Origin: Candidatus Parcubacteria bacterium
GTDB taxonomy: Bacteria > Patescibacteriota > Patescibacteriia > Patescibacteriales > UBA12465
Reading direction: 5' to 3'
Length of the DNA: 64,000 bases
NCBI GenBank assembly: GCA_023444045.1
Contig: JAEZRQ010000005.1
Span: forward strand, 37,726 to 101,725
Both the position numbers and the translations under genes were made by a program. The notes beneath the pieces were generated by a model, which saw nothing but the letters and a program-made list of their open reading frames with translations, did no database searches and was not told the DNA's origin. Positions 1 to 64,000 of the stretch are shown piece after piece. Within the stretch, counting starts at the first letter, position 1, and every line of letters starts with the position of its first letter.

Positions 1-635
1 GTATCACCAGGGCCATCTTTAAGTCTAAAAACGCAAACTGCACCACCCATCACATGTCCAGAGGCATAAAATTTTACAGCCACATCTTTACTTAAATGAA
101 TCCATTGATGATATGGATAGCCACCATTTTTAATTAAATCTGTTGTTGGAGCTACATCATCTGAAGTATAAAGTGGTTCTATACTTTCTTTTCTTTTTGT
201 TTTTCTACGACGATCATAGGCGCCACGAGTTAAACGATCAGACTTTCCTCCAGATACCTCTTTTTTGCTTTTTTTATTAAGATAAAGAGCTTCGGCAACT
301 TGAATCTTAGCACTATCTTCCAGCATTATCTTAAGTAGTGAAGCTGTGCCTTCAGTGCAAATTATCCGACCAGTAAAACCGTTTTTAACTAATAATGGTA
401 AACGGCCGATATGATCGATATGTGAGTGGGTAAGGATAATATAATCAATCTGACTTGGGTCAATTTGATTTAATATTTCCTTATTTTTTTCTAACGAGTC
501 ATTAAAATTACACTGAATAAGACCCGCATCAATTAAAACATTAAGCCTTTTTTTGCCGTGATAAGCTCGTAACAGATACGAAGAACCTGTTATTTCGTTT
601 ACCAAACCGCCTAAAAATTTTAGCTTGGCTTTCAT
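1..635 (-). CDS. MBL-fold beta-CASP-type hydrolase/ribonuclease, N-terminal part (3' end runs off the window)
   Basis: Own minus-strand translation from ATG 635-633: MKAKLKFLGGLVNEITGSSYLLRAYHGKKRLNVLIDAGL...YIILTHSHIDHIGRLP (HxHxDH metal motif). N-terminal layout resembles TTHA0252/RNase J-class beta-CASP enzymes. AAGGAGGT SD lies just upstream. Absent from the ORF track because it is truncated. Confidence 0.75.
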   Translation of the reverse strand, partial: MKAKLKFLGGLVNEITGSSYLLRAYHGKKRLNVLIDAGLIQCNFNDSLEKNKEILNQIDPSQIDYIILTHSHIDHIGRLPLLVKNGFTGRIICTEGTASLLKIMLEDSAKIQVAEALYLNKKSKKEVSGGKSDRLTRGAYDRRRKTKRKESIEPLYTSDDVAPTTDLIKNGGYPYHQWIHLSKDVAVKFYASGHVMGGAVCVFRLKDGPGD

Positions 636-727
636 GTGACCTCCTTTTTTAAATTGTTAATAATACTTATATCCACTCTTACATTATTAAACTAAAGACT
701 CTAAAGCACAAGTGGATAATTTAAGAA

Positions 728-767
728 TAAAAAAATAACCCTCTTAAGTCTTAACTTAAAAGGGTTA
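728..767 (-). terminator. Intrinsic terminator downstream of 772..1272
   Basis: Imperfect hairpin TAACCCT-CTTAAG...CTTAAA-AGGGTTA (736-767). On the minus strand it is followed by a T-run (plus-strand A-run 728-735). Confidence 0.65.
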
Positions 768-771
768 TAAT

Positions 772-1272
772 TTAAAAGTTTATTGTAAGTTGGCTCTTGA
801 GGTGATTACCAATAAATATTTCATGAATTTTTATTGGATCAACCGTTCTTAAACCAACCGCTTTTTTAACTAAAGTTATAAAACTTTTTCTCAGTCTCTT
901 CTGTTGAAGAGAAAGCAGAGAAGAAAGTTTTATCGGCAAGAGATAGTCATTGGGATGGTTGATCCGCAAATGACTTTTACAGTCCATATTTTCACAACAC
1001 ACCAGAGTGTCGTAAATATCCTCCGAGTTTAAAAAAAGAAAATATTTGACTGTTTTTGCGCCACACACCGGACATTTTACTTTTGTCTCCGGAATTTTTT
1101 CCATGAGCAAGTCCAGGTGTTCATAAAGAGCATTATTTCCAGTTCGTCCTTTTTCTCTGTAGACAAGTAATCTTGCTACAAAAGAAGGGTCTCTAAAAAT
1201 TACCTCTTCCACTGCTTTGCCCATATATTTTCCACTTTGGAAAATATAAGGCTCTTCATGCGTTGTTGCCAT
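772..1272 (-). CDS. Hypothetical Zn-ribbon protein (N-terminal FxxGKYxGK motif, CPVCG...CCENMDC cysteines)
   Basis: 166-aa ORF with a strong SD (AAGGAGGT 7 nt before ATG) and its own promoter and terminator. The N-terminal FQSGKYMGKAVEEV...DPSFVARLL recalls DUF3820-like motifs from memory only. Confidence 0.7.
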   Translation of the reverse strand: MATTHEEPYIFQSGKYMGKAVEEVIFRDPSFVARLLVYREKGRTGNNALYEHLDLLMEKIPETKVKCPVCGAKTVKYFLFLNSEDIYDTLVCCENMDCKSHLRINHPNDYLLPIKLSSLLSLQQKRLRKSFITLVKKAVGLRTVDPIKIHEIFIGNHLKSQLTINF

Positions 1273-1302
1273 TTTTTACCTCCTTTTTAAGTTTCTGGGC
1301 TA

Positions 1303-1331
1303 ATTATAATATATTTTAGTAAATTAGTCAA
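1303..1331 (-). promoter_or_regulatory. Sigma70-type promoter for 772..1272
   Basis: Minus strand reads TTGACT (1331-1326), a 17-nt spacer, then TATAAT (1308-1303). Confidence 0.6.
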
Positions 1332-1401
1332 CTTGTAAAGATATTTAAAAACCCTTAATTTTACTTAAGGGCTTTTAAGCAAATAAAAACATTTTTTTAG
1401 A

Positions 1402-1560
1402 CTACTTCGGATTCCTAGAAGTAGTGTTAAAAAATAAACTGGAATCTTGATTAGCTAGAACCCAATCGTTTTGACAGTCCGAAGTTAACCCAGAAACAAA
1501 CAGATTATAATAAAGATTAGCAAAACTGGATCTAGCTTTTTGTAAATTATTGTTTTTCAT
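1402..1560 (-). CDS. Possible 52-aa small protein (weak)
   Basis: Own translation: MKNNNLQKARSSFANLYYNLFVSGLTSDCQNDWVLANQDSSLFFNTTSRNPK. A hairpin CCCTTAA/TTAAGGG (1352-1371) with a minus-strand T-run lies downstream. No SD or clear promoter. Confidence 0.2.
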   Translation of the reverse strand: MKNNNLQKARSSFANLYYNLFVSGLTSDCQNDWVLANQDSSLFFNTTSRNPK

Positions 1561-1678
1561 ATTAAAAACATTTTACCTATAATAATACGAAAAATAGCTA
1601 TTTATGTTACACTTTTTGTCAGGGTCGCGAAACTATAAAAATTGCGTTATAATCTAGGTATTAAAATTATTAAAAAAT

Positions 1679-2854
1679 ATGTCTAAAAATTATTTAATTG
1701 TTAACACTGGTAGTGCTTCTAAAAAGTATGCTTTTTATCAAGATAGAGAGAAGGTCTTTACCGCTCACTTTGAAATGGAAGAGAGGAACTACATTGTTAG
1801 CGAAAACTATCAAGGGGAAGTGAATAAGAAAATTCTAAATAAAGAAGAGTATATAGAAGCAGTGGGGGTGGTAATTGCCTCTCTGATAGAAAATAAGATT
1901 ATCGGCTCTCAAACTGAGATCCATTTAGCGGGTGTGAGAATTGTCGCTCCTGGTGAATATTTTTTAACTAATCGTCTAATTGATGAAGAGTATCTGAAGA
2001 TGGCGGAAGCTGCTTTGCAAAAAGTGCCACTCCATTTAGGTCCCGCCTTAGAAGAAATTAAAAACTTAAAGAAATTTTTAGGTAATGATTTTAAAATAGT
2101 TGGTGTCTCTGATACCACTTTTCATGCCACCATCCCAGAAGAAGCTAAATTTTACGCCATCCCTAATAAAGATAGTCGGGAATTGGGTCTTTACCGTTTT
2201 GGTTATCATGGCATTTCAGTTCAATCAGTCACTAAAAGAGCCTCTAAAATGCTTGGCGGGTTACCAGAAAAAACTATTGTTTGTCACTTGGGCGGAGGCG
2301 CCAGTGTAACAGCCGTAAAAAATGGTCAGAGTCTTGATACCTCTATGGGCTTTACTCCTCTTGAAGGCTTAATTATGGCTACTAGAGTGGGCGATATTGA
2401 CCCAGGGGCCGTCTTATACCTTTCTGAAAAATTAAATAAAGATTTTAAGGAACTGGAGAATTATTTTAATAATGAATGTGGTCTACTGGGACTATCTGGT
2501 AAAAGTTCTGATATTAGAGAGTTAATAGAATACGAAAAAAATGGTGACCATGATGCCACTTTAGCGCTAACTATTTACGTTAACCGCATCAAACAATATA
2601 TCGGCCGTATGGCGGCGATGCTGGGCGGAGTTGATTTATTAATTTTAGCCGGAACGGTTGGTGAGAGGTCTAATATTATCAGAGGAAGAATTTGTCAAAA
2701 TTTAAATTTCTTAGGAATTGAGCTGGATGAAGAGTTAAATAATACTTTAATTGGAATAGAAGCTGAACTTAATAAAAAAGAAGCAAGGACAAAAATCCTG
2801 GTTATAAAAACAGATGAAACCGAAGAAATCGCTCAAATAACTTATAATCTATAA
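1679..2854 (+). CDS. ackA: Acetate kinase
   Basis: 391 aa. N-terminal LIVNTGSASKKYAFY (ASKHA phosphate-1 motif) and GFTPLEGLIMATRVGDIDPGA are typical of acetate/propionate kinases. Confidence 0.9.
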   Translation: MSKNYLIVNTGSASKKYAFYQDREKVFTAHFEMEERNYIVSENYQGEVNKKILNKEEYIEAVGVVIASLIENKIIGSQTEIHLAGVRIVAPGEYFLTNRLIDEEYLKMAEAALQKVPLHLGPALEEIKNLKKFLGNDFKIVGVSDTTFHATIPEEAKFYAIPNKDSRELGLYRFGYHGISVQSVTKRASKMLGGLPEKTIVCHLGGGASVTAVKNGQSLDTSMGFTPLEGLIMATRVGDIDPGAVLYLSEKLNKDFKELENYFNNECGLLGLSGKSSDIRELIEYEKNGDHDATLALTIYVNRIKQYIGRMAAMLGGVDLLILAGTVGERSNIIRGRICQNLNFLGIELDEELNNTLIGIEAELNKKEARTKILVIKTDETEEIAQITYNL

Positions 2855-2861
2855 ATAAAAA

Positions 2862-2888
2862 AACCGGCTTCTAAGAGTCGGTTTTTTA
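2862..2888. terminator. Bidirectional hairpin terminator between ackA and the pilin-like gene
   Basis: AAAAAAACCGGCTTCTAAGAGTCGGTTTTTT: an ACCG/CGGT-based stem flanked by an A-run and a T-run. Confidence 0.6.
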
Positions 2889-2902
2889 AAATAGTAAAAT
2901 TA

Positions 2903-3406
2903 TTAATGCAAAATCAAATAGTAATTCCAAGCCCCAGTTTGATTAGAGCTTAAGATAATATCATCTAAATCAGTATTTTCTCTTTCGGTGGTAAATTTAA
3001 TTACACTTTGTCCAAAAAAATTAATAGCAAAATGACTGCTATCAGGATCACCATAATAATCCAAAAGTTCAGCATCTAAATTTTTAAAATAGCAGTATTT
3101 GTAAGGATCTTTAGAAATTGGGTCCTTGGGAATATTTTCCATATACCCAGCCAGGGCCGGTTTAAGACAGGTATCCCAGGTAACTTCATCCTGACAAGTG
3201 TTGCAATCAGGATAGGCCCCATGATCATCGCGGTAATAATCTAAAGCCATCGCCATCTGCTTAACATCAACCAATCTAATTCCGTCTCTAGAGTTAGCCC
3301 TAAAAATTTTAATTGAAATTGTGATTGTAGTCGCTAAAATACCAATAACAGCAATCACCACCAAGAGCTCAATTAAAGTAAACCCTTTTTTTCTAAATAA
3401 ATTCAT
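2903..3406 (-). CDS. Type IV pilin / pseudopilin-like protein with prepilin N-terminal methylation motif
   Basis: MNLFRKKG|FTLIELLVVIAVIGILA is a classic prepilin peptidase cleavage/methylation site followed by a hydrophobic helix. Confidence 0.85.
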   Translation of the reverse strand: MNLFRKKGFTLIELLVVIAVIGILATTITISIKIFRANSRDGIRLVDVKQMAMALDYYRDDHGAYPDCNTCQDEVTWDTCLKPALAGYMENIPKDPISKDPYKYCYFKNLDAELLDYYGDPDSSHFAINFFGQSVIKFTTERENTDLDDIILSSNQTGAWNYYLILH

Positions 3407-3457
3407 AATATTTAAATTACTCTTTTATTATATCTTTTAAGAATTAATAAGGCAAAC

Positions 3458-3586
3458 AAAAAAAGAGGGCACCGTCGTTGTGACTTTGCCCTCATAATTA
3501 CTTTGCTTGCACCGGAGGGTGCAGCATCCAGTCTGGCACGTAGCCAGACAAATCGTGTGTTTCTCTCATTATTTTTTAGTTTTAGC
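3458..3586 (-). ncRNA. Candidate structured RNA (standalone sRNA or riboswitch-like leader) ending in an intrinsic terminator upstream of the pilin-like gene
   Basis: Lies downstream of the consensus promoter at 3593-3621. Three hairpins on the minus strand: GTCTGGC/GCCAGAC (3531-3549), GCACC/GGTGC (3509-3522) and GAGGGCA/TGCCCTC (3465-3493). The last is followed by a 7-nt T-run (plus-strand A-run 3458-3464). No ORF. Class unknown. Confidence 0.4.
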
Positions 3587-3592
3587 CCATTA

Positions 3593-3621
3593 ATAATATA
3601 CTAGATTAAATAAGGTGTCAA
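3593..3621 (-). promoter_or_regulatory. Sigma70-type promoter driving the structured RNA / pilin leader
   Basis: Minus strand reads TTGACA (3621-3616), a 17-nt spacer, then TATTAT (3598-3593). Confidence 0.6.
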
Positions 3622-3697
3622 GTCTTTTTAAGAAAGCTATTTTTAATTTTTAAAACTTAACGTATAATCTAGATGTAAAAAAATAATCTTAAAAACT

Positions 3698-4744
3698 ATG
3701 GCGAGAATTATTGGTAAGGGCTACTCTTTTGATGATCTCTTAATTGTTCCTAAATATAACAAGATTCCTTCCAGAAAAGACGTTAACTTTAAAACTAAAG
3801 TAACTAAAAACTATTCACTAGACATCCCAATTATTGCCGCTAACATGGATACTGTTTGCGAAAGCGCAATGGCCATTGCAATTGGACGTTTGGGCGGACT
3901 AGGGGTAATTCATCGTTTTCTAAGCACCGCTGAGCAAGCAGGTGAAGTTAAAAAAGTTAAAGACCAAGGCTTAATTGCGGCCGCTGCTATTGGCGTTAAA
4001 GATTACGAAGATAGAGCCAAAGCTTTAACTTCAGCCGGAGTTAATATTTTAGTTCTTGATGTGGCTCATGGCCACGCTAAAAGAACTGATACCGTCCTTG
4101 ATTACTTAAAAACCAACTACCCACAAATAGACGTTATGGTCGGTAACATTGCCACCAAAGATGCAGCTGAACATTTTATTAACAAAGGAGCAGATGGTTT
4201 AAAAGTTGGTATTGGCCCAGGCTCAATGTGCAGCACTAGAATTATGGCTGGAGCCGGCGTACCACAAATTACCGCTATTATGGACGCCTACGAAGCCAGC
4301 CAGGGCCGAGTTCCAATCTGCGCTGATGGCGGTATTAAACAACCAGGGGACTTAACTAAGGCAATTGGCGCCGGAGCTGATACTATCATGAGTGGATCAC
4401 TTTTTGCTGGAACACTAGAAACTCCAGGCGAGGTAATAGTTAAAAATAATCAAAAGTTTAAGGAATACCGTGGCATGGCTAGTTATGCAGCCACAATCAA
4501 AAAAATGGCTCTAGACGGTCAGAAAGTAGATGAGGTGGTTCATGTTGAGGGTGAGATGACCCTATTACCTTACAAAGGAGAACTTGAGCCAATTGTTAGA
4601 AAATTGCTTGGCGGTTTAGCTTCGGGCATGACTTATGTTGGCGCTCAAACCATTGAGGCTTTAAAAGGCAAGGCTGATTTTATTGAAATTAGCGCGGCCG
4701 GCTTTAAGGAAAGCATTCCTCACGGGATGATAGAAAATGTCTAA
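3698..4744 (+). CDS. IMP dehydrogenase / GMP reductase family protein (no CBS pair, GuaC-like size)
   Basis: 348 aa. [17 protein letters not shown] and [24 protein letters not shown] (catalytic Cys loop) are typical of the IMPDH/GMPR TIM barrel. Length matches GMP reductase or a CBS-less IMPDH. Confidence 0.85.
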
Positions 4745-4745
4745 C

Positions 4746-4776
4746 AAAAAACTCCCGGATTCAACCGGGAGTTTTT
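4746..4776. terminator. Bidirectional terminator between the IMPDH/GMPR gene and csp
   Basis: AAAAAACTCCCGGATTCAACCGGGAGTTTTT: 7-bp GC-rich stem CTCCCGG/CCGGGAG (4753-4771) with an A-run and a T-run. Confidence 0.8.
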
Positions 4777-4789
4777 ATAAAAAGAAATA

Positions 4790-4987
4790 TTAAACGCGTT
4801 CTACATTAATTGCATTCATTCCTTTTGGGGATTGTTCAGCCTCAAAAGTAACATGGTCGCCTTCTTGAATTTCATCAAAACTAACATTAACTAAAGAATT
4901 TGAATGAAAAAATAAGTCTTTATCTTGACCTTCAGGAGCAATGAAACCAAAACCCTTGTCAGTCTTCTTCTTGATAATACCTTGCAT
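4790..4987 (-). CDS. csp: Cold-shock domain protein
   Basis: 65 aa. KGFGFI (RNP1) and DLFFH (RNP2-like) motifs of the CspA family. Confidence 0.9.
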
Positions 4988-5209
4988 AGTTTTTATACTA
5001 ATTGTTTATTTTCGTAAATTTAAAAATTTTTGTGAAACTCGACGACTTTTCTAAAATAATTACTACTTAAGTATAATATATTTTTTTAAAAAAGTCAAAT
5101 TATAAAAATATTTAAGTCCAAGAACTATTTTAAATAATTAATATTGCCAAATTGCTGTGATTCTGCTATTCTTAGCAGGTCAATTAATAAATTTTAATAT
5201 ATTTCTTAC

Positions 5210-6664
5210 ATGGCGGAACAAGTAATTTTAAGATTTGATAATGTTACTTTTGAGTATCTTCATAAAAAACCCATTCTTGATGAGGCTTCTTTTAGTGTTA
5301 GAACCGGTGCTAAAATCACTCTAATGGGTCAAAATGGGGCTGGCAAAAGTACTATCTTTGATTTAATACAGGGCAAGATAAAACCAAAAGAAGGCCAAAT
5401 TTCTATTACCAACGGCGCTAGTATTGGCACGGCTGCCCAAACAGTTAGTCGGTCTGATTTTGATTTAAATATTGAAGAGTATCTAGCTAGGGCTTTTTCA
5501 CCAGTGCCACCGAATTTGCGTAGCCATATTGCTAAAGTTTTGACGGCCGTTAATATGGAAATTCCGCTTGATAGAAAAGTGGGCAATTTATCTGGAGGAC
5601 AACAAGCTCGTTTACTTCTGGCATATGCCCTAATCTCTAATCCGGATATTTTACTACTTGACGAGCCCACTAATAATTTAGACAAAGAGGGAATTGATCA
5701 TCTATTAGAATTCTTGATTATGTATGACAAAACTGTAATTGTTATTTCCCATGATGCTGATTTCTTAAATTGTTTTACAGAGGGTGTTATCTATTTAGAT
5801 GTGCACACCCATAAAACAGAGACATATGTTGGCGACTATTATTCTGTGGTTGAAGAAATTTCTAGAAGGATTGAAAGGGAGCAGATGAAAAATGCTCAAC
5901 TGCAAAAACAAATTCTTGACCGTAAAGAGAAGGTTAACTTTTTTGCTCATAAGGGCGGGAAAATGCGTAAATTAGCTCAAAAAATGCGTGAAGAAACTGA
6001 AGAACTAGAAGAAAACATGGTTGATGTTCGCCGAGAGGATAGAACTATCCGTAAATTTGATATTCCGGTGCAAGAGGATTTATCGGGAGCAATTGTAACT
6101 ATTAAATCAGTAAAAATTATTAAAAACCATGAGCCAATTGTTAAGCCACTAGAAAAAATAATTACTAAAAAAATTCATTTATTAGTTACTGGCCCTAATG
6201 GAATTGGTAAAAGTACTTTTTTAAGAAGTTTAGTGTCTGGTGAATCTGAGGGGGCAGAAATTGCTAAAAATGTTAAAGTTGGCTACTACAGTCAAGACTT
6301 TGCCACCTTAGATTTTAATGACACCGTTTTTGACTGCTTACTTAAAGCCATGCCTGATCGTGATGATGTACCAACTATGCGCTCTATTGCAGCCGGATTT
6401 TTAATTACTGGTGATTTAATGGGGCACCGCGTAGGCGACTTGTCTGAAGGACAAAAAGGTTTATTATCACTGGCTCGTTTGGTACTGATGAGACCAGGGC
6501 TCCTAATTTTAGATGAGCCAACTAATCATATTAATTTCCGTCACCTACCAGTGATGGCTGAAGCTTTTAATGATTACGAAGGTCCGATGATTATCGTCAG
6601 TCACATGGACGAGTTTGTTCAATCTCTAAGAATTGATGATTATCTGGAATTAGGGAAGTTATAA
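5210..6664 (+). CDS. ABC-F family ATPase (two ABC domains, no TM domain)
   Basis: Two cassettes: GQNGAGKST / LSGGQQARLLL / LLLDEPTNNLD and GPNGIGKST / LSEGQKGLLSL / LILDEPTNHIN. A charged linker separates them. Confidence 0.85.
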   Translation: MAEQVILRFDNVTFEYLHKKPILDEASFSVRTGAKITLMGQNGAGKSTIFDLIQGKIKPKEGQISITNGASIGTAAQTVSRSDFDLNIEEYLARAFSPVPPNLRSHIAKVLTAVNMEIPLDRKVGNLSGGQQARLLLAYALISNPDILLLDEPTNNLDKEGIDHLLEFLIMYDKTVIVISHDADFLNCFTEGVIYLDVHTHKTETYVGDYYSVVEEISRRIEREQMKNAQLQKQILDRKEKVNFFAHKGGKMRKLAQKMREETEELEENMVDVRREDRTIRKFDIPVQEDLSGAIVTIKSVKIIKNHEPIVKPLEKIITKKIHLLVTGPNGIGKSTFLRSLVSGESEGAEIAKNVKVGYYSQDFATLDFNDTVFDCLLKAMPDRDDVPTMRSIAAGFLITGDLMGHRVGDLSEGQKGLLSLARLVLMRPGLLILDEPTNHINFRHLPVMAEAFNDYEGPMIIVSHMDEFVQSLRIDDYLELGKL

Positions 6665-6717
6665 ATTATACTCCAGAAAAAGACCTTTTTAACAGGGTCT
6701 TTTTTATTTCTTCAACT

Positions 6718-6746
6718 TTGACTTTTTACCCTAAAAATAGTAAAAT
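6718..6746 (+). promoter_or_regulatory. Sigma70-type promoter upstream of uvrB
   Basis: TTGACT (6718-6723), a 17-nt spacer, then TAAAAT (6741-6746). Confidence 0.5.
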
Positions 6747-6800
6747 TGACTGACAAATGTTAAGTAAAAAGGCCCGTCCTTTTTATTTTTGTAAGTTATT

Positions 6801-8690
6801 ATGCCTAAATTATTTAAGCTAAAATCAGAATATCAACCAGCTGGTGATCAACCGGAAGCTATTGCCACACTTAAAAGTGGCTTAGATAATAATTTAGATT
6901 TTCAAACTCTACTTGGTGTTACTGGCTCTGGTAAAACTTTTACAGTGGCCAATATTATTAAAGACTTAGATAAACCAGTGCTGGTAATGGCACCAAATAA
7001 AGCTCTCGCTGCTCAACTCTACCGGGAATATAAAAACTTCTTTCCTGACAATGCTGTACACTATTTTGTGTCTTATTACGATTATTACCAACCAGAAGCC
7101 TATCTCCCAATTACCGACACTTATATTGATAAAGAATCAATGATTAATGATGAAATAGATAGACTGCGTCACGGAGCTACTTCAGCGCTTATGAGCCGTC
7201 GTGACGTAATTATTGTGGCTTCAGTTTCTTGTATTTATAACTTAGGTGTACCTGATAATTACTTAGAATCAAAATTACATCTTTCTAAAGGGCAGGAAAT
7301 TGTTCGTTTAGATTTAATTAGACAATTAATTAGAATTCAATTTGAAAGAACTAGTGGCGATATTAAAAGAGGACAATTCAGGGTCAGAGGCGATGTTTTT
7401 GAAATCAGACCAATGTCGGAAAATATTATCTACCGCCTAGAACTTAAAAATCAAAAAATAGAAGCTCTTTCTATTATTGACCATATTACCAGAGAAGCGC
7501 TAGAGGATTTACCAGAGATTGTTATTTTTCCGCCCAAACATTTTGTGTCCTCACAACCTCAAATTGCCAGTGCTCTAAAAAATATCAAAGAAGAATTAGC
7601 TGATCGTTTAGCTTATTTTAGAAGTGAAGGGCTACTACTAGAAGCTGAAAGGCTTGAAAGAAGAACTAAATATGATTTAGAAATGATTCGCAGCCTAGGA
7701 TACTGCCATGGGATTGAAAACTATTCCCGTCATTTATCTGGTAAATTAGCTGGCGATGCCCCCGACTCCTTACTAGCCTATTTTCCTAAAAAAGATGGTA
7801 AACCTGATTTTTTAACTGTGATTGATGAATCTCACATTAGCGTACCTCAAGTCAGGGGAATGTATAATGGTGACCAAGCTCGTAAAAAAACTTTAGTTCA
7901 ATATGGCTGGCGTTTACCGTCAGCTTTAGACAACCGACCACTTAAGTTCAAAGAATTTGAACAGCGCTTAGGACCGGTAATTTTTACCACCGCCACCCCT
8001 GGAGAATATGAGCTCACTCATTCAAAACAGATAGCTGAGCAAGTGATTCGCCCCACCGGCTTAGTTGATCCTGAAATTGAGGTCAGACCGGTATTTAGAA
8101 AAGAAGATGGTTATAGTCAAATTAAAGATATTACTGAAGAGGCTAAAAAATTATCTATAAAAGGAGAGCGAGTAATTATTAATACTCTCACTAAAAAACA
8201 AGCGGAAGATTTAAATGCTTACTTAGGCGGACAGGGAATTAAAAGCAATTACTTGCACTCTGATATTAAAACTTTTGAAAGGACTGATATTTTGAAAGCT
8301 TTCCGCGAAGGTCTCTTTGATGTTTTAATTGGCGTTAACTTATTACGTGAAGGTTTGGATTTACCAGAAGTAACTTTAGTAGCAATTCTTGATGCTGATC
8401 GTGAAGGATTTCTACGCAGCCAAACATCGCTGATGCAAACAATGGGGAGAGCCGCCAGAAATGTTAGTGGTAAGATTATTTTATACGCAGATACAATTAC
8501 TAATTCAATTAAACTAGCGATGACAGAAGTCGCTCGTCGTCGCGAGAAACAATTAGCCTACAACAAAAAACACGGTATCAGTCCTAAAACAGTTATTAAA
8601 CCGATTGAAGACTTTTTGGAAATAAGTGAAGAGGGAAGAGAAAAAATGGCTAAAAACCAAGCTGTCTTAAATAAAAGAAAAAAGAAATAG
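6801..8690 (+). CDS. uvrB: Excinuclease ABC subunit B (compact, no recognisable C-terminal UVR motif)
   Basis: 629 aa. N-terminal FKLKSEYQPAGDQPEAI, Walker A GVTGSGKT, DESH box and helicase motif VI QTMGRAARN. Confidence 0.95.
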   Translation: MPKLFKLKSEYQPAGDQPEAIATLKSGLDNNLDFQTLLGVTGSGKTFTVANIIKDLDKPVLVMAPNKALAAQLYREYKNFFPDNAVHYFVSYYDYYQPEAYLPITDTYIDKESMINDEIDRLRHGATSALMSRRDVIIVASVSCIYNLGVPDNYLESKLHLSKGQEIVRLDLIRQLIRIQFERTSGDIKRGQFRVRGDVFEIRPMSENIIYRLELKNQKIEALSIIDHITREALEDLPEIVIFPPKHFVSSQPQIASALKNIKEELADRLAYFRSEGLLLEAERLERRTKYDLEMIRSLGYCHGIENYSRHLSGKLAGDAPDSLLAYFPKKDGKPDFLTVIDESHISVPQVRGMYNGDQARKKTLVQYGWRLPSALDNRPLKFKEFEQRLGPVIFTTATPGEYELTHSKQIAEQVIRPTGLVDPEIEVRPVFRKEDGYSQIKDITEEAKKLSIKGERVIINTLTKKQAEDLNAYLGGQGIKSNYLHSDIKTFERTDILKAFREGLFDVLIGVNLLREGLDLPEVTLVAILDADREGFLRSQTSLMQTMGRAARNVSGKIILYADTITNSIKLAMTEVARRREKQLAYNKKHGISPKTVIKPIEDFLEISEEGREKMAKNQAVLNKRKKK

Positions 8691-8691
8691 T

Positions 8692-11190
8692 ATGGAAGAT
8701 AAAATAATTATTAAGGGTGCTAAGATGCACAACTTAAAGAATATAAATTTAGAAATACCTCATAATACTTTAACAGTTATAACTGGTGTTTCAGGTAGTG
8801 GTAAATCATCACTGGCTTTTGATACTATTTTTGCCGAAGGACAGCGCCAATATGTAGAATCCTTATCACCTTACATGAGGCAATTTTTAGGACAGAAGAA
8901 ACCGGCTGAGGTAGATGAAATAATTGGCTTAGCTCCAGCAATTTCTATTGATCAAAAAGCCTTATCTCACAATCCCCGTTCAACCGTGGGAACGCTAACT
9001 GAAATTCATGATTATCTAAGAATTTTATACGCTAGAGTTGGTGAAGTATTTTGTCCGCATTGTGGCACTAAAATTGAAAAGTTAACCCTGGAAGAAATGG
9101 TAGATATTATTATTTCTAGAGCTAAAGAACTTAAAGAGGAGTATGTAGAAATTTTAAGCCCGGTAGTACGTGATCGTAAAGGAGAATATTATCAATTATT
9201 ATATAACTATTTAAACCAAGGTTATAGTGAGGCTCGGGTTGATGGAGTTCCTCATTCTCTACGTAATCAAATAAAATTAGCTGCTACTAAAAAACACAGT
9301 ATTGAAATTGTAATTGATAAAGTGATAATTAGTGATGAAACCCGTCTATTTGAAGCGATTGAAAATTCCTTAGCCTATGCCGGGGGACTAGTAATTGCCA
9401 AATTTTCTGGACAAGAATTCTTATTATCTTCTAATTGGACCTGCCCGAATGATAATTTTGCTTTTCCAGAAGTTGAGCCGCGCCTCTTTTCCTTTAATTC
9501 ACCCCATGGTGCCTGTCCTCAATGTACTGGACTCGGGAAGATTGGCTTTTTTTCGGAAAAAGAATGTCCTGATTGCCAGGGAAAAAGATTGCGCCCTGAG
9601 GCTTTGTCAGTCAAAGTTTATGGTAAAAATTTAGCCGAAGTTAGCTCTTTGTCACTTGATAATTTAAAAGATTTTTTCTGGAAGTATTATCAGAAGATGA
9701 CTAAACGTGAACTTACTATCGCTGAAAATGTGATGGCGCAAATTCTTAACCGTTTAGAATTTTTAAATAAGGTCGGATTAAATTATCTATCACTAGACCG
9801 TGAAGCGGAAACTCTTTCCGGTGGTGAAGCGCAGAGAATTAGGCTTTCATCTCAAATCGGTTCGCAGCTGTCTAGAACACTATATGTTTTAGATGAGCCG
9901 ACTATCGGTTTACATGAGCGAGATACAGATAGATTAATTGAAACCCTTAAAACCTTACGAGATAAGAATAACACTGTCATTATTGTGGAACACGATGAGC
10001 GAACTATTCTAGCTTCTGATTATTTAGTTGATATGGGACCACTAGCCGGAGTCCACGGCGGACAAGTGATGGCAGCTGACTACACTGAAAAATTGTTAGA
10101 GAGTAAAAAAGAAAACTCTTTAACGGTAGATTATTTAACTGGAGTCCGTGAAATTGCTATTCCTGAAAAACGCCGCGTTAAAAATAGTGGTTCTTTAAAG
10201 ATTCTAGGCGCTAGAGCTAATAATCTCAAAAACTTAAAAGTAGAAATTCCTTTGGGTCGCTTAGTTGGTATTAGTGGCGTTTCTGGGTCTGGTAAATCAT
10301 CGCTGCTTTATGAAGTGCTTTACAAAAATATTAATAAGATTAAAGCTCGTCCGGGAAAAGCTAAACTAGAAGACGTGACTGAACTTAAAGGGGTGGAATA
10401 TATTAATAAAGTGGTAGTTATTGATCAATCGCCTATTGGCCGCTCACCAAGATCTAATCCCGCTACCTACACTGGTTTTTTTAGTTATATCAGAGACTTC
10501 TTTGCCGAACTACCAGAATCAAAAGAAAGAGGATACACCAAATCAAGGTTTTCCTTTAATCGTCCTGGCGGACGCTGCGAAGCTTGTCAGGGGGCAGGAT
10601 TTAATTTGATTGAGATGCATTTTTTACCCGCAATTTCTGTTGAATGCGAGGTATGTCATGGGCAGAGATTCAACCGTGAAACTCTGCAGGTAAAATATAA
10701 GGGGAAAAATATTGCTGAGGTTTTAGATATGACTATTGATGAGGCAATTGAACTTTTTGAGGGCAATTATTATATTACTGATAAGCTGCAAGTACTTACT
10801 GCCGTTGGCCTTGGTTATATTAAGCTTGGTCAGTCATCAACCACACTTTCTGGCGGTGAAGCACAGAGAGTAAAGATTGCCAAAGAATTAACTGGCACCC
10901 TTGGTAAAAAAACCTTATATCTATTAGATGAACCAACCACTGGTCTCCATTATCGCGATATTGAGATGTTGCTGGTCGTGCTTAATAAATTAGTTGATCG
11001 CGGAAATTCCGTTTTAATCATTGAACATAATCTTCACATGCTTAAATCAATGGATTATATAATTGATATGGGCCCAGAGGGCGGGGACAAGGGGGGTAAG
11101 GTACTAGCTGTTGGTGAGCCAGAGGATATTATTAGAAATGAAAAAAGTATCACCGGAAAATATTTAAAAGAATATTTAAAAAAGGACTAA
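8692..11190 (+). CDS. uvrA: Excinuclease ABC subunit A (compact, 832 aa)
   Basis: Two GVSGSGKSS Walker A motifs, two LSGGEAQR signatures, and zinc-module cysteines (CPHCG, CPQC..CPDC, CEAC..CEVC). Confidence 0.95.
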   Translation: MEDKIIIKGAKMHNLKNINLEIPHNTLTVITGVSGSGKSSLAFDTIFAEGQRQYVESLSPYMRQFLGQKKPAEVDEIIGLAPAISIDQKALSHNPRSTVGTLTEIHDYLRILYARVGEVFCPHCGTKIEKLTLEEMVDIIISRAKELKEEYVEILSPVVRDRKGEYYQLLYNYLNQGYSEARVDGVPHSLRNQIKLAATKKHSIEIVIDKVIISDETRLFEAIENSLAYAGGLVIAKFSGQEFLLSSNWTCPNDNFAFPEVEPRLFSFNSPHGACPQCTGLGKIGFFSEKECPDCQGKRLRPEALSVKVYGKNLAEVSSLSLDNLKDFFWKYYQKMTKRELTIAENVMAQILNRLEFLNKVGLNYLSLDREAETLSGGEAQRIRLSSQIGSQLSRTLYVLDEPTIGLHERDTDRLIETLKTLRDKNNTVIIVEHDERTILASDYLVDMGPLAGVHGGQVMAADYTEKLLESKKENSLTVDYLTGVREIAIPEKRRVKNSGSLKILGARANNLKNLKVEIPLGRLVGISGVSGSGKSSLLYEVLYKNINKIKARPGKAKLEDVTELKGVEYINKVVVIDQSPIGRSPRSNPATYTGFFSYIRDFFAELPESKERGYTKSRFSFNRPGGRCEACQGAGFNLIEMHFLPAISVECEVCHGQRFNRETLQVKYKGKNIAEVLDMTIDEAIELFEGNYYITDKLQVLTAVGLGYIKLGQSSTTLSGGEAQRVKIAKELTGTLGKKTLYLLDEPTTGLHYRDIEMLLVVLNKLVDRGNSVLIIEHNLHMLKSMDYIIDMGPEGGDKGGKVLAVGEPEDIIRNEKSITGKYLKEYLKKD

Positions 11191-11289
11191 AGTGCTCGCG
11201 CAGTTTAGTCCTTTGAGTGCACCCTTGTGGTGCTTATGATAAATCCTTTTTATGACAAAGCTCATTTAGTATAACAGATATTATTTTCT

Positions 11290-12453
11290 ATGTCAAATAT
11301 TTCTGCTTTAAAAGAAATAGCTAAAAAAGCGCCCATTAAGCCAGGGGTTTATTTTTGGCTAGATAAAAACAAAAAAATCTTATATGTTGGCCGAGCTAGT
11401 GTTTTAAAAAATCGCTTATCACAGTACTTTCTAAAAAATATTAATTCTAAAACAAGAGAGATGGTTTCTCTAGCCACTGATTTAGAGTATCTAGTCTGCG
11501 ACACACTGCTTGAAAGTATTGTCTTAGAAGCTAAATACATTAAACAATATTGGCCTAAATATAATATTGTAGACCGAGACGACCGTTCTTTTCTTTACCT
11601 AATTATCACAAATTCCGACTACCCAAGACCATTAATTGTACGCGGCCAAGATTTAAAAAAATTTCCTCAAAAAAAGACAAAGGTGTTCGGACCTTATCAA
11701 TCAAGAACCTTACTAGAAAATGCTTTAAGACTTATTAGAAGAATTTTTCCCTGGAGCAACTGCCAAGCAAATAGTGGTCGCGCTTGTTTTGATTATCAGA
11801 TTGGATTATGCCCAGGAACGTGTTTAGGTAAAATAAAAGCAAAAGACTACCAAAAAAATATTAAAAATTTAGAATTATTATTAAAAGGAGAAAAGAAAAA
11901 ATTAATTACCAAATTAAAAAAAGAAAATCCAGGGCAGCTCAAAGCCTTAAAACAATTGCAAGACGTTTCTTTGCTTACTAAAGAAAAAGACTTAAAAGAA
12001 GAGAATCTGCACAGAATAGAAACTTATGATATATCGCACTTTGGCGGCAAGGAAAGCTATGGTTCTATGGTAGTATTTGAGAATGGGGAAGCCCAAAAAA
12101 ATGAATACCGCCTTTTTAAAATCAAAGAAGCACCACCCGGAGACGACGAAAGGGCTTTAAAAGAGGTACTTTTACGTCGCCTTAAACATCAAGAATGGTT
12201 AAAACCAGATTTAATTGTTATTGATGGTGGCAGGCCACAAATTTCTTTTATTAAGAAAGAGTTTAGTAGAAATAATATTGATATTTTAATTGTTGGCATC
12301 TCTAAACTCGGAGGGGATAAACTAGTTTTTACTCAGGGCACAAGTAAGGAGTTTAAAGAAATAATTAAAAGCCTTAAAGGCACTCTCTTAAAATCTCGCG
12401 AAGAAGCCCACCGCTTTGCTAATTATGGACGAAAGCGGGGAACTAAACTATAA
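11290..12453 (+). CDS. uvrC: Excinuclease ABC subunit C, short form (GIY-YIG plus endonuclease domain, no C-terminal HhH region)
   Basis: 387 aa. GIY-YIG (GVYFWLDKNKKILYVGRA), Cys cluster CFDYQIGLCPGTC, and C-terminal endonuclease core RIETYDISHFGG...IDGGRPQ. Ends at EEAHRFANYGRKRGTKL. Confidence 0.85.
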   Translation: MSNISALKEIAKKAPIKPGVYFWLDKNKKILYVGRASVLKNRLSQYFLKNINSKTREMVSLATDLEYLVCDTLLESIVLEAKYIKQYWPKYNIVDRDDRSFLYLIITNSDYPRPLIVRGQDLKKFPQKKTKVFGPYQSRTLLENALRLIRRIFPWSNCQANSGRACFDYQIGLCPGTCLGKIKAKDYQKNIKNLELLLKGEKKKLITKLKKENPGQLKALKQLQDVSLLTKEKDLKEENLHRIETYDISHFGGKESYGSMVVFENGEAQKNEYRLFKIKEAPPGDDERALKEVLLRRLKHQEWLKPDLIVIDGGRPQISFIKKEFSRNNIDILIVGISKLGGDKLVFTQGTSKEFKEIIKSLKGTLLKSREEAHRFANYGRKRGTKL

Positions 12454-12480
12454 TAAGTATATATAATAATTTAAAAAAAT

Positions 12481-13218
12481 ATGAAAAAATCAAAATTAAT
12501 TCTCGGCACCCTTTTAATTCTCGCCACCAGTGCTGTGGCCATCGTGGCAGTTGTCATGTCGCTTAAATCAAATAACGAAGACCGTTTCTCAGTTAACGGC
12601 TCCGGTACCGTTTATGCTAAGGCAGATATTGCTAATATTAATGTTGGTCTTAAGACTAACACTAAAAAGACTGCCGCTGAAGCGACTAAGGACAGTACTG
12701 ATAAAATGAATAATATCATTTCGGAATTAACTAATCTGGGAATTGAAGAAAAAGATATTAAAACTTCTGGCTATAACCTAAGCCCGGTTTACAACTGGAC
12801 CAATGACAGAGGACAAGAGTTAATTGGTTACGAAGTAACCCAAACTCTAACCCTAAAAATTAGAGACCTTAGTAAAATCGGTGAAGTAATTGCTAAAACC
12901 ACCGAGCAAGGCGCAAATCAAATCGGCAACATTAGTTTTACCATTGATGATGAATATGAACTAAGAAATCAAGCTCGTGAGTTAGCTATTACTAAAGCTA
13001 AAGAAAAGGCTCAGTTAATCGCCGAGCAATCTGGTATGGAATTAGGTAAGATTAAAAGTGTTTATGAGAATGCTTCACCGGTTGTCAGCCCAGTAGCTTA
13101 TTCAAATGCTAAAGTAATGCTAGAGTCTGCTATGGACCAGGCACTAACCGCACCAGAAATCCAATCCGGTCAAAATGAAGTTAAAGTCGAGGTCACCTTG
13201 GTTTACGAAGTAAAATAA
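12481..13218 (+). CDS. SIMPL/DUF541-family exported protein
   Basis: 245 aa. N-terminal TM/signal. GYEVTQTLTLKIRDLSKIGEVI and NQARELAITKAKEKAQLIAE resemble SIMPL (26-kDa periplasmic immunogenic protein) family patterns. Confidence 0.7.
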   Translation: MKKSKLILGTLLILATSAVAIVAVVMSLKSNNEDRFSVNGSGTVYAKADIANINVGLKTNTKKTAAEATKDSTDKMNNIISELTNLGIEEKDIKTSGYNLSPVYNWTNDRGQELIGYEVTQTLTLKIRDLSKIGEVIAKTTEQGANQIGNISFTIDDEYELRNQARELAITKAKEKAQLIAEQSGMELGKIKSVYENASPVVSPVAYSNAKVMLESAMDQALTAPEIQSGQNEVKVEVTLVYEVK

Positions 13219-13228
13219 TAAATAAACC

Positions 13229-13261
13229 CCATTAAGCCCCGCCGGAGGCGGGGCTTAATGG
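13229..13261 (+). terminator. Very strong hairpin after the SIMPL gene (no clear U-tract)
   Basis: Perfect 15-bp stem CCATTAAGCCCCGCC-GGA-GGCGGGGCTTAATGG. It abuts the -35 box of the rplJ promoter. Confidence 0.5.
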
Positions 13262-13264
13262 CTC

Positions 13265-13293
13265 TTGACACCTTTTTAAATATCCGCTAATAT
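13265..13293 (+). promoter_or_regulatory. Sigma70-type promoter of rplJ-rplL
   Basis: TTGACA (13265-13270), a 17-nt spacer, then TAATAT (13288-13293). Confidence 0.65.
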
Positions 13294-13299
13294 ACAAGT

Positions 13300-13428
13300 A
13301 ACTTAATAAGCCACAGACCGTAAGCAAACAAATAAGTCTTACCGAGGCAGAATCAACAATTTTTAATTGTCTTCTAAATCTGTGGTTAACACAGTTTTTT
13401 TATTTATAGCTAATTAATATAAAAAGTT
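13300..13428 (+). promoter_or_regulatory. Candidate L10 (rplJ) autoregulatory leader with attenuator hairpin
   Basis: About 130-nt untranslated leader. CCACAGA (13311-13317) can pair with TCTGTGG (13379-13385). That pairing is mutually exclusive with the short hairpin CTGTG/CACAG (13380-13394) followed by TTTTTTT (13395-13401). Confidence 0.45.
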
Positions 13429-13953
13429 ATGCCTAAAAGTAAGATCCAAAAACAAGAAATCTTGCGGAACTTAACTGAGAGGATTAAAAAATCCAAATCA
13501 ATTATTTTTACAGGATTTAATGCTTTAGGGGTAAAGGATAATGAAGCTTTACGCTCCAAATTACGTGCCGAAAACGGCGAGTACTATGTAGCCAAAAAAA
13601 CTTTATTAGAACGCGCTCTTAAAGAACAGGGGATTACTAATTTAGAGACAAAAACTCTTGATGGTAAGATTGCAGCTGTTTTCTCATATGGAGACGAAGT
13701 TGCTTCAGCTAAAGTAGTTGATATTTTCCGCAAAGATAAAGAAGATAAAATCTTCTTCTTGGGCGGTATTTTAGATGGTAATTTACTTTCTAAATCTGAA
13801 GTAGAATCTTTAGCTAAATTACCAAGCAAGCAAGAATTGTATGCTAAATTAGTTGGTTCCCTAAATGCACCTGTTTCCGGTTTTGTTAACGTTTTAGCCG
13901 GCAACTTACGTGGCCTTGTCACAGTGCTTAAAGCGATAGAAGAAAAAAAATAA
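13429..13953 (+). CDS. rplJ: 50S ribosomal protein L10
   Basis: 174 aa. Typical L10 N-terminus (KSKIQKQEIL...SIIFTGFNALGVKDNEALRSKLR) and position directly before rplL. Confidence 0.92.
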   Translation: MPKSKIQKQEILRNLTERIKKSKSIIFTGFNALGVKDNEALRSKLRAENGEYYVAKKTLLERALKEQGITNLETKTLDGKIAAVFSYGDEVASAKVVDIFRKDKEDKIFFLGGILDGNLLSKSEVESLAKLPSKQELYAKLVGSLNAPVSGFVNVLAGNLRGLVTVLKAIEEKK

Positions 13954-13978
13954 CTAATAAAAAATTAATTTTAAAATT

Positions 13979-14380
13979 ATGGAAGACAAAAAAGAAGTTG
14001 TAGTTCCTGAAAAATTTCAGGACTTAGTCAGCAAAATTGAAGCGATGAGCGTTCTTGATTTAGCTGAACTTGTAAAAATCTTAGAAGAAAAATTTGGTGT
14101 TTCTGCCGCTGCTCCAGCTATGATGATGGCTGCTGCTCCAGCTGCTGGAGGCGCTGAAGCTGAAGTAAAAGACAGCTTTGACATTGAATTAACCGACGGT
14201 GGTTCAAATAAAATTGCTGTTATTAAAGTAGTTCGCACTATTACTGAATTAGGCCTTAAAGAGGCTAAAGATTTAGTAGACGGCGCTCCAAAAGTTGTCA
14301 GAGAAGGCATCAAGAAAGAAGAAGCTGAAAAGATTAAGAAAGAATTAGAAGAAGCGGGTGCTAAAGTAACTTTAAAATAA
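13979..14380 (+). CDS. rplL: 50S ribosomal protein L7/L12
   Basis: 133 aa. Ala-rich hinge [20 protein letters not shown] and C-terminal [28 protein letters not shown]...EAGAKVTLK. Confidence 0.95.
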
Positions 14381-14400
14381 GTTAACTACCAAATAAAAAA

Positions 14401-14430
14401 TACGGCTCATTTTCATGGGCCGTATTTTTT
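14401..14430 (+). terminator. Intrinsic terminator of rplJL
   Basis: TACGGC...GCCGTA stem followed by TTTTTT (14425-14430). Confidence 0.7.
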
Positions 14431-14441
14431 AATTTCTAATA

Positions 14442-14470
14442 TTGCCAAGAAGCTTTTTTTTATCTATACT
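14442..14470 (+). promoter_or_regulatory. Promoter of the small lipoprotein cassette
   Basis: TTGCCA (14442-14447), a 17-nt spacer, then TATACT (14465-14470). Confidence 0.55.
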
Positions 14471-14514
14471 ATTTTTGCCCTTGCGAACGTACGCAAGGGA
14501 GAAAATCCATTTTT

Positions 14515-14811
14515 ATGAAAAGCAATTGGAGTTCCGTCTTGGGACTAGCAGCGCTGCTGACGTTAGCAGGTTGCGAACGGGAGGTTCTTAAAGAACCAGA
14601 CCCGATCACTGTCGTTGTGACAGTGGAGTATCAAAATGGTAAGGTGATTCAGTTCATCTACCACGGTGAGCTAATCTGGCAATCAGAGTTAGCCAAGGAA
14701 ACGTCTTATCACCAGCAAGGTGATTTGACTTTCATTGACTACACTAATCTGAGTGGCCAGAAAAAGAGCTTACTGTTCCAAGACGGAGAAATGGTTAAGG
14801 TAACACCTTAA
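14515..14811 (+). CDS. Small lipoprotein (98 aa), hypothetical
   Basis: Signal peptide with lipobox LTLAG|C (MKSNWSSVLGLAALLTLAGCERE). Has its own promoter and terminator. Hand-counted lines give 45-57% GC against roughly 25-47% (mostly 35-42%) in housekeeping lines. Confidence 0.65.
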   Translation: MKSNWSSVLGLAALLTLAGCEREVLKEPDPITVVVTVEYQNGKVIQFIYHGELIWQSELAKETSYHQQGDLTFIDYTNLSGQKKSLLFQDGEMVKVTP

Positions 14812-14826
14812 CCAAAACTGGAAGAG

Positions 14827-14859
14827 GAGGGTAGTTAGCAAGTAACTACCCTCTTTATT
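14827..14859 (+). terminator. Intrinsic terminator of the lipoprotein cassette
   Basis: Perfect 11-bp stem GAGGGTAGTTA-GCAAG-TAACTACCCTC followed by TTTATTTT. Confidence 0.75.
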
Positions 14860-17142
14860 TTATAGTGATGTTTTAAATACAGCTGAGTCTGTTAGCAAAT
14901 AGATAGTCTTATTTGCTTCATCAACAGCAAAGTCTTTTACTCCTTCTTTTAGGAAACGATATTGTTTAATTAACCCACCATTTTTATTAAAATTAATTAA
15001 ACGGTTGTTATCTAAATCAAGTAGGTAAATATTATTTTGAGAAGTTATTATTTTGTTAGCTGAGATAGAAGGGTTGATGATATCTGTTTTAAAATTATCA
15101 TTTCTTCCAGCATTAAACTTTAAGACTTCACCGTTCTTCTGCGACAACATAATACTGACATCAATTTTAAAGTCAGAAACAGCTGATAGATTTGCGTCTT
15201 CCTTGAGCCATTTAACTGGAGAAGAGAAACGATTATAGCGATAAATCTGATTATCCTTCTTGTTTAATAAATAAAGATTATTATTATAGACTTGAATCAA
15301 GGTCTCGTCTTTAGATCTTTTCTCACCGATACTAACTTGAGACACTTCATCGTTTTTAAGAGTAATTATCTTATCACCAGCTAAATAATAAATACTGGAA
15401 TTATAAATAGAGGGCGAGCTTAAATAATCCGCTGAAACAGTTAACTCTTTTTTTGAAGAATCTTGAGTATTATAAATGTATATTTTTTGGCTGCTATCGC
15501 TAGCTAAATATAATTTATCGTTTAAAAAACTTAGATTATTAACCTTAACATCCTGCCCTAAAATACTAAAATGAAGCACTTCTTCAAAATTTTCCACCTT
15601 ACTTATTTTCTGAATACGATCACTTAAATCTGAGAGGGAATTGATAATGGACAATTTCTTTTCCTCTTGATCTTTGTTGCCGGCAACTGTTAAATTAATT
15701 AAATTAGTCGCATCGTTTAAAACTGATAAAGCAGCATTATCATTGTTATATAGTAGATAAGAATCAATCTGCGCTTTCTTGTCTTCAATAAGAGTGATGG
15801 TGTTATTAAATTCCTCCTCTATTTGCCGCTGTTTTTTAAATGAAGCTGTTGAAAAGATGGAAATAATTAAAATCAGGCAAGATATTACTAGTACTCCCGT
15901 AAGAAGGCGATCCCTTTTACCAAGCTTCTTAAACCAAATAGTCAGGCCACGATAAACACTAACCCAAAAACCAGGACTAAAAATTAGTATAATAGTTTTA
16001 AATAAATTAGCACTTTTAGCTAGAGAAAGTGGCTGTTTTTTCTTAAAGAAAATCTTTTCCTTAATCATAAAAGAGTCTCTTCTGGCTAAATCCGGTTTTT
16101 TGATATTTTTTGTTGGAATGGGTGGGGTGGTTATCAAATCCTCATCCTCATCATGAAATTTGAGAACTTTTTTCCGCTCTTTCTTTTTTGGTTTAAGGCT
16201 TGAGAAAAAAATAGCAATATCCTTGGCAATTTTTTTAAAACTAATAATTCCTGCCGGAGCAAGCATTTCTTCTGTCCTTTGCTCAGTATAATTTAGATGA
16301 TAAATGGAACTGTGAGCATTGCGACTGCTTAAGGAGTCGGTGATATCAGCGGCCAACCGATTTGTTGGGGTGGTCACTTCGCGATCTTCAGCAAACTCTT
16401 TCATAGCCACTCCTAAAGTACTTTTAATTACTACTCCTAAAAACGGAGCGTAGGAGTTTATTTTTTGTAAAATATTTTTTATTTGCTCAGCGGCTACCAT
16501 TGGCGGCAATTTAGTAATAATACCAACCAGCTCTTTATTGGATAGATATTCTGGTAATGCCTCGTTGGTAAATAAAAAATAAGAATAGGGAGGAATTTCG
16601 CCATTTATAACAGCTGAAAATATTTTAGTGCTAAAACCAGAATCAGGATCATCGTTATAGACTACAGCTTCTTCAGAGATATTAGATTCAATATTAATAA
16701 CTTCATAATCCCCCTTACGACGATAGATTAAAAAAGCCTTATTTTTTCCATAGTTTGAAAAATAAAGCTTATCTTCATGGACTACCCCTAAAGTTAGATT
16801 AGTATTTTCTGGTTCAATTCTTAGGTGCTCAGTTTCTAAAAAATCTAGAAAACCTTTATTAACCTTAGCTAATACACCCTCAAAAATATCTTCTATTCTA
16901 AGTCCCTCAACCTTATCTCTAAGCAAAATCTTTTCGTCGCCATAATAATTATAGTCAAAGAAATTGACTAAGAAATTAATTATTTTTTGAGTATCACTCT
17001 TCCTACCCTCAATTTCCGCCAGTACAAAAATTTTACCCGCCAAACGTTCTTTGTTGGCATCGGGCTGGGAAACAAAAACTTCTCCAGCATAATTATTATT
17101 TCTACCAGAATTAAGGATGATAGAGGCTATTTTATTATACAT
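14860..17142 (-). CDS. Large membrane protein: N-terminal PP2C-like (degenerate) region, TM segments, C-terminal repeat (beta-propeller-like) region
   Basis: 760 aa. LTLGVVHEDKLYFSNYGKNKAFLIYRR resembles the PP2C strand motif. Hydrophobic stretch LFKTIILIFSPGFWVSV...LLTGVLVISCLILIISIF. C-terminal recurring xxLYLLxxxxxxIYxYN units. Domain calls are by eye. Confidence 0.7.
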   Translation of the reverse strand: MYNKIASIILNSGRNNNYAGEVFVSQPDANKERLAGKIFVLAEIEGRKSDTQKIINFLVNFFDYNYYGDEKILLRDKVEGLRIEDIFEGVLAKVNKGFLDFLETEHLRIEPENTNLTLGVVHEDKLYFSNYGKNKAFLIYRRKGDYEVINIESNISEEAVVYNDDPDSGFSTKIFSAVINGEIPPYSYFLFTNEALPEYLSNKELVGIITKLPPMVAAEQIKNILQKINSYAPFLGVVIKSTLGVAMKEFAEDREVTTPTNRLAADITDSLSSRNAHSSIYHLNYTEQRTEEMLAPAGIISFKKIAKDIAIFFSSLKPKKKERKKVLKFHDEDEDLITTPPIPTKNIKKPDLARRDSFMIKEKIFFKKKQPLSLAKSANLFKTIILIFSPGFWVSVYRGLTIWFKKLGKRDRLLTGVLVISCLILIISIFSTASFKKQRQIEEEFNNTITLIEDKKAQIDSYLLYNNDNAALSVLNDATNLINLTVAGNKDQEEKKLSIINSLSDLSDRIQKISKVENFEEVLHFSILGQDVKVNNLSFLNDKLYLASDSSQKIYIYNTQDSSKKELTVSADYLSSPSIYNSSIYYLAGDKIITLKNDEVSQVSIGEKRSKDETLIQVYNNNLYLLNKKDNQIYRYNRFSSPVKWLKEDANLSAVSDFKIDVSIMLSQKNGEVLKFNAGRNDNFKTDIINPSISANKIITSQNNIYLLDLDNNRLINFNKNGGLIKQYRFLKEGVKDFAVDEANKTIYLLTDSAVFKTSL

Positions 17143-17190
17143 ATTACTCCAAAAAAGATAGGTTATGGCCTATTTTTTAAGCTTTTTAGT

Positions 17191-17219
17191 TTGACTGATT
17201 ACCTTTTATATTATACTAT
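17191..17219 (+). promoter_or_regulatory. Promoter of 17242..19662
   Basis: TTGACT (17191-17196), a 17-nt spacer, then TACTAT (17214-17219). Confidence 0.55.
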
Positions 17220-17241
17220 AAAGTTATAAATAGATAAAGCT

Positions 17242-17817
17242 ATGTTAAGTCAACTCCTAGGGTCAGAGGCCAGAACAAAAATTTTAAACATCTTCCTAAC
17301 TAAGCCAGAGGGAGAGTATTATTTACGTCAACTTGCCAGAGATCTTGACCTCCAGGTTAACTCTGTAAGACGGGAGCTTCTTAATTTGGAAAAAATGGGC
17401 TTAATTAAGCTAGTTTTATCTGAAAAAAAGACTAAAGAAAAAAAATACTATATTGTTAATCGTGATTTTATCCTCTTTAATGAGTTAAGAGCGCTTTTTA
17501 TTAAAGCGCAGTTATTATCGACTAAAGACTTTGTTGATAATGTACAAAAAATTTGCACTCCCAAGTTATTTGTTTTAACTGGCTTTTTTACCGGTAACAG
17601 TGATTCTAAAACCGACCTTCTACTTGTTGGCCGAATTAATCGCGAAAAATTTAATAAGTTAATTAAAGAACTTGAGGAATCTATTAATCGTGAAATTAAC
17701 TACACCATAATGGATGAGAGAGAATTTTTTTACCGTCGAGAAATATTTGATGTTTTTCTTCATAAAATTATGGATGGTAAAAAAATAACTGTTTTTGACA
17801 ATTTAAAAAATACATAA
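17242..17817 (+). CDS. Winged-helix (ArsR-like) DNA-binding protein with uncharacterised C-terminal domain
   Basis: 191 aa. N-terminal ARTKILNIFL...YYLRQLARDLDLQVNSVRRELLNLEKMGLI is wHTH-like. Confidence 0.7.
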   Translation: MLSQLLGSEARTKILNIFLTKPEGEYYLRQLARDLDLQVNSVRRELLNLEKMGLIKLVLSEKKTKEKKYYIVNRDFILFNELRALFIKAQLLSTKDFVDNVQKICTPKLFVLTGFFTGNSDSKTDLLLVGRINREKFNKLIKELEESINREINYTIMDEREFFYRREIFDVFLHKIMDGKKITVFDNLKNT

Positions 17818-17820
17818 ATT

Positions 17821-19662
17821 ATGTCTAGAAACATCTTTGGCATTGCTAAAAAAATTTTTAAATATCTTTTTTTAGCTTTTTTTATATTTATACTAATTTT
17901 ATTTTTTGCTTTGATTAATAAAGCCTCAGCGGTTAAAAATTATTACCACAACGTCTTGTCCGGTAAAGAATATCTTGAGCAATCAGTTGAAAGCTTTCAG
18001 GGGCAGAAATATGCTGCCGCCAAAGAAAAAGCTGATTTAGCTAATGCTCAATTTGATTTAGCTCTCAATAATCTTGAAAATATTAGAGAAAATAAAGTTA
18101 TCAATTATTTATCGCCTCTTTCAGTCTCTGTTTCTGACTTAGAATACCTAACCCAAACTGCTCAAATTCTTAGCCGTTCTTTGTCCAGAGGAACTAGTAT
18201 TCTAATTGAATTAAGCAATCTGACTGATGGACGTTTTACCAATACTTTTTCTGATTTATCAACCGCTGATAGACAAAATATCTTATCAACTATCTACCAG
18301 TCAGCTCCAGAGATAAATGGGTTAAGGGCCAACTTGCTCTTGTCTCTTAATAATTTGGACAAAATTAACCGTATTGGTATTTTGTTACCGGTTAAGTCAC
18401 AGTTAGATAATATAAAAGGTCAATTACAAACTGCCTATAACTTACTTGAGCAACTCTCTCCACTCGCACAATTGATACCAGCTTTGTCTGGCTACCCACA
18501 AGAAAATACTTTTTTATTGGTTTTACAAAACAATGATGAACTAAGGCCGACTGGCGGTTTTATCGGTACCTACGGTTTAATGACAATGAAAGATGGTAAA
18601 CCAAGTGATATTATTACTGAAGATGTTTATCATCTTGATATGCCATGTATTGGCAAATTAAAACTAACACCACCAGGACCTATTGCCAAATACATGGGGG
18701 TAGAGTATTGGTGGCTTAGAGATGCTAATTTTTCACCAGATTTTCCAAGCTCTGCTAAACAAATAGAAGAAATGTTTTTTGCCGAGAGTGGTTGCGCTGA
18801 TAAGGTCCAGATAAAACCAACCGCAGTAATAGCTCTTAATCCAGATTTAATTGCCGATCTGATAAAACTAGTGGGACCAATTACAGTGGAAGGAGAAACG
18901 TATGACTACCACAACTTCCAAGAACTACTTCAATATAATGTTGAGGTGGCTTATGTAGATAAAAATATTAGTTCTTGGGACCGCAAAGAAGTTATTAATT
19001 CTGTTATTAAAGAGTTAGAAAAACGCCTCATGAAATTACCGACTAGGGAGCTGGGCTCTTTATTAAAAATAATTCAAGAAAATATTGCTAAGCGAAACTT
19101 GCAGCTTTATTTTAGTGATTCAAAATACCAAAGCATTGCTAAAGATTTGAATATCACCGGTGAAATAAAAAAAGTTGATAGTGATTACTTAATGGTGGTT
19201 GACTCTAATTTAGCTGCTTTTAAAAGCGATGCGGTAGTACAAAAAAATATTTCTTACGAAATAAGTAGACAAAATCCCTTACTGGCTAAAGTAAAATTAA
19301 ATTACCGTCATGAAGGCGGCTTTGATTGGCGTACCACTAGATATCGCAGCTACACTAGAATATATACTCCTTTAGGCAGTCAACTAGTTAGCAAAGATGA
19401 ACTGGAAGACTTTTCTGTTTATGATGACAAAGATCTTCAAAAAACTGTTTTTGCTTTTTTCTGGAGCATTGAGCCGGGGACAGAAGAGACTATTTCTTTA
19501 ACTTATTCTTTACCGGAAAAAATTAACCAAGGCAACTATAGACTATATTTTCAAAAACAATCTGGCAGCCGTTTAAATAATTTTAAATTTACCAAAAATA
19601 TTAATGGCGAGGAAGAGCTGCTCTGGCAAACATCACTGGATAGAGATAAATTATTCCAATAA
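17821..19662 (+). CDS. DUF4012-family membrane-anchored protein
   Basis: 613 aa. N-terminal TM. LLVLQNNDELRPTGGFIGTYG matches the hallmark DUF4012 motif as I remember it. 3-nt gap from the preceding gene. Confidence 0.75.
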   Translation: MSRNIFGIAKKIFKYLFLAFFIFILILFFALINKASAVKNYYHNVLSGKEYLEQSVESFQGQKYAAAKEKADLANAQFDLALNNLENIRENKVINYLSPLSVSVSDLEYLTQTAQILSRSLSRGTSILIELSNLTDGRFTNTFSDLSTADRQNILSTIYQSAPEINGLRANLLLSLNNLDKINRIGILLPVKSQLDNIKGQLQTAYNLLEQLSPLAQLIPALSGYPQENTFLLVLQNNDELRPTGGFIGTYGLMTMKDGKPSDIITEDVYHLDMPCIGKLKLTPPGPIAKYMGVEYWWLRDANFSPDFPSSAKQIEEMFFAESGCADKVQIKPTAVIALNPDLIADLIKLVGPITVEGETYDYHNFQELLQYNVEVAYVDKNISSWDRKEVINSVIKELEKRLMKLPTRELGSLLKIIQENIAKRNLQLYFSDSKYQSIAKDLNITGEIKKVDSDYLMVVDSNLAAFKSDAVVQKNISYEISRQNPLLAKVKLNYRHEGGFDWRTTRYRSYTRIYTPLGSQLVSKDELEDFSVYDDKDLQKTVFAFFWSIEPGTEETISLTYSLPEKINQGNYRLYFQKQSGSRLNNFKFTKNINGEEELLWQTSLDRDKLFQ

Positions 19663-19692
19663 AAAAATCCCGCAAGTAGCGGGATTTTTTTT
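19661..19692. terminator. Bidirectional terminator between convergent genes
   Basis: AAAAAAATCCCGCAAGTAGCGGGATTTTTTTT. Confidence 0.85.
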
Positions 19693-19698
19693 ATTTCA

Positions 19699-20997
19699 TT
19701 ATTTCTTTTGAACATTGAAGGTTATACTGTAGGTTAGTCCGGAAGAAAGGCCATCAACTTTAGCATCAATTATTTCGCGCCCACTTTCTGGAACTATTAA
19801 TGATTTACTAAATCTTCCTTGACTATTGGCGGTGATCTTAGTAATTTGTCCACCAAAATTTATTTTAATTTCTTCATTGGGTAAATAACCAGCACCTGAT
19901 AGATTTACTGTAGCGCCAGGAGTACCTTTATAGTAATCAAATGATAAGGCTAGTTTCTCCTTTGGTTCTGGTTTTAGGGTTTCTGAAATAGCGCCAATAG
20001 AAGCTATTTTATCTAAAGAAGAGTTTAACACTGAAATAGTGCCGCCATTAAAGACAACTAAACGATCTTGACCAATCATGTCTACATACTTTAAACCCAT
20101 CGCAAAACCATTAGCACCAACACTGCGAGCAGAGATCTTTAAACCATTTCTAAAATTGGCTTTAGAAAGTTTCATGATGCTATCACCATTTACCACGTAA
20201 ACATAAGAATAATCTCCAGCTGGTTCAACCGCATAACCATTTACCGAGCTGTTTGGATAGCTGACTAATAATTTACCGTTTAAATCAAAACTTTTTAAAT
20301 AATAGTCGTCAAAAACAAAAATTTGTTTAGCGATTGGATCAAAATAAGTTTTTCTTTGAGTTTTACTATTTTTATAATTAACCGGGAAAGAAGCAATTGT
20401 TTCTCTGGTTTTGGTATCAAAAATTCTTAAAAGATTATCCTGATTAATAGTAGTAATGTATCTGCCTGAGGCATCAAATCTAACGGCACTAGCAACATTA
20501 TTTTCTACTTTAAAAGAGTCAACCACATCAAGAGTATTGTTATCAATCTTCCAAAGTCTAATATTCTTATCACTAACGGTAACAATATATGAACCAAATT
20601 TATCAACTCTTTGGTACCACTCATAATAAGTGTTCTTCTGCTTAGCAAAAAGGACTGGCTTAGAAACGTCACTTAAATCATACTTATATAAAGTATAAGC
20701 TGAAGTGGCATAAGCAAATAAACGACCACTTTCAACATTTAATTTAACTGAAGAAAATTCATCAGTTTTATCTAGCGGGGAATTAGGGGCTTTAAATTTT
20801 TGGACCCTTTCTAAAAAGTTACCATTTAATTTAAAGACTTCCAAAGAACCACTATCAGTAGAAGCAATAATTAAATTGCCTTGGTAGTTAACCGCATCAC
20901 CGGAATAATAAGCTTTGTAATCAGTCTTACCAATAGAGGCAAGACCAAAAATAGCTAAGACGCCGACAAATAATGAAATAATAATTTTCTTTTTCAT
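19699..20997 (-). CDS. Exported hypothetical protein, beta-propeller-like with C-terminal Ig-like region
   Basis: 432 aa. Signal/TM MKKKIIISLFVGVLAIFGLASIG. Repetitive beta-rich sequence. A perfect promoter lies upstream. Confidence 0.7.
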   Translation of the reverse strand: MKKKIIISLFVGVLAIFGLASIGKTDYKAYYSGDAVNYQGNLIIASTDSGSLEVFKLNGNFLERVQKFKAPNSPLDKTDEFSSVKLNVESGRLFAYATSAYTLYKYDLSDVSKPVLFAKQKNTYYEWYQRVDKFGSYIVTVSDKNIRLWKIDNNTLDVVDSFKVENNVASAVRFDASGRYITTINQDNLLRIFDTKTRETIASFPVNYKNSKTQRKTYFDPIAKQIFVFDDYYLKSFDLNGKLLVSYPNSSVNGYAVEPAGDYSYVYVVNGDSIMKLSKANFRNGLKISARSVGANGFAMGLKYVDMIGQDRLVVFNGGTISVLNSSLDKIASIGAISETLKPEPKEKLALSFDYYKGTPGATVNLSGAGYLPNEEIKINFGGQITKITANSQGRFSKSLIVPESGREIIDAKVDGLSSGLTYSITFNVQKK

Positions 20998-21023
20998 ATT
21001 TTTTATTTTTTAGTTTACCCCAT

Positions 21024-21052
21024 ATTATACATCTTTTGCCTAAAAATGTCAA
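21024..21052 (-). promoter_or_regulatory. Consensus sigma70 promoter of 19699..20997
   Basis: Minus strand reads TTGACA (21052-21047), a 17-nt spacer, then TATAAT (21029-21024). Confidence 0.7.
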
Positions 21053-21094
21053 TAGACATATAAAATATTATTAAATTTTAGCCATTTTATAGCA

Positions 21095-21123
21095 TTGACA
21101 AAAATATAGATATGTATTAAAAT
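21095..21123 (+). promoter_or_regulatory. Promoter of 21170..22201
   Basis: TTGACA (21095-21100), a 17-nt spacer, then TAAAAT (21118-21123). Confidence 0.65.
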
Positions 21124-21169
21124 TTAAGAACAATTAATCCGTAAATTAACAACCAAAAATACACCAATA

Positions 21170-22201
21170 ATGAAAAAAACAATCTTTTTGGCGCTTTTTA
21201 TGAGCCTCTACGTACTGGCTCAGAGCCAGAAGACTTATGTCATGCATTACCTGCCAATCCTCACTGGGGAACAGGTCCAGGCCTATCAGGGTTATGATAT
21301 GATCATAGTCGATCATGAAGTCATCAATACTTCAGCGGCTAATCTAAGGCAAATGAGGCAAAATAACCCCCAACTGCTTATCCTTGTCTATTCCGAGAAA
21401 ATGCAATGGCACTGGCCAATGTATCCGGATAAGCCCTGGAGCATAGAGATAGTGGGGGGGTTAAAGAAATACCCAAAGTGGTTCTTAAAAGACACAAACA
21501 GAAAACACTTAACCTTCTGGCCTGGAACTATAATGATGAACTGTCGCCTCGACGCACCGCGCTATCAAATTGATGGAAAAAGTTATAGTTATATTGAGTT
21601 TTTTACCGAAAGGTATATCAACGATATAATAATAACTTATGAAAGAGAGGGAATTAAATTAGACGGCATCTTAGACGATGACCTCTTTAAAGAGATTTCT
21701 TTTCTGGGGGAGATTGATAGCAATCAAGATGGTATTGCTGATGAAAAAGCTGAGCTTAATCGGCAATGGCGCCTAGGTAATGCTTACTTTCTTGAGAAGG
21801 TGCGAGAAAAGATGGGTAAAGATTTTCTCATCATCGGCAATGGTGGTCACCGCTATTATCTTGATTGGTGTAACGGTAAACAAATGGAGCACTTTCCTGA
21901 AGTTTATATTGGTAGTTGGTTAGATAATATGAACAACGCCAGTATTATGGAAATAGCTCTCTTTAATGCCCGGGCCGGAGAAGATAATAATTGGTTCTTC
22001 ACCATTTGTTCTTCAATGCTGCTGGACAATACTTGGTTTTCATTTGGACAGAATACTCCTTATGAAAAAAAGTATAATTTAAAGATGGGAAATTCAAAAG
22101 GCGCTTTTTTTCAAAATAGCGACGGTACTTTTTCAAGAATTTTTGAAAACGGGAAAATTACTGTTGACTATCAAGCTGAAAGAGCCTGGATCAATAAATA
22201 A
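21170..22201 (+). CDS. Exported TIM-barrel glycoside-hydrolase-like protein (GH114/TM1410-like, tentative); paralog of 39499..41187
   Basis: 343 aa. Signal MKKTIFLALFMSLYVLAQSQ. Aligns by eye with 39499..41187: YDMIIVDHE / WDLLVLDME, NPQLLILVYS / NPDVKIIAYI, WFLKD..FWPG / WWLRD..DWPS, NGKQMEHFP / NGWMLEDFP. Confidence 0.6.
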   Translation: MKKTIFLALFMSLYVLAQSQKTYVMHYLPILTGEQVQAYQGYDMIIVDHEVINTSAANLRQMRQNNPQLLILVYSEKMQWHWPMYPDKPWSIEIVGGLKKYPKWFLKDTNRKHLTFWPGTIMMNCRLDAPRYQIDGKSYSYIEFFTERYINDIIITYEREGIKLDGILDDDLFKEISFLGEIDSNQDGIADEKAELNRQWRLGNAYFLEKVREKMGKDFLIIGNGGHRYYLDWCNGKQMEHFPEVYIGSWLDNMNNASIMEIALFNARAGEDNNWFFTICSSMLLDNTWFSFGQNTPYEKKYNLKMGNSKGAFFQNSDGTFSRIFENGKITVDYQAERAWINK

Positions 22202-22209
22202 ATTAAAGG

Positions 22210-22240
22210 GCTATCCTAGTAATTAGGATAGCTTTTTTTT
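22210..22240 (+). terminator. Intrinsic terminator of 21170..22201 (overlaps the 3' end of the convergent gene)
   Basis: GCTATCCTA-GTAAT-TAGGATAGC followed by TTTTTTTT (22233-22240). Confidence 0.75.
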
Positions 22241-23596
22241 ATTTCCTAGTTTAATGATGGCTAATAAGCCTCCAGACAATACCCAGAACCCCCACTGCAT
22301 AACAGCATCTTTTAAAACGTTATCCGTTAAACTAGCGCCGCCCATGCTAATAGTAAATAGAATTAAGAAGAAAAACAGTATTTTAAGACGAGGGCGTTTT
22401 TCTGTTTTAAATCCCTGATACATCCTTTTAAGATAATCTATAAAAATCCAGAAATAAGAGAGCAGAGCAAAAATACCAGACTCCAGCCAAATTTTTAAAT
22501 AATCATTATGCGGTTCTGTTTCTACCAACAAACGAGGAACATTTTTCTTTAAGAAGACTGAGGCTGTTCCTGGACCATAACCAAACCAAGGATTATCCTT
22601 AATATAACCAACAATATCTTTCCATAAATTAATACGCCAGGAAGAAGAATCGGAGGCAGTAATTCCTGCTAAGGTAGAAATACGATCTTGAAAAAAGGGG
22701 GCAAATAAATAGAGTAAAAAGAATGCAATCACAGAAATTAAAAGCAATTTTCTAAAACGGTAAACACCAACAAAAAATAAAATAAACGCCAATGAAAGCC
22801 AGGCAATTCTAGTATAGGTAAAAAGTAAGGGGACAATAAAAAATATTACAAGAAGCGCATAAGGAATTCTTTCAATCGCTTTCTTTCTTAAATTAAGGGC
22901 CACAAAAATAGTTAAACAGATTACTAAAACTAAATAGATAGCTAGCATGTTAGGATGGGTAAATGTCCCTAACAAGCGCCACCTCTCGCCATCATAAAAA
23001 CCACCCCGATTAATTAACTGGATCCAAGCTGCTAAAGCAGGAATAAGAGCTGAAAAAATAATCACTCTCGCTAAGTTAGTTATTTTTTTAGTGCTATTAA
23101 AAATTAAAAAACCAAATACGAAAGCCGAGAAAAAACTGAGTAATCTAAAAAAATTGACTAAACTAGAAGATTTATCAAAAGAAAAAAGAGACAACAAAGC
23201 GGTGATCAATAAGAACAATAACCAGGGCCAAAAAGTTTTCTCCTGGAAAAAATTAAATTTTCTTTTAATAAGTTGGATAGCCGCCAAAGCAATTAGAATA
23301 ACACCCATTAAAAAGGTAAAGCTAACTGGGATAGAAAAGATAGAAAATAGAGCAATGTCACTACCGGCATAATCAAAGGCCGTTCTAAAAGTTAACAAGG
23401 TAAAAAAACCGAAAATAGGATAAAACAGAGCCAATAAAAAAATAGCGATTGAGGCAAGTAGCAAAAAAAGACTAAATAAATCGCCTGACCAAAATAAAGA
23501 TAAAAAAATAGCTAGGACGGAGTAAAGTCCTAGGACTACAAAGGCCCATTTTGGTTTAGTTAGTGAAGCCTCTCTTTCTTTATTTATTTCTGCCAT
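22223..23596 (-). CDS. O-antigen ligase-like (Wzy_C) polytopic membrane protein
   Basis: 457 aa with about 10 or more hydrophobic segments. GTFTHPNMLAIYL and EPHNDYLKIWLESGI resemble O-antigen ligase family motifs. Confidence 0.75.
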   Translation of the reverse strand: MAEINKEREASLTKPKWAFVVLGLYSVLAIFLSLFWSGDLFSLFLLLASIAIFLLALFYPIFGFFTLLTFRTAFDYAGSDIALFSIFSIPVSFTFLMGVILIALAAIQLIKRKFNFFQEKTFWPWLLFLLITALLSLFSFDKSSSLVNFFRLLSFFSAFVFGFLIFNSTKKITNLARVIIFSALIPALAAWIQLINRGGFYDGERWRLLGTFTHPNMLAIYLVLVICLTIFVALNLRKKAIERIPYALLVIFFIVPLLFTYTRIAWLSLAFILFFVGVYRFRKLLLISVIAFFLLYLFAPFFQDRISTLAGITASDSSSWRINLWKDIVGYIKDNPWFGYGPGTASVFLKKNVPRLLVETEPHNDYLKIWLESGIFALLSYFWIFIDYLKRMYQGFKTEKRPRLKILFFFLILFTISMGGASLTDNVLKDAVMQWGFWVLSGGLLAIIKLGNKKKLS

Positions 23597-23647
23597 AATG
23601 TTATTCTTTATATATCAATATTAAGTAAAAATAAGCCTAAAGTCAAA

Positions 23648-24850
23648 ATGAAAATCTTGCAGGTCAATAAATTCCTCTATCCTAAAGGCGGCGCGGATAA
23701 GTACTGCCTGATGCTAATTAATGAGCTTGGTAAAAAACATGAGGTCTCAGCTTTTGGAATGAGTGATGAAAAGAATATAATTTCTGTCAACCAAGAATAC
23801 TTTTCGGAGAATCTTAATTACCACCAAAAAGGTAATTCTTTTAAAAAAGCGGCCCGTTTAATCTGGAATAGAGAAGCAGCGCAAAAATTTGCTAAGTTAC
23901 TAGATAAGGTAAAACCGGACATCATCCATGCTCATAATATTTACCACCAACTATCACCATCTATCTTAAAAGAAGCCAGAAAAAGAAATATTCCCGTGGT
24001 CATGACTCTGCACGACTATAAATTAATTTGTCCAAACTATTTACTATTTTGTAAAGGAAGGCACTGCCAAAAATGTCTTAAGGGTAACTACTTTCATTGT
24101 TTATTTAATAACTGTTACGGATCTTTTTTTAGAAGCGCTTTAGCAACCACTGAAAGTATTATTCACAATAAAATTCTAAAATCTTACCAAAAAGGAGTTA
24201 AGCTTTTTGTTGCTCCTAGCCAGTATTTAAAAAATCTAATGCTTAAAGCTGGTTTTAAGGAAGACCAAATAATTGTCTTAAATAACCCAGCGCCAGAAAC
24301 CGAAAATAGCCCCAACGGAAATCGTCTACTTTATTTGGGGCGCCTATCCAAAGAGAAGGGGGTCGATTTACTCCTAAAATCTTTAAAAGATACTAACGAA
24401 TCTTTAGATGTCGTTGGTGACGGTCCAATGGAAGAGGAGCTCAAAAAATTAACAAAAAAATTAAACTTAGAGGATAGAGTTACTTTTTATGGACACTTAG
24501 ACGGCGAGGCACTGCTTAAAATAAAAAGGGAAGCAAAAGCAGTTATTGTGCCTTCTCTTTGGGCAGAGAACATGTCTTTGGTTATTTTAGAATCTCTAGC
24601 GCTATCTAAAATAGTGATTGCTAGTGCGATGGGTGGTAACCCTGAATTAATTGAGCATGAAAAAACTGGCTTTCTCTTCCTGCCTAATAATGAATTTGAC
24701 CTGGCTGAAAAAATAAATAAACTAAACTTCTTAACCAACATCGAAAAAGAAAATATTAAGGCCAATATTCAAGAAAAGATTAAATTGCTAAGCCTGAGTA
24801 AGCACCTTGACTCCCTGGAAGATATTTACCAACAAATCATAAAACAATAA
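23648..24850 (+). CDS. Glycosyltransferase family 4 (GT-B)
   Basis: 400 aa. N-terminal MKILQVNKF..GGADKY. C-terminal EKGVDLL...VPSLWAENMSLVILESLA...GGNPELIE..TGFL (E-x7-E region). Confidence 0.85.
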   Translation: MKILQVNKFLYPKGGADKYCLMLINELGKKHEVSAFGMSDEKNIISVNQEYFSENLNYHQKGNSFKKAARLIWNREAAQKFAKLLDKVKPDIIHAHNIYHQLSPSILKEARKRNIPVVMTLHDYKLICPNYLLFCKGRHCQKCLKGNYFHCLFNNCYGSFFRSALATTESIIHNKILKSYQKGVKLFVAPSQYLKNLMLKAGFKEDQIIVLNNPAPETENSPNGNRLLYLGRLSKEKGVDLLLKSLKDTNESLDVVGDGPMEEELKKLTKKLNLEDRVTFYGHLDGEALLKIKREAKAVIVPSLWAENMSLVILESLALSKIVIASAMGGNPELIEHEKTGFLFLPNNEFDLAEKINKLNFLTNIEKENIKANIQEKIKLLSLSKHLDSLEDIYQQIIKQ

Positions 24851-24851
24851 A

Positions 24852-24875
24852 ATCGCTATTATTAGCGGTTTTTTG
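24852..24875 (+). terminator. Intrinsic terminator after the GT4 gene
   Basis: CGCTA-TTAT-TAGCG stem followed by a T-run. Confidence 0.6.
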
Positions 24876-24895
24876 TTAATATCTACGCCCAGATA

Positions 24896-24975
24896 TTGAC
24901 ATTTTTTAAAATATATATTAAAATAGTAAGCGTGACTAAAATATTATTGACAAATTGCCTTATATATTTTATAGT
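24896..24975 (+). promoter_or_regulatory. Two tandem sigma70-type promoters upstream of the Wzz-like gene
   Basis: TTGACA (24896-24901)-17-TAAAAT (24919-24924), and TTGACA (24947-24952)-17-TATAGT (24970-24975). Confidence 0.6.
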
Positions 24976-24995
24976 TATTTGTTGACTAAAAAACT

Positions 24996-25859
24996 ATGGA
25001 TACTAAAGATTTTCTAAAAATACTAAAGGACAGAAAGACCACGGTAATCAGTGTTACCCTTATTTTTGTTATTATCGGTCTTAGTTTGACTCTCCTACAA
25101 CCGCTAAAATACCGTTCTAAGTCTCGTCTTTTGATTCTACAGCCAAATACTAGCGTGGACGCTTATACAATTGCCAGATCTAATGAGTATGTTGGCGGCT
25201 TAATTTCTGAAGTTATTTATTCCGGCGCTTTTTTAGAATCACTCAAGAATTCTGACTTAAATTATGACCGTTCATATTTTAACGGTACTTATAAGCAAAA
25301 TATTAAAAAATGGAAGAAAACTGTTTTTGCTCGCAGCGGCGGTGACACCGGAATTATTGATATTGAAATTTATCATACCAATCCAGAAGAAGCGAAAAAG
25401 ATTTCTTTAGCCGTCAATCAGTTAATTATTTCTGGTAATAGTCCTTATAAGTTTGATGCTAAACAAAGCAGTATTAATATTATTGATCAACCAGTTGTTT
25501 CATCTTTTCCAGTTAAACCAAGTATTCCAGCTAACTTTTTAATCAGCTTACTGTTTGGCTTTTTAGCCGGTTGTTCTTATGTTTATCTTTTTCCAAAAGA
25601 AAGAGTATCCGAGAAGTTAATTAAAGAAATCTTTGGCGAGGAAAAAATAAAAGTTAACCCAGAAAGCAATTCTTTAAGAGTTGCTCCTGATGTATTAGTT
25701 AACGCTTATAATCACAACGTTACTCCAGATAATCTACCATTTTTAAACCAAGATTCAGCAGCAGAAAATACTTATCAAGCAACACCTGAAGAAACTCTAG
25801 GTCAAAGAAAGGTTTCTTACAGCTTCAGGGGTAATATCAATAATGTCTTAGGGGAGTAA
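24996..25859 (+). CDS. Wzz-like polysaccharide chain-length determinant protein (no kinase domain)
   Basis: 287 aa. N-terminal FLKILKDRKTTVISVTLIFVIIGLSLTLLQPLKYRSKSRLLI plus a second TM near residue 180, giving Wzz topology. Confidence 0.65.
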   Translation: MDTKDFLKILKDRKTTVISVTLIFVIIGLSLTLLQPLKYRSKSRLLILQPNTSVDAYTIARSNEYVGGLISEVIYSGAFLESLKNSDLNYDRSYFNGTYKQNIKKWKKTVFARSGGDTGIIDIEIYHTNPEEAKKISLAVNQLIISGNSPYKFDAKQSSINIIDQPVVSSFPVKPSIPANFLISLLFGFLAGCSYVYLFPKERVSEKLIKEIFGEEKIKVNPESNSLRVAPDVLVNAYNHNVTPDNLPFLNQDSAAENTYQATPEETLGQRKVSYSFRGNINNVLGE

Positions 25860-25945
25860 TTGCTCGCCTCAAGATTTTAGTAGCTAAATAATTTTAGCTC
25901 CTGAAATCTTTAACTAGTAAATTAACAACTCAAAATAACAGCAAC

Positions 25946-26998
25946 ATGAAAAAAATGATGTTTTTTTGGTTAAGTCTGATCATGATTGGATTAACCGCCT
26001 GCGTAGATTACCCCGAATTTGACTTCAAGGACATTGAAGAAGAAATAGAGGAAGAAGAAGTGATCACCACCGGCTACTTTCTAAAAGTAAATGGGAAGAA
26101 GATTGCTGACAATGACACGCTTGATGTTTTAATCAAAGAAACAACTTTGATTGAAATGTTTAACGTTAAGGGTCTAAAGGTTGAAGCGGTTTATCGCTCT
26201 AGCCATCAAACAACCCCAATTGCCACCGGAACTATTTGTGACGTCAAATACAATGACCCTGGCCTTTACAAGGTAACGGCTTCATTGATAGATGGTAGCG
26301 AATCAAGATCCGTCTGGTTAAATGTTTATAAGGAGAGTATTTATACTCTCTTAGTAGACGGCGACACCCTGCGAAATGGCGACACTTTGAAAACAGTAGT
26401 TGGAAGACAATTAAAATTTAAGGTTGTTGACGATAAGCATAAAGCGGTTAAAACTACTTATGATTTCGGCAATGGAGATAAGATCTCTAGTGCTGATAGC
26501 GTCAGTATGTCCTACGACAAGGCCGGAAACTACACCCTAAAAACCACCACTAACGGAAAAATTGTTTCTGTTCGCGTGGAGGTTATTAAAGAGTCATTTC
26601 AGTCTATTCGCCTGATTAGCTCTTCTGTTTCTGGCACAATCATAACAGCGACACTAGGAATCAAAGCTTCTATCATACCCAACTATTCTTCAACGAAGAA
26701 GACCTGGGTCACTGGAGAAATTCCTGGTACTTCATGGAAATTATATGAGGTAACGGAAAAAATCACTGTTAACAGTACAGAATATTACAAATGGAACATC
26801 ACCGTTCCAGTAGGAAAATTCCGCATCAATATAATCCAGCTGAAAGACGGAGAAGCAGAGACTGTTAATAGCTCCTTCAATTATGATGGCTGTAACTGGG
26901 GATACGACCCGGAAAGCGAATATTTGAAATTAAGTGATTATCTTTACCACTTCTATCTGCGGATTGAAGGTAGTGAAGTAAAAATCACCAAAGAATAA
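25946..26998 (+). CDS. Lipoprotein with PKD-like Ig domains, hypothetical
   Basis: 350 aa. Lipobox GLTA|C. PKD-like stretches (VKYNDPGLYKVTASL, YDFGNGDK...YDKAGNYTLKTT). Preceded by the shared 5' module. Confidence 0.7.
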   Translation: MKKMMFFWLSLIMIGLTACVDYPEFDFKDIEEEIEEEEVITTGYFLKVNGKKIADNDTLDVLIKETTLIEMFNVKGLKVEAVYRSSHQTTPIATGTICDVKYNDPGLYKVTASLIDGSESRSVWLNVYKESIYTLLVDGDTLRNGDTLKTVVGRQLKFKVVDDKHKAVKTTYDFGNGDKISSADSVSMSYDKAGNYTLKTTTNGKIVSVRVEVIKESFQSIRLISSSVSGTIITATLGIKASIIPNYSSTKKTWVTGEIPGTSWKLYEVTEKITVNSTEYYKWNITVPVGKFRINIIQLKDGEAETVNSSFNYDGCNWGYDPESEYLKLSDYLYHFYLRIEGSEVKITKE

Positions 26999-27004
26999 AA
27001 AAAC

Positions 27005-27039
27005 GCCCTCTTATTACATAAGTAGTAAGAGGGCTTTTT
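27005..27039 (+). terminator. Intrinsic terminator of 25946..26998
   Basis: GCCCTCTTATTAC-ATAA-GTAGTAAGAGGGC followed by TTTTT. Confidence 0.8.
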
Positions 27040-27060
27040 AGTTATTAAATTCTTGAAATA

Positions 27061-27085
27061 AAAAAAGAGCTTCAATTACTGAAGC
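27061..27085 (-). terminator. Intrinsic terminator of 27111..28022
   Basis: GCTTCA-ATTAC-TGAAGC with a minus-strand T-run (plus-strand A-run 27061-27066). Confidence 0.7.
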
Positions 27086-27110
27086 CCATTTTTATATAGG
27101 TAAGCGGTAG

Positions 27111-28022
27111 CTATTTTGTTACTCGCTTGTAGTTTATCTTGGTCCGGTAGTTCCAACCATGCCAGAAATTGTTATCATTTCTGGCTTTGGAAATTCCCGG
27201 CAGCGGCTGAAATATGCCACTCGGATTGTTTGGCGACCAAACACGTGAGTCACGCTGACTCATTTTGTTGAGGTCGTCATTAGTGATCATCCCGTACTCA
27301 AAACCACGAATATCATTAATTAATGGCTTTAAAGTTTCGTGAGGTAACCAAGCATCATACTTTCCGGCGCCCCAGTTAACGTCATTAATACGAGCATTCC
27401 AGGTAAAGAAACCGTTGACGATTTCTTCTTCCGAAAGGATGCGCGGATCAATATAATACCAGTAACCATCGGCATCAAGGGTCATTTTCTTAGAACCATT
27501 GAGTAACGGCGAACCAACTATTGAAGCGTAATTTTTTAAAAAATACACTAATCTCCTGTCCGGAGTGATAGTTGTCCCTAAGTCTCCAGATATGTCACCC
27601 TCGTATTCCACTCCAGATAGAGAAATCATGGTGGTGGACTTAGCTTGTGATGCTGACGCTGCTACAAAGGTATTTGTAACTGATCTTTCGGCAACATCCG
27701 GTCTGGCAGTAGTTCTTGTTCTAAGCACCTGGGGCTTTTTTTTCAAAGCTTCCAACTCATCCTTAACAGCTTGGAGCTGTTCTTCCACGGTAAGTGGACG
27801 AACCAGTCCGTTTTCACAGGTGTCGAGCTTAGCAGTAAGATAAGCCACCTGGCTTCTTTCATACTGAAGCTTAGCAAAAGACTCTTTCTGCACAACAGCC
27901 AAAGAATCTTTCCACTTCTGATTAATTTCAGAGCCAGAAAAACTATTTCCGACAAAAAACATAATGGCGCCGACAAATACTATAATCAACACCAATAATA
28001 CCCAAAACCAATTGTTTTTCAT
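27111..28022 (-). CDS. Membrane-anchored hypothetical protein (N-terminal TM, coiled coil, Trp/Asn-rich C-terminal domain)
   Basis: 303 aa. MKNNWFWVLLVLIIVFVGAIMFFVG anchor. 6-nt gap from the upstream gene. Confidence 0.7.
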   Translation of the reverse strand: MKNNWFWVLLVLIIVFVGAIMFFVGNSFSGSEINQKWKDSLAVVQKESFAKLQYERSQVAYLTAKLDTCENGLVRPLTVEEQLQAVKDELEALKKKPQVLRTRTTARPDVAERSVTNTFVAASASQAKSTTMISLSGVEYEGDISGDLGTTITPDRRLVYFLKNYASIVGSPLLNGSKKMTLDADGYWYYIDPRILSEEEIVNGFFTWNARINDVNWGAGKYDAWLPHETLKPLINDIRGFEYGMITNDDLNKMSQRDSRVWSPNNPSGIFQPLPGISKARNDNNFWHGWNYRTKINYKRVTK

Positions 28023-28028
28023 TTTCTT

Positions 28029-28886
28029 TTATTTTTTTGTTGTTAATAATTTCACCAGTGATGTGGCGTTAAAAACTATTTCACCACTTAACCTCCCGCT
28101 GGGAGTTAGAGAGTTTTGTGAGAAGAACTCTTCGCCGAAGTCATTTCTTTTGAAAATAACTATCTTGAAGATTTCCCGGTACCAATCACGGTAGACACCA
28201 AAACCGATGCCACCGCCAAATTCATAATAAGATTTGTCGCGGCCGGCTTCATAGCCATAACCAGCTTTTAAAATCGGCTCAAAGTTTAAACCATCGCCAC
28301 CAATTCGTTTAACCCCACTTTCTAAAGTTATCCTTAAGGATTCTTTATTATAAGGAGTACTTAAAACAAATTGGTCTTTCCAGCTGGCGATAGACTCGCT
28401 TTTTACTGGTTTTTGATAACCAAACATAATTTGGTTATGTCCGAACCAGCCTTTCCAGTCGTCATTGATAACAAATCCGCCGCTTAAAAATAACAAATTA
28501 TTTTTAGACAGTGATTTATAATATGATTCCTGATAAGCATCCTTACTCCAATTCATCCCGGTGTTTAACCAGAAATAATAGGAATAAGTATAGGAAAGAT
28601 GCCCATAGTTATCAATTGAGATACCGGCCTTAATTTCTTCACCTCTTAAAAGAGAAATGAGAGAATTGTCGGTTCCAGTTCTTAGGTTACCATAGGTAAC
28701 ATAGGAAGCGTACGGTCCGACCCGGAAAGTATTTCCGAACATCATTCGCCCTTCAGCGAACCAAAAATCACCTCTGTTTTGAGAGTCAACGGAATTATAT
28801 CCGTAACCCCCAAGGGCAATGACCTCCTGACCCTTAACTGCTAAGGCAAAAGTGGTCAACAAAAAAAGAAAAAAGATTTTTTTCAT
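28029..28886 (-). CDS. Exported Gly/Tyr/aromatic-rich protein, porin-like beta-barrel candidate
   Basis: 285 aa. Signal MKKIFFLFLLTTFALAVKGQE. Alternating aromatic/polar pattern (GYGYEAGRDKSYYEFGGGIGFGVYRDWY). Fold call is by eye only. Confidence 0.65.
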   Translation of the reverse strand: MKKIFFLFLLTTFALAVKGQEVIALGGYGYNSVDSQNRGDFWFAEGRMMFGNTFRVGPYASYVTYGNLRTGTDNSLISLLRGEEIKAGISIDNYGHLSYTYSYYFWLNTGMNWSKDAYQESYYKSLSKNNLLFLSGGFVINDDWKGWFGHNQIMFGYQKPVKSESIASWKDQFVLSTPYNKESLRITLESGVKRIGGDGLNFEPILKAGYGYEAGRDKSYYEFGGGIGFGVYRDWYREIFKIVIFKRNDFGEEFFSQNSLTPSGRLSGEIVFNATSLVKLLTTKK

Positions 28887-28972
28887 TGTTCTATTTTTTA
28901 GTTGTTAATATACGTTTGAAGATTTCAGCCGCGAAATTTCGTTTCGCAACTCAAGTCTTCAGGAAAATAAAC

Positions 28973-30082
28973 TTATTTTCCTAAAACTTTTTGATATAAA
29001 TCTAAAACTCTATCAGTAATTTTTATGGCATCATATTCTTCTTTAACTCTTTGCAGCGCGGCTTCACCTTTTATTTTCATTTCTTCCGGATTATCTAATA
29101 ATGTTTGCAGTTTGCCAGTTAAATCAGCTACGTCTTTGTCTTTAAAGAAAACTCCTGTCTCAGCCAAAGCTTCTTTATTTGACTCAATATCAGACACTAA
29201 ACAAGGTCGGGCATAAGACATTGCTTCAATTAAAGCAAAAGACAAGCCCTCTGACTCTGATGGTTGAACAAAAATAGCTGCGTTGGAAAACAACTCCTTT
29301 AATACCTGTCCACTTTGATTGCCAGTAAAAATAATATTATCGTTACCACTGGCTAAATCATGCAATTCTTTAACATAATCATCGGTGTACGATCCCTCAC
29401 CAACAATTACTAATTTCTTGTCAGTTTTTATATTTTTATAAGCTTCAATTAAATAATGAATGCCTTTGTGCCTGATTAAACGACCAATTGAAACAATATA
29501 ATTATCTTTTTCTAGATTCCATTTTTTAATTTCCTGCGCTTCTACTTGATTGCTAATTTGGGCAGAGGAGGGGATACAAAAAGCTTCATTGTGATATTTG
29601 TCTCTCGCATACTTAGCTAAAGACTCAGAAACAGTAATTACTTCATCGGCTAATTTGTTGCCAATGAATTCACCCAGTCTTAAAGATAGTTTAGCAAAAA
29701 CGCCCCACTTCTTGTGATGGTAATCTTGGCAATGAAAAGTAAAAACAATTTTAGTTTTTGGTTTAATAATCTTTACTAACCACATCAAAATAGCTGGACC
29801 GATTGACTGAAAATGAATAATGTCATAGTCACGACGGACAAGATCTAAAATAGCCAACAGGGTACCAGTAATAGCATCTAAATTTTTAGAAGCAATACTT
29901 TTGGTTGTAATAATCTTTACTCCTTGATATTCAGTTAATTTTTCAGTGTTGTAGCTATTTCTAGAATAAACAAAAACCTCGTGGCCCTTTTTAACCATGT
30001 TCAGTGCTAAGTTTTCGGTGTAACGTTCTACGCCACCAGTCTTAGTCGGTATTCCTTTTTGCCCAATAAAAGCGATTTTCAT
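28973..30082 (-). CDS. Glycosyltransferase family 4 (GT-B)
   Basis: 369 aa. MKIAFIGQKGIPTKTGGVERYTENLA and FVQPSESEGLSFALIEAMSYARPCLVSD. Confidence 0.85.
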   Translation of the reverse strand: MKIAFIGQKGIPTKTGGVERYTENLALNMVKKGHEVFVYSRNSYNTEKLTEYQGVKIITTKSIASKNLDAITGTLLAILDLVRRDYDIIHFQSIGPAILMWLVKIIKPKTKIVFTFHCQDYHHKKWGVFAKLSLRLGEFIGNKLADEVITVSESLAKYARDKYHNEAFCIPSSAQISNQVEAQEIKKWNLEKDNYIVSIGRLIRHKGIHYLIEAYKNIKTDKKLVIVGEGSYTDDYVKELHDLASGNDNIIFTGNQSGQVLKELFSNAAIFVQPSESEGLSFALIEAMSYARPCLVSDIESNKEALAETGVFFKDKDVADLTGKLQTLLDNPEEMKIKGEAALQRVKEEYDAIKITDRVLDLYQKVLGK

Positions 30083-30100
30083 ATTTGTAGTTGACTTTTA

Positions 30101-30162
30101 ATATTAAAATTTTAACATTATTTTGTCAATAGAATTATATAATATTTTCTATCTTTTGTCAA
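30101..30162 (-). promoter_or_regulatory. Two tandem consensus promoters for the GT4 gene
   Basis: Minus strand: TTGACA (30129-30124)-17-TAATAT (30106-30101), and TTGACA (30162-30157)-17-TATAAT (30139-30134). On the plus strand these appear as a repeated TTTTGTCAATAGA. Confidence 0.65.
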
Positions 30163-30231
30163 TAGAGAGCTAATAGAAAAATATTAGCTAAAAATTAAGC
30201 AAAATCAGCTTATTTTTAAGTTTTATTTATT

Positions 30232-30260
30232 TTGACTAAAAGCTTTTTTTGTAATAAAAT
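30232..30260 (+). promoter_or_regulatory. Promoter of the WecG-NUDIX/gltX operon
   Basis: TTGACT (30232-30237), a 17-nt spacer, then TAAAAT (30255-30260). Confidence 0.55.
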
Positions 30261-30269
30261 AAGCAATAT

Positions 30270-31457
30270 ATGGCTAAAATATTAGGGGTAAAAATATCAG
30301 AAATTCCAAAAGACCAGCTAAACCACGAGTTGGACCTTTTTTTATCGGGAAGTGCTAGCAAATTTATTAGCACTCCAAACCCAGAAATTATTTTAAAAGC
30401 AATTAAAGATGAGGAGTATTTCTATATTCTCAATTCTTGCGACCTTAATTTAGCTGACGGATTCGGCTTAGTCTTAGCCGGTAAGCTGCAAGGTAAAAAA
30501 ATCCCCCGAATTACCGGATCTGACTTAACACCGGTTTTACTTCAAAAAGCTCAAGAAAAAAAACTAAAGGTGTTAATTATTTCTTGGAATAAGGGACTAT
30601 CAACTGCTGCTGAAATTAAAGAAGGAATAATTAATAAATATCCTAACTTAGAACTAGAGATTTTAGAGATTGAGAAAAAAGATACTCTATCTGAAAATGA
30701 GACAGTTGTGATTAATAACTTTTCTCCTCAAATTATCTTTGTTACTATTGGCGCTCCTGATCAAGAAAAATTAATCGCTCATGAGTTAAAAAATTGGCCT
30801 AGTGTCAGGTTAGCGATTGGGGTTGGAGGTTCTTTTGATTTTCTAATCGGTAAAATAAAACGAGCACCAAAATTAATGAGAAGTCTTGGCTTAGAATGGT
30901 TGTGGCGAGTTTTTTCGCAACCCCAACAGCGCTTAAAAAGACTGAAAAGAATTTGGCAAGCAACGATTGTCTTTTCTTTAAAAATAATTCAGTATAATTT
31001 TATTAGACCCTTTTTCTACCGACCAAATGTAGTTATTATGGCCTATAAAAAAAGTGCTGAAGGTGTTAAAATACTAACACTAGAAAGAGAAGACGAGCCT
31101 GGCCATTGGCAGCTACCACAAGGGGGAACTGATGGTGAAGAACTAAAATTAGCAGCAAGAAGAGAATTAAGAGAAGAACTTGGCACTGATAATTTTGAAA
31201 TTAAATTTGCTTTTAAAAACGTATATCGCTACAAATTTGGTGAAATTCCGTCTAATAGATTTAGCGGCTACAAAGGGCAGAAACAAAGTTTAGTAATCGC
31301 CGAATTTACTGGCGAAGATCGGGAGATAAAAATAAATTATTGGGACCACCGTGCTTGGCGTTGGAATGAGGCTCATAAATTAATAGACAGTCTTCATCCT
31401 TGTCGCCAGACAGGAGCTAAAATATTTTTAACAAAATTTAATCAATATATAAAATAA
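30270..31457 (+). CDS. Fusion protein: WecG/TagA/CpsF-family glycosyltransferase (GT26) plus C-terminal NUDIX hydrolase
   Basis: 395 aa. N-terminal TPNPEIILKA...LNLADGFGLV...GAPDQEKLI...GVGGSFDFLIGKIKRAPKLMRSLGLEWLWRV. C-terminal Nudix box GGTDGEELKLAARRELREELG. Confidence 0.85.
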   Translation: MAKILGVKISEIPKDQLNHELDLFLSGSASKFISTPNPEIILKAIKDEEYFYILNSCDLNLADGFGLVLAGKLQGKKIPRITGSDLTPVLLQKAQEKKLKVLIISWNKGLSTAAEIKEGIINKYPNLELEILEIEKKDTLSENETVVINNFSPQIIFVTIGAPDQEKLIAHELKNWPSVRLAIGVGGSFDFLIGKIKRAPKLMRSLGLEWLWRVFSQPQQRLKRLKRIWQATIVFSLKIIQYNFIRPFFYRPNVVIMAYKKSAEGVKILTLEREDEPGHWQLPQGGTDGEELKLAARRELREELGTDNFEIKFAFKNVYRYKFGEIPSNRFSGYKGQKQSLVIAEFTGEDREIKINYWDHRAWRWNEAHKLIDSLHPCRQTGAKIFLTKFNQYIK

Positions 31458-31459
31458 AT

Positions 31460-32905
31460 ATGTCAGAAATTAGATTAAGATTTGCCCCTTCGCCCACCGG
31501 TTTTTTACACATCGGTAATTTTCGCGTGGCTTTGTTTGATTATTTAATTGCTAAAAATTTACAAGGAAAACTAATCTTGCGAATTGAAGATACCGATCAA
31601 AAAAGAGAAGTAGCTGGGGCGACAGAAAAATTAATTGAGGTCTTAGAGAAGTTTAATCTTAGATTTGATGAAGGTCCTCATGTCGGCGGCGATTTTGGAC
31701 CTTATATCCAAAGCCAACGCCTAGATATTTATAAAAAATACTATAACCAACTCCTAGAAGAGGGGAAAGCTTATCGTTGTTTTTGCAGCGAAGAGAGGCT
31801 TGAAGAAATGAGAAGTGAACAAGAGAAAAATAAACTAGCCCCCAAGTATGATTTACATTGTCGTAATTTAAGTACTGAAGAAAGTGATAGACGCGCTCAA
31901 AGTGGCGAACCGTTTGTTATTAGACAAAAAATGCCACTTGAAGGAAAAATAGAAGTTTATGATGAATTAAAAGGCAAGATAGTCTTTGATGCTAAAGATT
32001 TAGATGACCAGGTCCTCATTAAATCAAATGGTGTCCCCACTTATCAATTTGCCAACGTAGTTGATGATCATTTGATGAAAATCTCTCATGTGACTCGTGG
32101 CGATGAATGGCTGTCATCTTTTCCTAAAAATATTTTGCTCTACCAGGCCTTTGGTTGGGAAGCGCCAAAGTTTATCCACCTACCGCTTATTTTAAACAAA
32201 GAGGGTGGCGGAAAACTCTCAAAAAGAAAGGGCGATGTTTTTGTGGAAGATTTTCTAAATAAAGGCTATCTGCCGGAAGCTTTAATTAATTTTTGTGCTT
32301 TGCTGGGCTGGCACCCTAAGGGTGATAATGAAATCCTATCCCTGGAAGAGTTAATTAAAGAATTCTTTATTGCCGGTATCGGCACTTCACCGGCTGTTTT
32401 TGATATTGAAAAATTAAATTATTATAATGGCTATTATATTAGAAATAAAAAGCTGGAGGATTTAATTAATCTTTGTGAGCCATATTTAAGTGATTATAAT
32501 TTAGACGGCAAACATCTTGATCGCATCATCGCTGTTAGCAGCGACCGTCTAAAGGTTTTAGAAGAGATAAAAAATAATACCGCTTTCTTTTTTAATGATC
32601 TAAAATACAATAAAGAACTTTTAGCTTGGAAAGATTTAAGTTTAGAAAATATTAAAAATAATCTTACAGAAATAATTGCTATTTTAGAAAACATCAAAGA
32701 AGAGCAGTGGACTAAAGAAAATTTAGAAGAGGAAGTTTTCATGTATTTAAAAAATAACGAAAAGAAAAATGGCGACTACCTTTGGCCGTGGCGAGTAGCG
32801 GTGACCGGTGAAAAAAATAGTCCCAGCCCTTTTGAGGTATCTTGGGCACTTGGCAAAGAAGAAACTTTAAAAAGATTAAATGCGGCAATAGTATTATTAG
32901 CCTAA
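31460..32905 (+). CDS. gltX: Glutamyl-tRNA synthetase
   Basis: 481 aa. RFAPSPTGFLHIGN (HIGH) and KLSKRKG (KMSKS). Confidence 0.93.
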   Translation: MSEIRLRFAPSPTGFLHIGNFRVALFDYLIAKNLQGKLILRIEDTDQKREVAGATEKLIEVLEKFNLRFDEGPHVGGDFGPYIQSQRLDIYKKYYNQLLEEGKAYRCFCSEERLEEMRSEQEKNKLAPKYDLHCRNLSTEESDRRAQSGEPFVIRQKMPLEGKIEVYDELKGKIVFDAKDLDDQVLIKSNGVPTYQFANVVDDHLMKISHVTRGDEWLSSFPKNILLYQAFGWEAPKFIHLPLILNKEGGGKLSKRKGDVFVEDFLNKGYLPEALINFCALLGWHPKGDNEILSLEELIKEFFIAGIGTSPAVFDIEKLNYYNGYYIRNKKLEDLINLCEPYLSDYNLDGKHLDRIIAVSSDRLKVLEEIKNNTAFFFNDLKYNKELLAWKDLSLENIKNNLTEIIAILENIKEEQWTKENLEEEVFMYLKNNEKKNGDYLWPWRVAVTGEKNSPSPFEVSWALGKEETLKRLNAAIVLLA

Positions 32906-32909
32906 TCAT

Positions 32910-33878
32910 ATGAATTTTAATAATAAAATTTGGTTAAAGATACGATTAGTTATTTTTTTTCTGCTTATTTTTCTAACTGGGCTTTACTTAGGAATTATTA
33001 TTGAAAAAGATGGGGACCAAAAAAAAGAACGCCATGAAACCGGTTATTCTCTTATCAGCCCCTTACTTGAATGTTACACTCAGAAATCAGACGCCCCAGA
33101 AAACACCAGAATTCAAAAAAAAGTTGAACAGGTTATTGATGAAAAGACGCACAACGGTAGTATAACTAATGCTTCAGTCTATTTTAGAGACTTAGGAAAT
33201 GGTCCCTGGTTTGGTATCAATGAAGACGAAAAATTTACCCCAGCTAGCTTACTAAAAGTTTCTATTTTAATTTCTTATTACAAAATGATTGAAGACAATC
33301 CTAGCCTCCTGGATAACAAATTCCTGGCTGAAGACGATTACATCCCATCAGCGACACAAAACATAATGCCAACCAGAGAAATAGAAGTTGGTAAGGAATA
33401 TTCAGTTAAAGAGCTACTTGACTTAATGATTACCGAATCAAGTAATCATGCCACTCAAATATTATTAAAATCATTACCAGAATCTCAAGTTAATGAAACT
33501 TATTTGGATTTGGGAATTGAAATACCAAGCCTTCAAAATACGGAAAATTACATGTCAGTAAAAGATTACTCTTCTTTCTTCCGCGTTCTTTATAATGCTT
33601 CATATCTAAATAAGCAATATTCTGAAGAAGCTTTAGAATTATTAAGTCGGTCTAAGTATAAAAAAGCTTTAGTAGCCGGTTTGCCGGAAGACGTTTTAGT
33701 GGCTCACAAATTTGGGGAGAGGGAATACAATGGTTTAAAACAACTACATGACTGTGGTATTATTTATAAACAAGATAAAAATTATCTCTTATGTGTAATG
33801 ACTAGGGGGAAAGATTTTAATACTTTATCTTCTGTTATTAAAGATATCTCCAAAATTGTTTTTGATAATGTGCACTAG
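32910..33878 (+). CDS. Membrane-anchored class A beta-lactamase-like serine hydrolase
   Basis: 322 aa. N-terminal TM. SLLK (SxxK), ESSNH (SxN-like) and HKFGE (KTG-like) motifs in the expected order. Confidence 0.65.
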   Translation: MNFNNKIWLKIRLVIFFLLIFLTGLYLGIIIEKDGDQKKERHETGYSLISPLLECYTQKSDAPENTRIQKKVEQVIDEKTHNGSITNASVYFRDLGNGPWFGINEDEKFTPASLLKVSILISYYKMIEDNPSLLDNKFLAEDDYIPSATQNIMPTREIEVGKEYSVKELLDLMITESSNHATQILLKSLPESQVNETYLDLGIEIPSLQNTENYMSVKDYSSFFRVLYNASYLNKQYSEEALELLSRSKYKKALVAGLPEDVLVAHKFGEREYNGLKQLHDCGIIYKQDKNYLLCVMTRGKDFNTLSSVIKDISKIVFDNVH

Positions 33879-33879
33879 T

Positions 33880-33908
33880 TTTACATAAACTCTAAAAAAT
33901 GTTATAAT
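33880..33908 (+). promoter_or_regulatory. Promoter placing the TSS at or near the ATG of the M23 peptidase gene (leaderless candidate)
   Basis: TTTACA (33880-33885), a 17-nt spacer, then TGtTATAAT (TATAAT 33903-33908). The ATG at 33915 is the 7th nt after the -10 box. Confidence 0.5.
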
Positions 33909-33914
33909 TGTTTC

Positions 33915-35135
33915 ATGAAGAAAATAAAAATTATTATCATTTTAATACTTTTAGGAGGACTAATTGGTAACTCCTCTGTTTTTGGTCAAAATGGCGCTAT
34001 TGATGAAGAAATACAAGCTTTAAATAATCAAATTCAAGAACAAAAAAAACAAATTGATAGTATCACAGAAAGGCAAAAAGCTTATCAAGAAGCTATTTCC
34101 CGCGCTCAAAAAGATAAGAACAGTCTTCTTAATCAATTATCAATTTTAGAAAACCGAGCGGCTAAGCTGGAGTTAGATATTGATAGTACTAATATTAATA
34201 TTGACAAAACTAATCTAGAAATTAGAAAGATTCAGCTTGATATTGAAAATGTTGATTTGGAAATAGAGAACGAAAAACAGCATATCGCTAATTTACTAAG
34301 AATGATCTACAAACAAGACCAGGTTTCTACCATTGAAATGCTGCTACTTAATTCTTCTTTGTCGGATTTCCTTAGTCAAGCTAAATACTTGGAAAATACC
34401 AATGATAAAATTAAAGAAAGTTTAGGGGTCTTAGAGGTAAAAAAAGATCAATTAGGCAAAAGTAAAGAAAATTTAGAAATAAAAAATAAAGAACTGCTTG
34501 CCTTAAAAGAAGAACTAGAAAAGAAAGTTAGCAGCTTGGAGTATGAGCAACAAAGTAAATCAATTATTCTAGAGGAAACTAAATCATCAGAAGCCCAATA
34601 TCAAAGTTTACTAGCAAAAGCAAAAAAAGAAATGCAGCAAGCAGAAGCTGAAATCAGTAGCTTAGAAAAAACTATCAGACAGAAAATGTCTGAAAAAGAT
34701 AAAACAAAACTAGAAAGTGGCTCCAGTGAACTCGCTTGGCCAGTGCCAAAAAATGTCATCACTACTTCTTTCAATGACCCCGATTATCCATATCGCAAGA
34801 TAATTGGTGAACATGCCGCTATTGATATCAGGGCAGCCCAAGGAACAACCTTAAGAGCAGCTGGCGATGGTTATGTCGCTCGTGTAAAATTTGATGGTAA
34901 CACCAACTATGCCTATATTATGATTATTCATAGTGGTGGCCTTTCTACTGTCTACGGACACGTCTCGGCCGTTAGCGTGGCGGTTGATGATTACGTCAAA
35001 AGAGGTGATGTTATTGGTAGAACAGGTGGTTATCCGCGTACAGTTGGTGCTGGTGCCTTTACTACGGGACCGCACCTTCATTTTGAAGTTAGAAAAGATG
35101 GAATTCCAGTAAATCCATTAAACTACTTGCCATAA
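33915..35135 (+). CDS. M23 family metallopeptidase with N-terminal coiled coil (EnvC-like)
   Basis: 406 aa. Signal peptide, long Q/E/K-rich coiled coil, and C-terminal HAAIDI...GHVS...GPHLHFEVRKDGIPVNPLNYL. Confidence 0.88.
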   Translation: MKKIKIIIILILLGGLIGNSSVFGQNGAIDEEIQALNNQIQEQKKQIDSITERQKAYQEAISRAQKDKNSLLNQLSILENRAAKLELDIDSTNINIDKTNLEIRKIQLDIENVDLEIENEKQHIANLLRMIYKQDQVSTIEMLLLNSSLSDFLSQAKYLENTNDKIKESLGVLEVKKDQLGKSKENLEIKNKELLALKEELEKKVSSLEYEQQSKSIILEETKSSEAQYQSLLAKAKKEMQQAEAEISSLEKTIRQKMSEKDKTKLESGSSELAWPVPKNVITTSFNDPDYPYRKIIGEHAAIDIRAAQGTTLRAAGDGYVARVKFDGNTNYAYIMIIHSGGLSTVYGHVSAVSVAVDDYVKRGDVIGRTGGYPRTVGAGAFTTGPHLHFEVRKDGIPVNPLNYLP

Positions 35136-35140
35136 GAACA

Positions 35141-35180
35141 AAAACAATTAAGGGCCCCTGTAAGGGGCCCTTAATTTTTA
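35141..35180. terminator. Bidirectional terminator between convergent genes
   Basis: 11-bp stem TTAAGGGCCCC-TGTAA-GGGGCCCTTAA with flanking A-rich and T-rich runs. Confidence 0.85.
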
Positions 35181-36119
35181 TTAATCTTTAAGTGGATGAA
35201 ACTGCTTCTGCGCTTTTCTGGCATAATTATCCGAAGCATGAACGTAACGCGTAGTAGTTTCTAGTGATTCATGGCCCAGAAGCACTTGAATTGCCGCCGG
35301 GTTAGCACCGGCCTCGGCTAAATAGGTAGCAAAGCCGTGACGTAATGAGTGAGCCGAAATCGGTAAATTAATATCTAACAACTCCCGATATTTTTTTATT
35401 TTATCTTGTAAATAAACGGGAGAAATTTTCTTTTCTTTCTCGGTCGCATTTTGACCGCGGTAGGGAATAAAAGCAAATGGGGAAGAGTCAGTTCTGGTTT
35501 TTAGATAAGCCTCCAGGTGAGTCTTAGCTCGTGGCGTTAAATAAACAAAGCGTTCTTTCTTACCTTTTCCTAAAACAAAAATTCGCCCCTCCTTATCAAT
35601 CTGTTTAATCTTTAAGTTAATCAGTTCAGAAATTCTCATCCCAGTAGAGAAGAGGACTTCCAACATTGCCCGGTTGCGCAGGGCGATAATTGGGTTCTTT
35701 TCAAAGCTTGAGGGAAATTGCAATAATTTTATAAATTCGTCAAGTTCGGCAATTTGGGCGTTTTTTCTAATAGTTTTAATCATTTTGACCGTATCAGGGG
35801 CAATAGTTAAAGGGAAGTCCATTTCAATTAAATACCGGAGGTAAGAGCGTAAAACAGACAGCATGCGGTTAATTGAGTAAGCATTCAGTCTAACCTTACC
35901 ATCTTGAGCTAAAGCGGTCTTACGGTCACTAGAAGTTAAAAAGGCTTTGTAGTTTAAGATATCTTTCTTAGATAATTTTCCAAAATCAATCCCATTATCA
36001 AATAAAAAATCCTCAAAAACTTTGAGATCTCGTTCATAATTATAATAGGTTTCAGGAGAGTAGTTGTTAACCTTTAAATTAAGCAAAAACTCATCAAAGA
36101 GGGGTAAAGACTGGGCCAT
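35181..36119 (-). CDS. Tyrosine recombinase, XerC/XerD-like
   Basis: 312 aa. N-terminal SAM-like domain. Catalytic region ...RISEL...HSLRHGFATYLAEAGANPAAIQVLLGHESLETTTRYVH (R..HxxR..H..Y). Confidence 0.85.
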   Translation of the reverse strand: MAQSLPLFDEFLLNLKVNNYSPETYYNYERDLKVFEDFLFDNGIDFGKLSKKDILNYKAFLTSSDRKTALAQDGKVRLNAYSINRMLSVLRSYLRYLIEMDFPLTIAPDTVKMIKTIRKNAQIAELDEFIKLLQFPSSFEKNPIIALRNRAMLEVLFSTGMRISELINLKIKQIDKEGRIFVLGKGKKERFVYLTPRAKTHLEAYLKTRTDSSPFAFIPYRGQNATEKEKKISPVYLQDKIKKYRELLDINLPISAHSLRHGFATYLAEAGANPAAIQVLLGHESLETTTRYVHASDNYARKAQKQFHPLKD

Positions 36120-36202
36120 AAGGTGAATAACTTTAGCTTAAATATAACTGAGTATAATATCTCTTACACTTATATTATAGCATAAATAAAGTATACCTAG
36201 CA

Positions 36203-36238
36203 AGAACAAAAAGGAACCCCAAAAATGGGGTTCCTAGC
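36203..36238 (-). terminator. Intrinsic terminator ending the long minus-strand gene array
   Basis: AGGAACCCC-AAAAAT-GGGGTTCCT, followed on the minus strand by TTTTGTTCTTG. Confidence 0.8.
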
Positions 36239-36252
36239 TGAAAAGACGATAA

Positions 36253-36393
36253 TTAATAAATAATCAAACCTAAAAAATTAATCTGCGGGGTGAACATTAA
36301 AATAATTTTTAGAATTAATAAGAAGACACCAATAAATAACATTCCAAAAACAATAACGGCGGTTGTAAAGAGAATTTTAAAAAGCTGTTCCAT
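36253..36393 (-). CDS. Possible 46-aa hydrophobic membrane peptide (below the ORF-track cutoff)
   Basis: Own translation: MEQLFKILFTTAVIVFGMLFIGVFLLILKIILMFTPQINFLGLIIY. The ATG lies 4 nt after the ftsQ-like stop, and the terminator follows. Confidence 0.4.
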   Translation of the reverse strand: MEQLFKILFTTAVIVFGMLFIGVFLLILKIILMFTPQINFLGLIIY

Positions 36394-36397
36394 ATAA

Positions 36398-37267
36398 TTA
36401 TTTGTTACCTATATAAACTTTGTCACCATACCTTAAATCAATATAATTAACACTACTTAAATTATCCTTTATTTTTTCCTTTTTGACAACTACTAATTTA
36501 TCAATTTGCTTGATAGGGTCATCTTTAATATTAAAATACACTATTAATCCATCGGAAAATGAGGCCTTAAGCATATTTAGCTCCTGGGTTAGCATGAATT
36601 TATCAATTTTAAGATCAGGGTATTTTAAGAGGTCTTCCCTAAGTGCAAAAATAAAATTAAGGTACTCTAAATTAATTTTTAGATAATCTTCCACAATCAA
36701 TGAATCAGGTGTTTGATTTTCAATTACAGGGAACTTACCTAAATCTTCATCAGTCACAGTGCTATCTGGAATAATATACCCTTTAGAATCACTATAATAC
36801 CTCTTCCCCGCCTCGCTCCAAATAAAAGCATAGGGGCGTTCTTCAATCTCTACTACCAGGGAGTTAAATAATTTTTTAGTAATTGAGATTTTGGAAAAAT
36901 TAAAATTAGACATTAAACTTTCTTCAGCTTCTGCGGTTTTAAATAATAAGAGGTTGTTTTGCTTAAGTAGCCAAAAAGATTTTTCTTCTGTTTGTTGCCA
37001 TAATATAGTAGAAATTGAATCTTCTGGTAGACGCCCTAGCCCACTCACTTTGATATCTTTAATTAAAAAAAATGGTGACAAAAATAAAAAATATAACAGC
37101 CCTAAAACTAAAATAATAAAAATTAATAAATAGATTTTCCAACTACAGAATTTTTTCTTTTTATTATTCTTAGTTGAACAAAAAAACGGATTCTTCAAGT
37201 TTTTAGCTTGATAATCTTTTTTAATATTATATTTATATTTTTTATTAATTCCCTTCTCTCTTGACAT
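36398..37267 (-). CDS. ftsQ: FtsQ/DivIB-like cell-division protein (POTRA)
   Basis: 289 aa. Basic N-terminus, single TM, then IKDIKVSGLGRLPEDSI (POTRA-like start). Confidence 0.6.
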   Translation of the reverse strand: MSREKGINKKYKYNIKKDYQAKNLKNPFFCSTKNNKKKKFCSWKIYLLIFIILVLGLLYFLFLSPFFLIKDIKVSGLGRLPEDSISTILWQQTEEKSFWLLKQNNLLLFKTAEAEESLMSNFNFSKISITKKLFNSLVVEIEERPYAFIWSEAGKRYYSDSKGYIIPDSTVTDEDLGKFPVIENQTPDSLIVEDYLKINLEYLNFIFALREDLLKYPDLKIDKFMLTQELNMLKASFSDGLIVYFNIKDDPIKQIDKLVVVKKEKIKDNLSSVNYIDLRYGDKVYIGNK

Positions 37268-37284
37268 ATTTTACTTTTTGTTTC

Positions 37285-38427
37285 TTAAGACACGTAACGT
37301 CTAATGTTTGCTTGTAGGCCCACTAAAAATTCATAGATAATTCCCTCTGATAATATTGTTAAGTTATCTAAAGAATTTGGCCTATCTTTGGCATTAGTAA
37401 TAATTTCTATTTTATCACCAATCTCACCAGCTAAATTACCTAAATCAAGACAAGTAAGATTCATACAAACATTACCAGCAATTTTTACCGGCAGCTTAGT
37501 TTCACCTTTTTTAAGCATAAAAGTAGCGCGACCAGATAATTTTCTCGGTAATCCCTCATAATAACCAAAAGGGATGACAGCAATTTTAGTTTTATGCTCC
37601 GCCATATATATTCCATTATAAGAAACTGTTTCCCCAATTTCTAAGTCTTGCAAAGAGATAATGGTAGAAGTTAAGGACAGAGCTGGTTTTAATGTTTCAG
37701 TTTTATAATAATCAGGACTACTCTTAGATAATGGTGAATAACCGTAAAGAGCTAAACCAGATCTAAAAGCCGTCAGATTTTCATCCTTGATAGTAAAAAT
37801 TCCCGCTGAATTACCTAAGTGAATCCACTTCGGATCGTAACCTGCCTCACGTAAAATCTTTAAACTATCTAAGAACACCGCTAACTGTCGATTATTACTA
37901 TCACCACCCTCTTCAGCGGCTAAAAGATGAGAACAAAGTCCAACCACTGCTACTTTTTTTAATAAATTTTTATTGTCAGCTAAAAACTTTTGCAAATCTT
38001 TGATCCCTTCACGATTCATGCCGGAATTAATAAATAGATGAACTTTTGCTTTTCCCAAAGAAGCTAAAGCTTCTAAAGAACTTTGATTATAAACACAGAA
38101 TTCCGTTCTTTTTAATTTACAATAGGAATAAACTTTTGGTGGCATTTCACTTAATATTAAAACCTTTCTCTTAAAATAACGATAAGCCACCTGAGCTTCT
38201 GGGAAAGAATCAACGGCCACCATTGGAGCGTCTGAATCATTAAGAATTTGACAGAGCTCCTTAAGACCATGCCCATAAGCATTTGATTTTAAAACCGGAA
38301 AAATAGCTGCCGCTTTTTGATTTTCTTGAAGTACCTTAAAATTATTTAAAATATTTTCTTTAGATATTTCAATGCTGTTTAGGGTTTCGTATTTTGGTTT
38401 TAGAAATTGTCTTAAAAAATTAATCAT
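37285..38427 (-). CDS. alr: Alanine racemase
   Basis: 380 aa. PLP-lysine motif VLKSNAYGHG. Overall two-domain length. Confidence 0.88.
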   Translation of the reverse strand: MINFLRQFLKPKYETLNSIEISKENILNNFKVLQENQKAAAIFPVLKSNAYGHGLKELCQILNDSDAPMVAVDSFPEAQVAYRYFKRKVLILSEMPPKVYSYCKLKRTEFCVYNQSSLEALASLGKAKVHLFINSGMNREGIKDLQKFLADNKNLLKKVAVVGLCSHLLAAEEGGDSNNRQLAVFLDSLKILREAGYDPKWIHLGNSAGIFTIKDENLTAFRSGLALYGYSPLSKSSPDYYKTETLKPALSLTSTIISLQDLEIGETVSYNGIYMAEHKTKIAVIPFGYYEGLPRKLSGRATFMLKKGETKLPVKIAGNVCMNLTCLDLGNLAGEIGDKIEIITNAKDRPNSLDNLTILSEGIIYEFLVGLQANIRRYVS

Positions 38428-38429
38428 GT

Positions 38430-39509
38430 CTATTTTATTACTTCTCCCTGCCCTTGATTAATTGAGTCAAGTGGTAAGTTAGTGTTAATTGAATTTAAAC
38501 GTCCACTTAAATTCTCTCCGGTATAAGCATCAACTGCTAGGTAGGAAATATTATCAATTAGGGTTGGAGTTTTCCCTAAATCATTTTCTGATGGTAAAAA
38601 TTGCACTTCAAAACCGACCTTATAACTACCATTATCCGCCCCCAAATCTTTAACTGTCCAAGTAACTCTTTTTTGATTTTCATTATAACCAAATTCCCCG
38701 GCGGTCAGAGTTTTTCGGTTAGAAATAGTTACCCCAGGGGCTAATTTGGCGCTCACCGCCAGGTTTTTTAAATCATTATTAAAGTCACTTGCCTCAAAGA
38801 AAACCCAATAATTAGTAGGGATGCCAACAATCGGCGGAATTGGTCCACTGCCTAATTGATCGCCAAACTGACTATTGTAGTAAGCGGCGGCACTAACTTT
38901 GACATCGGTATTAATTTTTAGCGATGGTAAATTAAAATAAATCTTGCCCAGCTCCTCTTCTGATGAATAAGAAGTTTGTATCCCCCAATCAATCAGACGC
39001 CAAGAATCATTTCTTGAACTAATAGTTAAATCAATATCTAATTCTAAATGTTCTCTAGCCTCTAGTGATTCTAAAATAAGCTGATTATTTTTGACAGTTG
39101 CTTTTTCATCTGTAACTTTTAAAGCGCTAATCCGAAAAGTATTATTTACAAAAGCCGGAACAAGTTCAATATTTTTCAACTCTTTATCAGTATTGTTTTT
39201 TATGAGTAAGTTTAATTTAAAGCTTTGACCAAGAGAAATATTATTTTTTTCTAAATTAGCTTCTAGGGATAAATATTCAATCGTAGTGGTGGCCCCAGCA
39301 AACGGCCGATGTTCTACTGGAGTAGGATCAATCACTTGGTTTGACTTCTGAGAATACACCAAAAGAAGATTAATAAGTAAAACAATAATTACTAAAAGCA
39401 GAAAGATATCAGCAAATAAATGCCAATGGTGTTTTAAATAATATTTTGCTTTTCTCTTAAACCACCAGCCTTTTAATTTTTTAAACATATATTTAAAATT
39501 AGAAATCAC
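38430..39509 (-). CDS. Membrane-anchored hypothetical protein, beta-rich (DUF11/CARDB-like, tentative)
   Basis: 359 aa. N-terminal TM HLFADIFLLLVIIVLLINLLLVY. Overlaps the upstream gene by 11 nt. Confidence 0.65.
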   Translation of the reverse strand: MISNFKYMFKKLKGWWFKRKAKYYLKHHWHLFADIFLLLVIIVLLINLLLVYSQKSNQVIDPTPVEHRPFAGATTTIEYLSLEANLEKNNISLGQSFKLNLLIKNNTDKELKNIELVPAFVNNTFRISALKVTDEKATVKNNQLILESLEAREHLELDIDLTISSRNDSWRLIDWGIQTSYSSEEELGKIYFNLPSLKINTDVKVSAAAYYNSQFGDQLGSGPIPPIVGIPTNYWVFFEASDFNNDLKNLAVSAKLAPGVTISNRKTLTAGEFGYNENQKRVTWTVKDLGADNGSYKVGFEVQFLPSENDLGKTPTLIDNISYLAVDAYTGENLSGRLNSINTNLPLDSINQGQGEVIK

Positions 39510-41187
39510 TAATACCGGTTAAAATTTCGGCGACCCCATTAGCATCTAAATCATCTACCGCTACTGTAATACCACCGCGATATGAGGATTCATAAGCCAT
39601 AAAGCTACCTTTTATATTACCTCTTAAATCAAAAATACGCACGTGGGGACCGCCGCCTTTACCAGCGCCAGTCACTATTTCGGACATTCCATCACCATCA
39701 ACATCACCAAGTGACATATTAAAAGAACCTTTATAATCACCGTAAGGCTTAAAGGATAAGTCTGTTTTACCGTTACTACTGATTGTTAAAACACCTCTAC
39801 TCGCTGAAGCAATTTGGGTTTCCTGGCGCTTAAAAAAGTCGGCAACTAGAAGTGATTGGCTACCAGCATAACCATCTAAATAAGCAAAAAAACCATTCCT
39901 AGTCTGTGAACCTTTAAGATCAAAAACTCTGAAAAAATAACCGTTAAAAAAACTATTATTTTTAATAAGCGTATTAGTCTTAAGTAGAATCAAACCATCG
40001 CGCGGATTAATTCTGACCCAATTAACTTTCTGTCCATTGTTAACCGCTGGATCTTGCAGACCTCTGATTTTTTCAAACTCCTCCTTATTAAAAACATAAG
40101 TCTGCACTTTATCAGTAGAATTAACTAAAGCAATGCCACCACTAAAATCAGTACGCCAGAGACCAGGTTTAATCGTTTTATTATTTTTATCTAGCAAATT
40201 ATAAGACCCGTTTTGTTTAGCCCCTAAATTGACATCAAATTCATCATACCACCACATACGACCATGATCTTGTGGTCCATAATCAAAACTATAATAAGCA
40301 TTACCCATTAAAGCACTGGCTAGTCCGTAACGAAAATCAGCATAATCGTTTTGATTACCAGAAGCACCGTTAATGATGTTATATGATTGGTTAGCATCCG
40401 GCAGTTTAAAATAAGTCTGCATCACGCCTTGCCACGAACCACCGTTTTGCCAAGGAGTGGGAAAATCTTCTAGCATCCAGCCATTTAAATACTTTTTATA
40501 CTCCGGAATAAAACTACCATTAGCAATGATTATAGCCGAAGGGTAAAGTTCTCGGGTTTTAGAAAAAAGTTTTATTACCCCCGTACGCCAGGCACTATCT
40601 AATTCCGTGGCGGAATTTTTACGTCCGTTGTTTGATAAAGAAATATCGCCCCCATTAAACCAAGAGGCGCCATTCCAAGTATTATCATAAAATACACCAT
40701 CCCAAAAACCTGATGATAAAATATTTTCTGCTACAAAACGAGGCAAGAAATCGTTAAATTTTTCACCAGCATTACTTTTTGGGCAATAGTCAGTTATATT
40801 TAAAACATAAGCACTGGGCCAATCAGATAGACGATTGCCGCCAGAATCTCTAAGCCACCAAGAATCACTAATCTCTTGTCTTAGCTTATTCCTTAAGGAA
40901 GAATTATCTGGCGAAAAACTAACATCAAATAAGTTCTGTGAAGTGATATAAGCAATGATTTTAACATCTGGATTCAAACGCCTAATTAATCGTAGTTCAT
41001 CGGGATTGTTTTCTTGCAACTCCATATCCAAAACTAGCAAATCCCATTTTACTAGTTCACGCGCCTGATCTTCATTAATAGACCAGTGTAAAAAGTAATT
41101 AACTGTTTTTGGATTTTTCTCCTGAGCCTCTAAAAAAATAGGAATCATTAAACAGGTCAGGATTAAAAGGGTCGCAACTTTTCTCAT
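39499..41187 (-). CDS. Exported glycoside-hydrolase-like TIM-barrel protein (GH114/TM1410-like, tentative) with C-terminal FG-GAP/VCBS repeats
   Basis: 562 aa. Signal peptide. Paralogous to 21170..22201. C-terminal GDVDGDGMSEIVTGAGKGGGPHVRIFD and DDLDANGVAEILTG are FG-GAP-like. Confidence 0.65.
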   Translation of the reverse strand: MRKVATLLILTCLMIPIFLEAQEKNPKTVNYFLHWSINEDQARELVKWDLLVLDMELQENNPDELRLIRRLNPDVKIIAYITSQNLFDVSFSPDNSSLRNKLRQEISDSWWLRDSGGNRLSDWPSAYVLNITDYCPKSNAGEKFNDFLPRFVAENILSSGFWDGVFYDNTWNGASWFNGGDISLSNNGRKNSATELDSAWRTGVIKLFSKTRELYPSAIIIANGSFIPEYKKYLNGWMLEDFPTPWQNGGSWQGVMQTYFKLPDANQSYNIINGASGNQNDYADFRYGLASALMGNAYYSFDYGPQDHGRMWWYDEFDVNLGAKQNGSYNLLDKNNKTIKPGLWRTDFSGGIALVNSTDKVQTYVFNKEEFEKIRGLQDPAVNNGQKVNWVRINPRDGLILLKTNTLIKNNSFFNGYFFRVFDLKGSQTRNGFFAYLDGYAGSQSLLVADFFKRQETQIASASRGVLTISSNGKTDLSFKPYGDYKGSFNMSLGDVDGDGMSEIVTGAGKGGGPHVRIFDLRGNIKGSFMAYESSYRGGITVAVDDLDANGVAEILTGISDF

Positions 41188-42446
41188 TATTTTTTAATTG
41201 GTTTAATAATACTTTCTTTAAATGGTAAATATTGTCTTAAAACTTCAGGAATAATAACTGAGCCATCTTCTTGTTGAAATTGTTCTAAAATAGCGGGTAG
41301 TAAACGACTAGTAGCTAATCCCGAGGCATTTAAAGTATGAACAAATTCAGTGCCGTCAGAATTTTTATCTTTAAATCTAGTACTACCACGACGAGCTTGA
41401 TAATCAAGGGCGTTACTAATAGAACTAACTTCTTTATAAATATTCATACTCGGAATCCAAACTTCAACGTCATAAGTTTTAGCCATCGCGGCACTACAAT
41501 CACCGGCCGCTAGTTTTGATAGTTGATAGTGAAGCCCTAAACCTTCTACTAATTTTTGGGCATTAGCACTTAATTCCTCAAACATCTTCCAAGAATCTTC
41601 TGGGCGACAAAAGACAAACATTTCAATTTTATTAAACTGATGACCACGAATCATACCTCTTTCTTCTTGGCGATATGAACCAGCTTCCCTTCTAAAACAA
41701 GCTGAATAAGAGCAGTATTTCAAAGGTAAATCTTCACCATTTAAAATTTCCTCACGATAATAATTACCCATCATCATTTCGGAGGTAGCATTAAGACAAG
41801 TCCCGTCTTGAGTCCAAAATAACTCATCTCTAAACTTAGGTAGGTGCCCAGAGGTGTAAGCTGATTTTTCTGATAACAAAAATGGTGGAATCATAAAGCG
41901 GTAGCCATTTTTAGTATGAAAATCAATAAAATAAGACAAAAGAGCCCATTCCAACAGAGCTCCTAATCCGGTGTAACACCAGAAACCAGAACCAGACATT
42001 TTAGTCGCCCTCTCATAATCAATTAGCCCTAAAGAGGTAGCTAAATCAACATGATTTTTGGGTTCAAAATTAAATTGTGGCTGTTTACCAAAAGTATAAA
42101 CCACCTCATTATTTTCTTTGCCACCAGGAACAACATCATCGGCTGGAGTGTTAGGTAGAGCGCCTAATTTTTCTTGCAAGTCTTTTTCTACTTCATCTAA
42201 AATTTCTTTCTTCTCATTTATTTTAAGACTATATTCTTTAAGCTCAGCAATGATTTCTGGAGTCGGCTTGGTTTTTGATAATTTATTTTTATAAGCCTGC
42301 ATTTCCTCAAACTCTTTAGTTAGAGTTCTTCTTTTTTCATCTAAGTTAATGATAGTCTCAAGATCTAAATCTTCAGGTGCTATTTTTTTTAGTAAAGCTT
42401 TTTTTACTTCATCAAAATTGTCACGAATGCGTTTAATGTCTAACAT
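41187..42446 (-). CDS. serS: Seryl-tRNA synthetase
   Basis: 419 aa. N-terminal coiled-coil arm MLDIKRIRDNFDEV. Class II core motifs (FRREAGS..., GLATSRLL). Confidence 0.93.
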   Translation of the reverse strand: MLDIKRIRDNFDEVKKALLKKIAPEDLDLETIINLDEKRRTLTKEFEEMQAYKNKLSKTKPTPEIIAELKEYSLKINEKKEILDEVEKDLQEKLGALPNTPADDVVPGGKENNEVVYTFGKQPQFNFEPKNHVDLATSLGLIDYERATKMSGSGFWCYTGLGALLEWALLSYFIDFHTKNGYRFMIPPFLLSEKSAYTSGHLPKFRDELFWTQDGTCLNATSEMMMGNYYREEILNGEDLPLKYCSYSACFRREAGSYRQEERGMIRGHQFNKIEMFVFCRPEDSWKMFEELSANAQKLVEGLGLHYQLSKLAAGDCSAAMAKTYDVEVWIPSMNIYKEVSSISNALDYQARRGSTRFKDKNSDGTEFVHTLNASGLATSRLLPAILEQFQQEDGSVIIPEVLRQYLPFKESIIKPIKK

Positions 42447-42455
42447 ATATTTATT

Positions 42456-44087
42456 TTAATTGATAACCTCGCCACCAAAAGTCTGTAGCAAATTATTAAG
42501 CAAACCATCGGCACTAGCATTATCTTCTTGATTATTTTCTGATTTTTTTTGTTCACTGGTTTCTGTATTTTCCGCCGCAGCGGAAGAAGGCGCCATTGAA
42601 TTCATGTCATCTAAATTAAGGTTTTCATCAATTATTAAGTTAAGCCCCAAACAAACACCATAGACATCTAGTAAACTCTTTTCTACCAGCGGTTTGATAT
42701 TAGGATCGGAAATACGGTCACGATGAAATTTATATTTAAAAACTAACGCCAACTTACCGTCACTTACCCCCTCAACGCGACAATTTTGTAAAATAAAAGA
42801 TAGTGAGTGATTGGCCCCTTTTAAACGGACCAAAAATTCTGGCCATTTAGTCAACACTTCTGCGGCCGCTAAATTACAATTAAGGTCGTAGTTTGCTTTT
42901 GGTTCAGGATTATCTTTCGGAGCTTCTTTCTTTAGCTCCTGACTTACGCTAAGAGATTCAATTTTAGTTTTAGGCGGCAGCACAACCGTCTTATTAGTTA
43001 AACACAGCTCCACAATTTTCATCTCTAGTGGTAACTGGGCAATAAAAGAATTATTGTGATTGTGGTAAAGACTTAAAAAGGCTTCTAGATAAGTAATTAT
43101 TTTTTCATTATCCAAACCATTACTGAGTTCTAAAATTTTCATTTCTAAACTACTACCCAAATCTAAGCCCAAGCTCTCGGCAAGTCCCGGATTAGCTTTA
43201 TTAAGAAGAATTTTTCTTAAGACGACAATTCCTTCACCTAAAAAGTTTTTTAAATTTAAACCACTATTTACGCTGGTATTAACTAATTTAATGGCCGCAC
43301 TAGCATCTTTTTTAGCAATGAGCTCTAGAAGATCAATAATCTCATTGTGATGGTGTTTAGGAATAATTAATTCTGCTTGTTCCCAAGTAATTTTTCCATC
43401 ACCGAGCGACAAAACCTGACCAAGTAAACTTTCGGCATCACGTAGATGACCATCAGCTTGCCTGGCAATTGCTTCCAAAACTTCTGAATCAATCTCCGCC
43501 TTTTCTTTAATAGTAATATTTTTTAACTTGCTAACAATATCTGAAACACTAATTCTCTTAAAATCAAAACGTTCGCAGCGAGAAATAATTGTTCCCGGAA
43601 CTTTGTGGACTTCCGTGGTACATAAAACAAACACGACATTTTTCGGTGGTTCTTCTAAAGTTTTAAGCAGTGCATTCCAAGCAGAAATAGAAAGCATGTG
43701 CACTTCATCAATAATAAAAACCCGGTAGCTCGCTGATGATGGCGCTATCCTGACAGAAGCAATAATATTTTCCCGAACATTATCAACGCCAGTATTAGAG
43801 GCAGCATCAATCTCAATAATATCTAAATTAGCGCCACTGGAAATACTTTGACAACTAGCACAAGTATTACAAGGCTCACTCTCTGATTCTTTTCTTTTTA
43901 GACAGTTAAGTGATTTAGCTAGTACTCTGGCTAGAGTAGTCTTACCAACCGCCCGAGGACCACAAAAAAGATAGGCATGAGGAATCTTGCCACTAGCAAT
44001 TTCATTTTGCAGAGCAATCTTAATATGGTTTTGGCCAAAAACTTCTGAAAAATTATTTGGTCGGTAATCGCGATATAAAGTAGACAT
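42456..44087 (-). CDS. dnaX: DNA polymerase III subunit gamma/tau
   Basis: 543 aa. YRPNNFSEVFGQNHI, GPRAVGKTT, zinc module CNTCASC, DEVHMLS and SRC motif IISRCERF. Confidence 0.92.
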   Translation of the reverse strand: MSTLYRDYRPNNFSEVFGQNHIKIALQNEIASGKIPHAYLFCGPRAVGKTTLARVLAKSLNCLKRKESESEPCNTCASCQSISSGANLDIIEIDAASNTGVDNVRENIIASVRIAPSSASYRVFIIDEVHMLSISAWNALLKTLEEPPKNVVFVLCTTEVHKVPGTIISRCERFDFKRISVSDIVSKLKNITIKEKAEIDSEVLEAIARQADGHLRDAESLLGQVLSLGDGKITWEQAELIIPKHHHNEIIDLLELIAKKDASAAIKLVNTSVNSGLNLKNFLGEGIVVLRKILLNKANPGLAESLGLDLGSSLEMKILELSNGLDNEKIITYLEAFLSLYHNHNNSFIAQLPLEMKIVELCLTNKTVVLPPKTKIESLSVSQELKKEAPKDNPEPKANYDLNCNLAAAEVLTKWPEFLVRLKGANHSLSFILQNCRVEGVSDGKLALVFKYKFHRDRISDPNIKPLVEKSLLDVYGVCLGLNLIIDENLNLDDMNSMAPSSAAAENTETSEQKKSENNQEDNASADGLLNNLLQTFGGEVIN

Positions 44088-44104
44088 AAGTATTGTGTTT
44101 TTTA

Positions 44105-46618
44105 TTAATCTAATGGACTTTTCGTCTGCTGTAAAGTGCTATCACTGCGGCGACTAATTTCCATTTCTACCAGGCGCCGATCTTGTCCAAATTTAAGGCG
44201 AGACAGAGTCTTAATTTTAGCAATCATTTCTTTACGCGCCGCCCCTAAAATTGGCCAGATGCCTTTGATAGAAAAAGGTCTAGTAGTACTATTGTCAACC
44301 AGTAGTTTTAGACAAGCAGAGCCTTTATCAATATTTATTAAATCAAATTCATTAAAAACTGGAGCGAACTCTTTAACTAAGAAGTCAGCATCTTCAGAAC
44401 CAACTTTAAAACTCAGCATCGTACCAACGTTACCAAAGACGGCATCTTTTATAGCACTATCTTGCCCCTTAGAAAGCTGACCAATGTATTGATGAGCAAT
44501 CACTAAATTAAGGCCGTATTTTCTAGCCTCAGACAGTATCTGACAGACTGAGTTAGTGGTAAAGTTTTGAAATTCATCTATGTAAAGATAAAAATCTTTG
44601 CGTTCACTAGCTGGCATATCTGCTCTTGAAAGTGAGGCCATTAAAATTTTACCTACAATAATCATACCTAAAAGATAGGCATTCATTTCACCGACTACCC
44701 CCTTTGAAAGTTCTACTAACAAAATTTTCTGATTGTCCATGAGGTCGCGGAAGTTAAAAGAACTTTTTTGCTGACCAATAATCGGCCGCATCATATCATT
44801 GGAAATAAAAGAGGTTAATTTGGAGGTAATGTAAGGTACGATGTTAGCAAGGGCAGCTTCCCCACCCGCCTTTTCCGCTTCGTTATGCCAAAAGTCAACC
44901 ACTGTTTGGTTTTTACAACGAGATAGTTTAAGACGACGGAATTTTTCATCAGCTAATACTTTAGGAATTTCCATCAGCGTTGAACCGCTTTCTGGGTCAT
45001 CCATAATTAAAAGCATGGCATTTCTCATGTACTGCTCAAACATTGGTCCACCAGTCGCTTTAAGATCATATAACTTATCAAAAATACCAATCATTTCATT
45101 AATCACAAAACTTTTCTGTTCGGGATATCTAGGATCAAATTCAAGCAGATTAAGAGCTAGTGGTCGTTCTAAATCGGCTGGTGAAAAAACAATTACGTCC
45201 TCGGCTCTTTCTGGAGGAATACGTTCTAAAATATCAGAAATTAAATCACCATGAGGGTCAAGTACGCAAATACCCTCGCCATTAGCAATATCTTGAACAG
45301 CCATGTTAGTTAGCATCACTGACTTACCGACACCGGATTTACCAATGATATACATATGGCGGCGCCTATCCTCTCGTTTAATCCTAATTTCTTTTTTAAC
45401 ACCGCGATAAACATTTTCACCAAGTAAAATACCCTCCGTGGGGATGTCAGCCGGGGCGGGCGCTGTTTTAGCGGTTAACCACAAAATGTTTGGGGTTTCG
45501 GTAAATTTAAGAGGTAAATGAAAAATACTAACTAGCTCCTCAGTATTTAACAGAAAAGAAATTTTATCTTGAAAGCGACGATAAATAAAATCTTCAACTA
45601 AAGAATTTCCACTCTCGCTCATTCTAGAAAAATTATTGCCATAAGAATAATTATTGTACTCACTAAAAGCACTGGCAATGTTTTCTAAATATAATTTAGA
45701 TTGAGCTTTTGTCTTAGAACAAACAACTACCCTAACATTAACATCCAGCCCCGACTTAGAATTTTTTTCTTCCATCGCTTTAAGCATTTCTTTTTCCACT
45801 TCAGTGAGAATTTTAGGAGGAGTGGGAGTATTTATCTCTTTTGGCTTGTTACTAGCTGTTACAAAAGAAAAAAGATCCAAAATTGGATTGCTTGTTTTAA
45901 GTCCCTGTTCTACCGAATTCTTTTCCATTATTTTAGCCACCACCTTTTTAAGATGGGCGTGCCAAGCAGGAGCGGCACTTCTAACCACATATTGAATAGC
46001 AATACTTTCATCTTTTGACAGTTTAGACATGACGTTAATAAGGGAATTCATCGGATCAACCTCCATTTTCTGATAGGTCTTGATTGGGAAGATATAGCTT
46101 TTTTTAGTCTTTAGATAACCAGCTGCTACCTGAGAGTCTGGTGAGAAAGAATTATAATCCTCAATTTCCTCAATGAGCGCTTCGGGATAATGGGCGTGAA
46201 TCTGTTGTTCTAGATAACGAGCATGAGTTTTGGGAGTGGCGACATAAAAAGCAATTTTATTTTGACTGGCAACCACCTCAAAAGAAAAATGATCTTGACG
46301 ACCATAAAGCCAAGACAGAAAACCTTTCTCCGCCTTAAGACCACCAATACTGGCAAAAATAGTTTCTCCTTTAGCAATTTCTTCTTTAAGTTGGGAAACG
46401 GTATAAGTATTTTCAGCATCTTTTGGTTTTTCTTTTGGTAATTTTATTAAAAAAATTTGATGTTCAAAATAACTATTATTAACGGCCGAGCGTTTAATAA
46501 AAAAGCGAGCCACAAAAATTAAAACCGGAACTAAAAATAAAATCAAAAACGCAAAAAACAGCCAGAAATAGCTGCTTGCGACCAAATCTTTTAATCCTAA
46601 AGAAAGAAAATCTAACAT
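44105..46618 (-). CDS. Membrane-anchored P-loop ATPase of the VirD4/TraG/HerA-FtsK type (T4SS coupling-protein-like) with a large unknown N-terminal domain
   Basis: 837 aa. N-terminal TM. Walker A GKSGVGKS, VLDPHGDL, Walker B YLYIDEFQNF and VIAHQYIGQL. The first ~380 aa have no motif I recognise. Confidence 0.7.
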   Translation of the reverse strand: MLDFLSLGLKDLVASSYFWLFFAFLILFLVPVLIFVARFFIKRSAVNNSYFEHQIFLIKLPKEKPKDAENTYTVSQLKEEIAKGETIFASIGGLKAEKGFLSWLYGRQDHFSFEVVASQNKIAFYVATPKTHARYLEQQIHAHYPEALIEEIEDYNSFSPDSQVAAGYLKTKKSYIFPIKTYQKMEVDPMNSLINVMSKLSKDESIAIQYVVRSAAPAWHAHLKKVVAKIMEKNSVEQGLKTSNPILDLFSFVTASNKPKEINTPTPPKILTEVEKEMLKAMEEKNSKSGLDVNVRVVVCSKTKAQSKLYLENIASAFSEYNNYSYGNNFSRMSESGNSLVEDFIYRRFQDKISFLLNTEELVSIFHLPLKFTETPNILWLTAKTAPAPADIPTEGILLGENVYRGVKKEIRIKREDRRRHMYIIGKSGVGKSVMLTNMAVQDIANGEGICVLDPHGDLISDILERIPPERAEDVIVFSPADLERPLALNLLEFDPRYPEQKSFVINEMIGIFDKLYDLKATGGPMFEQYMRNAMLLIMDDPESGSTLMEIPKVLADEKFRRLKLSRCKNQTVVDFWHNEAEKAGGEAALANIVPYITSKLTSFISNDMMRPIIGQQKSSFNFRDLMDNQKILLVELSKGVVGEMNAYLLGMIIVGKILMASLSRADMPASERKDFYLYIDEFQNFTTNSVCQILSEARKYGLNLVIAHQYIGQLSKGQDSAIKDAVFGNVGTMLSFKVGSEDADFLVKEFAPVFNEFDLINIDKGSACLKLLVDNSTTRPFSIKGIWPILGAARKEMIAKIKTLSRLKFGQDRRLVEMEISRRSDSTLQQTKSPLD

Positions 46619-46626
46619 AAATTAAA

Positions 46627-47118
46627 TTATAACTTATCCTTCATTTTAATAATTTTATCAGCTTTGATTTTTGCTTCTTGATCTAAAAAGAATTTATTAA
46701 TACCAGTAATCAAGCTTAACCATTTTTTAATCAAGGAAACAATTTTAGAAACATTAATTTTGGCGGCATTTAACAGTTCATTAATTTTTCTGGCTGTTTT
46801 CTCCCCTTCCGCCTTAAAAATCTTTTGTTTCTCTGGTGACATAGCTAAAAAGGTCTCATTCAATCCTTCGGCTAAAAAATTATCTATTTCTCTCTCGCGG
46901 CGGGCATAATAATCATCGTCTACTTTAGGGCTGGGAGTAGGTGTGGCACTAGCTGTCTCTTTTTTTTCTGAAGTTTTTGCCCCTTCAGTTTCTAAATTAA
47001 AAGAAGCTTCCCTTTCTGGACTTTGTTCTACATAAGGCGCATCTAACACGTCTTCAATACTTTCGGATTTAAGAGGTGTATCTGGTTGTTCAATTTTATT
47101 AATAATATTTTCCGCCAT
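46627..47118 (-). CDS. Acidic, low-complexity hypothetical protein (163 aa)
   Basis: Start refined to ATG 47118 (MAENIINKIEQ...). The track's longer ORF (47154) would overlap the ferredoxin gene. 8-nt gap to the ATPase gene. Confidence 0.6.
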   Translation of the reverse strand: MAENIINKIEQPDTPLKSESIEDVLDAPYVEQSPEREASFNLETEGAKTSEKKETASATPTPSPKVDDDYYARREREIDNFLAEGLNETFLAMSPEKQKIFKAEGEKTARKINELLNAAKINVSKIVSLIKKWLSLITGINKFFLDQEAKIKADKIIKMKDKL

Positions 47119-47123
47119 AAAGA

Positions 47124-47312
<189 letters not shown>

Positions 47313-47335
47313 TTACTTATTATTTTAATAAGATA

Positions 47336-47344
47336 ATTATAACA
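47336..47344 (-). promoter_or_regulatory. Extended -10 promoter element for the ferredoxin-led array
   Basis: Minus strand reads TGTTATAAT (TGnTATAAT) about 40 nt upstream of the ferredoxin ATG. The -35 region is weak. Confidence 0.45.
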
Positions 47345-47422
47345 TATTTTTTAAAAAAATACATAGCAAATTAGGCTCTTTTTCAAGTTTTTTTGATTAA
47401 AAAAATCAGGATTTTTTAAGTG

Positions 47423-47451
47423 TTGACAGTTTTGCTAAGCTTTGTTATTAT
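47423..47451 (+). promoter_or_regulatory. Promoter of rpmA
   Basis: TTGACA (47423-47428), a 17-nt spacer, then TATTAT (47446-47451). Confidence 0.65.
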
Positions 47452-47537
47452 ATTCCCTAGAATAATAAAAAATAAGGATACACTGAGTCAGGCATTTAGG
47501 CCTTTTTTTGGTTAAAGATCAGACTCACTCTAAATTT

Positions 47538-47837
47538 ATGGCACATAAGAAAGCCGCCGGTTCAACCTCGCTTGGCCGCGATTCAGAAAGTAAGCGCTTA
47601 GGTGTTAAGCTCTCTGATGGTCAAATTGCTAAGGCCGGCAACATCATTATCAGACAACGTGGTACTAAATATTACCCAGGAACTGGTGTAAGACGTGGCA
47701 ATGATGACACTCTTTACGCAGTGGCTGATGGTTTTGTAAAATTTACTACCAAAAAATTAAAGAAATTTAACGGTGACCTTAAAGCAACAAAAGTGGTTAA
47801 TATTGTTTCTGAAAGACCAGTTACTGTTAAAGCTTAA
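47538..47837 (+). CDS. rpmA: 50S ribosomal protein L27
   Basis: Start refined to ATG 47538. [24 protein letters not shown] is nearly identical to the canonical L27 N-terminus. Confidence 0.93.
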
Positions 47838-47851
47838 ACTTTTCTAAATTC

Positions 47852-47885
47852 AAAAAAGACTCGGGTAATTCCGGGTCTTTTTTTG
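47852..47885 (+). terminator. Intrinsic terminator of rpmA
   Basis: AAAAAAGACTCGGGTAATTCCGGGTCTTTTTTT. Confidence 0.8.
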
Positions 47886-47887
47886 TA

Positions 47888-47916
47888 TTGACAGACACTT
47901 CATTGCTGTATATACT
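47888..47916 (+). promoter_or_regulatory. Promoter of the toxin-antitoxin operon
   Basis: TTGACA (47888-47893), a 17-nt spacer, then TATACT (47911-47916). Confidence 0.65.
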
Positions 47917-47941
47917 TAATATATACAATATATATACTATA
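47909..47941 (+). repeat. Three phased 11-bp direct repeats (TATATACnnnn), candidate antitoxin operator
   Basis: TATATAC at 47909, 47920 and 47931 (exact 11-bp period). The repeats overlap the -10 box and the predicted TSS. Confidence 0.5.
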
Positions 47942-47946
47942 AGAAT

Positions 47947-48225
47947 ATGAATACCACCGTGATAAATATTAAAACTAGTGAAGAAGTAAAAAAAGAGGCT
48001 CAGAAAATAGCCTCTGATTTAGGTTTAAATCTAAGTGTGGTAATTAATGGCTTTTTAAAACAGTTAGTTAGAAATAAGGCCGTCTTTTTTACTTTAGATG
48101 AGAGTCATCCAAGTAAATATTTATTAAATTCTATTAAAGAATCAAAAAGCGATAAAAAAAATAAAAATACGCATTCTTTTAAAAATAACCGAGAAGCCCT
48201 CTCCTTTCTTGATGATAAAAAATGA
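47947..48225 (+). CDS. RelB/DinJ-family type II antitoxin
   Basis: 92 aa. The N-terminal ribbon-helix-helix-like INIKTSEEVKKEAQKIASDLGLNLSVVINGFLKQLV parallels DinJ. ATGA overlap with the toxin gene. Confidence 0.8.
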   Translation: MNTTVINIKTSEEVKKEAQKIASDLGLNLSVVINGFLKQLVRNKAVFFTLDESHPSKYLLNSIKESKSDKKNKNTHSFKNNREALSFLDDKK

Positions 48226-48491
48226 AAATAGAATACTCTAAAAGATTTATTAAAGATTTTAGAAATTCACCAAAATACATAAGGAATAAGTTTAAGTTAT
48301 GCTTAGAAATTTTTATTGAGGATAAAAATAATAGGCTACTTAATAATCACCCACTTGTAGGAAGACTAAGTAGCTACAGAAGTATAAACATCACCGGAGA
48401 TTGGCGAGCGATTTTTGAAGAGTTAAATGACAATATTGAGATTACTGCCTATTTTATTGCTATCGGCACTCATAGCCAACTTTATAATTAG
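48222..48491 (+). CDS. RelE/YafQ-family type II toxin (mRNA interferase)
   Basis: 89 aa. NHPLVGRLSSYRSINITGDWRAIFE...IGTHSQLY matches the RelE/YafQ C-terminal pattern. Confidence 0.8.
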   Translation: MKIEYSKRFIKDFRNSPKYIRNKFKLCLEIFIEDKNNRLLNNHPLVGRLSSYRSINITGDWRAIFEELNDNIEITAYFIAIGTHSQLYN

Positions 48492-48508
48492 ATACTCAAA
48501 CTAAAAAA

Positions 48509-48546
48509 GCCCCCAATATGGACGTATCCATATCAGGGTCTTTTTC
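48509..48546. terminator. Bidirectional terminator between the TA operon and the convergent gene
   Basis: ATATGGA-CGTA-TCCATAT core stem with an outer CCC/GGG pairing, an A-run upstream and a T-run downstream. Confidence 0.75.
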
Positions 48547-48590
48547 ATAATGATACTATCATTATATTACTAACAGTTAAAAAATCAATA

Positions 48591-50720
48591 TTATTTTATT
48601 ATCCCTCCCTGCCCGCTTAGAACTTTAGCTCTGAAGGCAGCCTCACTAGCCTCTTGCTCGTTACCTAAATTACTATGAATCTCTGAAAGTAAATTCCAAG
48701 ATTCAGCACTATTTGGCTGAAAGACAACTAGTTGTTTGGCCATGACTAGAGTTCTATCCCAATCTTCCGCTAAATAGTAATGCTCTGCTAACTCTAAAAA
48801 CTCAGTACTCATATTTAAGGTCTCAGCGCCGCCAAAATCAACACATTTATCACCGTTTGCAAAAGCTAACTCATCTTCACCCGTCATCTTATAAAACTTA
48901 AATAAATTGCAGTAGGCATCAGGAAAATCTGGGTTAAACTCAATTGATTTTGTCACTAGAGCGATTGCTTCATCAGATCTGTCTAGCATCATTAAAATAT
49001 TAGCCTTAAGGAAATATAGAGGTAAGCGCTGTGGACTTAAAGCAATAGCCAAATCAAGATGTTCTAAAGATTTTTCAGTATAAGCCTCATCTTTAGTGAA
49101 GTTAAAAGCCAGGCCATACATTTGGGCGGTCTGTAACTGCATTAAACTATCTTGGGGGTTATTCAGTAAATTCTCTTGAGCTAATTTTAGAGCGTAATCT
49201 ATTACTATTTTTTTATCTTCATCACTTAAAGCCTCCATAAACTGTGTGTTACTCATTAGACCATTTAAGAAAGAATTTTTGCCATCACGATCAAGCGGTG
49301 TTTCATTTTTAAAGGCATCTTGATAGGTGCTTACTGACTCCATAATCTGCCCTTGCGATAATAAACGGTAGCCATTAATAACGCCACTAAAAGTTTTCCA
49401 CGGTTTAATATTAAAGTGATTAGTTAAAATTAAAACCAGTAATAATCCAATAGCTAAAAGACTAGTCTCTGGAATTTTCTTTTCCGTTTCTTTTTCTGAA
49501 TTGGGGTTAATTAGATAATAAATATAAGCCAAAGAAATCATCAGCCCAATATAAGTCACCAGAGAATCAAAAATGGCTAGATTCTGAATAAAGTAAGCGA
49601 CAAAGAGGCCAATTAAAATAATCGGCTCTAAATTATGACGGTCCTGCTTGATAATTCTAAGTAGATAAAAAGCAACCGCTATAAAAATGCTTAGATAAGC
49701 GATTAAGCCAACCAGCCCAGTGGTTGAGACAATATCAATTAGATTATTATGAGCCCGATCAAAATAAGTGTCGCCTCTAGAATATTCATAAAAACGAGCA
49801 TTAAAGTGGCGGTCAAAGATGTCGGCATAGTTACCAAAACCAACCCCAAACCAAGGGTGATTATGAAAGTCTTTAGCAGCTGCTTCCCAGGAAACTAAGC
49901 GGGTTTGAAAAGTATTTTTTTGTGAGGTTAGGTTCCTTAAAAAGGAATTCTGAAACCAGGCGGCTTCTTGCTGAGAAAAGATAAAGGTAAGAACTAAAAT
50001 AGCCACCGCTAAAGCACTCCAAGCGGCAATTTTAATCTTTTTATTCTGATGCAGAACACCAATGAGGAAGACAACAAGAAGAACACTGATTCCTAGGCCA
50101 ATAATCGCCCCTGAGGTGCGTGTTTTACTAAATTCCAGTAACATTATTAGAACTGGAATTAGCAAACTCCAGCGCCAATTTTGGCCCTTAGCCCGATAAA
50201 ACAAGAGAGCGGCAAAATAGATATTAAATATGATATAACCACTAACATAAGCAGTATTGCCAATAGTGCTATAAGGATTACCAGCTAAACCAATCACACT
50301 AACGATAGTAGCAATCAAAACTGAAGAACCCAGAAGAATCTGCCAGTCTTTTTGAGTTCTAAAAACAGTGATCAAGATTAAATAAAGAAAAAAGAAGTGG
50401 ATAATATGAAAAACGCCAAGCATTCTCTCCGCATCACCCCAGAAACTAAGCAAGGGGTCAACACTAGAAAAACAGGACCAAGTAATAGCCAAAAGAAAAG
50501 CAACTATTCCCCAAGTGATAAAAGACCTTTTAGGGCGATATGAAGGAAACTTCCAGATAAAGATTAACCAGAAAACCATCAAGAACTCAGTTAAAATATT
50601 AAAGGTTAACTGCTTGGAAGTGATATACGGAAAAAGCAAACCGGAAAAGACTAAAAAAACAGTCAACAAAGAAGCGATAGCTCCTATTTGTAATAAGCGA
50701 AGATAGAATTTTGAAGTCAT
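48591..50720 (-). CDS. O-antigen ligase-like polytopic membrane domain fused to a C-terminal TPR repeat domain
   Basis: 709 aa. About 12 hydrophobic segments with the RAHNNLIDIVSTTGLVGL motif. The C-terminal ~280 aa have TPR-like repeats (AIALVTKSIEFNPDFPDAYCNLFKFY...). Confidence 0.75.
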   Translation of the reverse strand: MTSKFYLRLLQIGAIASLLTVFLVFSGLLFPYITSKQLTFNILTEFLMVFWLIFIWKFPSYRPKRSFITWGIVAFLLAITWSCFSSVDPLLSFWGDAERMLGVFHIIHFFFLYLILITVFRTQKDWQILLGSSVLIATIVSVIGLAGNPYSTIGNTAYVSGYIIFNIYFAALLFYRAKGQNWRWSLLIPVLIMLLEFSKTRTSGAIIGLGISVLLVVFLIGVLHQNKKIKIAAWSALAVAILVLTFIFSQQEAAWFQNSFLRNLTSQKNTFQTRLVSWEAAAKDFHNHPWFGVGFGNYADIFDRHFNARFYEYSRGDTYFDRAHNNLIDIVSTTGLVGLIAYLSIFIAVAFYLLRIIKQDRHNLEPIILIGLFVAYFIQNLAIFDSLVTYIGLMISLAYIYYLINPNSEKETEKKIPETSLLAIGLLLVLILTNHFNIKPWKTFSGVINGYRLLSQGQIMESVSTYQDAFKNETPLDRDGKNSFLNGLMSNTQFMEALSDEDKKIVIDYALKLAQENLLNNPQDSLMQLQTAQMYGLAFNFTKDEAYTEKSLEHLDLAIALSPQRLPLYFLKANILMMLDRSDEAIALVTKSIEFNPDFPDAYCNLFKFYKMTGEDELAFANGDKCVDFGGAETLNMSTEFLELAEHYYLAEDWDRTLVMAKQLVVFQPNSAESWNLLSEIHSNLGNEQEASEAAFRAKVLSGQGGIIK

Positions 50721-50746
50721 ATAATAATATTATTTAAGCTACCAGT

Positions 50747-50775
50747 ATTCTAGCAGTATTTTAGGGAAATATCAA
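50747..50775 (-). promoter_or_regulatory. Promoter of 48591..50720
   Basis: Minus strand reads TTGATA (50775-50770), a 17-nt spacer, then TAGAAT (50752-50747). Confidence 0.55.
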
Positions 50776-51021
50776 AAAACTAATACTTCTTAGTCTCTCC
50801 ATCAGCACCATGATAAATAATGATTTGATTGTTTAATTCTTTCATAATTTTAGAGTTAATTATTAAACTTAAAGCATAACAAAAAGACCATGAGGAAAAC
50901 CTCAAGATTTGGTCAAGAAAAAAGATAATAAAACAACTAATACTATTAGTTTTGCTGTCATTACCAACTACCGAGGATTTCTCGGTGGTTAAGCTTTTAT
51001 CAAACCTAACTTCTTTATATA

Positions 51022-51048
51022 CAAAAAGACCCTCCAAGAAGGAGGGTC
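51022..51048 (-). terminator. Intrinsic terminator of the giant surface-protein gene
   Basis: GACCCTCC-AAGAA-GGAGGGTC, followed on the minus strand by TTTTTGT. Confidence 0.85.
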
Positions 51049-51094
51049 TTTCGTTAATTCTTAATGAATTAAGAATTTCTTATTAAAAACTATA

Positions 51095-54000
51095 CTAGTT
51101 TTTAATAGTAACACCATCAACTTTAGTAGTTGATAATCTTAAATCAGTCTTATCAGAAGCTGTTAAAGCGTCTTTCCAAGTAAGATTTGTAGTTAGATCA
51201 TCTAAACTTACATTGATTGAACTATCACCAGCAATAGCTGCTGTGAATGTTGGGACTACTTTTACTAAGAAGTAAGCTGTTTCACCAGGCATAACTTCAT
51301 AATCAGCGCCAGAAAGAGTAGCAAAAGTAGTTGATGTAGCAGCTGGGGTTCCAGTTACTGCAGCAGCGGTACCATTTACTCTTTCGATAGAAGCAGTGTA
51401 AGAAGTAATCTTAGAAGAAGTTGCAACTCCTACAACAATTTGACTGATTCTAGTTTTAATAGAATCACCATTTTGTTCAGTGTTAGAAGAAACTGGAGCT
51501 GTTACTGAAATAATAGCAGCATTAGCAGCTTGTCCATCTGTAAGACTTAATGAACGACTTACATTTCCAGCGCTACCAACTAAATCAATACTAGAAATCC
51601 TAGAAGCAACAACAGCCATTTTCTTAGAAACTTGTGTTGATACAGCGCTAGAAGTAATACCAGCAGCGGTATAATCAGTGCTATAACCAATTTCACCAGA
51701 ACCTAAAATAGTATCAGCGCCATTGTTGACTAATGATTCACCAGAATTATATCCAGTAGCCTCAATGTTGTTTACTTTTAAAGTAATATCAGCAGTTGAA
51801 GTACCGGTCTGGTCTTTTCCAATAGGAGATAATTTAGCTTTTACGTAATAGTTCTTTGAACTCATTGGAACAATCATTTTATCACCAGAAATCTCAATAA
51901 CAGAGCTTGTGGCAATAATATTAGTAGAACCAACTAAAGTAGAACCGTCGTAAATACCTAATTCGGTAACTAGACCGTTTAGATTTTCGCTAGCCTCAAC
52001 AGTTAACTTAGTAACTTTAACAGTTTCATTTTCTGCTTTTAATTTTAAAGCAGCAAGAGCACCTGTTTCAGCGCCAGCTAATTGGTAAGAATCTCTATTT
52101 GTTGAAGAATCACCATTATCCATTGCAACATATAAAGATCCAGTACCAACCATAGCAACTGTTCTTGCAGAAACTAAAGTTGTCCATGGGCTAGTTGGGG
52201 TTGGAGTAATAGTTTTTCCATCACTAGCTTCAATACTAGCATCTTTTAAAGCAAATTTAATGTTTTTTGTAGAAGAATCAGTATTCTTTACAAAAGAAAC
52301 AGTTACTTTATAAGTGTTTGTATCATTTGCATTAACCTTTTCACTTAAGTCAGTGAAGGTTAAATCAGTACCACCACCAATTTGTGAAGATGATACAGTT
52401 TTAACTAATGAATCGCCCTTCCAAAGCTTAACAGCAGAAACTGTCTGAGTGCTGAAAGCAAGGCTTCCTGATTCCTTTTCGATTGTTAAATCTCTAAGAT
52501 AAGCATCGGAATTTTGAGCTGCTTTAACATTGAAGTTTAGAACTTCAACATCTGAAGTGCCAATAACAGCAGTATAAGATGATGATAAAGCGTTTAATGA
52601 GAAAGTAGCACCGGCTGTTTCTACAGCAACTTTCTTAAGTTCAACTGTATTAGGAGTAATGTCACCAATTACAGTATCATTGCCAGTTTCTTTAATGATT
52701 AAATCATTAGCAGCATCTGCAATTTTTACAGTGTAATCTTCGTTAGTGGCAGTTGATAAGGTATCAAATCTGACTACTAATTCATTTGTAACACCACTGG
52801 TTAACATTAAGCCCATGCTTGTATTAGCATAAACTTTTACACCAGAAGCTGTAGTTGTTGAAACATGAGACAAATCATAAACAGTGTTATTAGTCTTGTT
52901 GAAAACTTCTACATTCTCAATCTTGGTGAAAGATGAAGTTGCAGCAATATTATCATTAGTTGAAGTGATTGTTAATCTTAAAGTTGATAATTCAGCATTT
53001 TTACCGCTATTAGCAGTAATCTTGAAGGTACCAATTTCTTGATTATCAACATCAACTCTTAATTTATCACTAGCAGCATTAACTTTCTCAATGCTAACAG
53101 TACCAGCTTTAACAGTAACCAATCTTGATGTTAATGTAGTTGCGATTTGTGATTGGTATCCATAGTAATCACCAGTTGCCACAACATCAGAAGCAGCTTC
53201 GATAACAAGACCAATTGTTTTTCCTGCTCCATCAACTACGTCAGCAGTAACAGTTAATCTCTTGTTAGAGATACTCTTATTGATAGTAATTGGGTTGTTC
53301 AATGTAAAAGTAACATAACGATTTGATATAGAAGGTGCGCTAGCAACCTCTTGACCATCGAAATTTAGTTTTAGATTTTCAACAACACTATCAGAAGCGG
53401 AACTTGCAGGGTCCTTTTTAAAGGTTATTGCTTTAACGGTAATGTTTTCAACATCGTCATTAGCTAATTTTACTTTAGCAATAGTAGCACCTTTATCACC
53501 TAATTTTACTTCAGATAAAGCACTGTCGTCAGTGAAAGTTAATTTACCAACGGCGACAGTAGCTGCAGTGAAAATATTACCAGCAACTGGGAATGAACCA
53601 GAAACAGTGTTTCCAGCCATAACATCAGAAGCTTTAGCAATACTTAAACCATGCTTACCGGTTCCTGCAGAAATCAAAGCTCTTACTTCGAAAGTAGCAG
53701 TTGTTCCAGCTGGAATAGTTACAGCATTTGTGAAGTTAATTTGCGCCTCTTTATTTGAATCAATGTCACGAGCAGTGTTATTTAATTTAACATTATCTTT
53801 GTAAACAGAGATTTTCTGAATGTTTTGAGGGGTCCCCAAACCAATAGCACTTAGCTTGACTCCAGAAATCACAGCTGGACCATCGTTAGCAGCAGTAATA
53901 TTGAATTTCAACATTGTGTTTGCTGTACCGATAGGTAGGTCGTTAGCAGCTGGGGTAGTAGCTGATAAGCTGACAGTTACGCCAGAACCAGTTACAACTG

Positions 54001-54685
54001 GACCAGTGGTTTTGCTTTGTGGAACATAAGCGAATTCGCTAGTAGAGATAGCTGAACCACCTGCAGTAATAGCAGAAGAAACAGTAACTACGTTAGCGAA
54101 ATCAAATCTATTAGCATTGAAGGCTGCTTCGTTAGCAATAGAGCGATAGTTAGCACCATCATAGTAATAGATAGTACCAGAATCAGCTGTTTTTACTAAA
54201 GTACCAGCAGGAACTTCATTAGCTGCTAGAGGAGTTCCGATGGTGTAGTTGGTGAAGAAAGCGTCAGCAACGTCAACAACTCTCTTTGCCCAATTTGCAC
54301 CAAACATAGCGATAGCATCAGCTTCGCTTTGGATTTTTCTTAATACGCCATTTGGTTCAACAGCATATACAGAAGGATCAGTAGTGATCTTAATTAATTT
54401 TGTACCTGGTCTCATTACAATGTTAGAACCTAATGGGTAGCTCTGTAATTCTGAAGCAGAAACAGTTACTACGCCACTGAAATCCTTGTGCCATGAGAAG
54501 TATACAGCCTCACTTGGATAAACATATCTTTTACCGTCGTTGCCCAAGTAATAAACGGATGATAATCCGTCCATCTTGATAAGGTCGCCAGCTTGTGGAG
54601 CGGCAGCGCTTGCGCTTAGACCAAGCATTGAAAATGCAGTCATGACCATTACGCCAACGGTTAAAAACTTGCGTAATTTTTTCAT
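51095..54685 (-). CDS. Giant exported Thr/Ser/Ala/Val-rich surface protein (S-layer/adhesin-like), hypothetical
   Basis: ORF 51095..54718. Preferred start is ATG 54685 (MKKLRKFLTVGVMVMTAFSMLGLSASAAAP, a signal peptide), giving 1196 aa. No Cys. Long beta-rich repetitive body. N-terminal LIKxxxxSSVYYLGNDGKRYVYP module. Alternative start at 54718. Confidence 0.8.
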   Translation of the reverse strand: MKKLRKFLTVGVMVMTAFSMLGLSASAAAPQAGDLIKMDGLSSVYYLGNDGKRYVYPSEAVYFSWHKDFSGVVTVSASELQSYPLGSNIVMRPGTKLIKITTDPSVYAVEPNGVLRKIQSEADAIAMFGANWAKRVVDVADAFFTNYTIGTPLAANEVPAGTLVKTADSGTIYYYDGANYRSIANEAAFNANRFDFANVVTVSSAITAGGSAISTSEFAYVPQSKTTGPVVTGSGVTVSLSATTPAANDLPIGTANTMLKFNITAANDGPAVISGVKLSAIGLGTPQNIQKISVYKDNVKLNNTARDIDSNKEAQINFTNAVTIPAGTTATFEVRALISAGTGKHGLSIAKASDVMAGNTVSGSFPVAGNIFTAATVAVGKLTFTDDSALSEVKLGDKGATIAKVKLANDDVENITVKAITFKKDPASSASDSVVENLKLNFDGQEVASAPSISNRYVTFTLNNPITINKSISNKRLTVTADVVDGAGKTIGLVIEAASDVVATGDYYGYQSQIATTLTSRLVTVKAGTVSIEKVNAASDKLRVDVDNQEIGTFKITANSGKNAELSTLRLTITSTNDNIAATSSFTKIENVEVFNKTNNTVYDLSHVSTTTASGVKVYANTSMGLMLTSGVTNELVVRFDTLSTATNEDYTVKIADAANDLIIKETGNDTVIGDITPNTVELKKVAVETAGATFSLNALSSSYTAVIGTSDVEVLNFNVKAAQNSDAYLRDLTIEKESGSLAFSTQTVSAVKLWKGDSLVKTVSSSQIGGGTDLTFTDLSEKVNANDTNTYKVTVSFVKNTDSSTKNIKFALKDASIEASDGKTITPTPTSPWTTLVSARTVAMVGTGSLYVAMDNGDSSTNRDSYQLAGAETGALAALKLKAENETVKVTKLTVEASENLNGLVTELGIYDGSTLVGSTNIIATSSVIEISGDKMIVPMSSKNYYVKAKLSPIGKDQTGTSTADITLKVNNIEATGYNSGESLVNNGADTILGSGEIGYSTDYTAAGITSSAVSTQVSKKMAVVASRISSIDLVGSAGNVSRSLSLTDGQAANAAIISVTAPVSSNTEQNGDSIKTRISQIVVGVATSSKITSYTASIERVNGTAAAVTGTPAATSTTFATLSGADYEVMPGETAYFLVKVVPTFTAAIAGDSSINVSLDDLTTNLTWKDALTASDKTDLRLSTTKVDGVTIKN

Positions 54686-55101
54686 ATTTGTGTTTAAGGA
54701 TTCAGAAGTAAGTGTCATTAAAATAGTAGTAATAACAACTTCCTCCTGAGATTTTTACTCAGATCAAGCGCCAATCAACGGAGATTCCATCAAATAAATC
54801 GATCGGAATCCCGCTCCTCTAGAACGAATTCTAAAGAAAAGCTAAATCGATTTACCATCAGAACTTCCAGCCGATTTTTGCTTCTCACTGAGTTTTTTGG
54901 TTTTTAACAGAACGAAAGCCATCTCTTGCGAGACTCGACCCTTTACGGGGTTTCGCTGATCCGTCTAAAGCGAACTTTAAAGCGGACCTGTTAATTTATC
55001 TCTTCCGTTTGACCAAATCAGATGAATCAGAAATGACGAATCTTCCGAGAAGGGGTTGGGGGTGAGATAAACTAACAGCTCAGCCTTAAAATTAAGGCAG
55101 A
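54686..55101 (-). promoter_or_regulatory. Long ORF-free, hairpin-rich 5' leader (or independent structured RNA) upstream of the giant surface-protein gene
   Basis: About 380-415 nt with no ORF of 60 aa or more in any frame. Minus-strand hairpins have stable tetraloops: UAGAA-UUCG-UUCUA (54820-54833) and UCUC-GCAA-GAGA (54922-54933). A long GGAG/GATTCC...GGAATC/CTCC hairpin spans 54780-54817. CTGAG/CTCAG (54746-54762) abuts an AGGAGG (54742-54747). Confidence 0.45.
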
Positions 55102-55851
55102 TTATTTTATCAGATCATTTACTTCTTTTAACTTGTTAAGCGCTTCAGTGTAATTCTTGCTATCAAATAAATTTTTGGCTTCTTCTAAAATCTTAGTAGT
55201 TGAAGAAACGCTTGGCTCTACAGCAGTAGTCACATCATTAATGCTTAGACCACTATCTTCTTTTTCCAAAGTGGCACTTAAAATTAAATCGGAAGAGGTG
55301 CTGCTTGGTTCGCTTGTATCATTTTTTTGTACAAGCGGTTGCTCTAGTCTAGCTACCTTGCGTTGTACTGTTTCAATCTCTTGATTAAAACGAACGTTTA
55401 ACTTAGCAATTTCTTCTTCATTGTTAAATTCTGGGTCAGCCAAAACGGAAGTAATATCTTGAGCGTTATTGGCAGCAAATTTAACCGCCATCTTCTCTCT
55501 TTCATTAGTATCTAAGATGGTGCTTAATTTTGCCTTTTCAGAAATTTCTCTGGCGATATATAATGACTGGTCTGGTCTAGTTTTAGAAAGTAATAGATGC
55601 GCATAAGAACTAGAAGCAAAAACCACTAGTAATAATGAAGCCAAGGCAACGGCCGGACTGGAAGCGGTTTTCACTAAACTCTTGAAGTTAATCACAAAAG
55701 CGGTCCATGAGGACAGATTAGTGGCTCCAGAGTTGGAAATTTGGGAATACAAAGAATCCCGATTCGCTTTTAACCAGCTAGAATCGGGTTTAATTTCCCT
55801 AAGATTAGATAATTTTTTGATTAAATCTCGGTCAGTCATAAAATTGCGCAT
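55102..55851 (-). CDS. Anti-sigma-like single-pass membrane protein (DUF5667-like, tentative)
   Basis: Start refined to ATG 55851 (MRNFMTDRDLIKKLSNLREIKPD...); 55839 is also possible. Central TM AVALASLLLVVFASSSYAHLLL. Helical extracytoplasmic domain. Lies directly downstream of the ECF sigma gene. Confidence 0.6.
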   Translation of the reverse strand: MRNFMTDRDLIKKLSNLREIKPDSSWLKANRDSLYSQISNSGATNLSSWTAFVINFKSLVKTASSPAVALASLLLVVFASSSYAHLLLSKTRPDQSLYIAREISEKAKLSTILDTNEREKMAVKFAANNAQDITSVLADPEFNNEEEIAKLNVRFNQEIETVQRKVARLEQPLVQKNDTSEPSSTSSDLILSATLEKEDSGLSINDVTTAVEPSVSSTTKILEEAKNLFDSKNYTEALNKLKEVNDLIK

Positions 55852-55927
55852 TATTACGACATAATATACGTAAAAAAACAAAAAACGTTACAGTCAAGCT
55901 ATAGCGTTTTTGTATTACAATATAAGC

Positions 55928-56506
55928 TTACTTCTCCTCTGCCTCTAGCAGTTCTTTAAGGGCAGCCAAAGAACGATGAAGTAGTACTCTGATGTTGCCT
56001 TTAGTTTTGCCAGTGACTTCACTAATTTCATCAAGCTCCAAATCGTTCACAAATTTTAAAACAATAATTTCCCGGTATTCTTCCTTAAGTAAAGGTAACT
56101 TGCTCTTTATTTTAGCCAGATCATTCTGCCTGTCAATTTCCTGATTTAAGTCCTTAGAATCATCTACTATTTCAATTGGTCTTTCTTCATCGTCTAAAGA
56201 AAACTCTACTTTAGAGCCATTTTCCCGGTAGTAATCAACAATAGAAGTTCTGGCAACTTTATAAAGCAAGGCTCTTAAAGTACTGGCGCTGGTTAAACTA
56301 TTGTTCTGAATATGATTCCAGGTCTTAAGGAATATCATTGAGGTTAAATCTTTTGCCTCCTCAACGTGCCCAATCTTAAAATAAACAAAGCGATAAATAT
56401 CGCCAGCAAAATTATCATACACCTCAATAAAGACTTCCTTGTCTTTATTTTTAAGACGGCTAATAGTTTGTTTATCTTTAAATTTTTGAACTAATGATTG
56501 TGCCAT
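55928..56506 (-). CDS. ECF-type sigma-70 family factor
   Basis: 192 aa. Region 2 (IYRFVYFKIGHVEEAKDLTSMIFLKTW) and region 4 HTH (EISEVTGKTKGNIRVLLHRSLAALK). Confidence 0.85.
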   Translation of the reverse strand: MAQSLVQKFKDKQTISRLKNKDKEVFIEVYDNFAGDIYRFVYFKIGHVEEAKDLTSMIFLKTWNHIQNNSLTSASTLRALLYKVARTSIVDYYRENGSKVEFSLDDEERPIEIVDDSKDLNQEIDRQNDLAKIKSKLPLLKEEYREIIVLKFVNDLELDEISEVTGKTKGNIRVLLHRSLAALKELLEAEEK

Positions 56507-56757
56507 TTTCTTCTGAAATTTTGATACAAAACAAGGGAATGATTAAAGTTCCCCGCTCTTATAATCCTATTTTCGTTATCAAATTCTAGCATAGCTGGGT
56601 GAAAAAAGCAAGGTATCAAAGAGTTTTTAAGCCTAAAATAGACTACGCTTTTTAAGGATTTTTCTTCTAAAAAATAGTTCCCTAGACTTGACTTTTAATT
56701 ATTAATAGGTAAGAATTAAGTTACTTCTGTCTAAGATATGTTGGACTTAAATACTAT

Positions 56758-57000
56758 ATGACCATCACCTCACCAGAAAAGATTAATAACCAACTTTGGT
56801 TTTCTGTTTCATCATCGGCTAAATTGGCCGGAGTTGATCCTAAAACCATTAGACGAGCCCTAAAGAATGACTCCGGTTTAAGTTATAAAATTGTCAAAGA
56901 TCGCTATAAAATAGAGTTAGGCTCCCTGCTGGCATTTTTAAATAAGAGCACTAAACTAAAAAATAAACTGAAAAATAATGGCCTAGGACAATACTTCTAA
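56758..57000 (+). CDS. Small helix-turn-helix DNA-binding protein
   Basis: 80 aa. FSVSSSAKLAGVDPKTIRRALKN is an HTH_17/excisionase-like motif. Has its own terminator. Confidence 0.6.
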   Translation: MTITSPEKINNQLWFSVSSSAKLAGVDPKTIRRALKNDSGLSYKIVKDRYKIELGSLLAFLNKSTKLKNKLKNNGLGQYF

Positions 57001-57033
57001 AACTACTTTTTTAATAAAAAAACCTAAACTTTT

Positions 57034-57055
57034 GGACCCTTTCGGGGTCCTTTTT
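57034..57055 (+). terminator. Intrinsic terminator of the HTH gene
   Basis: GGACCC-TTTCG-GGGTCC followed by TTTTT. Confidence 0.85.
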
Positions 57056-57129
57056 AAAATGCTAAAATAGTTAGCAAATAATTAATCTCGGAATAATTTA
57101 CCCCCTTCGTTTATTATTCTCCAAAAACT

Positions 57130-57525
57130 ATGACTAAAACAGAAACTATCAACACCCCAGTCACTTTAGAGGGGGTTTCTCGGCTTTTGCTAGAGAATAA
57201 CATCATCCTACTTAAGGCGATGGATGATAAGATTAGAGAAAACAACATCATCCTGCTTAAGGCGGTTGATGAGAAGATTGAGAAAAGAATTAAAGAGAAC
57301 AACATCATCCTGCTTAAGGCGGTTGATGAGAAGATTGATCAGAGAATTAAAGAGAACAACATCATCCTACTTAAGGCGATGGATGAGAAGATTGAAAAAA
57401 GGATCAGAGAGAATAATGACTTCATCTTTACAAATTTCAATGACCAAATTAACAGAATTGTTGATCTATTTAATGGTGTTATTAGAGTTAGAAAAGATGG
57501 CACCTTTAGAATGGAGATTCTTTAA
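57130..57525 (+). CDS. Tandem-repeat coiled-coil protein (19-aa units ENNIILLKA[VM]DEKIEKRIK), hypothetical
   Basis: 131 aa. Chosen over the overlapping alternative-frame ORFs because it has a non-repeat N- and C-terminus and is followed by a terminator. Confidence 0.55.
   Translation: MTKTETINTPVTLEGVSRLLLENNIILLKAMDDKIRENNIILLKAVDEKIEKRIKENNIILLKAVDEKIDQRIKENNIILLKAMDEKIEKRIRENNDFIFTNFNDQINRIVDLFNGVIRVRKDGTFRMEIL
57193..57408 (+). repeat. Tandem repeat, one 45-bp plus three 57-bp units, in-frame
   Basis: Units at 57193-57237, 57238-57294, 57295-57351 and 57352-57408. Outer units share CTACTTAAGGCGATGGAT and inner units share CTGCTTAAGGCGGTTGAT (an A-B-B-A pattern). Confidence 0.9.
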
Positions 57526-57540
57526 AATTTCTAAACCAAC

Positions 57541-57574
57541 AAAAAAATCACCTGATTCCGTAGGTGATTTTTTT
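57541..57574. terminator. Bidirectional terminator between the repeat gene and the HU gene
   Basis: AAAAAAATCACCTGATTCCGTAGGTGATTTTTTT. Confidence 0.85.
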
Positions 57575-57598
57575 GTATAGAAGTTAGCTGTTTAAAAA

Positions 57599-57880
57599 TT
57601 ATAGAACAGCATCCTTAACCGCTTTAGCTAGGCGGAATTTAACCACAGTTTTAGCTGGGATTTTAATTGTTTCGCCAGTAGCTGGATTGCGGCCTTCGCG
57701 AGCTTTTCTTTTAGCTTTTACTAACTTACCGAAGCCAGGAACAATGCATTCGCCATTCTTCTTAACTTCTTTGTAAGTCATTTCAGCCATGATTTCTAAG
57801 AAGTTTGCAACTTCTTTTTTAGCATAGCCAGTAGCTTCAGCTAAATTAGCTACCATTTGAGCTTTTGTCATTTTAGACAT
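57599..57880 (-). CDS. hup: HU-family nucleoid DNA-binding protein
   Basis: 93 aa. GFGKLVKAKRKAREGRNPATGETIKIPAKTVVKFR is the HU beta-arm signature. Confidence 0.93.
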   Translation of the reverse strand: MSKMTKAQMVANLAEATGYAKKEVANFLEIMAEMTYKEVKKNGECIVPGFGKLVKAKRKAREGRNPATGETIKIPAKTVVKFRLAKAVKDAVL

Positions 57881-58011
57881 AATTGCATGGGGCTTAGTAA
57901 TAGGTAATTAAATCTAAAAAAATTTAATTAAAAATTACTGCTGCCTAAATTATTAAATTGAAAATTTATTTTTAAATTATAAACTTTCAATTAACCTTTA
58001 TTTACAAGAGT

Positions 58012-58040
58012 ATTATAGCATAGTCAAAAATATTTGCCAA
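58012..58040 (-). promoter_or_regulatory. Promoter of the HU gene (implies a ~125-nt AT-rich 5' UTR)
   Basis: Minus strand reads TTGGCA (58040-58035), a 17-nt spacer, then TATAAT (58017-58012). Confidence 0.55.
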
Positions 58041-58083
58041 TAAACAAAGGGGATATAGCCAGGTGCTTAAAAAATGCCTGATA

Positions 58084-58806
58084 TTAAAGGGTTTTTTGCC
58101 TTTTTATCTTGAGATATTTTTGCCTTTCTTTTTCTGGAAATTTTTCAATTGCATAACGCAACATTGTTCTGGGCATTTTGTCTGCATGAGAATTTAAAAA
58201 ATTAGTTAATACTTTCTTGTCTCTTTTACCAAGCTCTCTTAACATCCAACCACTAGCTTTATGCATTAAATCTTCTTTGTCATTTAAAAGTGCCGTTGCT
58301 AATTTAATAGTATCTTCTGTTTCGCCAAATCTAATAAAAGCCACACAAGAAACCATTGCTAAACGACGCTCCCAAAGATTTTTTGATTTAATAAACTGGT
58401 AAAGAATTTTTCTTTCTTCCTTATGGCGCAATAAGTAATCGCCCATAATCTTATAAACCGATAAATCAACTAAGTCCCAATTGTTAGCGGCAGCTCGGTG
58501 TTTGATATAAAAGTTATAGATTTCCTTACGCTCATTATCAGCTTTAGCCTTCTGATATTTTTCCACTAAAATAGTAAGTCCGATTAGGCGTAATTCATGA
58601 ACCTTGTCCTTTAAGAGTTCTGTAACATTCTTTAAATCCAGTTCTTGGTAATCTTTAGCAATTGACTTCATTTCTGGAACATTAAGCCCCCAAAAAACAT
58701 CCCCTGCCCCATATTGCCCCGGAGCGGTCTTAAAAAAGTACTTAGAGTGTTCGGCTCGTTCCTTGGAATACAAGGACTTGGCTTTTTTAATAATTTGTTG
58801 TAACAT
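58084..58806 (-). CDS. DNA alkylation repair protein (AlkD/AlkC-like HEAT-repeat glycosylase family)
   Basis: 240 aa. YFFKTAPGQYGAGDVFWGLNVPEMKSIAKDY and WMLRELGKRD resemble the PF08713 family as I remember it. Confidence 0.75.
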   Translation of the reverse strand: MLQQIIKKAKSLYSKERAEHSKYFFKTAPGQYGAGDVFWGLNVPEMKSIAKDYQELDLKNVTELLKDKVHELRLIGLTILVEKYQKAKADNERKEIYNFYIKHRAAANNWDLVDLSVYKIMGDYLLRHKEERKILYQFIKSKNLWERRLAMVSCVAFIRFGETEDTIKLATALLNDKEDLMHKASGWMLRELGKRDKKVLTNFLNSHADKMPRTMLRYAIEKFPEKERQKYLKIKRQKTL

Positions 58807-58970
58807 ATTGAGTTAATTTACGTAATCTATATAAAGTAAGTTAACAAGTAAGTCCTCTTCCGAGAACTGTCTGTCATAAACGGCAAATAGCTCTCGGAAG
58901 GGCGATTGTCATAAGACATTCACAGTCTAGGATTGGTCACCTAGATTTCCCTTCTTTAAACAATAGATAT

Positions 58971-59111
58971 ATGTTTAGAGAAATTGCCGGATTCTTAGGA
59001 ATCCTCCTGATTGTGAAAATCGCACTTCCCAGTGAAATTGGCGACTTAATAACAGAAATTCTAATGAACATCTTAAACATCATTAGAGATTCTCTTAGCC
59101 AGGTTCACTAA
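58971..59111 (+). CDS. Possible 46-aa membrane peptide (below the ORF-track cutoff)
   Basis: Own translation: MFREIAGFLGILLIVKIALPSEIGDLITEILMNILNIIRDSLSQVH. Followed by a strong terminator. Confidence 0.35.
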   Translation: MFREIAGFLGILLIVKIALPSEIGDLITEILMNILNIIRDSLSQVH

Positions 59112-59120
59112 CCCCATATA

Positions 59121-59156
59121 AAAAAGCTTTCTTAAGTAATTAAGAAAGCTTTTTCT
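59121..59156. terminator. Bidirectional terminator (small ORF / rlmH)
   Basis: 13-bp stem AAAGCTTTCTTAA-GTAA-TTAAGAAAGCTTT with A- and T-runs. Confidence 0.85.
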
Positions 59157-59157
59157 T

Positions 59158-59613
59158 TTAATAATGATACTCTTTATTATTTAAAATGGTTGTAGCACGA
59201 TAGATTTGTTCAAGTAGGATGACTCGGGCCATTTCATGAGTGAAAGTTAGTGGGGATAAAGAGATCTTTGGATATTTATTTAACAAGTTTTTCGCAAAAC
59301 CTAGACTACCAGCAATAACTAAAATAATTTCACCCTGGTTCAATTTCCTAGCAAAATCATGGGATGTAAACAGTTCTCCATCTTCACTTAGCAGACACAC
59401 TTTAGCGCCAGTTTTTTTAGTTAAAACTGTTTCAATTCTTTCGGCTTCTAAAGTTTTAGCCTTTTCCTTATTAGTAGATGCAAAAGATTCCGCTTTTAAC
59501 TCGGTGATGTTTAAACGAGCATAAGGAGAAATTCTTTTAAGATACTCCCCAGCTATTTTATTTAAAGCCTGATCTTTAATTTTCCCAATTGTAATAAGAG
59601 TGATGTTTAACAT
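59158..59613 (-). CDS. rlmH: 23S rRNA (pseudouridine1915-N3)-methyltransferase RlmH (SPOUT)
   Basis: 151 aa. Typical RlmH length and pattern (ITLITIGKIKD...YLKRI...LSLSPLTFTHEMARVILLEQIYRA). Confidence 0.85.
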   Translation of the reverse strand: MLNITLITIGKIKDQALNKIAGEYLKRISPYARLNITELKAESFASTNKEKAKTLEAERIETVLTKKTGAKVCLLSEDGELFTSHDFARKLNQGEIILVIAGSLGFAKNLLNKYPKISLSPLTFTHEMARVILLEQIYRATTILNNKEYHY

Positions 59614-59625
59614 GTCTTTAGTGTA

Positions 59626-59657
59626 TCAAAAAACCTCTTAAGGAGAAAGAGGTTTTT
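59626..59657 (-). terminator. Intrinsic terminator of 59669..60517, ending 13 nt before the rlmH ATG
   Basis: Minus strand reads AAACCTCTTTCTCCTTAAGAGGTTTTTTG. Confidence 0.7.
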
Positions 59658-59668
59658 AAAAGATTATT

Positions 59669-60517
59669 TTATATTTTACAATTAATTGGCCCCGATTTAA
59701 AAGAACAGGAAGAAACGTAATTCCAAACACCTGTCGTTGTATTAAATCGCACACAACGATTTAACGGCCCCGCTGATACTCCGCTTGGAGAAGTAGAAGA
59801 GTCCAACTCCAAACCAAGCTCCTCACAAAAAGCGGCTTTAGAAACAGCATCATTATAAATTCCAACGACAACATCATTATACGCTCCAATGTTTTTTCCG
59901 GTTGCATACCTAAAAATTGGATTAACTACACTTTTATCACCGGCTGTAAAAATTGTTGATACGTCTCCGAGCTCAATACCTGGTAAGGTAAACCCAATCA
60001 CATTACTAATATTTGGAAGAGGATTACCCTGCCCACCTTTCCGGCAATTATACCACACTAAGCGCTCATCGTTACCGCTACCAGATTCATTAACAATAAT
60101 ACCGTATGAAGGAACAAGGCCGCTGAACCTAGCCATAGTAGTATCACCAGGCCAACTCTTATGCCCATAAGTTGATACGGAATTATAAAATATTGGACAA
60201 TCCAATGATCCATTGACCCTTAATTCACCAGTAACCACCATGTCTCCGGCCACTGTCATTAAAAGATCGGAAGTGGTTGTTCCAATCCCCACCTTACCAC
60301 TGGCTACCACCAAACCATAATCTGGATTATCTAAACCAGTGACAACACCACCACCAAAAGAGCCGGAGGTAATTACTTGTAAGAAATCTTTTAAAATACT
60401 TTGATTATAAGTTTCAGCGCCAACTTTTTTAACTAAAAAAGTTGAAAATGAGAAAAATAAAACTAAGCCAATAATAATTATTGGAGTTTTAAGTCCCATC
60501 TCTTTTATTTTTTTCAT
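59669..60517 (-). CDS. Membrane-anchored/exported hypothetical protein with tail-fibre-like GKVGIGTTT motif and Cys-rich C-terminus
   Basis: 282 aa. N-terminal TM. GKVGIGTTTSDLLMTVAGDMVVTGELRVNG. Six Cys in the C-terminal half. Confidence 0.65.
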   Translation of the reverse strand: MKKIKEMGLKTPIIIIGLVLFFSFSTFLVKKVGAETYNQSILKDFLQVITSGSFGGGVVTGLDNPDYGLVVASGKVGIGTTTSDLLMTVAGDMVVTGELRVNGSLDCPIFYNSVSTYGHKSWPGDTTMARFSGLVPSYGIIVNESGSGNDERLVWYNCRKGGQGNPLPNISNVIGFTLPGIELGDVSTIFTAGDKSVVNPIFRYATGKNIGAYNDVVVGIYNDAVSKAAFCEELGLELDSSTSPSGVSAGPLNRCVRFNTTTGVWNYVSSCSFKSGPINCKI

Positions 60518-60578
60518 AAGATTAAAATAAGATAATAAAGTTCTACTAATATTATACCCTTTTTAAAAATAATCGTCT

Positions 60579-60613
60579 ACAAAAAAACTCTTCTGATTTT
60601 TATCAAAAGAGTT
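60579..60613 (-). terminator. Intrinsic terminator of 60620..61915
   Basis: AACTCTT...AAGAGTT stem (60586-60613) followed on the minus strand by TTTTTTTG. Confidence 0.7.
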
Positions 60614-60619
60614 TCTATT

Positions 60620-61915
60620 TTAGTATATGGTTAGCTTCTCGCCGCCGTCCGCTAAAAATATTTTAGAACCACTTAAAGTGATTCTGCCATTTTTAGAATT
60701 GGCTAACTGAGAGATATTTCCTTCCAGACTCACTTTAGCTGGACCAATCGCTGTTTGCGAGTTGTCCGATGACAAATAAAAGTCATTTGGACTATTACAA
60801 GCAAACATAATTGAGTAAGTCTTAGGAAATTTTTTCTCCCATTTCAGATTGAAATTATCACCCAAAACTTCATAAGCGATTAGATCCAATTCTGGATTCC
60901 CTGCTCCACCAAGGCCATCCAATGATCCAGAGAATCTTCCTAGTATTAATAAATTAGCATTAGGAAAATACACTAAATCCTGAATGTTAGATGGTTTATC
61001 AGTCACTCCGAAAGTTTTACTAAAGATTAAGTTAAAATCTTTATCTAACTTTTTAATCATCGCCTCGCCATCATTACTACCGACAAACAAGAAGTCGCTG
61101 CCCATAAAAATGAAATCGCTTATTCCGATTCCGATAGAATTATACTTCATCAGAATGCCAGACTTGGAAACAAGAGCAACAGCTGAGCTCATCACTGACC
61201 AGATGTTACCATCGGCATCAATTTTTAAGCCCGTGCCTGTTCCTTTATCATCTCTTAGTTTTAAACTCCACTTTAAATTTCCAGTGACAACTTCATAAGC
61301 GTCAAGATAAATAATTCCGCTTCCTAAACCTTGAATATCATTCCTAATCACATGGGTATAAATTACACCACCGGAAACAACCATCTCTCCAGTAGGATAA
61401 GAATAATCCGCTGGATTAGGAACATTCTTCAACCAAGAAAGTGTCCCGTCAGCATTAAATTTTGCCACGAAGCCAATCTTTTGATTATGAAAAGTTCCTG
61501 AAACATAAACCTCACCCGACCAAGCGACCAAATTCTTTATTTTAGCACCCGAAATGATAAATCTCTGGTAATCTAAGGTGGTAAACTCTTTATATTCGCC
61601 GAAAGCGACAGAGTCATCACTGGAGATAATATAAGGTCGCGCCTTATATTTCGTGTTAGGTTTTAAATCAGAAATAGTAATAGAGAAATCCTTGTCTAAT
61701 GAAGTTGAAATAATTCTTTTAAATTTCATTTCCAGACCCATTTCTACTCCTAGTTCCTTAATTTCTTTACCAGCGGTATTAACTACCACCGCATTTACCT
61801 TAGCCCAATTTTGACCACAGTCTACTGATGATATCTTAACATCAATAATCTCCGGCAAATCTGGCTCACACCCCAAAAAAATCAGGGACAGACAAAAAAT
61901 TATTATATTTTTCAT
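60620..61915 (-). CDS. Lipoprotein with N-terminal Ig/FN3-like module and beta-propeller-like body, hypothetical
   Basis: 431 aa. Lipobox IFLG|C. KPNTKYKARPYIISSDDSVAFGEYKEFTT is FN3-like. Repetitive beta-rich remainder. Confidence 0.7.
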   Translation of the reverse strand: MKNIIIFCLSLIFLGCEPDLPEIIDVKISSVDCGQNWAKVNAVVVNTAGKEIKELGVEMGLEMKFKRIISTSLDKDFSITISDLKPNTKYKARPYIISSDDSVAFGEYKEFTTLDYQRFIISGAKIKNLVAWSGEVYVSGTFHNQKIGFVAKFNADGTLSWLKNVPNPADYSYPTGEMVVSGGVIYTHVIRNDIQGLGSGIIYLDAYEVVTGNLKWSLKLRDDKGTGTGLKIDADGNIWSVMSSAVALVSKSGILMKYNSIGIGISDFIFMGSDFLFVGSNDGEAMIKKLDKDFNLIFSKTFGVTDKPSNIQDLVYFPNANLLILGRFSGSLDGLGGAGNPELDLIAYEVLGDNFNLKWEKKFPKTYSIMFACNSPNDFYLSSDNSQTAIGPAKVSLEGNISQLANSKNGRITLSGSKIFLADGGEKLTIY

Positions 61916-61980
61916 GTTAATGTACTTTTTGATGTAGCAAAATACGTGCCACTCGCTTGTCTAATTATTTAGACCCACAT

Positions 61981-62009
61981 AATATAACCTATTTTAACAA
62001 AAATGTCAA
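61981..62009 (-). promoter_or_regulatory. Promoter of 60620..61915 embedded in the upstream terminator hairpin
   Basis: Minus strand reads TTGACA (62009-62004), a 17-nt spacer, then TATATT (61986-61981). The TTGACA forms part of the ATGTCA/TGACAT hairpin. Confidence 0.55.
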
Positions 62010-62054
62010 CCAGAAGAGGCTGACATCTTAACATAATAAAAGAGTAAATACTTT

Positions 62055-62360
62055 TTAGTTAGGCTTAATTTTTTCAAGCAGCTCTGGCGATAAAGGGGTT
62101 CTATTTATCTCTTCTTGAGTTAAAGAGTTAATAATATTTAAATACTCATCACTGTCATTAATACTACTGGTAGCTGCTCGCGGCTCAAGCGATAACATTA
62201 ATCTTTCATGTTCTTCTTGAGATAAATCAACTTCTTGTTTTGAGACAACTAACTCTTCTGAAACTGTGGAATTATTTTTTAAAAATAATAAAACAGCTGT
62301 TAGGAGTGAAATTGGTAAAATAATTAAAATTAAAAGAATAACTTTGTTTTTGTTTTTCAT
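62055..62360 (-). CDS. Small membrane-anchored hypothetical protein (101 aa)
   Basis: Start refined to ATG 62360 (MKNKNKVILLILIILPISLLTAVLLFL...). The track's longer N-terminus looks spurious. Confidence 0.55.
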   Translation of the reverse strand: MKNKNKVILLILIILPISLLTAVLLFLKNNSTVSEELVVSKQEVDLSQEEHERLMLSLEPRAATSSINDSDEYLNIINSLTQEEINRTPLSPELLEKIKPN

Positions 62361-62416
62361 AATAATAAGTATAAATGTTACTGATATTATACACCTAAAC
62401 TGCAAAAATACTAAAT

Positions 62417-62445
62417 TTGGCAAAAAGAACTATAGGCTTTATAAT
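62417..62445 (+). promoter_or_regulatory. Promoter of mscL
   Basis: TTGGCA (62417-62422), a 17-nt spacer, then TATAAT (62440-62445). Confidence 0.65.
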
Positions 62446-62466
62446 AAAAAGATAAAACAAAAATAT

Positions 62467-62904
62467 ATGAAAAAAATCTTTAAAGAATTTAAAGAGTTTG
62501 CCGTTAAGGGTAACGCTATTGAGCTAGCAACAGCGGTCGTTGTTGGTGGCGCTTTCGGCAAAATCGTTACTTCCTTGGTATCTGATGTGATTATGCCTCT
62601 GGCTGGGCTACTCACTAAAGGCGGGTCATTTTCTGCCTGGAAAATTACTTTGCGCGAAGCAATTGATGACAAGGCTGCTCTCACTCTTAATATTGGCAAC
62701 TTCTTACAAAATATTATTGATTTCCTAATTATCGCCGCTGCCATTTTCTTTATGATTAAATTACTCTCCAAACTAAAAAACCAGCTTAATAAACTAAAGG
62801 AAGAAGAGGCTAAAGAAGAAAAAAAAGAAGAACCAAAAGTGACTAAAGACCAAGAACTTCTAACTGAAATTAGAGATTTACTTAAAACAAAAAGTTCGGA
62901 TTAA
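62467..62904 (+). CDS. mscL: Large-conductance mechanosensitive channel
   Basis: Start refined to ATG 62467. MKKIFKEFKEFAVKGNAIELATAVVVGGAFGKIVTSLVSDVIMPLAG is the canonical MscL N-terminus/TM1. Confidence 0.92.
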   Translation: MKKIFKEFKEFAVKGNAIELATAVVVGGAFGKIVTSLVSDVIMPLAGLLTKGGSFSAWKITLREAIDDKAALTLNIGNFLQNIIDFLIIAAAIFFMIKLLSKLKNQLNKLKEEEAKEEKKEEPKVTKDQELLTEIRDLLKTKSSD

Positions 62905-62917
62905 TCCGAACTTTTTT
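62889..62917. terminator. Bidirectional terminator between mscL and pyrG
   Basis: GTTCGGA-TTAA-TCCGAAC followed by TTTTTT. The mscL stop codon lies in the loop. Confidence 0.8.
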
Positions 62918-62922
62918 GATTA

Positions 62923-64000
62923 TTATTTTTTTAAATTATTACAGATTTTAACAAATTCCACAAATAAAGGGTGCGGTGCCAGTGGCCGAGAAATATATTC
63001 CGGATGAAATTGAACACCGATAAAGAAGGGATGGTTTTTTAACTCTACCGCTTCTACAATCTGACCATCAGGTGAGGTGCCAGCAATTATCAATCCTAAC
63101 TTTTCAAACTTTTCTCGGTACTCATTATTAAATTCAAAACGATGGCGATGACGCTCACTGATTGTTTTTTGTTTGGTAAATTGCTCATACGCTAAGGCTA
63201 AATGTGTACCAGCGGTTATTTTACAAGGCCAACCACCAAGTCTAATAGTCCCTCCATAACCTTTCTCGGCAATTAATTTAGCTTGATCGGGCATAATATG
63301 GATGACGGGATTTTTAGTTTTGGGATTTACTTCAGCTGAATTGGCATCTGATAATTTAGCCACGTTTCTGGCAAACTCAATCACCGCCATTTGCATACCA
63401 TAACACAGTCCAAAATAAGGGATTTTCTTTTCACGGCAATACTTAATAGTCTGAATCTTGCCTTCCGCTCCCCGGCTACCCCAACCTTGAGGAACGATGA
63501 TGCCATCTAGACCTTTAAGAACTTTAATCCCATCTTTTTCAACATCCTCAGCATTAATCCAGTGTAAATTAACTTTTACCCGGTTATGAGCACCAGCGTG
63601 TTTTGCGGCTTCAATTACCGAAATATAGGAATCAGTTAAAGAAAACTCACCGGTTGAAAAATATTTTCCTACAATACCCACTTCAACACTGCCCTTCGGA
63701 TTCTTAATACTGGCAACCATTTTTTTCCAAGCTTCGTTCTTTGTTTCCTTAAATCTAAGAGGTAAACTTAATTTCTCTAAAATTCTTTGACTAATATTAT
63801 CCTTTTCAAAATTAAGCGGAATATCATAAATTGAGCTGGCATCAGGAGCGCTGATAACATCTTCAATCGCCACATTACAATTAATCGCCAATTTTTCTTT
63901 ACGGTGATTATCTAGTGGTTTTTCACTGCGAGCGACAATTAAATCCGGTTGAATACCAGCACCTTGCAGGTTACGCACCGCATGCTGAGTGGGTTTAGTT
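62923..64000 (-). CDS. pyrG: CTP synthase, C-terminal part (5' end beyond the window)
   Basis: The reading frame stays open to the window edge (...PTQHAVRNLQGAGIQPDLIVARSE). Glutamine amidotransferase triad region GLCYGMQ and HRHRFEFN. Confidence 0.92.
   Translation of the reverse strand, partial: TKPTQHAVRNLQGAGIQPDLIVARSEKPLDNHRKEKLAINCNVAIEDVISAPDASSIYDIPLNFEKDNISQRILEKLSLPLRFKETKNEAWKKMVASIKNPKGSVEVGIVGKYFSTGEFSLTDSYISVIEAAKHAGAHNRVKVNLHWINAEDVEKDGIKVLKGLDGIIVPQGWGSRGAEGKIQTIKYCREKKIPYFGLCYGMQMAVIEFARNVAKLSDANSAEVNPKTKNPVIHIMPDQAKLIAEKGYGGTIRLGGWPCKITAGTHLALAYEQFTKQKTISERHRHRFEFNNEYREKFEKLGLIIAGTSPDGQIVEAVELKNHPFFIGVQFHPEYISRPLAPHPLFVEFVKICNNLKK

Follow-up and report, generated by a model that had tools for sequence, protein, structure and literature searches.

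What is an ECF sigma factor doing just upstream of a single giant surface-protein gene in a bacterium of the candidate phyla radiation? The Patescibacteria, which are ultra-small, make up a huge and mostly uncultured share of bacterial diversity, and their envelope and its regulation are barely known. The locus lies in a stretch of 64,000 nt from a Candidatus Parcubacteria contig (hereafter the window), in which a sequence-only reading had described four consecutive minus-strand elements: an ECF sigma factor with its own promoter, a single-pass membrane protein, a structured leader and a giant exported protein that ends at a strong terminator. A check of the open reading frames, the terminator and the promoter found all of them in place (Table 1). 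Taken as a whole, the arrangement has the appearance of a control unit dedicated to the main surface coat, and the best explanation that we can offer, with a probability of roughly 0.55 for the entire reading, is a surface-protein control module of a large clade of Patescibacteria (Falkowbacteria and relatives).

Table 1. Positions of the elements of the module and of neighbouring features within the window.
Feature	Position	Strand	Basis
Sigma-gene promoter, sigma70 type (-35 TTGCTT, 17-nt spacer, extended -10 TGc-TAGAAT)	56583..56611	-	Sequence and regex match in relatives
Terminator-like hairpin with U tract, 5' leader of the sigma gene: GGGGAA..TTCCC TTGTTTTGT	56526..56554	-	Covarying stem
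ECF (group 4) sigma factor, 192 aa	55928..56506	-	Pfam Sigma70_r2, r4_2, r4
Predicted promoter of ECF type between the sigma and membrane-protein genes (76-nt gap), TGTAAC-N16-CGTAT	55866..55892	-	Fixed-distance motif
Single-pass membrane protein (candidate anti-sigma)	55102..55851	-	Alignment, AF2 model, DUF5667 matches among homologues
Structured leader / intercistronic RNA, ~416 nt	54686..55101	-	nhmmer conservation, RNAalifold, covariation
Secreted surface protein, 1196 aa	51095..54685	-	AF2, Foldseek, homologue comparison
Strong bidirectional intrinsic terminator closing the unit	51025..51051		11-bp stem, 6 GC pairs, T run on minus strand
Wzy_C membrane protein (O-antigen ligase / O-oligosaccharyltransferase type) with TPR repeats	48591..50720	-	Pfam Wzy_C 3.3e-17 and TPR
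Candidate second sigma target (promoter, leader, 46-aa ORF, inverted repeat)	58799..59111	+	Motif and ORF conservation

The sigma gene, the membrane-protein (TM) gene, the structured RNA and the giant gene form a conserved, co-oriented unit in many Patescibacteria. The adjacency seen in the window is kept across relatives: the order sigma, TM protein, long gap and giant gene was found in 60/60 species-level genomes, counting only loci whose contig extends far enough, and in all 31 metagenome loci that were sampled through the RNA alone. The TM gene was upstream of the RNA at each of the 24 RNA-sampled loci with room for it, and the module order is also that of a complete Falkowbacteria genome in which the genes had been called independently. 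In distant classes the sigma gene, the TM gene and a large secreted protein are retained. The TM gene lies directly 3' of the sigma gene at 73/75 loci; in one group of relatives (clade 2) the two share 4-20 nt, an overlap suggestive of translational coupling.

The sigma factor is of the ECF type (group 4). It has regions sigma2 and sigma4 only, its length is within the range expected for this group (~170-200 aa) and it scores 73.4 bits against the ECF model TIGR02937 (cut-off 42.9). The best specific model was that of the BldN family (TIGR02952), yet the score of 109.4 bits is below the cut-off of 206.45 and we have not adopted this identity. Upstream of the gene, the hexamers TTGCTT (56611-56606) and TAGAAT (56588-56583, with a TG extension), singled out earlier as a plausible promoter, have equivalents at 60 of the 73 related loci by regex match, and we read them as a sigma70-type extended -10 promoter of the housekeeping kind. 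Downstream of this promoter, about 42 loci of the window's clade carry a terminator-like hairpin with a covarying stem (CGGG/CCCG, AGGG/CCCT, CAGG/CCTG) and TTATTTTTTGTTAA, a possible attenuator. Clade 2 is devoid of the hairpin, and an ECF promoter occupies its place.

One way to connect the sigma factor to its targets is through the promoter that it would recognise. The sequence-only reading had suggested looking for an ECF-type -35/-10 pair common to the leader and the region upstream of the sigma gene. No such common pair was found, and a search directly upstream of the leader and of the giant gene did not find the motif either. The unit does contain an ECF-type pair: in the window's clade it lies between the sigma and TM genes, at a fixed distance before the latter (typically -36), and in clade 2 it precedes the sigma gene itself, which is the classic autoregulatory position. 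The consensus of 66 sites, AACTGTAACaTTTT-N7-TTTTaCGTATA, combines an AAC-type -35 with a CGT-type -10 as expected of ECF promoters, and the sigma factor of the module would recognise it. A second unit, on the plus strand, points in the same direction. Here TGTAAC-N16-CGTAA (58799-58824) is followed by a leader of ~145 nt, a hydrophobic ORF of 46 aa (58971-59111) and a terminator-like inverted repeat. The small ORF is conserved in L002, L003, L013, L020, L023 and L049, each time with GTAAC-N16-CGTA 177-217 nt upstream, and altogether the ECF motif precedes this conserved membrane ORF in 7 genomes. This unit is likely a second target of the sigma factor.

The product of the TM gene was the partner proposed for the sigma factor, described as a DUF5667-like single-pass protein. 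Its ORF begins at 55881 or 55851, and alignment of the homologues places a conserved start (MTDRDL) at 55839. In the AF2 model a cytoplasmic N-terminus of 45 aa leads through a TM segment to a DUF5667-like ectodomain of three helices, after which a disordered linker connects to a helical hairpin at the C-terminus. The protein of the window reaches only 13.6 bits against DUF5667 (PF18915; Pfam gathering cut-off 27, E=0.096), and 16 of the 26 homologues match the family, the best at 4.9e-7; by these profile comparisons the protein would be a divergent family member. A recognisable anti-sigma domain did not emerge, as neither the window protein nor the 26 homologues had a Pfam or NCBIfam match to one (zf-HC2 / RsrA-like, RskA, class II etc.), and comparison of the model with the PDB returned generic helical bundles only. 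The layout is that of a membrane anti-sigma factor, with a gene adjoining that of the sigma factor and, in the model, N-terminal helices leading to a TM helix and an ectodomain.

The TM protein might instead be an accessory factor that helps to export, anchor or assemble the giant protein and is co-expressed with it, the sigma factor being controlled in some other manner (for example by the attenuator-like hairpin in its own leader). The missing anti-sigma domain, a cytoplasmic part of merely ~45 aa, a TM-gene promoter that in the window's clade is not shared with the sigma gene, and a conserved C-terminal hairpin that in the model faces outward together with the DUF5667-like bundle, on the side of the giant protein, would all fit such a role. 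However, the TM gene follows the sigma gene almost without exception and overlaps it in clade 2, the sigma/TM pair survives in distant lineages where the downstream surface protein is a different one, and short N-terminal anti-sigma domains are known from other systems (class II anti-sigma domains, the RsgI N-terminal domain). We regard the accessory role as improbable and the TM protein as the probable anti-sigma factor of the ECF sigma, a function in which it would provide negative feedback.

A gap of 383-416 nt separates the TM gene from the giant gene in the window, and the claim that it holds a structured leader was borne out. Across relatives the leader measures 420-500 nt and contains nine or more covarying helices as well as invariant loops; an internal domain of ~70 nt, present in most relatives, is missing from the window's clade. 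RNAalifold gave 66 pairs, 24 of them compensatory; overall, compensatory changes occur at 25 pairs, and 97.5% of the cells of the alignment pair, against 32-46% in slid controls and with 0/500 shuffles reaching the observed values. The minimum free energy is -129.7 kcal/mol (z=-5.6). Many conserved G-U pairs are compatible with the gene strand only, and this fixes the strand of the RNA, which occurs in one copy per locus and is conserved at the nucleotide level among species with proteins that share just ~35-40% identity. It begins no more than ~10-40 nt after the upstream stop codon (15-40 nt in the usual case of the TM gene), whether this belongs to the TM gene, to an inserted methyltransferase gene or to a HicA-like gene, and extends to the start codon of the giant gene. 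A conserved structured domain, 5' of a gene and in the sense orientation, is what defines a cis-regulatory leader, and the RNA would act in cis on the giant message, either as a 5' structure that serves stabilisation or processing, or through translational or antitermination control. Rfam gave no gathering-level match in the whole window, and its matches to the leader were at chance level (E above 1).

Whether the leader is a passive stabiliser or a switch is a finer question. It could sense a ligand or a protein like a riboswitch, or act as a processive antitermination element similar to EAR (eps-associated RNA), which likewise sits between genes of an envelope operon. Its many helices and its invariant unpaired stretches (e.g., GGAGCGGGAUUCCGA and UUAAGCUUUUCUCCAGC) surpass what a stabilising hairpin needs, and 15-20 nt before the AUG there is a long hairpin that shows covariation and has UACUAUU as its invariant loop. 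On the other hand, riboswitches and EAR are among the Rfam families that it does not match, no clear terminator/antiterminator alternative was found and, at >400 nt, it is well above the size of a typical aptamer. We hold this active role to be rather doubtful. By eye, alternative pairings near the AUG of the giant gene are no more than suggestive.

The giant ORF spans 51095-54718, with a conserved start (MKKLRKF) at 54685. As had been read from the letters, the protein is free of Cys (0 residues), rich in T, A, S and V (44% together) and apparently exported, the N-terminus resembling a signal peptide in which a hydrophobic stretch ends in SASAAAP. The signal peptide is followed by a conserved alpha/beta module (~residues 30-220) and by about eight fast-evolving Ig-like beta-sandwich domains. 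The AF2 model (mean pLDDT 87) and the Foldseek matches to tandem Ig-like adhesins uphold the beta-rich, Ig-like repeats proposed earlier. The protein shares 75% identity with its homologues at the N-terminal end, a figure that drops to 30% at the C-terminal end; there are more than 839 of these homologues, and those with a named source are mostly Patescibacteria or Falkowbacteria. The N-terminal module, which has no Pfam family and no solved structural relative, appears to be specific to Patescibacteria and is reused on other secreted proteins, cupredoxins included. A secreted, Cys-free protein with one conserved end and a variable remainder has the sequence traits of S-layer proteins; Pfam revealed neither SLH nor CWB2 in it, nor any other of the known anchors of S-layer proteins. 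It would be the main surface coat (S-layer-like), anchored via its N-terminal module. Beyond the terminator, which was located where the unit had been said to end, the Wzy_C gene has a promoter-like sigma70-type site of its own (50775-50747). At 24 of 37 loci it lies in the same orientation no more than 5 kb downstream of the giant gene, and at 13 of 37 no more than 1.5 kb, a loosely linked neighbour that may encode a glycosylation enzyme.

The idea of a sigma factor wired to the giant gene has held as far as a conserved unit with an internal ECF-type promoter is concerned and has failed for an ECF motif directly before the gene, so any such wiring must depend on transcription that continues past the TM gene and through the leader. 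No gene-strand terminator is predicted between the sigma gene and the giant gene, and the leader directly abuts whichever ORF lies upstream, from which we infer read-through across an RNA that is probably intercistronic. The giant gene could also be constitutive, driven by a housekeeping promoter of its own, with the RNA as a long stabilising 5' UTR of the sort known for S-layer genes and with the sigma/TM pair monitoring the envelope or surface layer and controlling only the TM gene and the 46-aa protein. A sigma70-like site, TTAAAA-16-(TG)TAAAAT, lies indeed in the last codons of the TM gene (55131-55104), ending ~7 nt before the leader; TTRAAA-16-TAAAAT matches occur in the conserved KLKEVxEIIK* codons at many loci, a strong constitutive promoter is what one would expect for an abundant coat protein, and the leader is without an ECF motif. 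Such hexamers, however, are common in AT-rich DNA (26 matches in the region against 19.9 expected) and are inseparable here from the conservation of the peptide, and where a methyltransferase or HicA-like gene is the upstream neighbour the leader still starts right after the stop codon, with no convincing shared promoter. We find constitutive expression rather unlikely and prefer transcription by read-through. The ECF promoter would then drive the TM gene, the RNA and the giant gene as one transcript, to which read-through from the promoter of the sigma gene would add, and an envelope signal would release the sigma factor and lead to more surface protein. Going further, and quite tentatively, the leader may represent a new, Patescibacteria-specific class of large structured RNA that actively gates the principal coat protein (by ligand or protein sensing, self-processing or antitermination) in series with the ECF sigma/anti-sigma sensor, a previously unknown two-layer envelope circuit.

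For such a large clade, the module supplies a concrete gene family as candidate for the main surface (or S-layer-like) protein. It also links a sigma factor to a promoter predicted purely from the sequence and to two or more target units, and it adds a large RNA with strong covariation that Rfam does not contain. Structured RNAs of more than 400 nt without an assigned function are rare and have often proved biochemically unusual. The coat candidate, the promoter assignment and the RNA are all directly testable in heterologous hosts and metatranscriptomes.

Several known systems share parts of this design. PrgB, antigen I/II and the SLH- or CWB2-anchored S-layer proteins of monoderms also have a signal peptide and arrays of Ig-like beta-sandwiches, with the anchoring end conserved and the exposed part variable, but the giant protein has no LPXTG, SLH, CWB2 or LysM anchor, and its N-terminal module, outside any Pfam family, also carries cupredoxin passengers. 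The EAR of Bacillus eps operons is, like the leader, a conserved structured RNA between cell-envelope genes and ahead of a long transcription unit; the two do not match in sequence or structure by Rfam, the leader is about three to four times larger and no downstream terminators that need bypassing were found inside the unit. Long structured 5' untranslated regions precede the S-layer genes slpA of Lactobacillus, slpA of Thermus and rsaA of Caulobacter. There too a long stable fold, with a presumed role in mRNA stability or translation, stands before the gene of an abundant (here presumably so), secreted, Cys-free surface protein, whereas the RNA described here has 420-500 nt, is conserved in nucleotides across species with its nine or more covarying helices and abuts the upstream ORF. 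The closest parallels for the regulatory genes are the Bacillus subtilis pairs SigW-RsiW, SigX-RsiX and SigM-YhdLK, with a two-domain sigma factor (sigma2 and sigma4), an adjoining single-pass membrane protein, a -35 containing AAC, a -10 containing CGT, an autoregulatory promoter (here in clade 2) and cell-envelope targets; TGTAAC-N16-CGTA resembles the -35 of SigX and the -10 of SigW. In contrast to these pairs, the ECF promoter of the window's clade precedes the anti-sigma-like gene only, the sigma gene has a housekeeping promoter and a terminator-like hairpin, the partner bears a DUF5667-type ectodomain in place of a recognisable anti-sigma domain, and the constant downstream target is a single gene for a giant surface protein, preceded by a large structured RNA.

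The module has a conserved gene order, two types of promoter at conserved positions, a structured RNA upstream of the gene for a secreted protein with Ig-like repeats, and a terminator. The four minus-strand elements proposed in the sequence-only reading (ECF sigma gene, gene of a membrane (TM) protein, leader and giant surface-protein gene) were all in place when ORFs were called in the window, and so was the terminator put at the end of the unit. Using a profile of the TM protein, we scanned one genome per species and obtained 76 loci (handles of the type L002), in which ORFs were called and then searched with the three window proteins. The sigma gene lies directly upstream of the TM gene in 73 of 75 loci, and in each of the 60 loci with a long enough contig the giant gene lies downstream in the same orientation. 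The gap between sigma and TM gene has a median of 38 nt, and that between TM gene and giant gene one of ~490 nt. The adjacency, whose conservation among relatives had been named as a check on the module, is thus kept, and a complete Falkowbacteria chromosome with independent gene calls has the identical order.

Features of the module and its surroundings (window positions)
Feature	Position	Strand	Remarks
Two small overlapping ORFs	47947-48491	+	92 and 89 aa
Wzy_C (O-antigen ligase type) + TPR membrane protein	48591-50720	-	709 aa
Terminator	51025-51051		11-bp GC-rich; 3' of giant ORF
Giant ORF	54685 to 51095	-	1196 aa; conserved start MKKLRKF at 54685
TM gene to giant gene gap	~416 nt	-	holds leader
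TTAAAA-16-TAAAAT	55131-55104		last codons of TM gene
TM-protein gene	55102-55851	-	245-249 aa; conserved start MTDRDL at 55839
ECF-type promoter motif	55892-55866	-	within 76-nt gap between sigma and TM gene
Sigma gene	55928-56506	-	192 aa
Hairpin + U tract (CCCGTTATTTTTTGTTAA)	56554-56526	-	between housekeeping promoter and sigma start codon
Sigma promoter TTGCTT-17-TAGAAT	56611-56583
Tandem-repeat ORF	57130-57525	+	131 aa
Second strict ECF motif	58799-58824	+	~145 nt before 46-aa ORF
Hydrophobic 46-aa ORF	58971-59111	+	then terminator-like inverted repeat (unit 58799-59160)

The sigma and TM genes are also kept in seven distant loci (L069 and L071-L076 except L074), labelled Saccharibacteria, Nealsonbacteria, Minisyncoccales, Portnoybacteria and Staskawiczbacteria; in five of the seven, a large secreted protein of another kind is encoded after the pair. 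Insertions, where present, are co-oriented: between TM gene and leader they include a methyltransferase-like gene and a HicAB-like pair, and other genes occur between sigma and TM gene. The SAM-methyltransferase-like gene (~267 aa) occupies the TM gene-RNA interval in L009, L011, L019, L055 and L066, and the HicAB-like pair in L013. At loci with insertions the giant gene retains its RNA and the TM gene its ECF promoter. Many third-party-annotated MAG records with the module are titled 'uncultured Gammaproteobacteria bacterium' (L002, L003, L005, L009-L014 and others), which is probably a labelling error.

The sigma protein has Pfam regions 2 and 4 and passes the ECF superfamily model TIGR02937 (73 bits, cut-off 42.9); of the specific models the BldN family fits best, at a score under that model's cut-off. 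Upstream of the sigma gene, TTGcTT-N14-16-TGnTAnnnT is found in 60 of 73 loci and constitutes a housekeeping-type extended -10 promoter, which the promoter already noticed in the window matches. In ~42 loci of the window's clade, in which an ECF-type promoter precedes the TM gene, a hairpin with a conserved U tract lies 3' of the housekeeping promoter. Its arms covary (CGGG/CCCG, AGGG/CCCT, CAGG/CCTG) and are a variable distance apart, so the element is a stem, and its reading as an ECF promoter is ruled out. It is a terminator-like element within the sigma leader, similar to a transcription attenuator. It is absent in the second clade, and occurs only where the sigma gene has no ECF promoter of its own.

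The other promoter type is represented by TGTAAC-N16-CGTAT (consensus AACTGTAACaTTTT-N7-TTTTaCGTATA), whose position is fixed in 66 loci. Within the window's clade it precedes the TM gene start by ~36 nt, so that the TM message would be nearly leaderless; in the second clade (L057-L065, L068, L070) it is located 32-45 nt before the sigma gene, directly after the housekeeping promoter. The evidence for this motif is its fixed position and strict form; a loose regular expression gave 127 sites in the 1.09 Mb of loci (both strands, ~2.2 Mb), about the chance expectation, and this overall count carries no weight. Locations inside the leader or at the 3' end of the TM gene were rejected, since the motif scan found none there, and the idea of an ECF-type -35/-10 pair common to the leader and the sigma promoter falls with them. 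The 46-aa ORF that follows the second strict motif of the window is kept in six other loci (L002, L003, L013, L020, L023, L049), in every case preceded, at a distance of 177-217 nt, by GTAAC-N16-CGTA. At least two conserved transcription units thus carry the motif, in keeping with a small regulon, and the 46-aa ORF unit is a likely second member.

The description of the TM protein as DUF5667-like stands for the family: 16 of 26 homologues match DUF5667 (best 4.9e-7), which makes the family a divergent DUF5667 branch, although the window protein itself remains sub-threshold (E=0.096). There are 243 homologues, and most of those with a source name bear the label Patescibacteria or Falkowbacteria. 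From the N to the C terminus, the structural model (pLDDT 66) has three short helices in 45 aa, followed by the TM helix and a three-helix bundle (pLDDT 80-87); a variable, disordered linker then leads to a conserved helical hairpin. Foldseek searches of this model against the PDB retrieved nothing beyond generic helical bundles, which are no guide to an anti-sigma function, and literature searches found no functional description of DUF5667 (PF18915).

The leader RNA begins 15-40 nt past the stop codon of the upstream gene and runs up to the giant gene's start codon. Used as a nucleotide query, the window leader recovered 43 of the loci, including some whose proteins are only ~40% identical. 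For the leader alignment (A3, 36 sequences) RNAalifold predicted 66 pairs, 24 with compensatory changes. The structure that was scored has 68 pairs in 11 helices; 97.5% of the cells are standard pairs, and changes on both sides affect 25 pairs (144 cells). None of 500 column shuffles attained any of the observed measures, and sliding the partners by 1-3 columns brought pairing down to 32-46%. Many conserved G-U pairs, which would be A-C on the opposite strand, indicate that the RNA is read in the gene direction. A peptide-coding role was rejected, as the leader has indels of lengths not divisible by three and its substitutions are compensatory base-pair changes. The window leader folds into the same helices (-129.7 kcal/mol, z=-5.6), leaving the last ~19 nt, including the AUG, unpaired. 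Shortly 5' of the giant AUG, which has no adjoining Shine-Dalgarno sequence, there is a long hairpin whose UACUAUU loop is invariant. The leaders of the window's clade are devoid of one ~70-nt internal domain found in most relatives.

Searches with an RNA profile found a single copy at each locus, without exception located between the TM gene (or an inserted gene) and the giant gene, with weak matches also in the second clade; minus-strand nhmmer matches were rejected as extra copies because they correspond to the self-complementary P1 helix of the RNA. At locus L038, two partial profile matches lie in tandem (2680-3047 and 3167-3544; region L038:2680-3544) within the 864-nt gap between TM and giant genes and may reflect either a duplication or an RNA interrupted by inserted sequence. 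For independent sampling, metagenome contigs were scanned with an invariant 18-nt stretch of the RNA. Among its 120 exact matches, 31 also fit the RNA profile; the giant gene is next in all 31, and the TM gene precedes in the 24 out of 24 with upstream sequence. Rfam gave no match to the leader at gathering level and nothing useful at E up to 10, and the leader seems to represent a new family of RNAs.

Sequence searches of Pfam, NCBIfam and the PDB gave no match to the giant protein, and an exact-sequence lookup of the window protein returned no record. Its homologues number more than 839, those with a source name mostly carrying the labels Patescibacteria or Falkowbacteria. The AlphaFold model (mean pLDDT 87) consists of a signal peptide, an alpha/beta region (~30-220) and about eight beta-sandwich domains, and in the PDB it most resembles tandem Ig-like surface proteins (PrgB, alpha-2-macroglobulin, integrin legs, antigen I/II). 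The long beta-rich, Ig-like repeats expected from the sequence-only reading are borne out by this model, and its Cys-free, Thr/Ser/Ala/Val-rich exported protein agrees with the composition (no Cys; T+A+S+V 44%) and the signal peptide. Identity to homologues decreases from ~75% at the N terminus to ~30% at the C terminus. The N-terminal module, for which a PDB profile search gave only chance matches and no solved relative, also stands at the head of smaller secreted proteins: its first ~120 residues head proteins of ~270 aa, some with cupredoxin (copper-binding) domains (proteins P0333-P0360). This distribution suggests a general cell-surface anchoring module of Patescibacteria.

Beyond the terminator, the Wzy_C/TPR gene has its own promoter-like site; such a gene is found downstream of the giant gene, co-oriented and within 5 kb, in 24 of 37 loci, and a Wzy_C-type gene also follows the giant-like gene of the Portnoybacteria locus L075. 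Wzy_C enzymes include protein O-oligosaccharyltransferases, so by analogy this neighbour could possibly glycosylate the Thr/Ser-rich giant protein. The window also contains two small overlapping ORFs with the look of a RelB/DinJ-type antitoxin and a RelE/YafQ-type toxin, and an ORF made of tandem repeats of a unit like ENNIILLKAVDEKIEKRIK without a Pfam match.

We infer that the sigma factor recognizes TGTAAC-N16-CGTAT and that the TM protein is its anti-sigma factor, given their adjacency, the overlapping genes in the second clade and the topology. Sigma itself would be made from the housekeeping promoter, damped by the hairpin. Transcription from the ECF promoter would run on across the RNA into the giant gene, as no terminator is predicted on the gene strand from sigma to the giant gene and the RNA abuts three unrelated upstream ORFs in different genomes. 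The main uncertainty of this mechanism is that the last codons of the TM gene, where TTAAAA-16-TAAAAT is found, may conceal a housekeeping promoter, which would uncouple the giant gene from sigma; the variety of ORFs that adjoin the RNA argues against a promoter of its own. With read-through from the ECF promoter, the RNA would act in cis on the giant message, and in the window's clade the outcome would be negative feedback, since the putative anti-sigma gene would itself be sigma-dependent, together with surface-protein output.

Full-text searches on DUF5667, the Falkowbacteria S-layer, and ECF sigmas and structured RNAs of Patescibacteria found no prior description of the module or its RNA; one preprint refers to predicted Patescibacteria S-layer proteins, but only generally. 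The nearest RNA precedents are the intercistronic EAR element and the long leaders that precede S-layer genes; the module RNA, much larger and more conserved, matches neither. With the classical ECF sigma/anti-sigma envelope systems the likeness would lie in the working of the protein pair, whereas the module differs from them in the placement of its promoters, in the lack of a known anti-sigma domain and in being constantly linked to a single giant gene.

Follow-up and report, generated by a model that had tools for sequence, protein, structure and literature searches.

The window, by which we mean the whole 64,000-nucleotide stretch of Candidatus Parcubacteria DNA analyzed here, carries on its minus strand a gene for an ECF-type sigma factor, a gene for a membrane-spanning anti-sigma-like protein, a structured region of 416 bases (54686-55101) and then a gene for a large surface protein with a signal peptide (Table 1). 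The sigma factor scores 73 bits against the NCBIfam sigma70-ECF model, for which the cut-off is 42.9. The stop codon of the anti-sigma-like gene lies at 55102, where the preliminary description of this DNA had placed it. The surface protein was searched against Pfam, NCBIfam and the PDB with zero matches; across relatives its N-terminus is conserved and the remainder is hypervariable. Given these blank searches, and because of the protein's size, its signal peptide and the combination of a conserved N-terminus with a hypervariable remainder, we infer that it is probably an S-layer-like main surface protein.

The region between the last two genes has no coding character. As had been proposed, no ORF of at least 60 aa exists in any of the six frames between 54686 and 55101; the only ORFs that reach into the region are a 57-aa plus-strand ORF (54576-54749) and the surface ORF itself, through an in-frame upstream ATG at 54718. 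Stop-free stretches are short and not conserved, no ORF is kept among relatives, and variability by codon position is flat (0.84, 0.87 and 0.82), meaning that three-nucleotide periodicity is absent. A decayed coding sequence was ruled out on these grounds. The G+C content of the region is 0.38-0.43, compared with 0.27-0.32 in other nearby intergenic stretches.

Read on the minus strand, the region folds in silico to -129.7 kcal/mol (z = -5.34), a stability that none of 100 dinucleotide shuffles equals, whereas the plus-strand fold has a z of only -1.65. This asymmetry identifies the minus strand as the RNA strand and bears out the earlier view of a hairpin-dense element in that orientation. 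The argument then offered for the strand, namely that stable tetraloops form on it, does not generalize across the family. Strand-specific fold stability, G-U pairs and compensatory changes at 41 helix positions also led us to reject a DNA palindrome or operator. A DNA-level element of this kind (an operator, a promoter or regulator-bound inverted repeats) would be in keeping with the arms of the P1 domain, which form an almost perfect, near-invariant inverted repeat of 14-15 bp in which eight of 12 pairs never vary; set against the asymmetry and the compensatory changes, we give this reading, like that of a decayed gene, practically no weight. We conclude that the minus strand of the region specifies a genuine structured RNA that has been conserved.

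Table 1 Features of the locus in window coordinates, listed in the direction of the minus strand.
Feature	Position	Strand	Basis or remark
ECF-type sigma gene	55928-56506	-	Pfam Sigma70_r2/r4
Anti-sigma-like gene, membrane-spanning, 249-259 aa	ends 55102, stop TAA 55104-55102	-	
Candidate sigma-70-type promoter (TTAAAA, 16 nt, TG-n-TAAAAT)	55104..55131	-	consensus scan; within anti-sigma gene 3' end
Whole structured RNA	54686..55098	-	window copy about 400-413 nt; nhmmer profile, fold z, no Rfam match
Optional 5' hairpin GCCUUAA-UU-UUAAGGC	55083..55098	-	directly after anti-sigma stop codon
P1 domain, long irregular hairpin	54979..55087	-	
P1 extension	55087-55083 with 54983-54979	-	
P1 base	55080-55078 with 54988-54986	-	
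P1 helix, near-invariant	UGUUAGUUUAUCUC 55077-55064 with GAGAUAAAUUAACA 55002-54989	-	100% paired
P1 apical helix	GAAGA 55045-55041 with UCAUC 55025-55021	-	
Hairpin H2	GGUCCG 54988-54983 with CGGAUC 54963-54958 (spans 54958..54988)	-	97.2% paired, 5/6 compensatory
P3 module	54910..54957	-	
P3 closing helix	AGCGAAACC 54957-54949 with GGCUUUCGUUC 54920-54910	-	covaries
P3 asymmetric loop, conserved	..AAGGGUCGA 54943-54935	-	
P3b hairpin	54934-54930 with 54925-54921, loop GCAA 54929-54926	-	6/6 pairs compensatory
A-rich linker	between P3 module and long-range helix	-	
Long-range helix LR, encloses J domain	ACUCAG 54893-54888 with CUGAGU 54762-54757	-	6/6 compensatory, 91% paired
J domain, universal core	54794..54855	-	
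J1, 11 bp	GUAAAUCGAUU 54855-54845 with GAUCGAUUUAU 54804-54794	-	97.8% paired, 5/11 compensatory (84 sequences)
J2, invariant, tandem G-U	GCUUU 54842-54838 with GGAGC 54817-54813	-	100% paired (84 sequences)
J3	54834-54830 with 54823-54819, UUCG cap in window clade	-	96% paired, 5/5 compensatory (84 sequences)
Invariant 8-nt internal loop GGGAUUCC	54805..54812	-	3' strand between J2 and J1, opposite AA/UA
3' hairpin	54706..54745	-	compensatory 12/15 pairs
3' hairpin stems	outer 54745-54738 with 54713-54706; inner 54736-54730 with 54720-54714	-	
3' hairpin conserved loop (A)CUACUAUU(GU)	54729-54721	-	
A/U-rich single-stranded spacer, 20 nt	54705-54686, then ATG 54685-54683	-	
Surface-protein gene, 1196-1207 aa, signal peptide	conserved start ATG 54685-54683	-	

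The sigma protein assigns the window to Patescibacteria, Candidatus Falkowbacteria. More than 100 related loci of Candidatus Falkowbacteria (Patescibacteria/CPR) carry the RNA, among them those of the complete genomes OW818634.1 (L016) and CP066698.1 (L046). We collected 80 species-representative loci by aligning sigma orthologs and then searched them with the intergenic DNA of the window. A match lies 1.3-2 kb downstream of the sigma gene in more than 60 of these species-level loci, with E values down to 1e-70, and at ~63% sigma protein identity the match still has an E value of ~1e-20. In this set, the RNA is present and followed by the surface gene wherever sigma identity reaches 50% and the sequence extends far enough downstream. 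An independent retrieval, in which metagenome contigs were searched with nothing but an invariant 18-mer of the RNA (AGCGGGATTCCGAYYRAT), returned 120 loci. A profile search found the whole element in 46 of them; the remaining 74 match the 18-mer by chance, roughly as often as the size of the database would predict. At all 46 metagenome loci, the surface-protein N-terminus (57-72% identical over ~250 aa) starts at the 3' end of the RNA on the same strand, and every contig that extends far enough upstream has the anti-sigma and sigma genes there.

Within the window, the nhmmer profile matches at 55115-54671 (E = 1.5e-60), the sole copy in 64 kb. The RNA is single-copy at each locus, and no extra or phage-borne copy was found in the window, in the loci or in viral contigs. 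It is shortest in the window clade (about 400-415 nt), measures ~460-520 nt in most species and reaches 600-650 nt in one group. The P1/H2 module is missing from the loci most distant from the window (L071, L073, L075, L076 and perhaps L074, with sigma 43-53% identical), where the P3 and J modules alone are recognizable, 60-115 nt before the ATG. Because these loci keep just those two modules, we regard P3 and J as the universal core of the family.

The conserved sequence is accompanied by extensive covariation. The five closest sequences already show compensatory changes (UCUC/GAGA, UCCC/GGGA, UCCU/AGGA and UUCCAC/GUGGAA). RNAalifold, applied to a plain MAFFT alignment that covers 42 species (A3), predicts 74 pairs, of which 32 carry double changes; a helix scan added the long-range helix and hairpin H2. 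In a hand model of 87 pairs, which is partly derived from A3 itself and for which counts refer to related sequences rather than to independent events, 95.5% of the cells are paired, compared with 32-46% when partners are slid by 1-3 columns; two-sided changes occur in 41 pairs (18-27 slid) and in 316 cells (58-89 slid), and the covariation score is 0.319 (0.05-0.11 slid). None of 500 column shuffles matches the observed values of this model. The orthologous intergenic region is, in short, conserved with 41 compensatory pairs in 42 species.

We also tested the J domain in a non-circular manner, with the register set by the anchors GCTTTT[CT] and GCGGGATTCCG alone. The 84 distinct sequences aligned in this way yield the J-domain pairing values listed in Table 1; the same anchor test on 41 chance-hit loci gives 4.05 of 11 J1 pairs. 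We also built a J-domain covariance model, R1, which scores members at 54-131 bits, including divergent ones on which it was not trained, and the window copy at 69 bits, with chance loci at no more than 29 bits.

The universal core consists of a bulged helix with the invariant internal loop GGGAUUCC and, upstream of it, a hairpin preceded by the loop ..AAGGUCGA. All 84 distinct family members, the most divergent included, share the former loop without a single difference, and it is a candidate site for binding or for a tertiary contact. Pairing of the same loop with the 3' strand of the long-range helix or with the pre-AUG region was considered and discarded, as it is confined to the window clade (GAAUCCU 54702-54696) and is not family-wide. 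Within the P3 module, AAGGTCGA is kept even in the most distant loci; a K-turn reading of the P3 loop does not fit the consensus.

The individual hairpins proposed earlier map onto this architecture to differing degrees. Both tetraloop hairpins are genuine elements of the family fold: UAGAA-UUCG-UUCUA (54833-54820) is the capped tip of the conserved helix J3, and UCUC-GCAA-GAGA (54933-54922) is P3b, although its GCAA tetraloop is clade-specific. J3 opens in most relatives into another conserved sub-domain of 70 nt, in place of which the window clade has the UUCG-capped stem. The suggested three-way junction holds for its CGAAA/UUUCG closing helix, which covaries (column pair 311/377, CG 26 and UA 6; 314/372, AU 30 and GC 4), but not for its third arm (CCC/GGG), which is not general; the strand in question is the conserved asymmetric P3 loop in most relatives. 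Two further local hairpins gave way to other pairings. The GGAG-GAUUCC...GGAAUC-CUCC hairpin (54817-54780) is not conserved, and its sequence instead contributes to J2 (GGAGC/GCUUU), the unpaired GGGAUUCC and J1 (GAUCGAUUUAU/GUAAAUCGAUU). Likewise, the covarying partner of CUGAGU is not the adjacent CUCAG of the supposed CUGAG/CUCAG hairpin (54762-54746) but the distant ACUCAG. Toward the start codon, the 3' hairpin covaries as well (716/732, CG 20 and UA 20; 718/730, AU 20 and GC 17).

The 5' half of the RNA is built around P1. A short hairpin that precedes it has GCGC-nnnn-GCGC equivalents in many relatives without being universal, and its 3' arm, AAGGC, is also able to pair downstream as part of the P1 extension. 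Within P1, the column pair 101/214 is GU in 30 sequences and GC in 11, which fits an RNA on the minus strand. The base and extension of P1 are 96.7% paired, with compensatory changes in five of eight pairs. The 3' strand of this stem has a second partner: nucleotides 54988-54983 join the 5' arm of the P1 base and extension in one arrangement and 54963-54958, as H2, in the other, and the two pairings are mutually exclusive. In species with H2 loops of 4 nt, the two cannot fully coexist. The column triple (95, 220, 308) reads U-A-U in 27 sequences and C-G-C in 11 from several clades, the sister sequences L009 and L017 being among those concerned.

These competing helices hint, as judged from the alignment, at a switch or an ordered folding pathway. 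In a conformational switch, a ligand or protein at the invariant core would pick either the P1 base (55087-55078 with 54988-54979) or H2 (54988-54983 with 54963-54958), and the helix chosen would set processing, decay or translation of the surface mRNA, possibly coupled to read-through from the sigma and anti-sigma genes. Such a device would explain why each helix covaries on its own and why the shared middle strand covaries with both partners; the internal loops are invariant in the manner of aptamers, and transcript-like contigs, described below, start in the H2 loop, at the putative switch site. Neither conformer, however, is tied to a terminator or to sequestration of the start codon, the gene context offers no ligand clue, and P1 and H2 are missing from the most distant members, which retain P3 and J only. 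Where H2 loops are short, the two pairings could alternatively represent a folding pathway or, in part, a pseudoknot. Overall, we consider a switch unlikely.

The relationship of the RNA to the downstream start codon is strikingly regular. In 42 species, the 3' hairpin is separated from the ATG by 16-21 nt (mode 18) with 83% A+U, and the consensus fold predicts this spacer and the start region to be unpaired in all sequences examined. Of the two start codons that had been entertained, ATG 54685 is conserved and ATG 54718 is specific to the window. The first codons, ATGAA[AT]AAATTACGC, are kept even at synonymous sites. An AGGAGG at 54745-54740 had been noted as lying too far upstream for canonical Shine–Dalgarno function. 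That distance proves irrelevant, and a displaced Shine–Dalgarno site was rejected as well: the motif is absent in relatives, and the genome is essentially free of such sites. A Shine–Dalgarno-like motif accompanies just two of 47 ORFs in the window, so its lack is normal in this genome. With the start region unpaired, the consensus fold offers no visible means of turning translation off.

Seven complete contigs of 3.85-4.04 kb, drawn from at least five sequencing projects (JGI data sets Ga0079066, Ga0079068, Ga0079103, Ga0184649, Ga0153880, Ga0257142 and Ga0307274), would also fit a leader: they run from inside the RNA to past the stop codon of the gene. Six of the seven have ragged starts within the H2 loop (about 54965-54980 in window coordinates), 3-25 nt beyond the 3' strand of P1, and the contigs end 1-63 nt after the stop codon, at a terminator. 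Boundaries of this kind resemble those of assembled mRNAs that comprise leader and gene and begin downstream of P1; alternatively, the ends could reflect an assembly break at the invariant P1 sequence. A search for transcript-like contigs from the window's own organism gave genomic contigs only. None of the transcript-like contigs includes P1, and this domain may therefore lie outside the mature mRNA.

These observations bear on whether the RNA might be an independent, trans-acting large noncoding RNA, such as a ribozyme or a scaffold for an RNP, comparable to OLE, ROOL or GOLLD, whose position between the two genes is incidental. Its 400-650 nt, multiple domains and fraction of invariant columns do resemble those of 'ornate large' RNAs, and a P1 domain separable from the mRNA would be compatible with a distinct transcript. 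Nevertheless, the fixed spacing to the ATG makes a trans-acting RNA improbable. The RNA also never occurs elsewhere, either as a second copy within a locus or in viral contigs; a minus-strand scan from the leader through to the surface gene found no terminator-like site that would separate RNA and gene; and the transcript-like contigs join the core RNA to the ORF. We therefore consider independence from the gene quite improbable. The earlier suggestion of a long structured leader of the surface gene receives strong support from a structure that is conserved and covaries across more than 100 loci and from the fixed distance to the start codon.

How the 5' end of the RNA arises is constrained by its upstream neighbor. 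The C-terminal codons of the anti-sigma-like gene (..DKLKEVxEIIK*) are kept at the nucleotide level among relatives, and in several loci the stop codon adjoins or overlaps the P1 extension. This abutment favors a transcription start farther upstream or co-transcription, with P1 probably transcribed together with the anti-sigma gene. The -10 element at the anti-sigma stop codon is a candidate promoter by consensus match only, and at some loci it conflicts with the P1 extension. No conserved candidate for an ECF-type promoter was found 5' of the RNA; the promoter of the sigma gene itself is of the sigma-70-like extended -10 type.

Co-transcription of P1 with the anti-sigma gene raises the prospect of a composite element, in which P1 would serve the sigma/anti-sigma transcript as a 3' stabilizer or terminator, leaving P3, J and the 3' hairpin as the leader of a separately initiated or processed surface-gene mRNA. 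The six contigs that begin just past P1 would agree with this division, as would the distant relatives that have P3 and J without P1. Against it, no U tract follows P1, inspection of the P1 interior reveals no credible promoter, and the covariation of H2 with a P1 strand ties the two halves to one RNA molecule, at least transiently. We accordingly rate a composite origin as very improbable.

The interpretation that we favor, with reasonable though far from complete confidence, is that the RNA represents a new family, a large (~400-650 nt) cis-acting 5' leader of the Falkowbacteria surface-protein mRNA. Whether such a leader acts as a stabilizer and translation platform, as a switch or in part as a processing signal, the data favor a cis leader over an independent RNA. 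In this model, the stable 3' hairpin would be followed by an open A/U-rich landing pad for the ribosome, presented without a Shine–Dalgarno sequence, and the leader would protect the mRNA of a very highly expressed surface gene. The invariant core, comprising the AAGGUCGA loop of P3, the GGGAUUCC loop of J and the flanking tandem-G-U helix, would provide the docking site of a trans-acting factor; the invariance of the loops suggests a specific partner, which might be a protein or a small ligand and might tune stability, processing or translation. The P1 domain and the competing helices would constitute an accessory module that may control processing or the hand-over from the sigma/anti-sigma transcript. 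The size of the RNA and the invariance of 21% of its well-occupied alignment columns exceed the needs of simple stabilizing hairpins, an observation that sits poorly with a plain stabilizer.

A bolder version of the cis leader can be formulated, which we offer as a speculation with perhaps an outside chance of being correct. The RNA would then belong to a new class of large ornate RNA of the CPR, the core of which senses a signal or binds a protein and couples envelope status to synthesis of the surface layer. Proteins that might be bound include the surface protein and components of the neighboring ECF sigma/anti-sigma system for envelope stress, and the RNA would act through the competing helices and cleavage near 54960-54990. 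If so, ultra-small bacteria that lack Shine–Dalgarno sites would use an RNA to exert feedback on the assembly of their cell surface.

Few bacterial RNAs of 400-650 nt are known to combine many covarying helices with invariant loops, and such large structured RNAs have repeatedly proved to do unusual biochemistry. The RNA described here prefaces, and perhaps controls, the probable main surface-protein gene of uncultured, host-dependent ultra-small bacteria, and it could reveal how the CPR regulate their envelope and how they set up translation without Shine–Dalgarno sites. The invariant 18-mer and the R1 model together provide a clean metagenome marker for the RNA family and for the surface-gene locus.

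Comparison with known RNAs places the element outside the catalogued families. Rfam 15 has no match at gathering score anywhere in the window and noise only at E values up to 10 in 54500-55300. Nor did it match L016 or L008, two relatives with fuller versions, for which mir-39 reached 26 bits where its gathering score is 62. This test covered RNase P, tmRNA, SRP, 6S, T-box, riboswitches, OLE, ROOL, GOLLD, HEARO and raiA, in agreement with the preliminary description, which had recognized no signature of the first four. Our literature search, which did not extend to a 2026 ncRNA-mining preprint, found no structured RNA from the CPR or Falkowbacteria and none tied to S-layer or sigma genes.

Three groups of RNAs offer partial parallels. 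OLE, ROOL, GOLLD and raiA (Weinberg et al. 2017, PMC5737381) share with the present RNA its size class, number of helices and highly conserved nucleotides, as well as discovery in uncultured bacteria through comparative analysis. They are genes in their own right, commonly found beside tRNAs or prophages or inside operons, whereas the Falkowbacteria RNA is locked at a fixed distance to a start codon, always has the same gene downstream, which speaks against a transcription unit of its own, and has a narrow taxonomic range; Rfam detects no similarity in sequence or structure. Riboswitch and T-box leaders resemble it in lying in cis upstream of an ORF and in having covarying helices around invariant loops and mutually exclusive helices. 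Its J and P3 modules covary around the invariant GGGAUUCC and AAGGUCGA as an aptamer would, but nothing corresponds to an expression platform: no terminator or anti-terminator is present, the start is unpaired, and the competing helices are linked to neither. It is also far larger than typical aptamers and has no Rfam match, and its context of ECF sigma, anti-sigma and surface-protein genes contains no metabolite clue.

The structured 5' UTRs of S-layer mRNAs, which confer stability, expose the ribosome-binding region and give high expression (PMC10221546), are similar in position and presumed role. As in Lactobacillus slpA (PMC10221546), a long leader directly precedes a very large secreted surface-protein gene, with a stable stem-loop followed by an exposed ribosome-binding region and presumed high mRNA stability and expression. 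The Falkowbacteria RNA always leads straight into the start of the gene for a signal-peptide protein (1196 aa) that has no match in Pfam, NCBIfam or the PDB, and its spacer, at 83% A+U, is predicted to be unpaired. Known S-layer leaders are short (tens to ~200 nt) and consist of simple hairpins without deep conservation; the Falkowbacteria RNA, by contrast, is 400-650 nt long and multi-domain, shows candidate phylum-level conservation, has invariant loops and competing helices, and operates in a context free of Shine–Dalgarno sites, before a gene that is putatively S-layer. By analogy, then, it appears to work like an S-layer or riboswitch-type leader while standing outside every described family.

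The homologous loci (L-numbers) vary in gene order, and the junction between the conserved structured leader RNA and the surface-protein gene is free of insertions in every one of them, including those with altered synteny. Gene order differs among L006-L008, L011-L015, L018, L020, L025, L035, L040, L043, L065, L071, L073, L075, L085, L103 and L114, where the variant loci are of two types: one carries additional genes between the sigma and anti-sigma genes, and the other has an ORF of 255-266 aa that separates the anti-sigma gene from the RNA. Among L001-L079, many genome records with this Falkowbacteria-type locus go under the title 'uncultured Gammaproteobacteria', 'Bacillota', 'Planctomycetota' or 'Helarchaeota'; mislabelled or contaminated bins are the probable explanation.

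Seven complete metagenome records of 3.85-4.04 kb (L102, L113, L198, L147, L163, L196 and L155) begin inside the RNA, mainly in the loop of its hairpin H2, and end 1-63 nt past the stop codon of the surface-protein gene. In shape, these contigs resemble transcripts.

Just upstream of the surface-protein AUG, the minus-strand segment GAAUCCU (54702-54696) is complementary to GGGAUUC (54812-54806) of the J-loop, the invariant internal loop of the J domain. This complementarity is limited to the clade of the window copy, and in L005 the same pairing is retained through G-U changes (GAGUCUU). The two segments could form a clade-specific long-range contact beside the ribosome landing site. Across all 47 window ORFs of at least 120 aa, a Shine-Dalgarno-like motif sought at -18 to -4 was found in only two, and the leaders of these ORFs are A/U-rich. 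The motif ATTAACAAC also recurs ahead of several window genes (see table).

The 5' region of the ECF-like sigma gene has conserved elements of its own. Relatives share a sigma-70-type promoter (TTGCttt, N14-15, TG-n-TAgaAT), followed ~35 nt downstream, within the sigma leader, by a conserved terminator-like hairpin and U tract (GGCGGG-N8-10-UCCCGUUAUUUUUUGUUAAAA). This arrangement looks like a leader attenuator ahead of sigma.

Features at and around the locus (window positions unless stated)
Feature	Position	Strand	Remark
ParE/YafQ-type toxin and RelB-type antitoxin pair	47947-48491	plus	two genes downstream of surface gene
Wzy_C/TPR O-antigen-ligase-like membrane protein	48591-50720		between surface gene and toxin-antitoxin pair
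Surface-protein gene	51095-54685	minus	homologs in L002-L198
Sigma 5' region (promoter and hairpin)	about 56540-56690; about 5830-6000 in L002-L072	minus (window)	shared among relatives
ATTAACAAC motif upstream of genes	gene starts 21170, 25946, 28022, 28886	+, +, -, -	recurrent in window

Between species, identity is 57-75% over the N-terminal ~250 aa of the surface protein and just 23-35% over the other ~900 aa. The protein thus combines a conserved anchor with a hypervariable exterior, as is typical of exposed proteins, those of S-layers among them.
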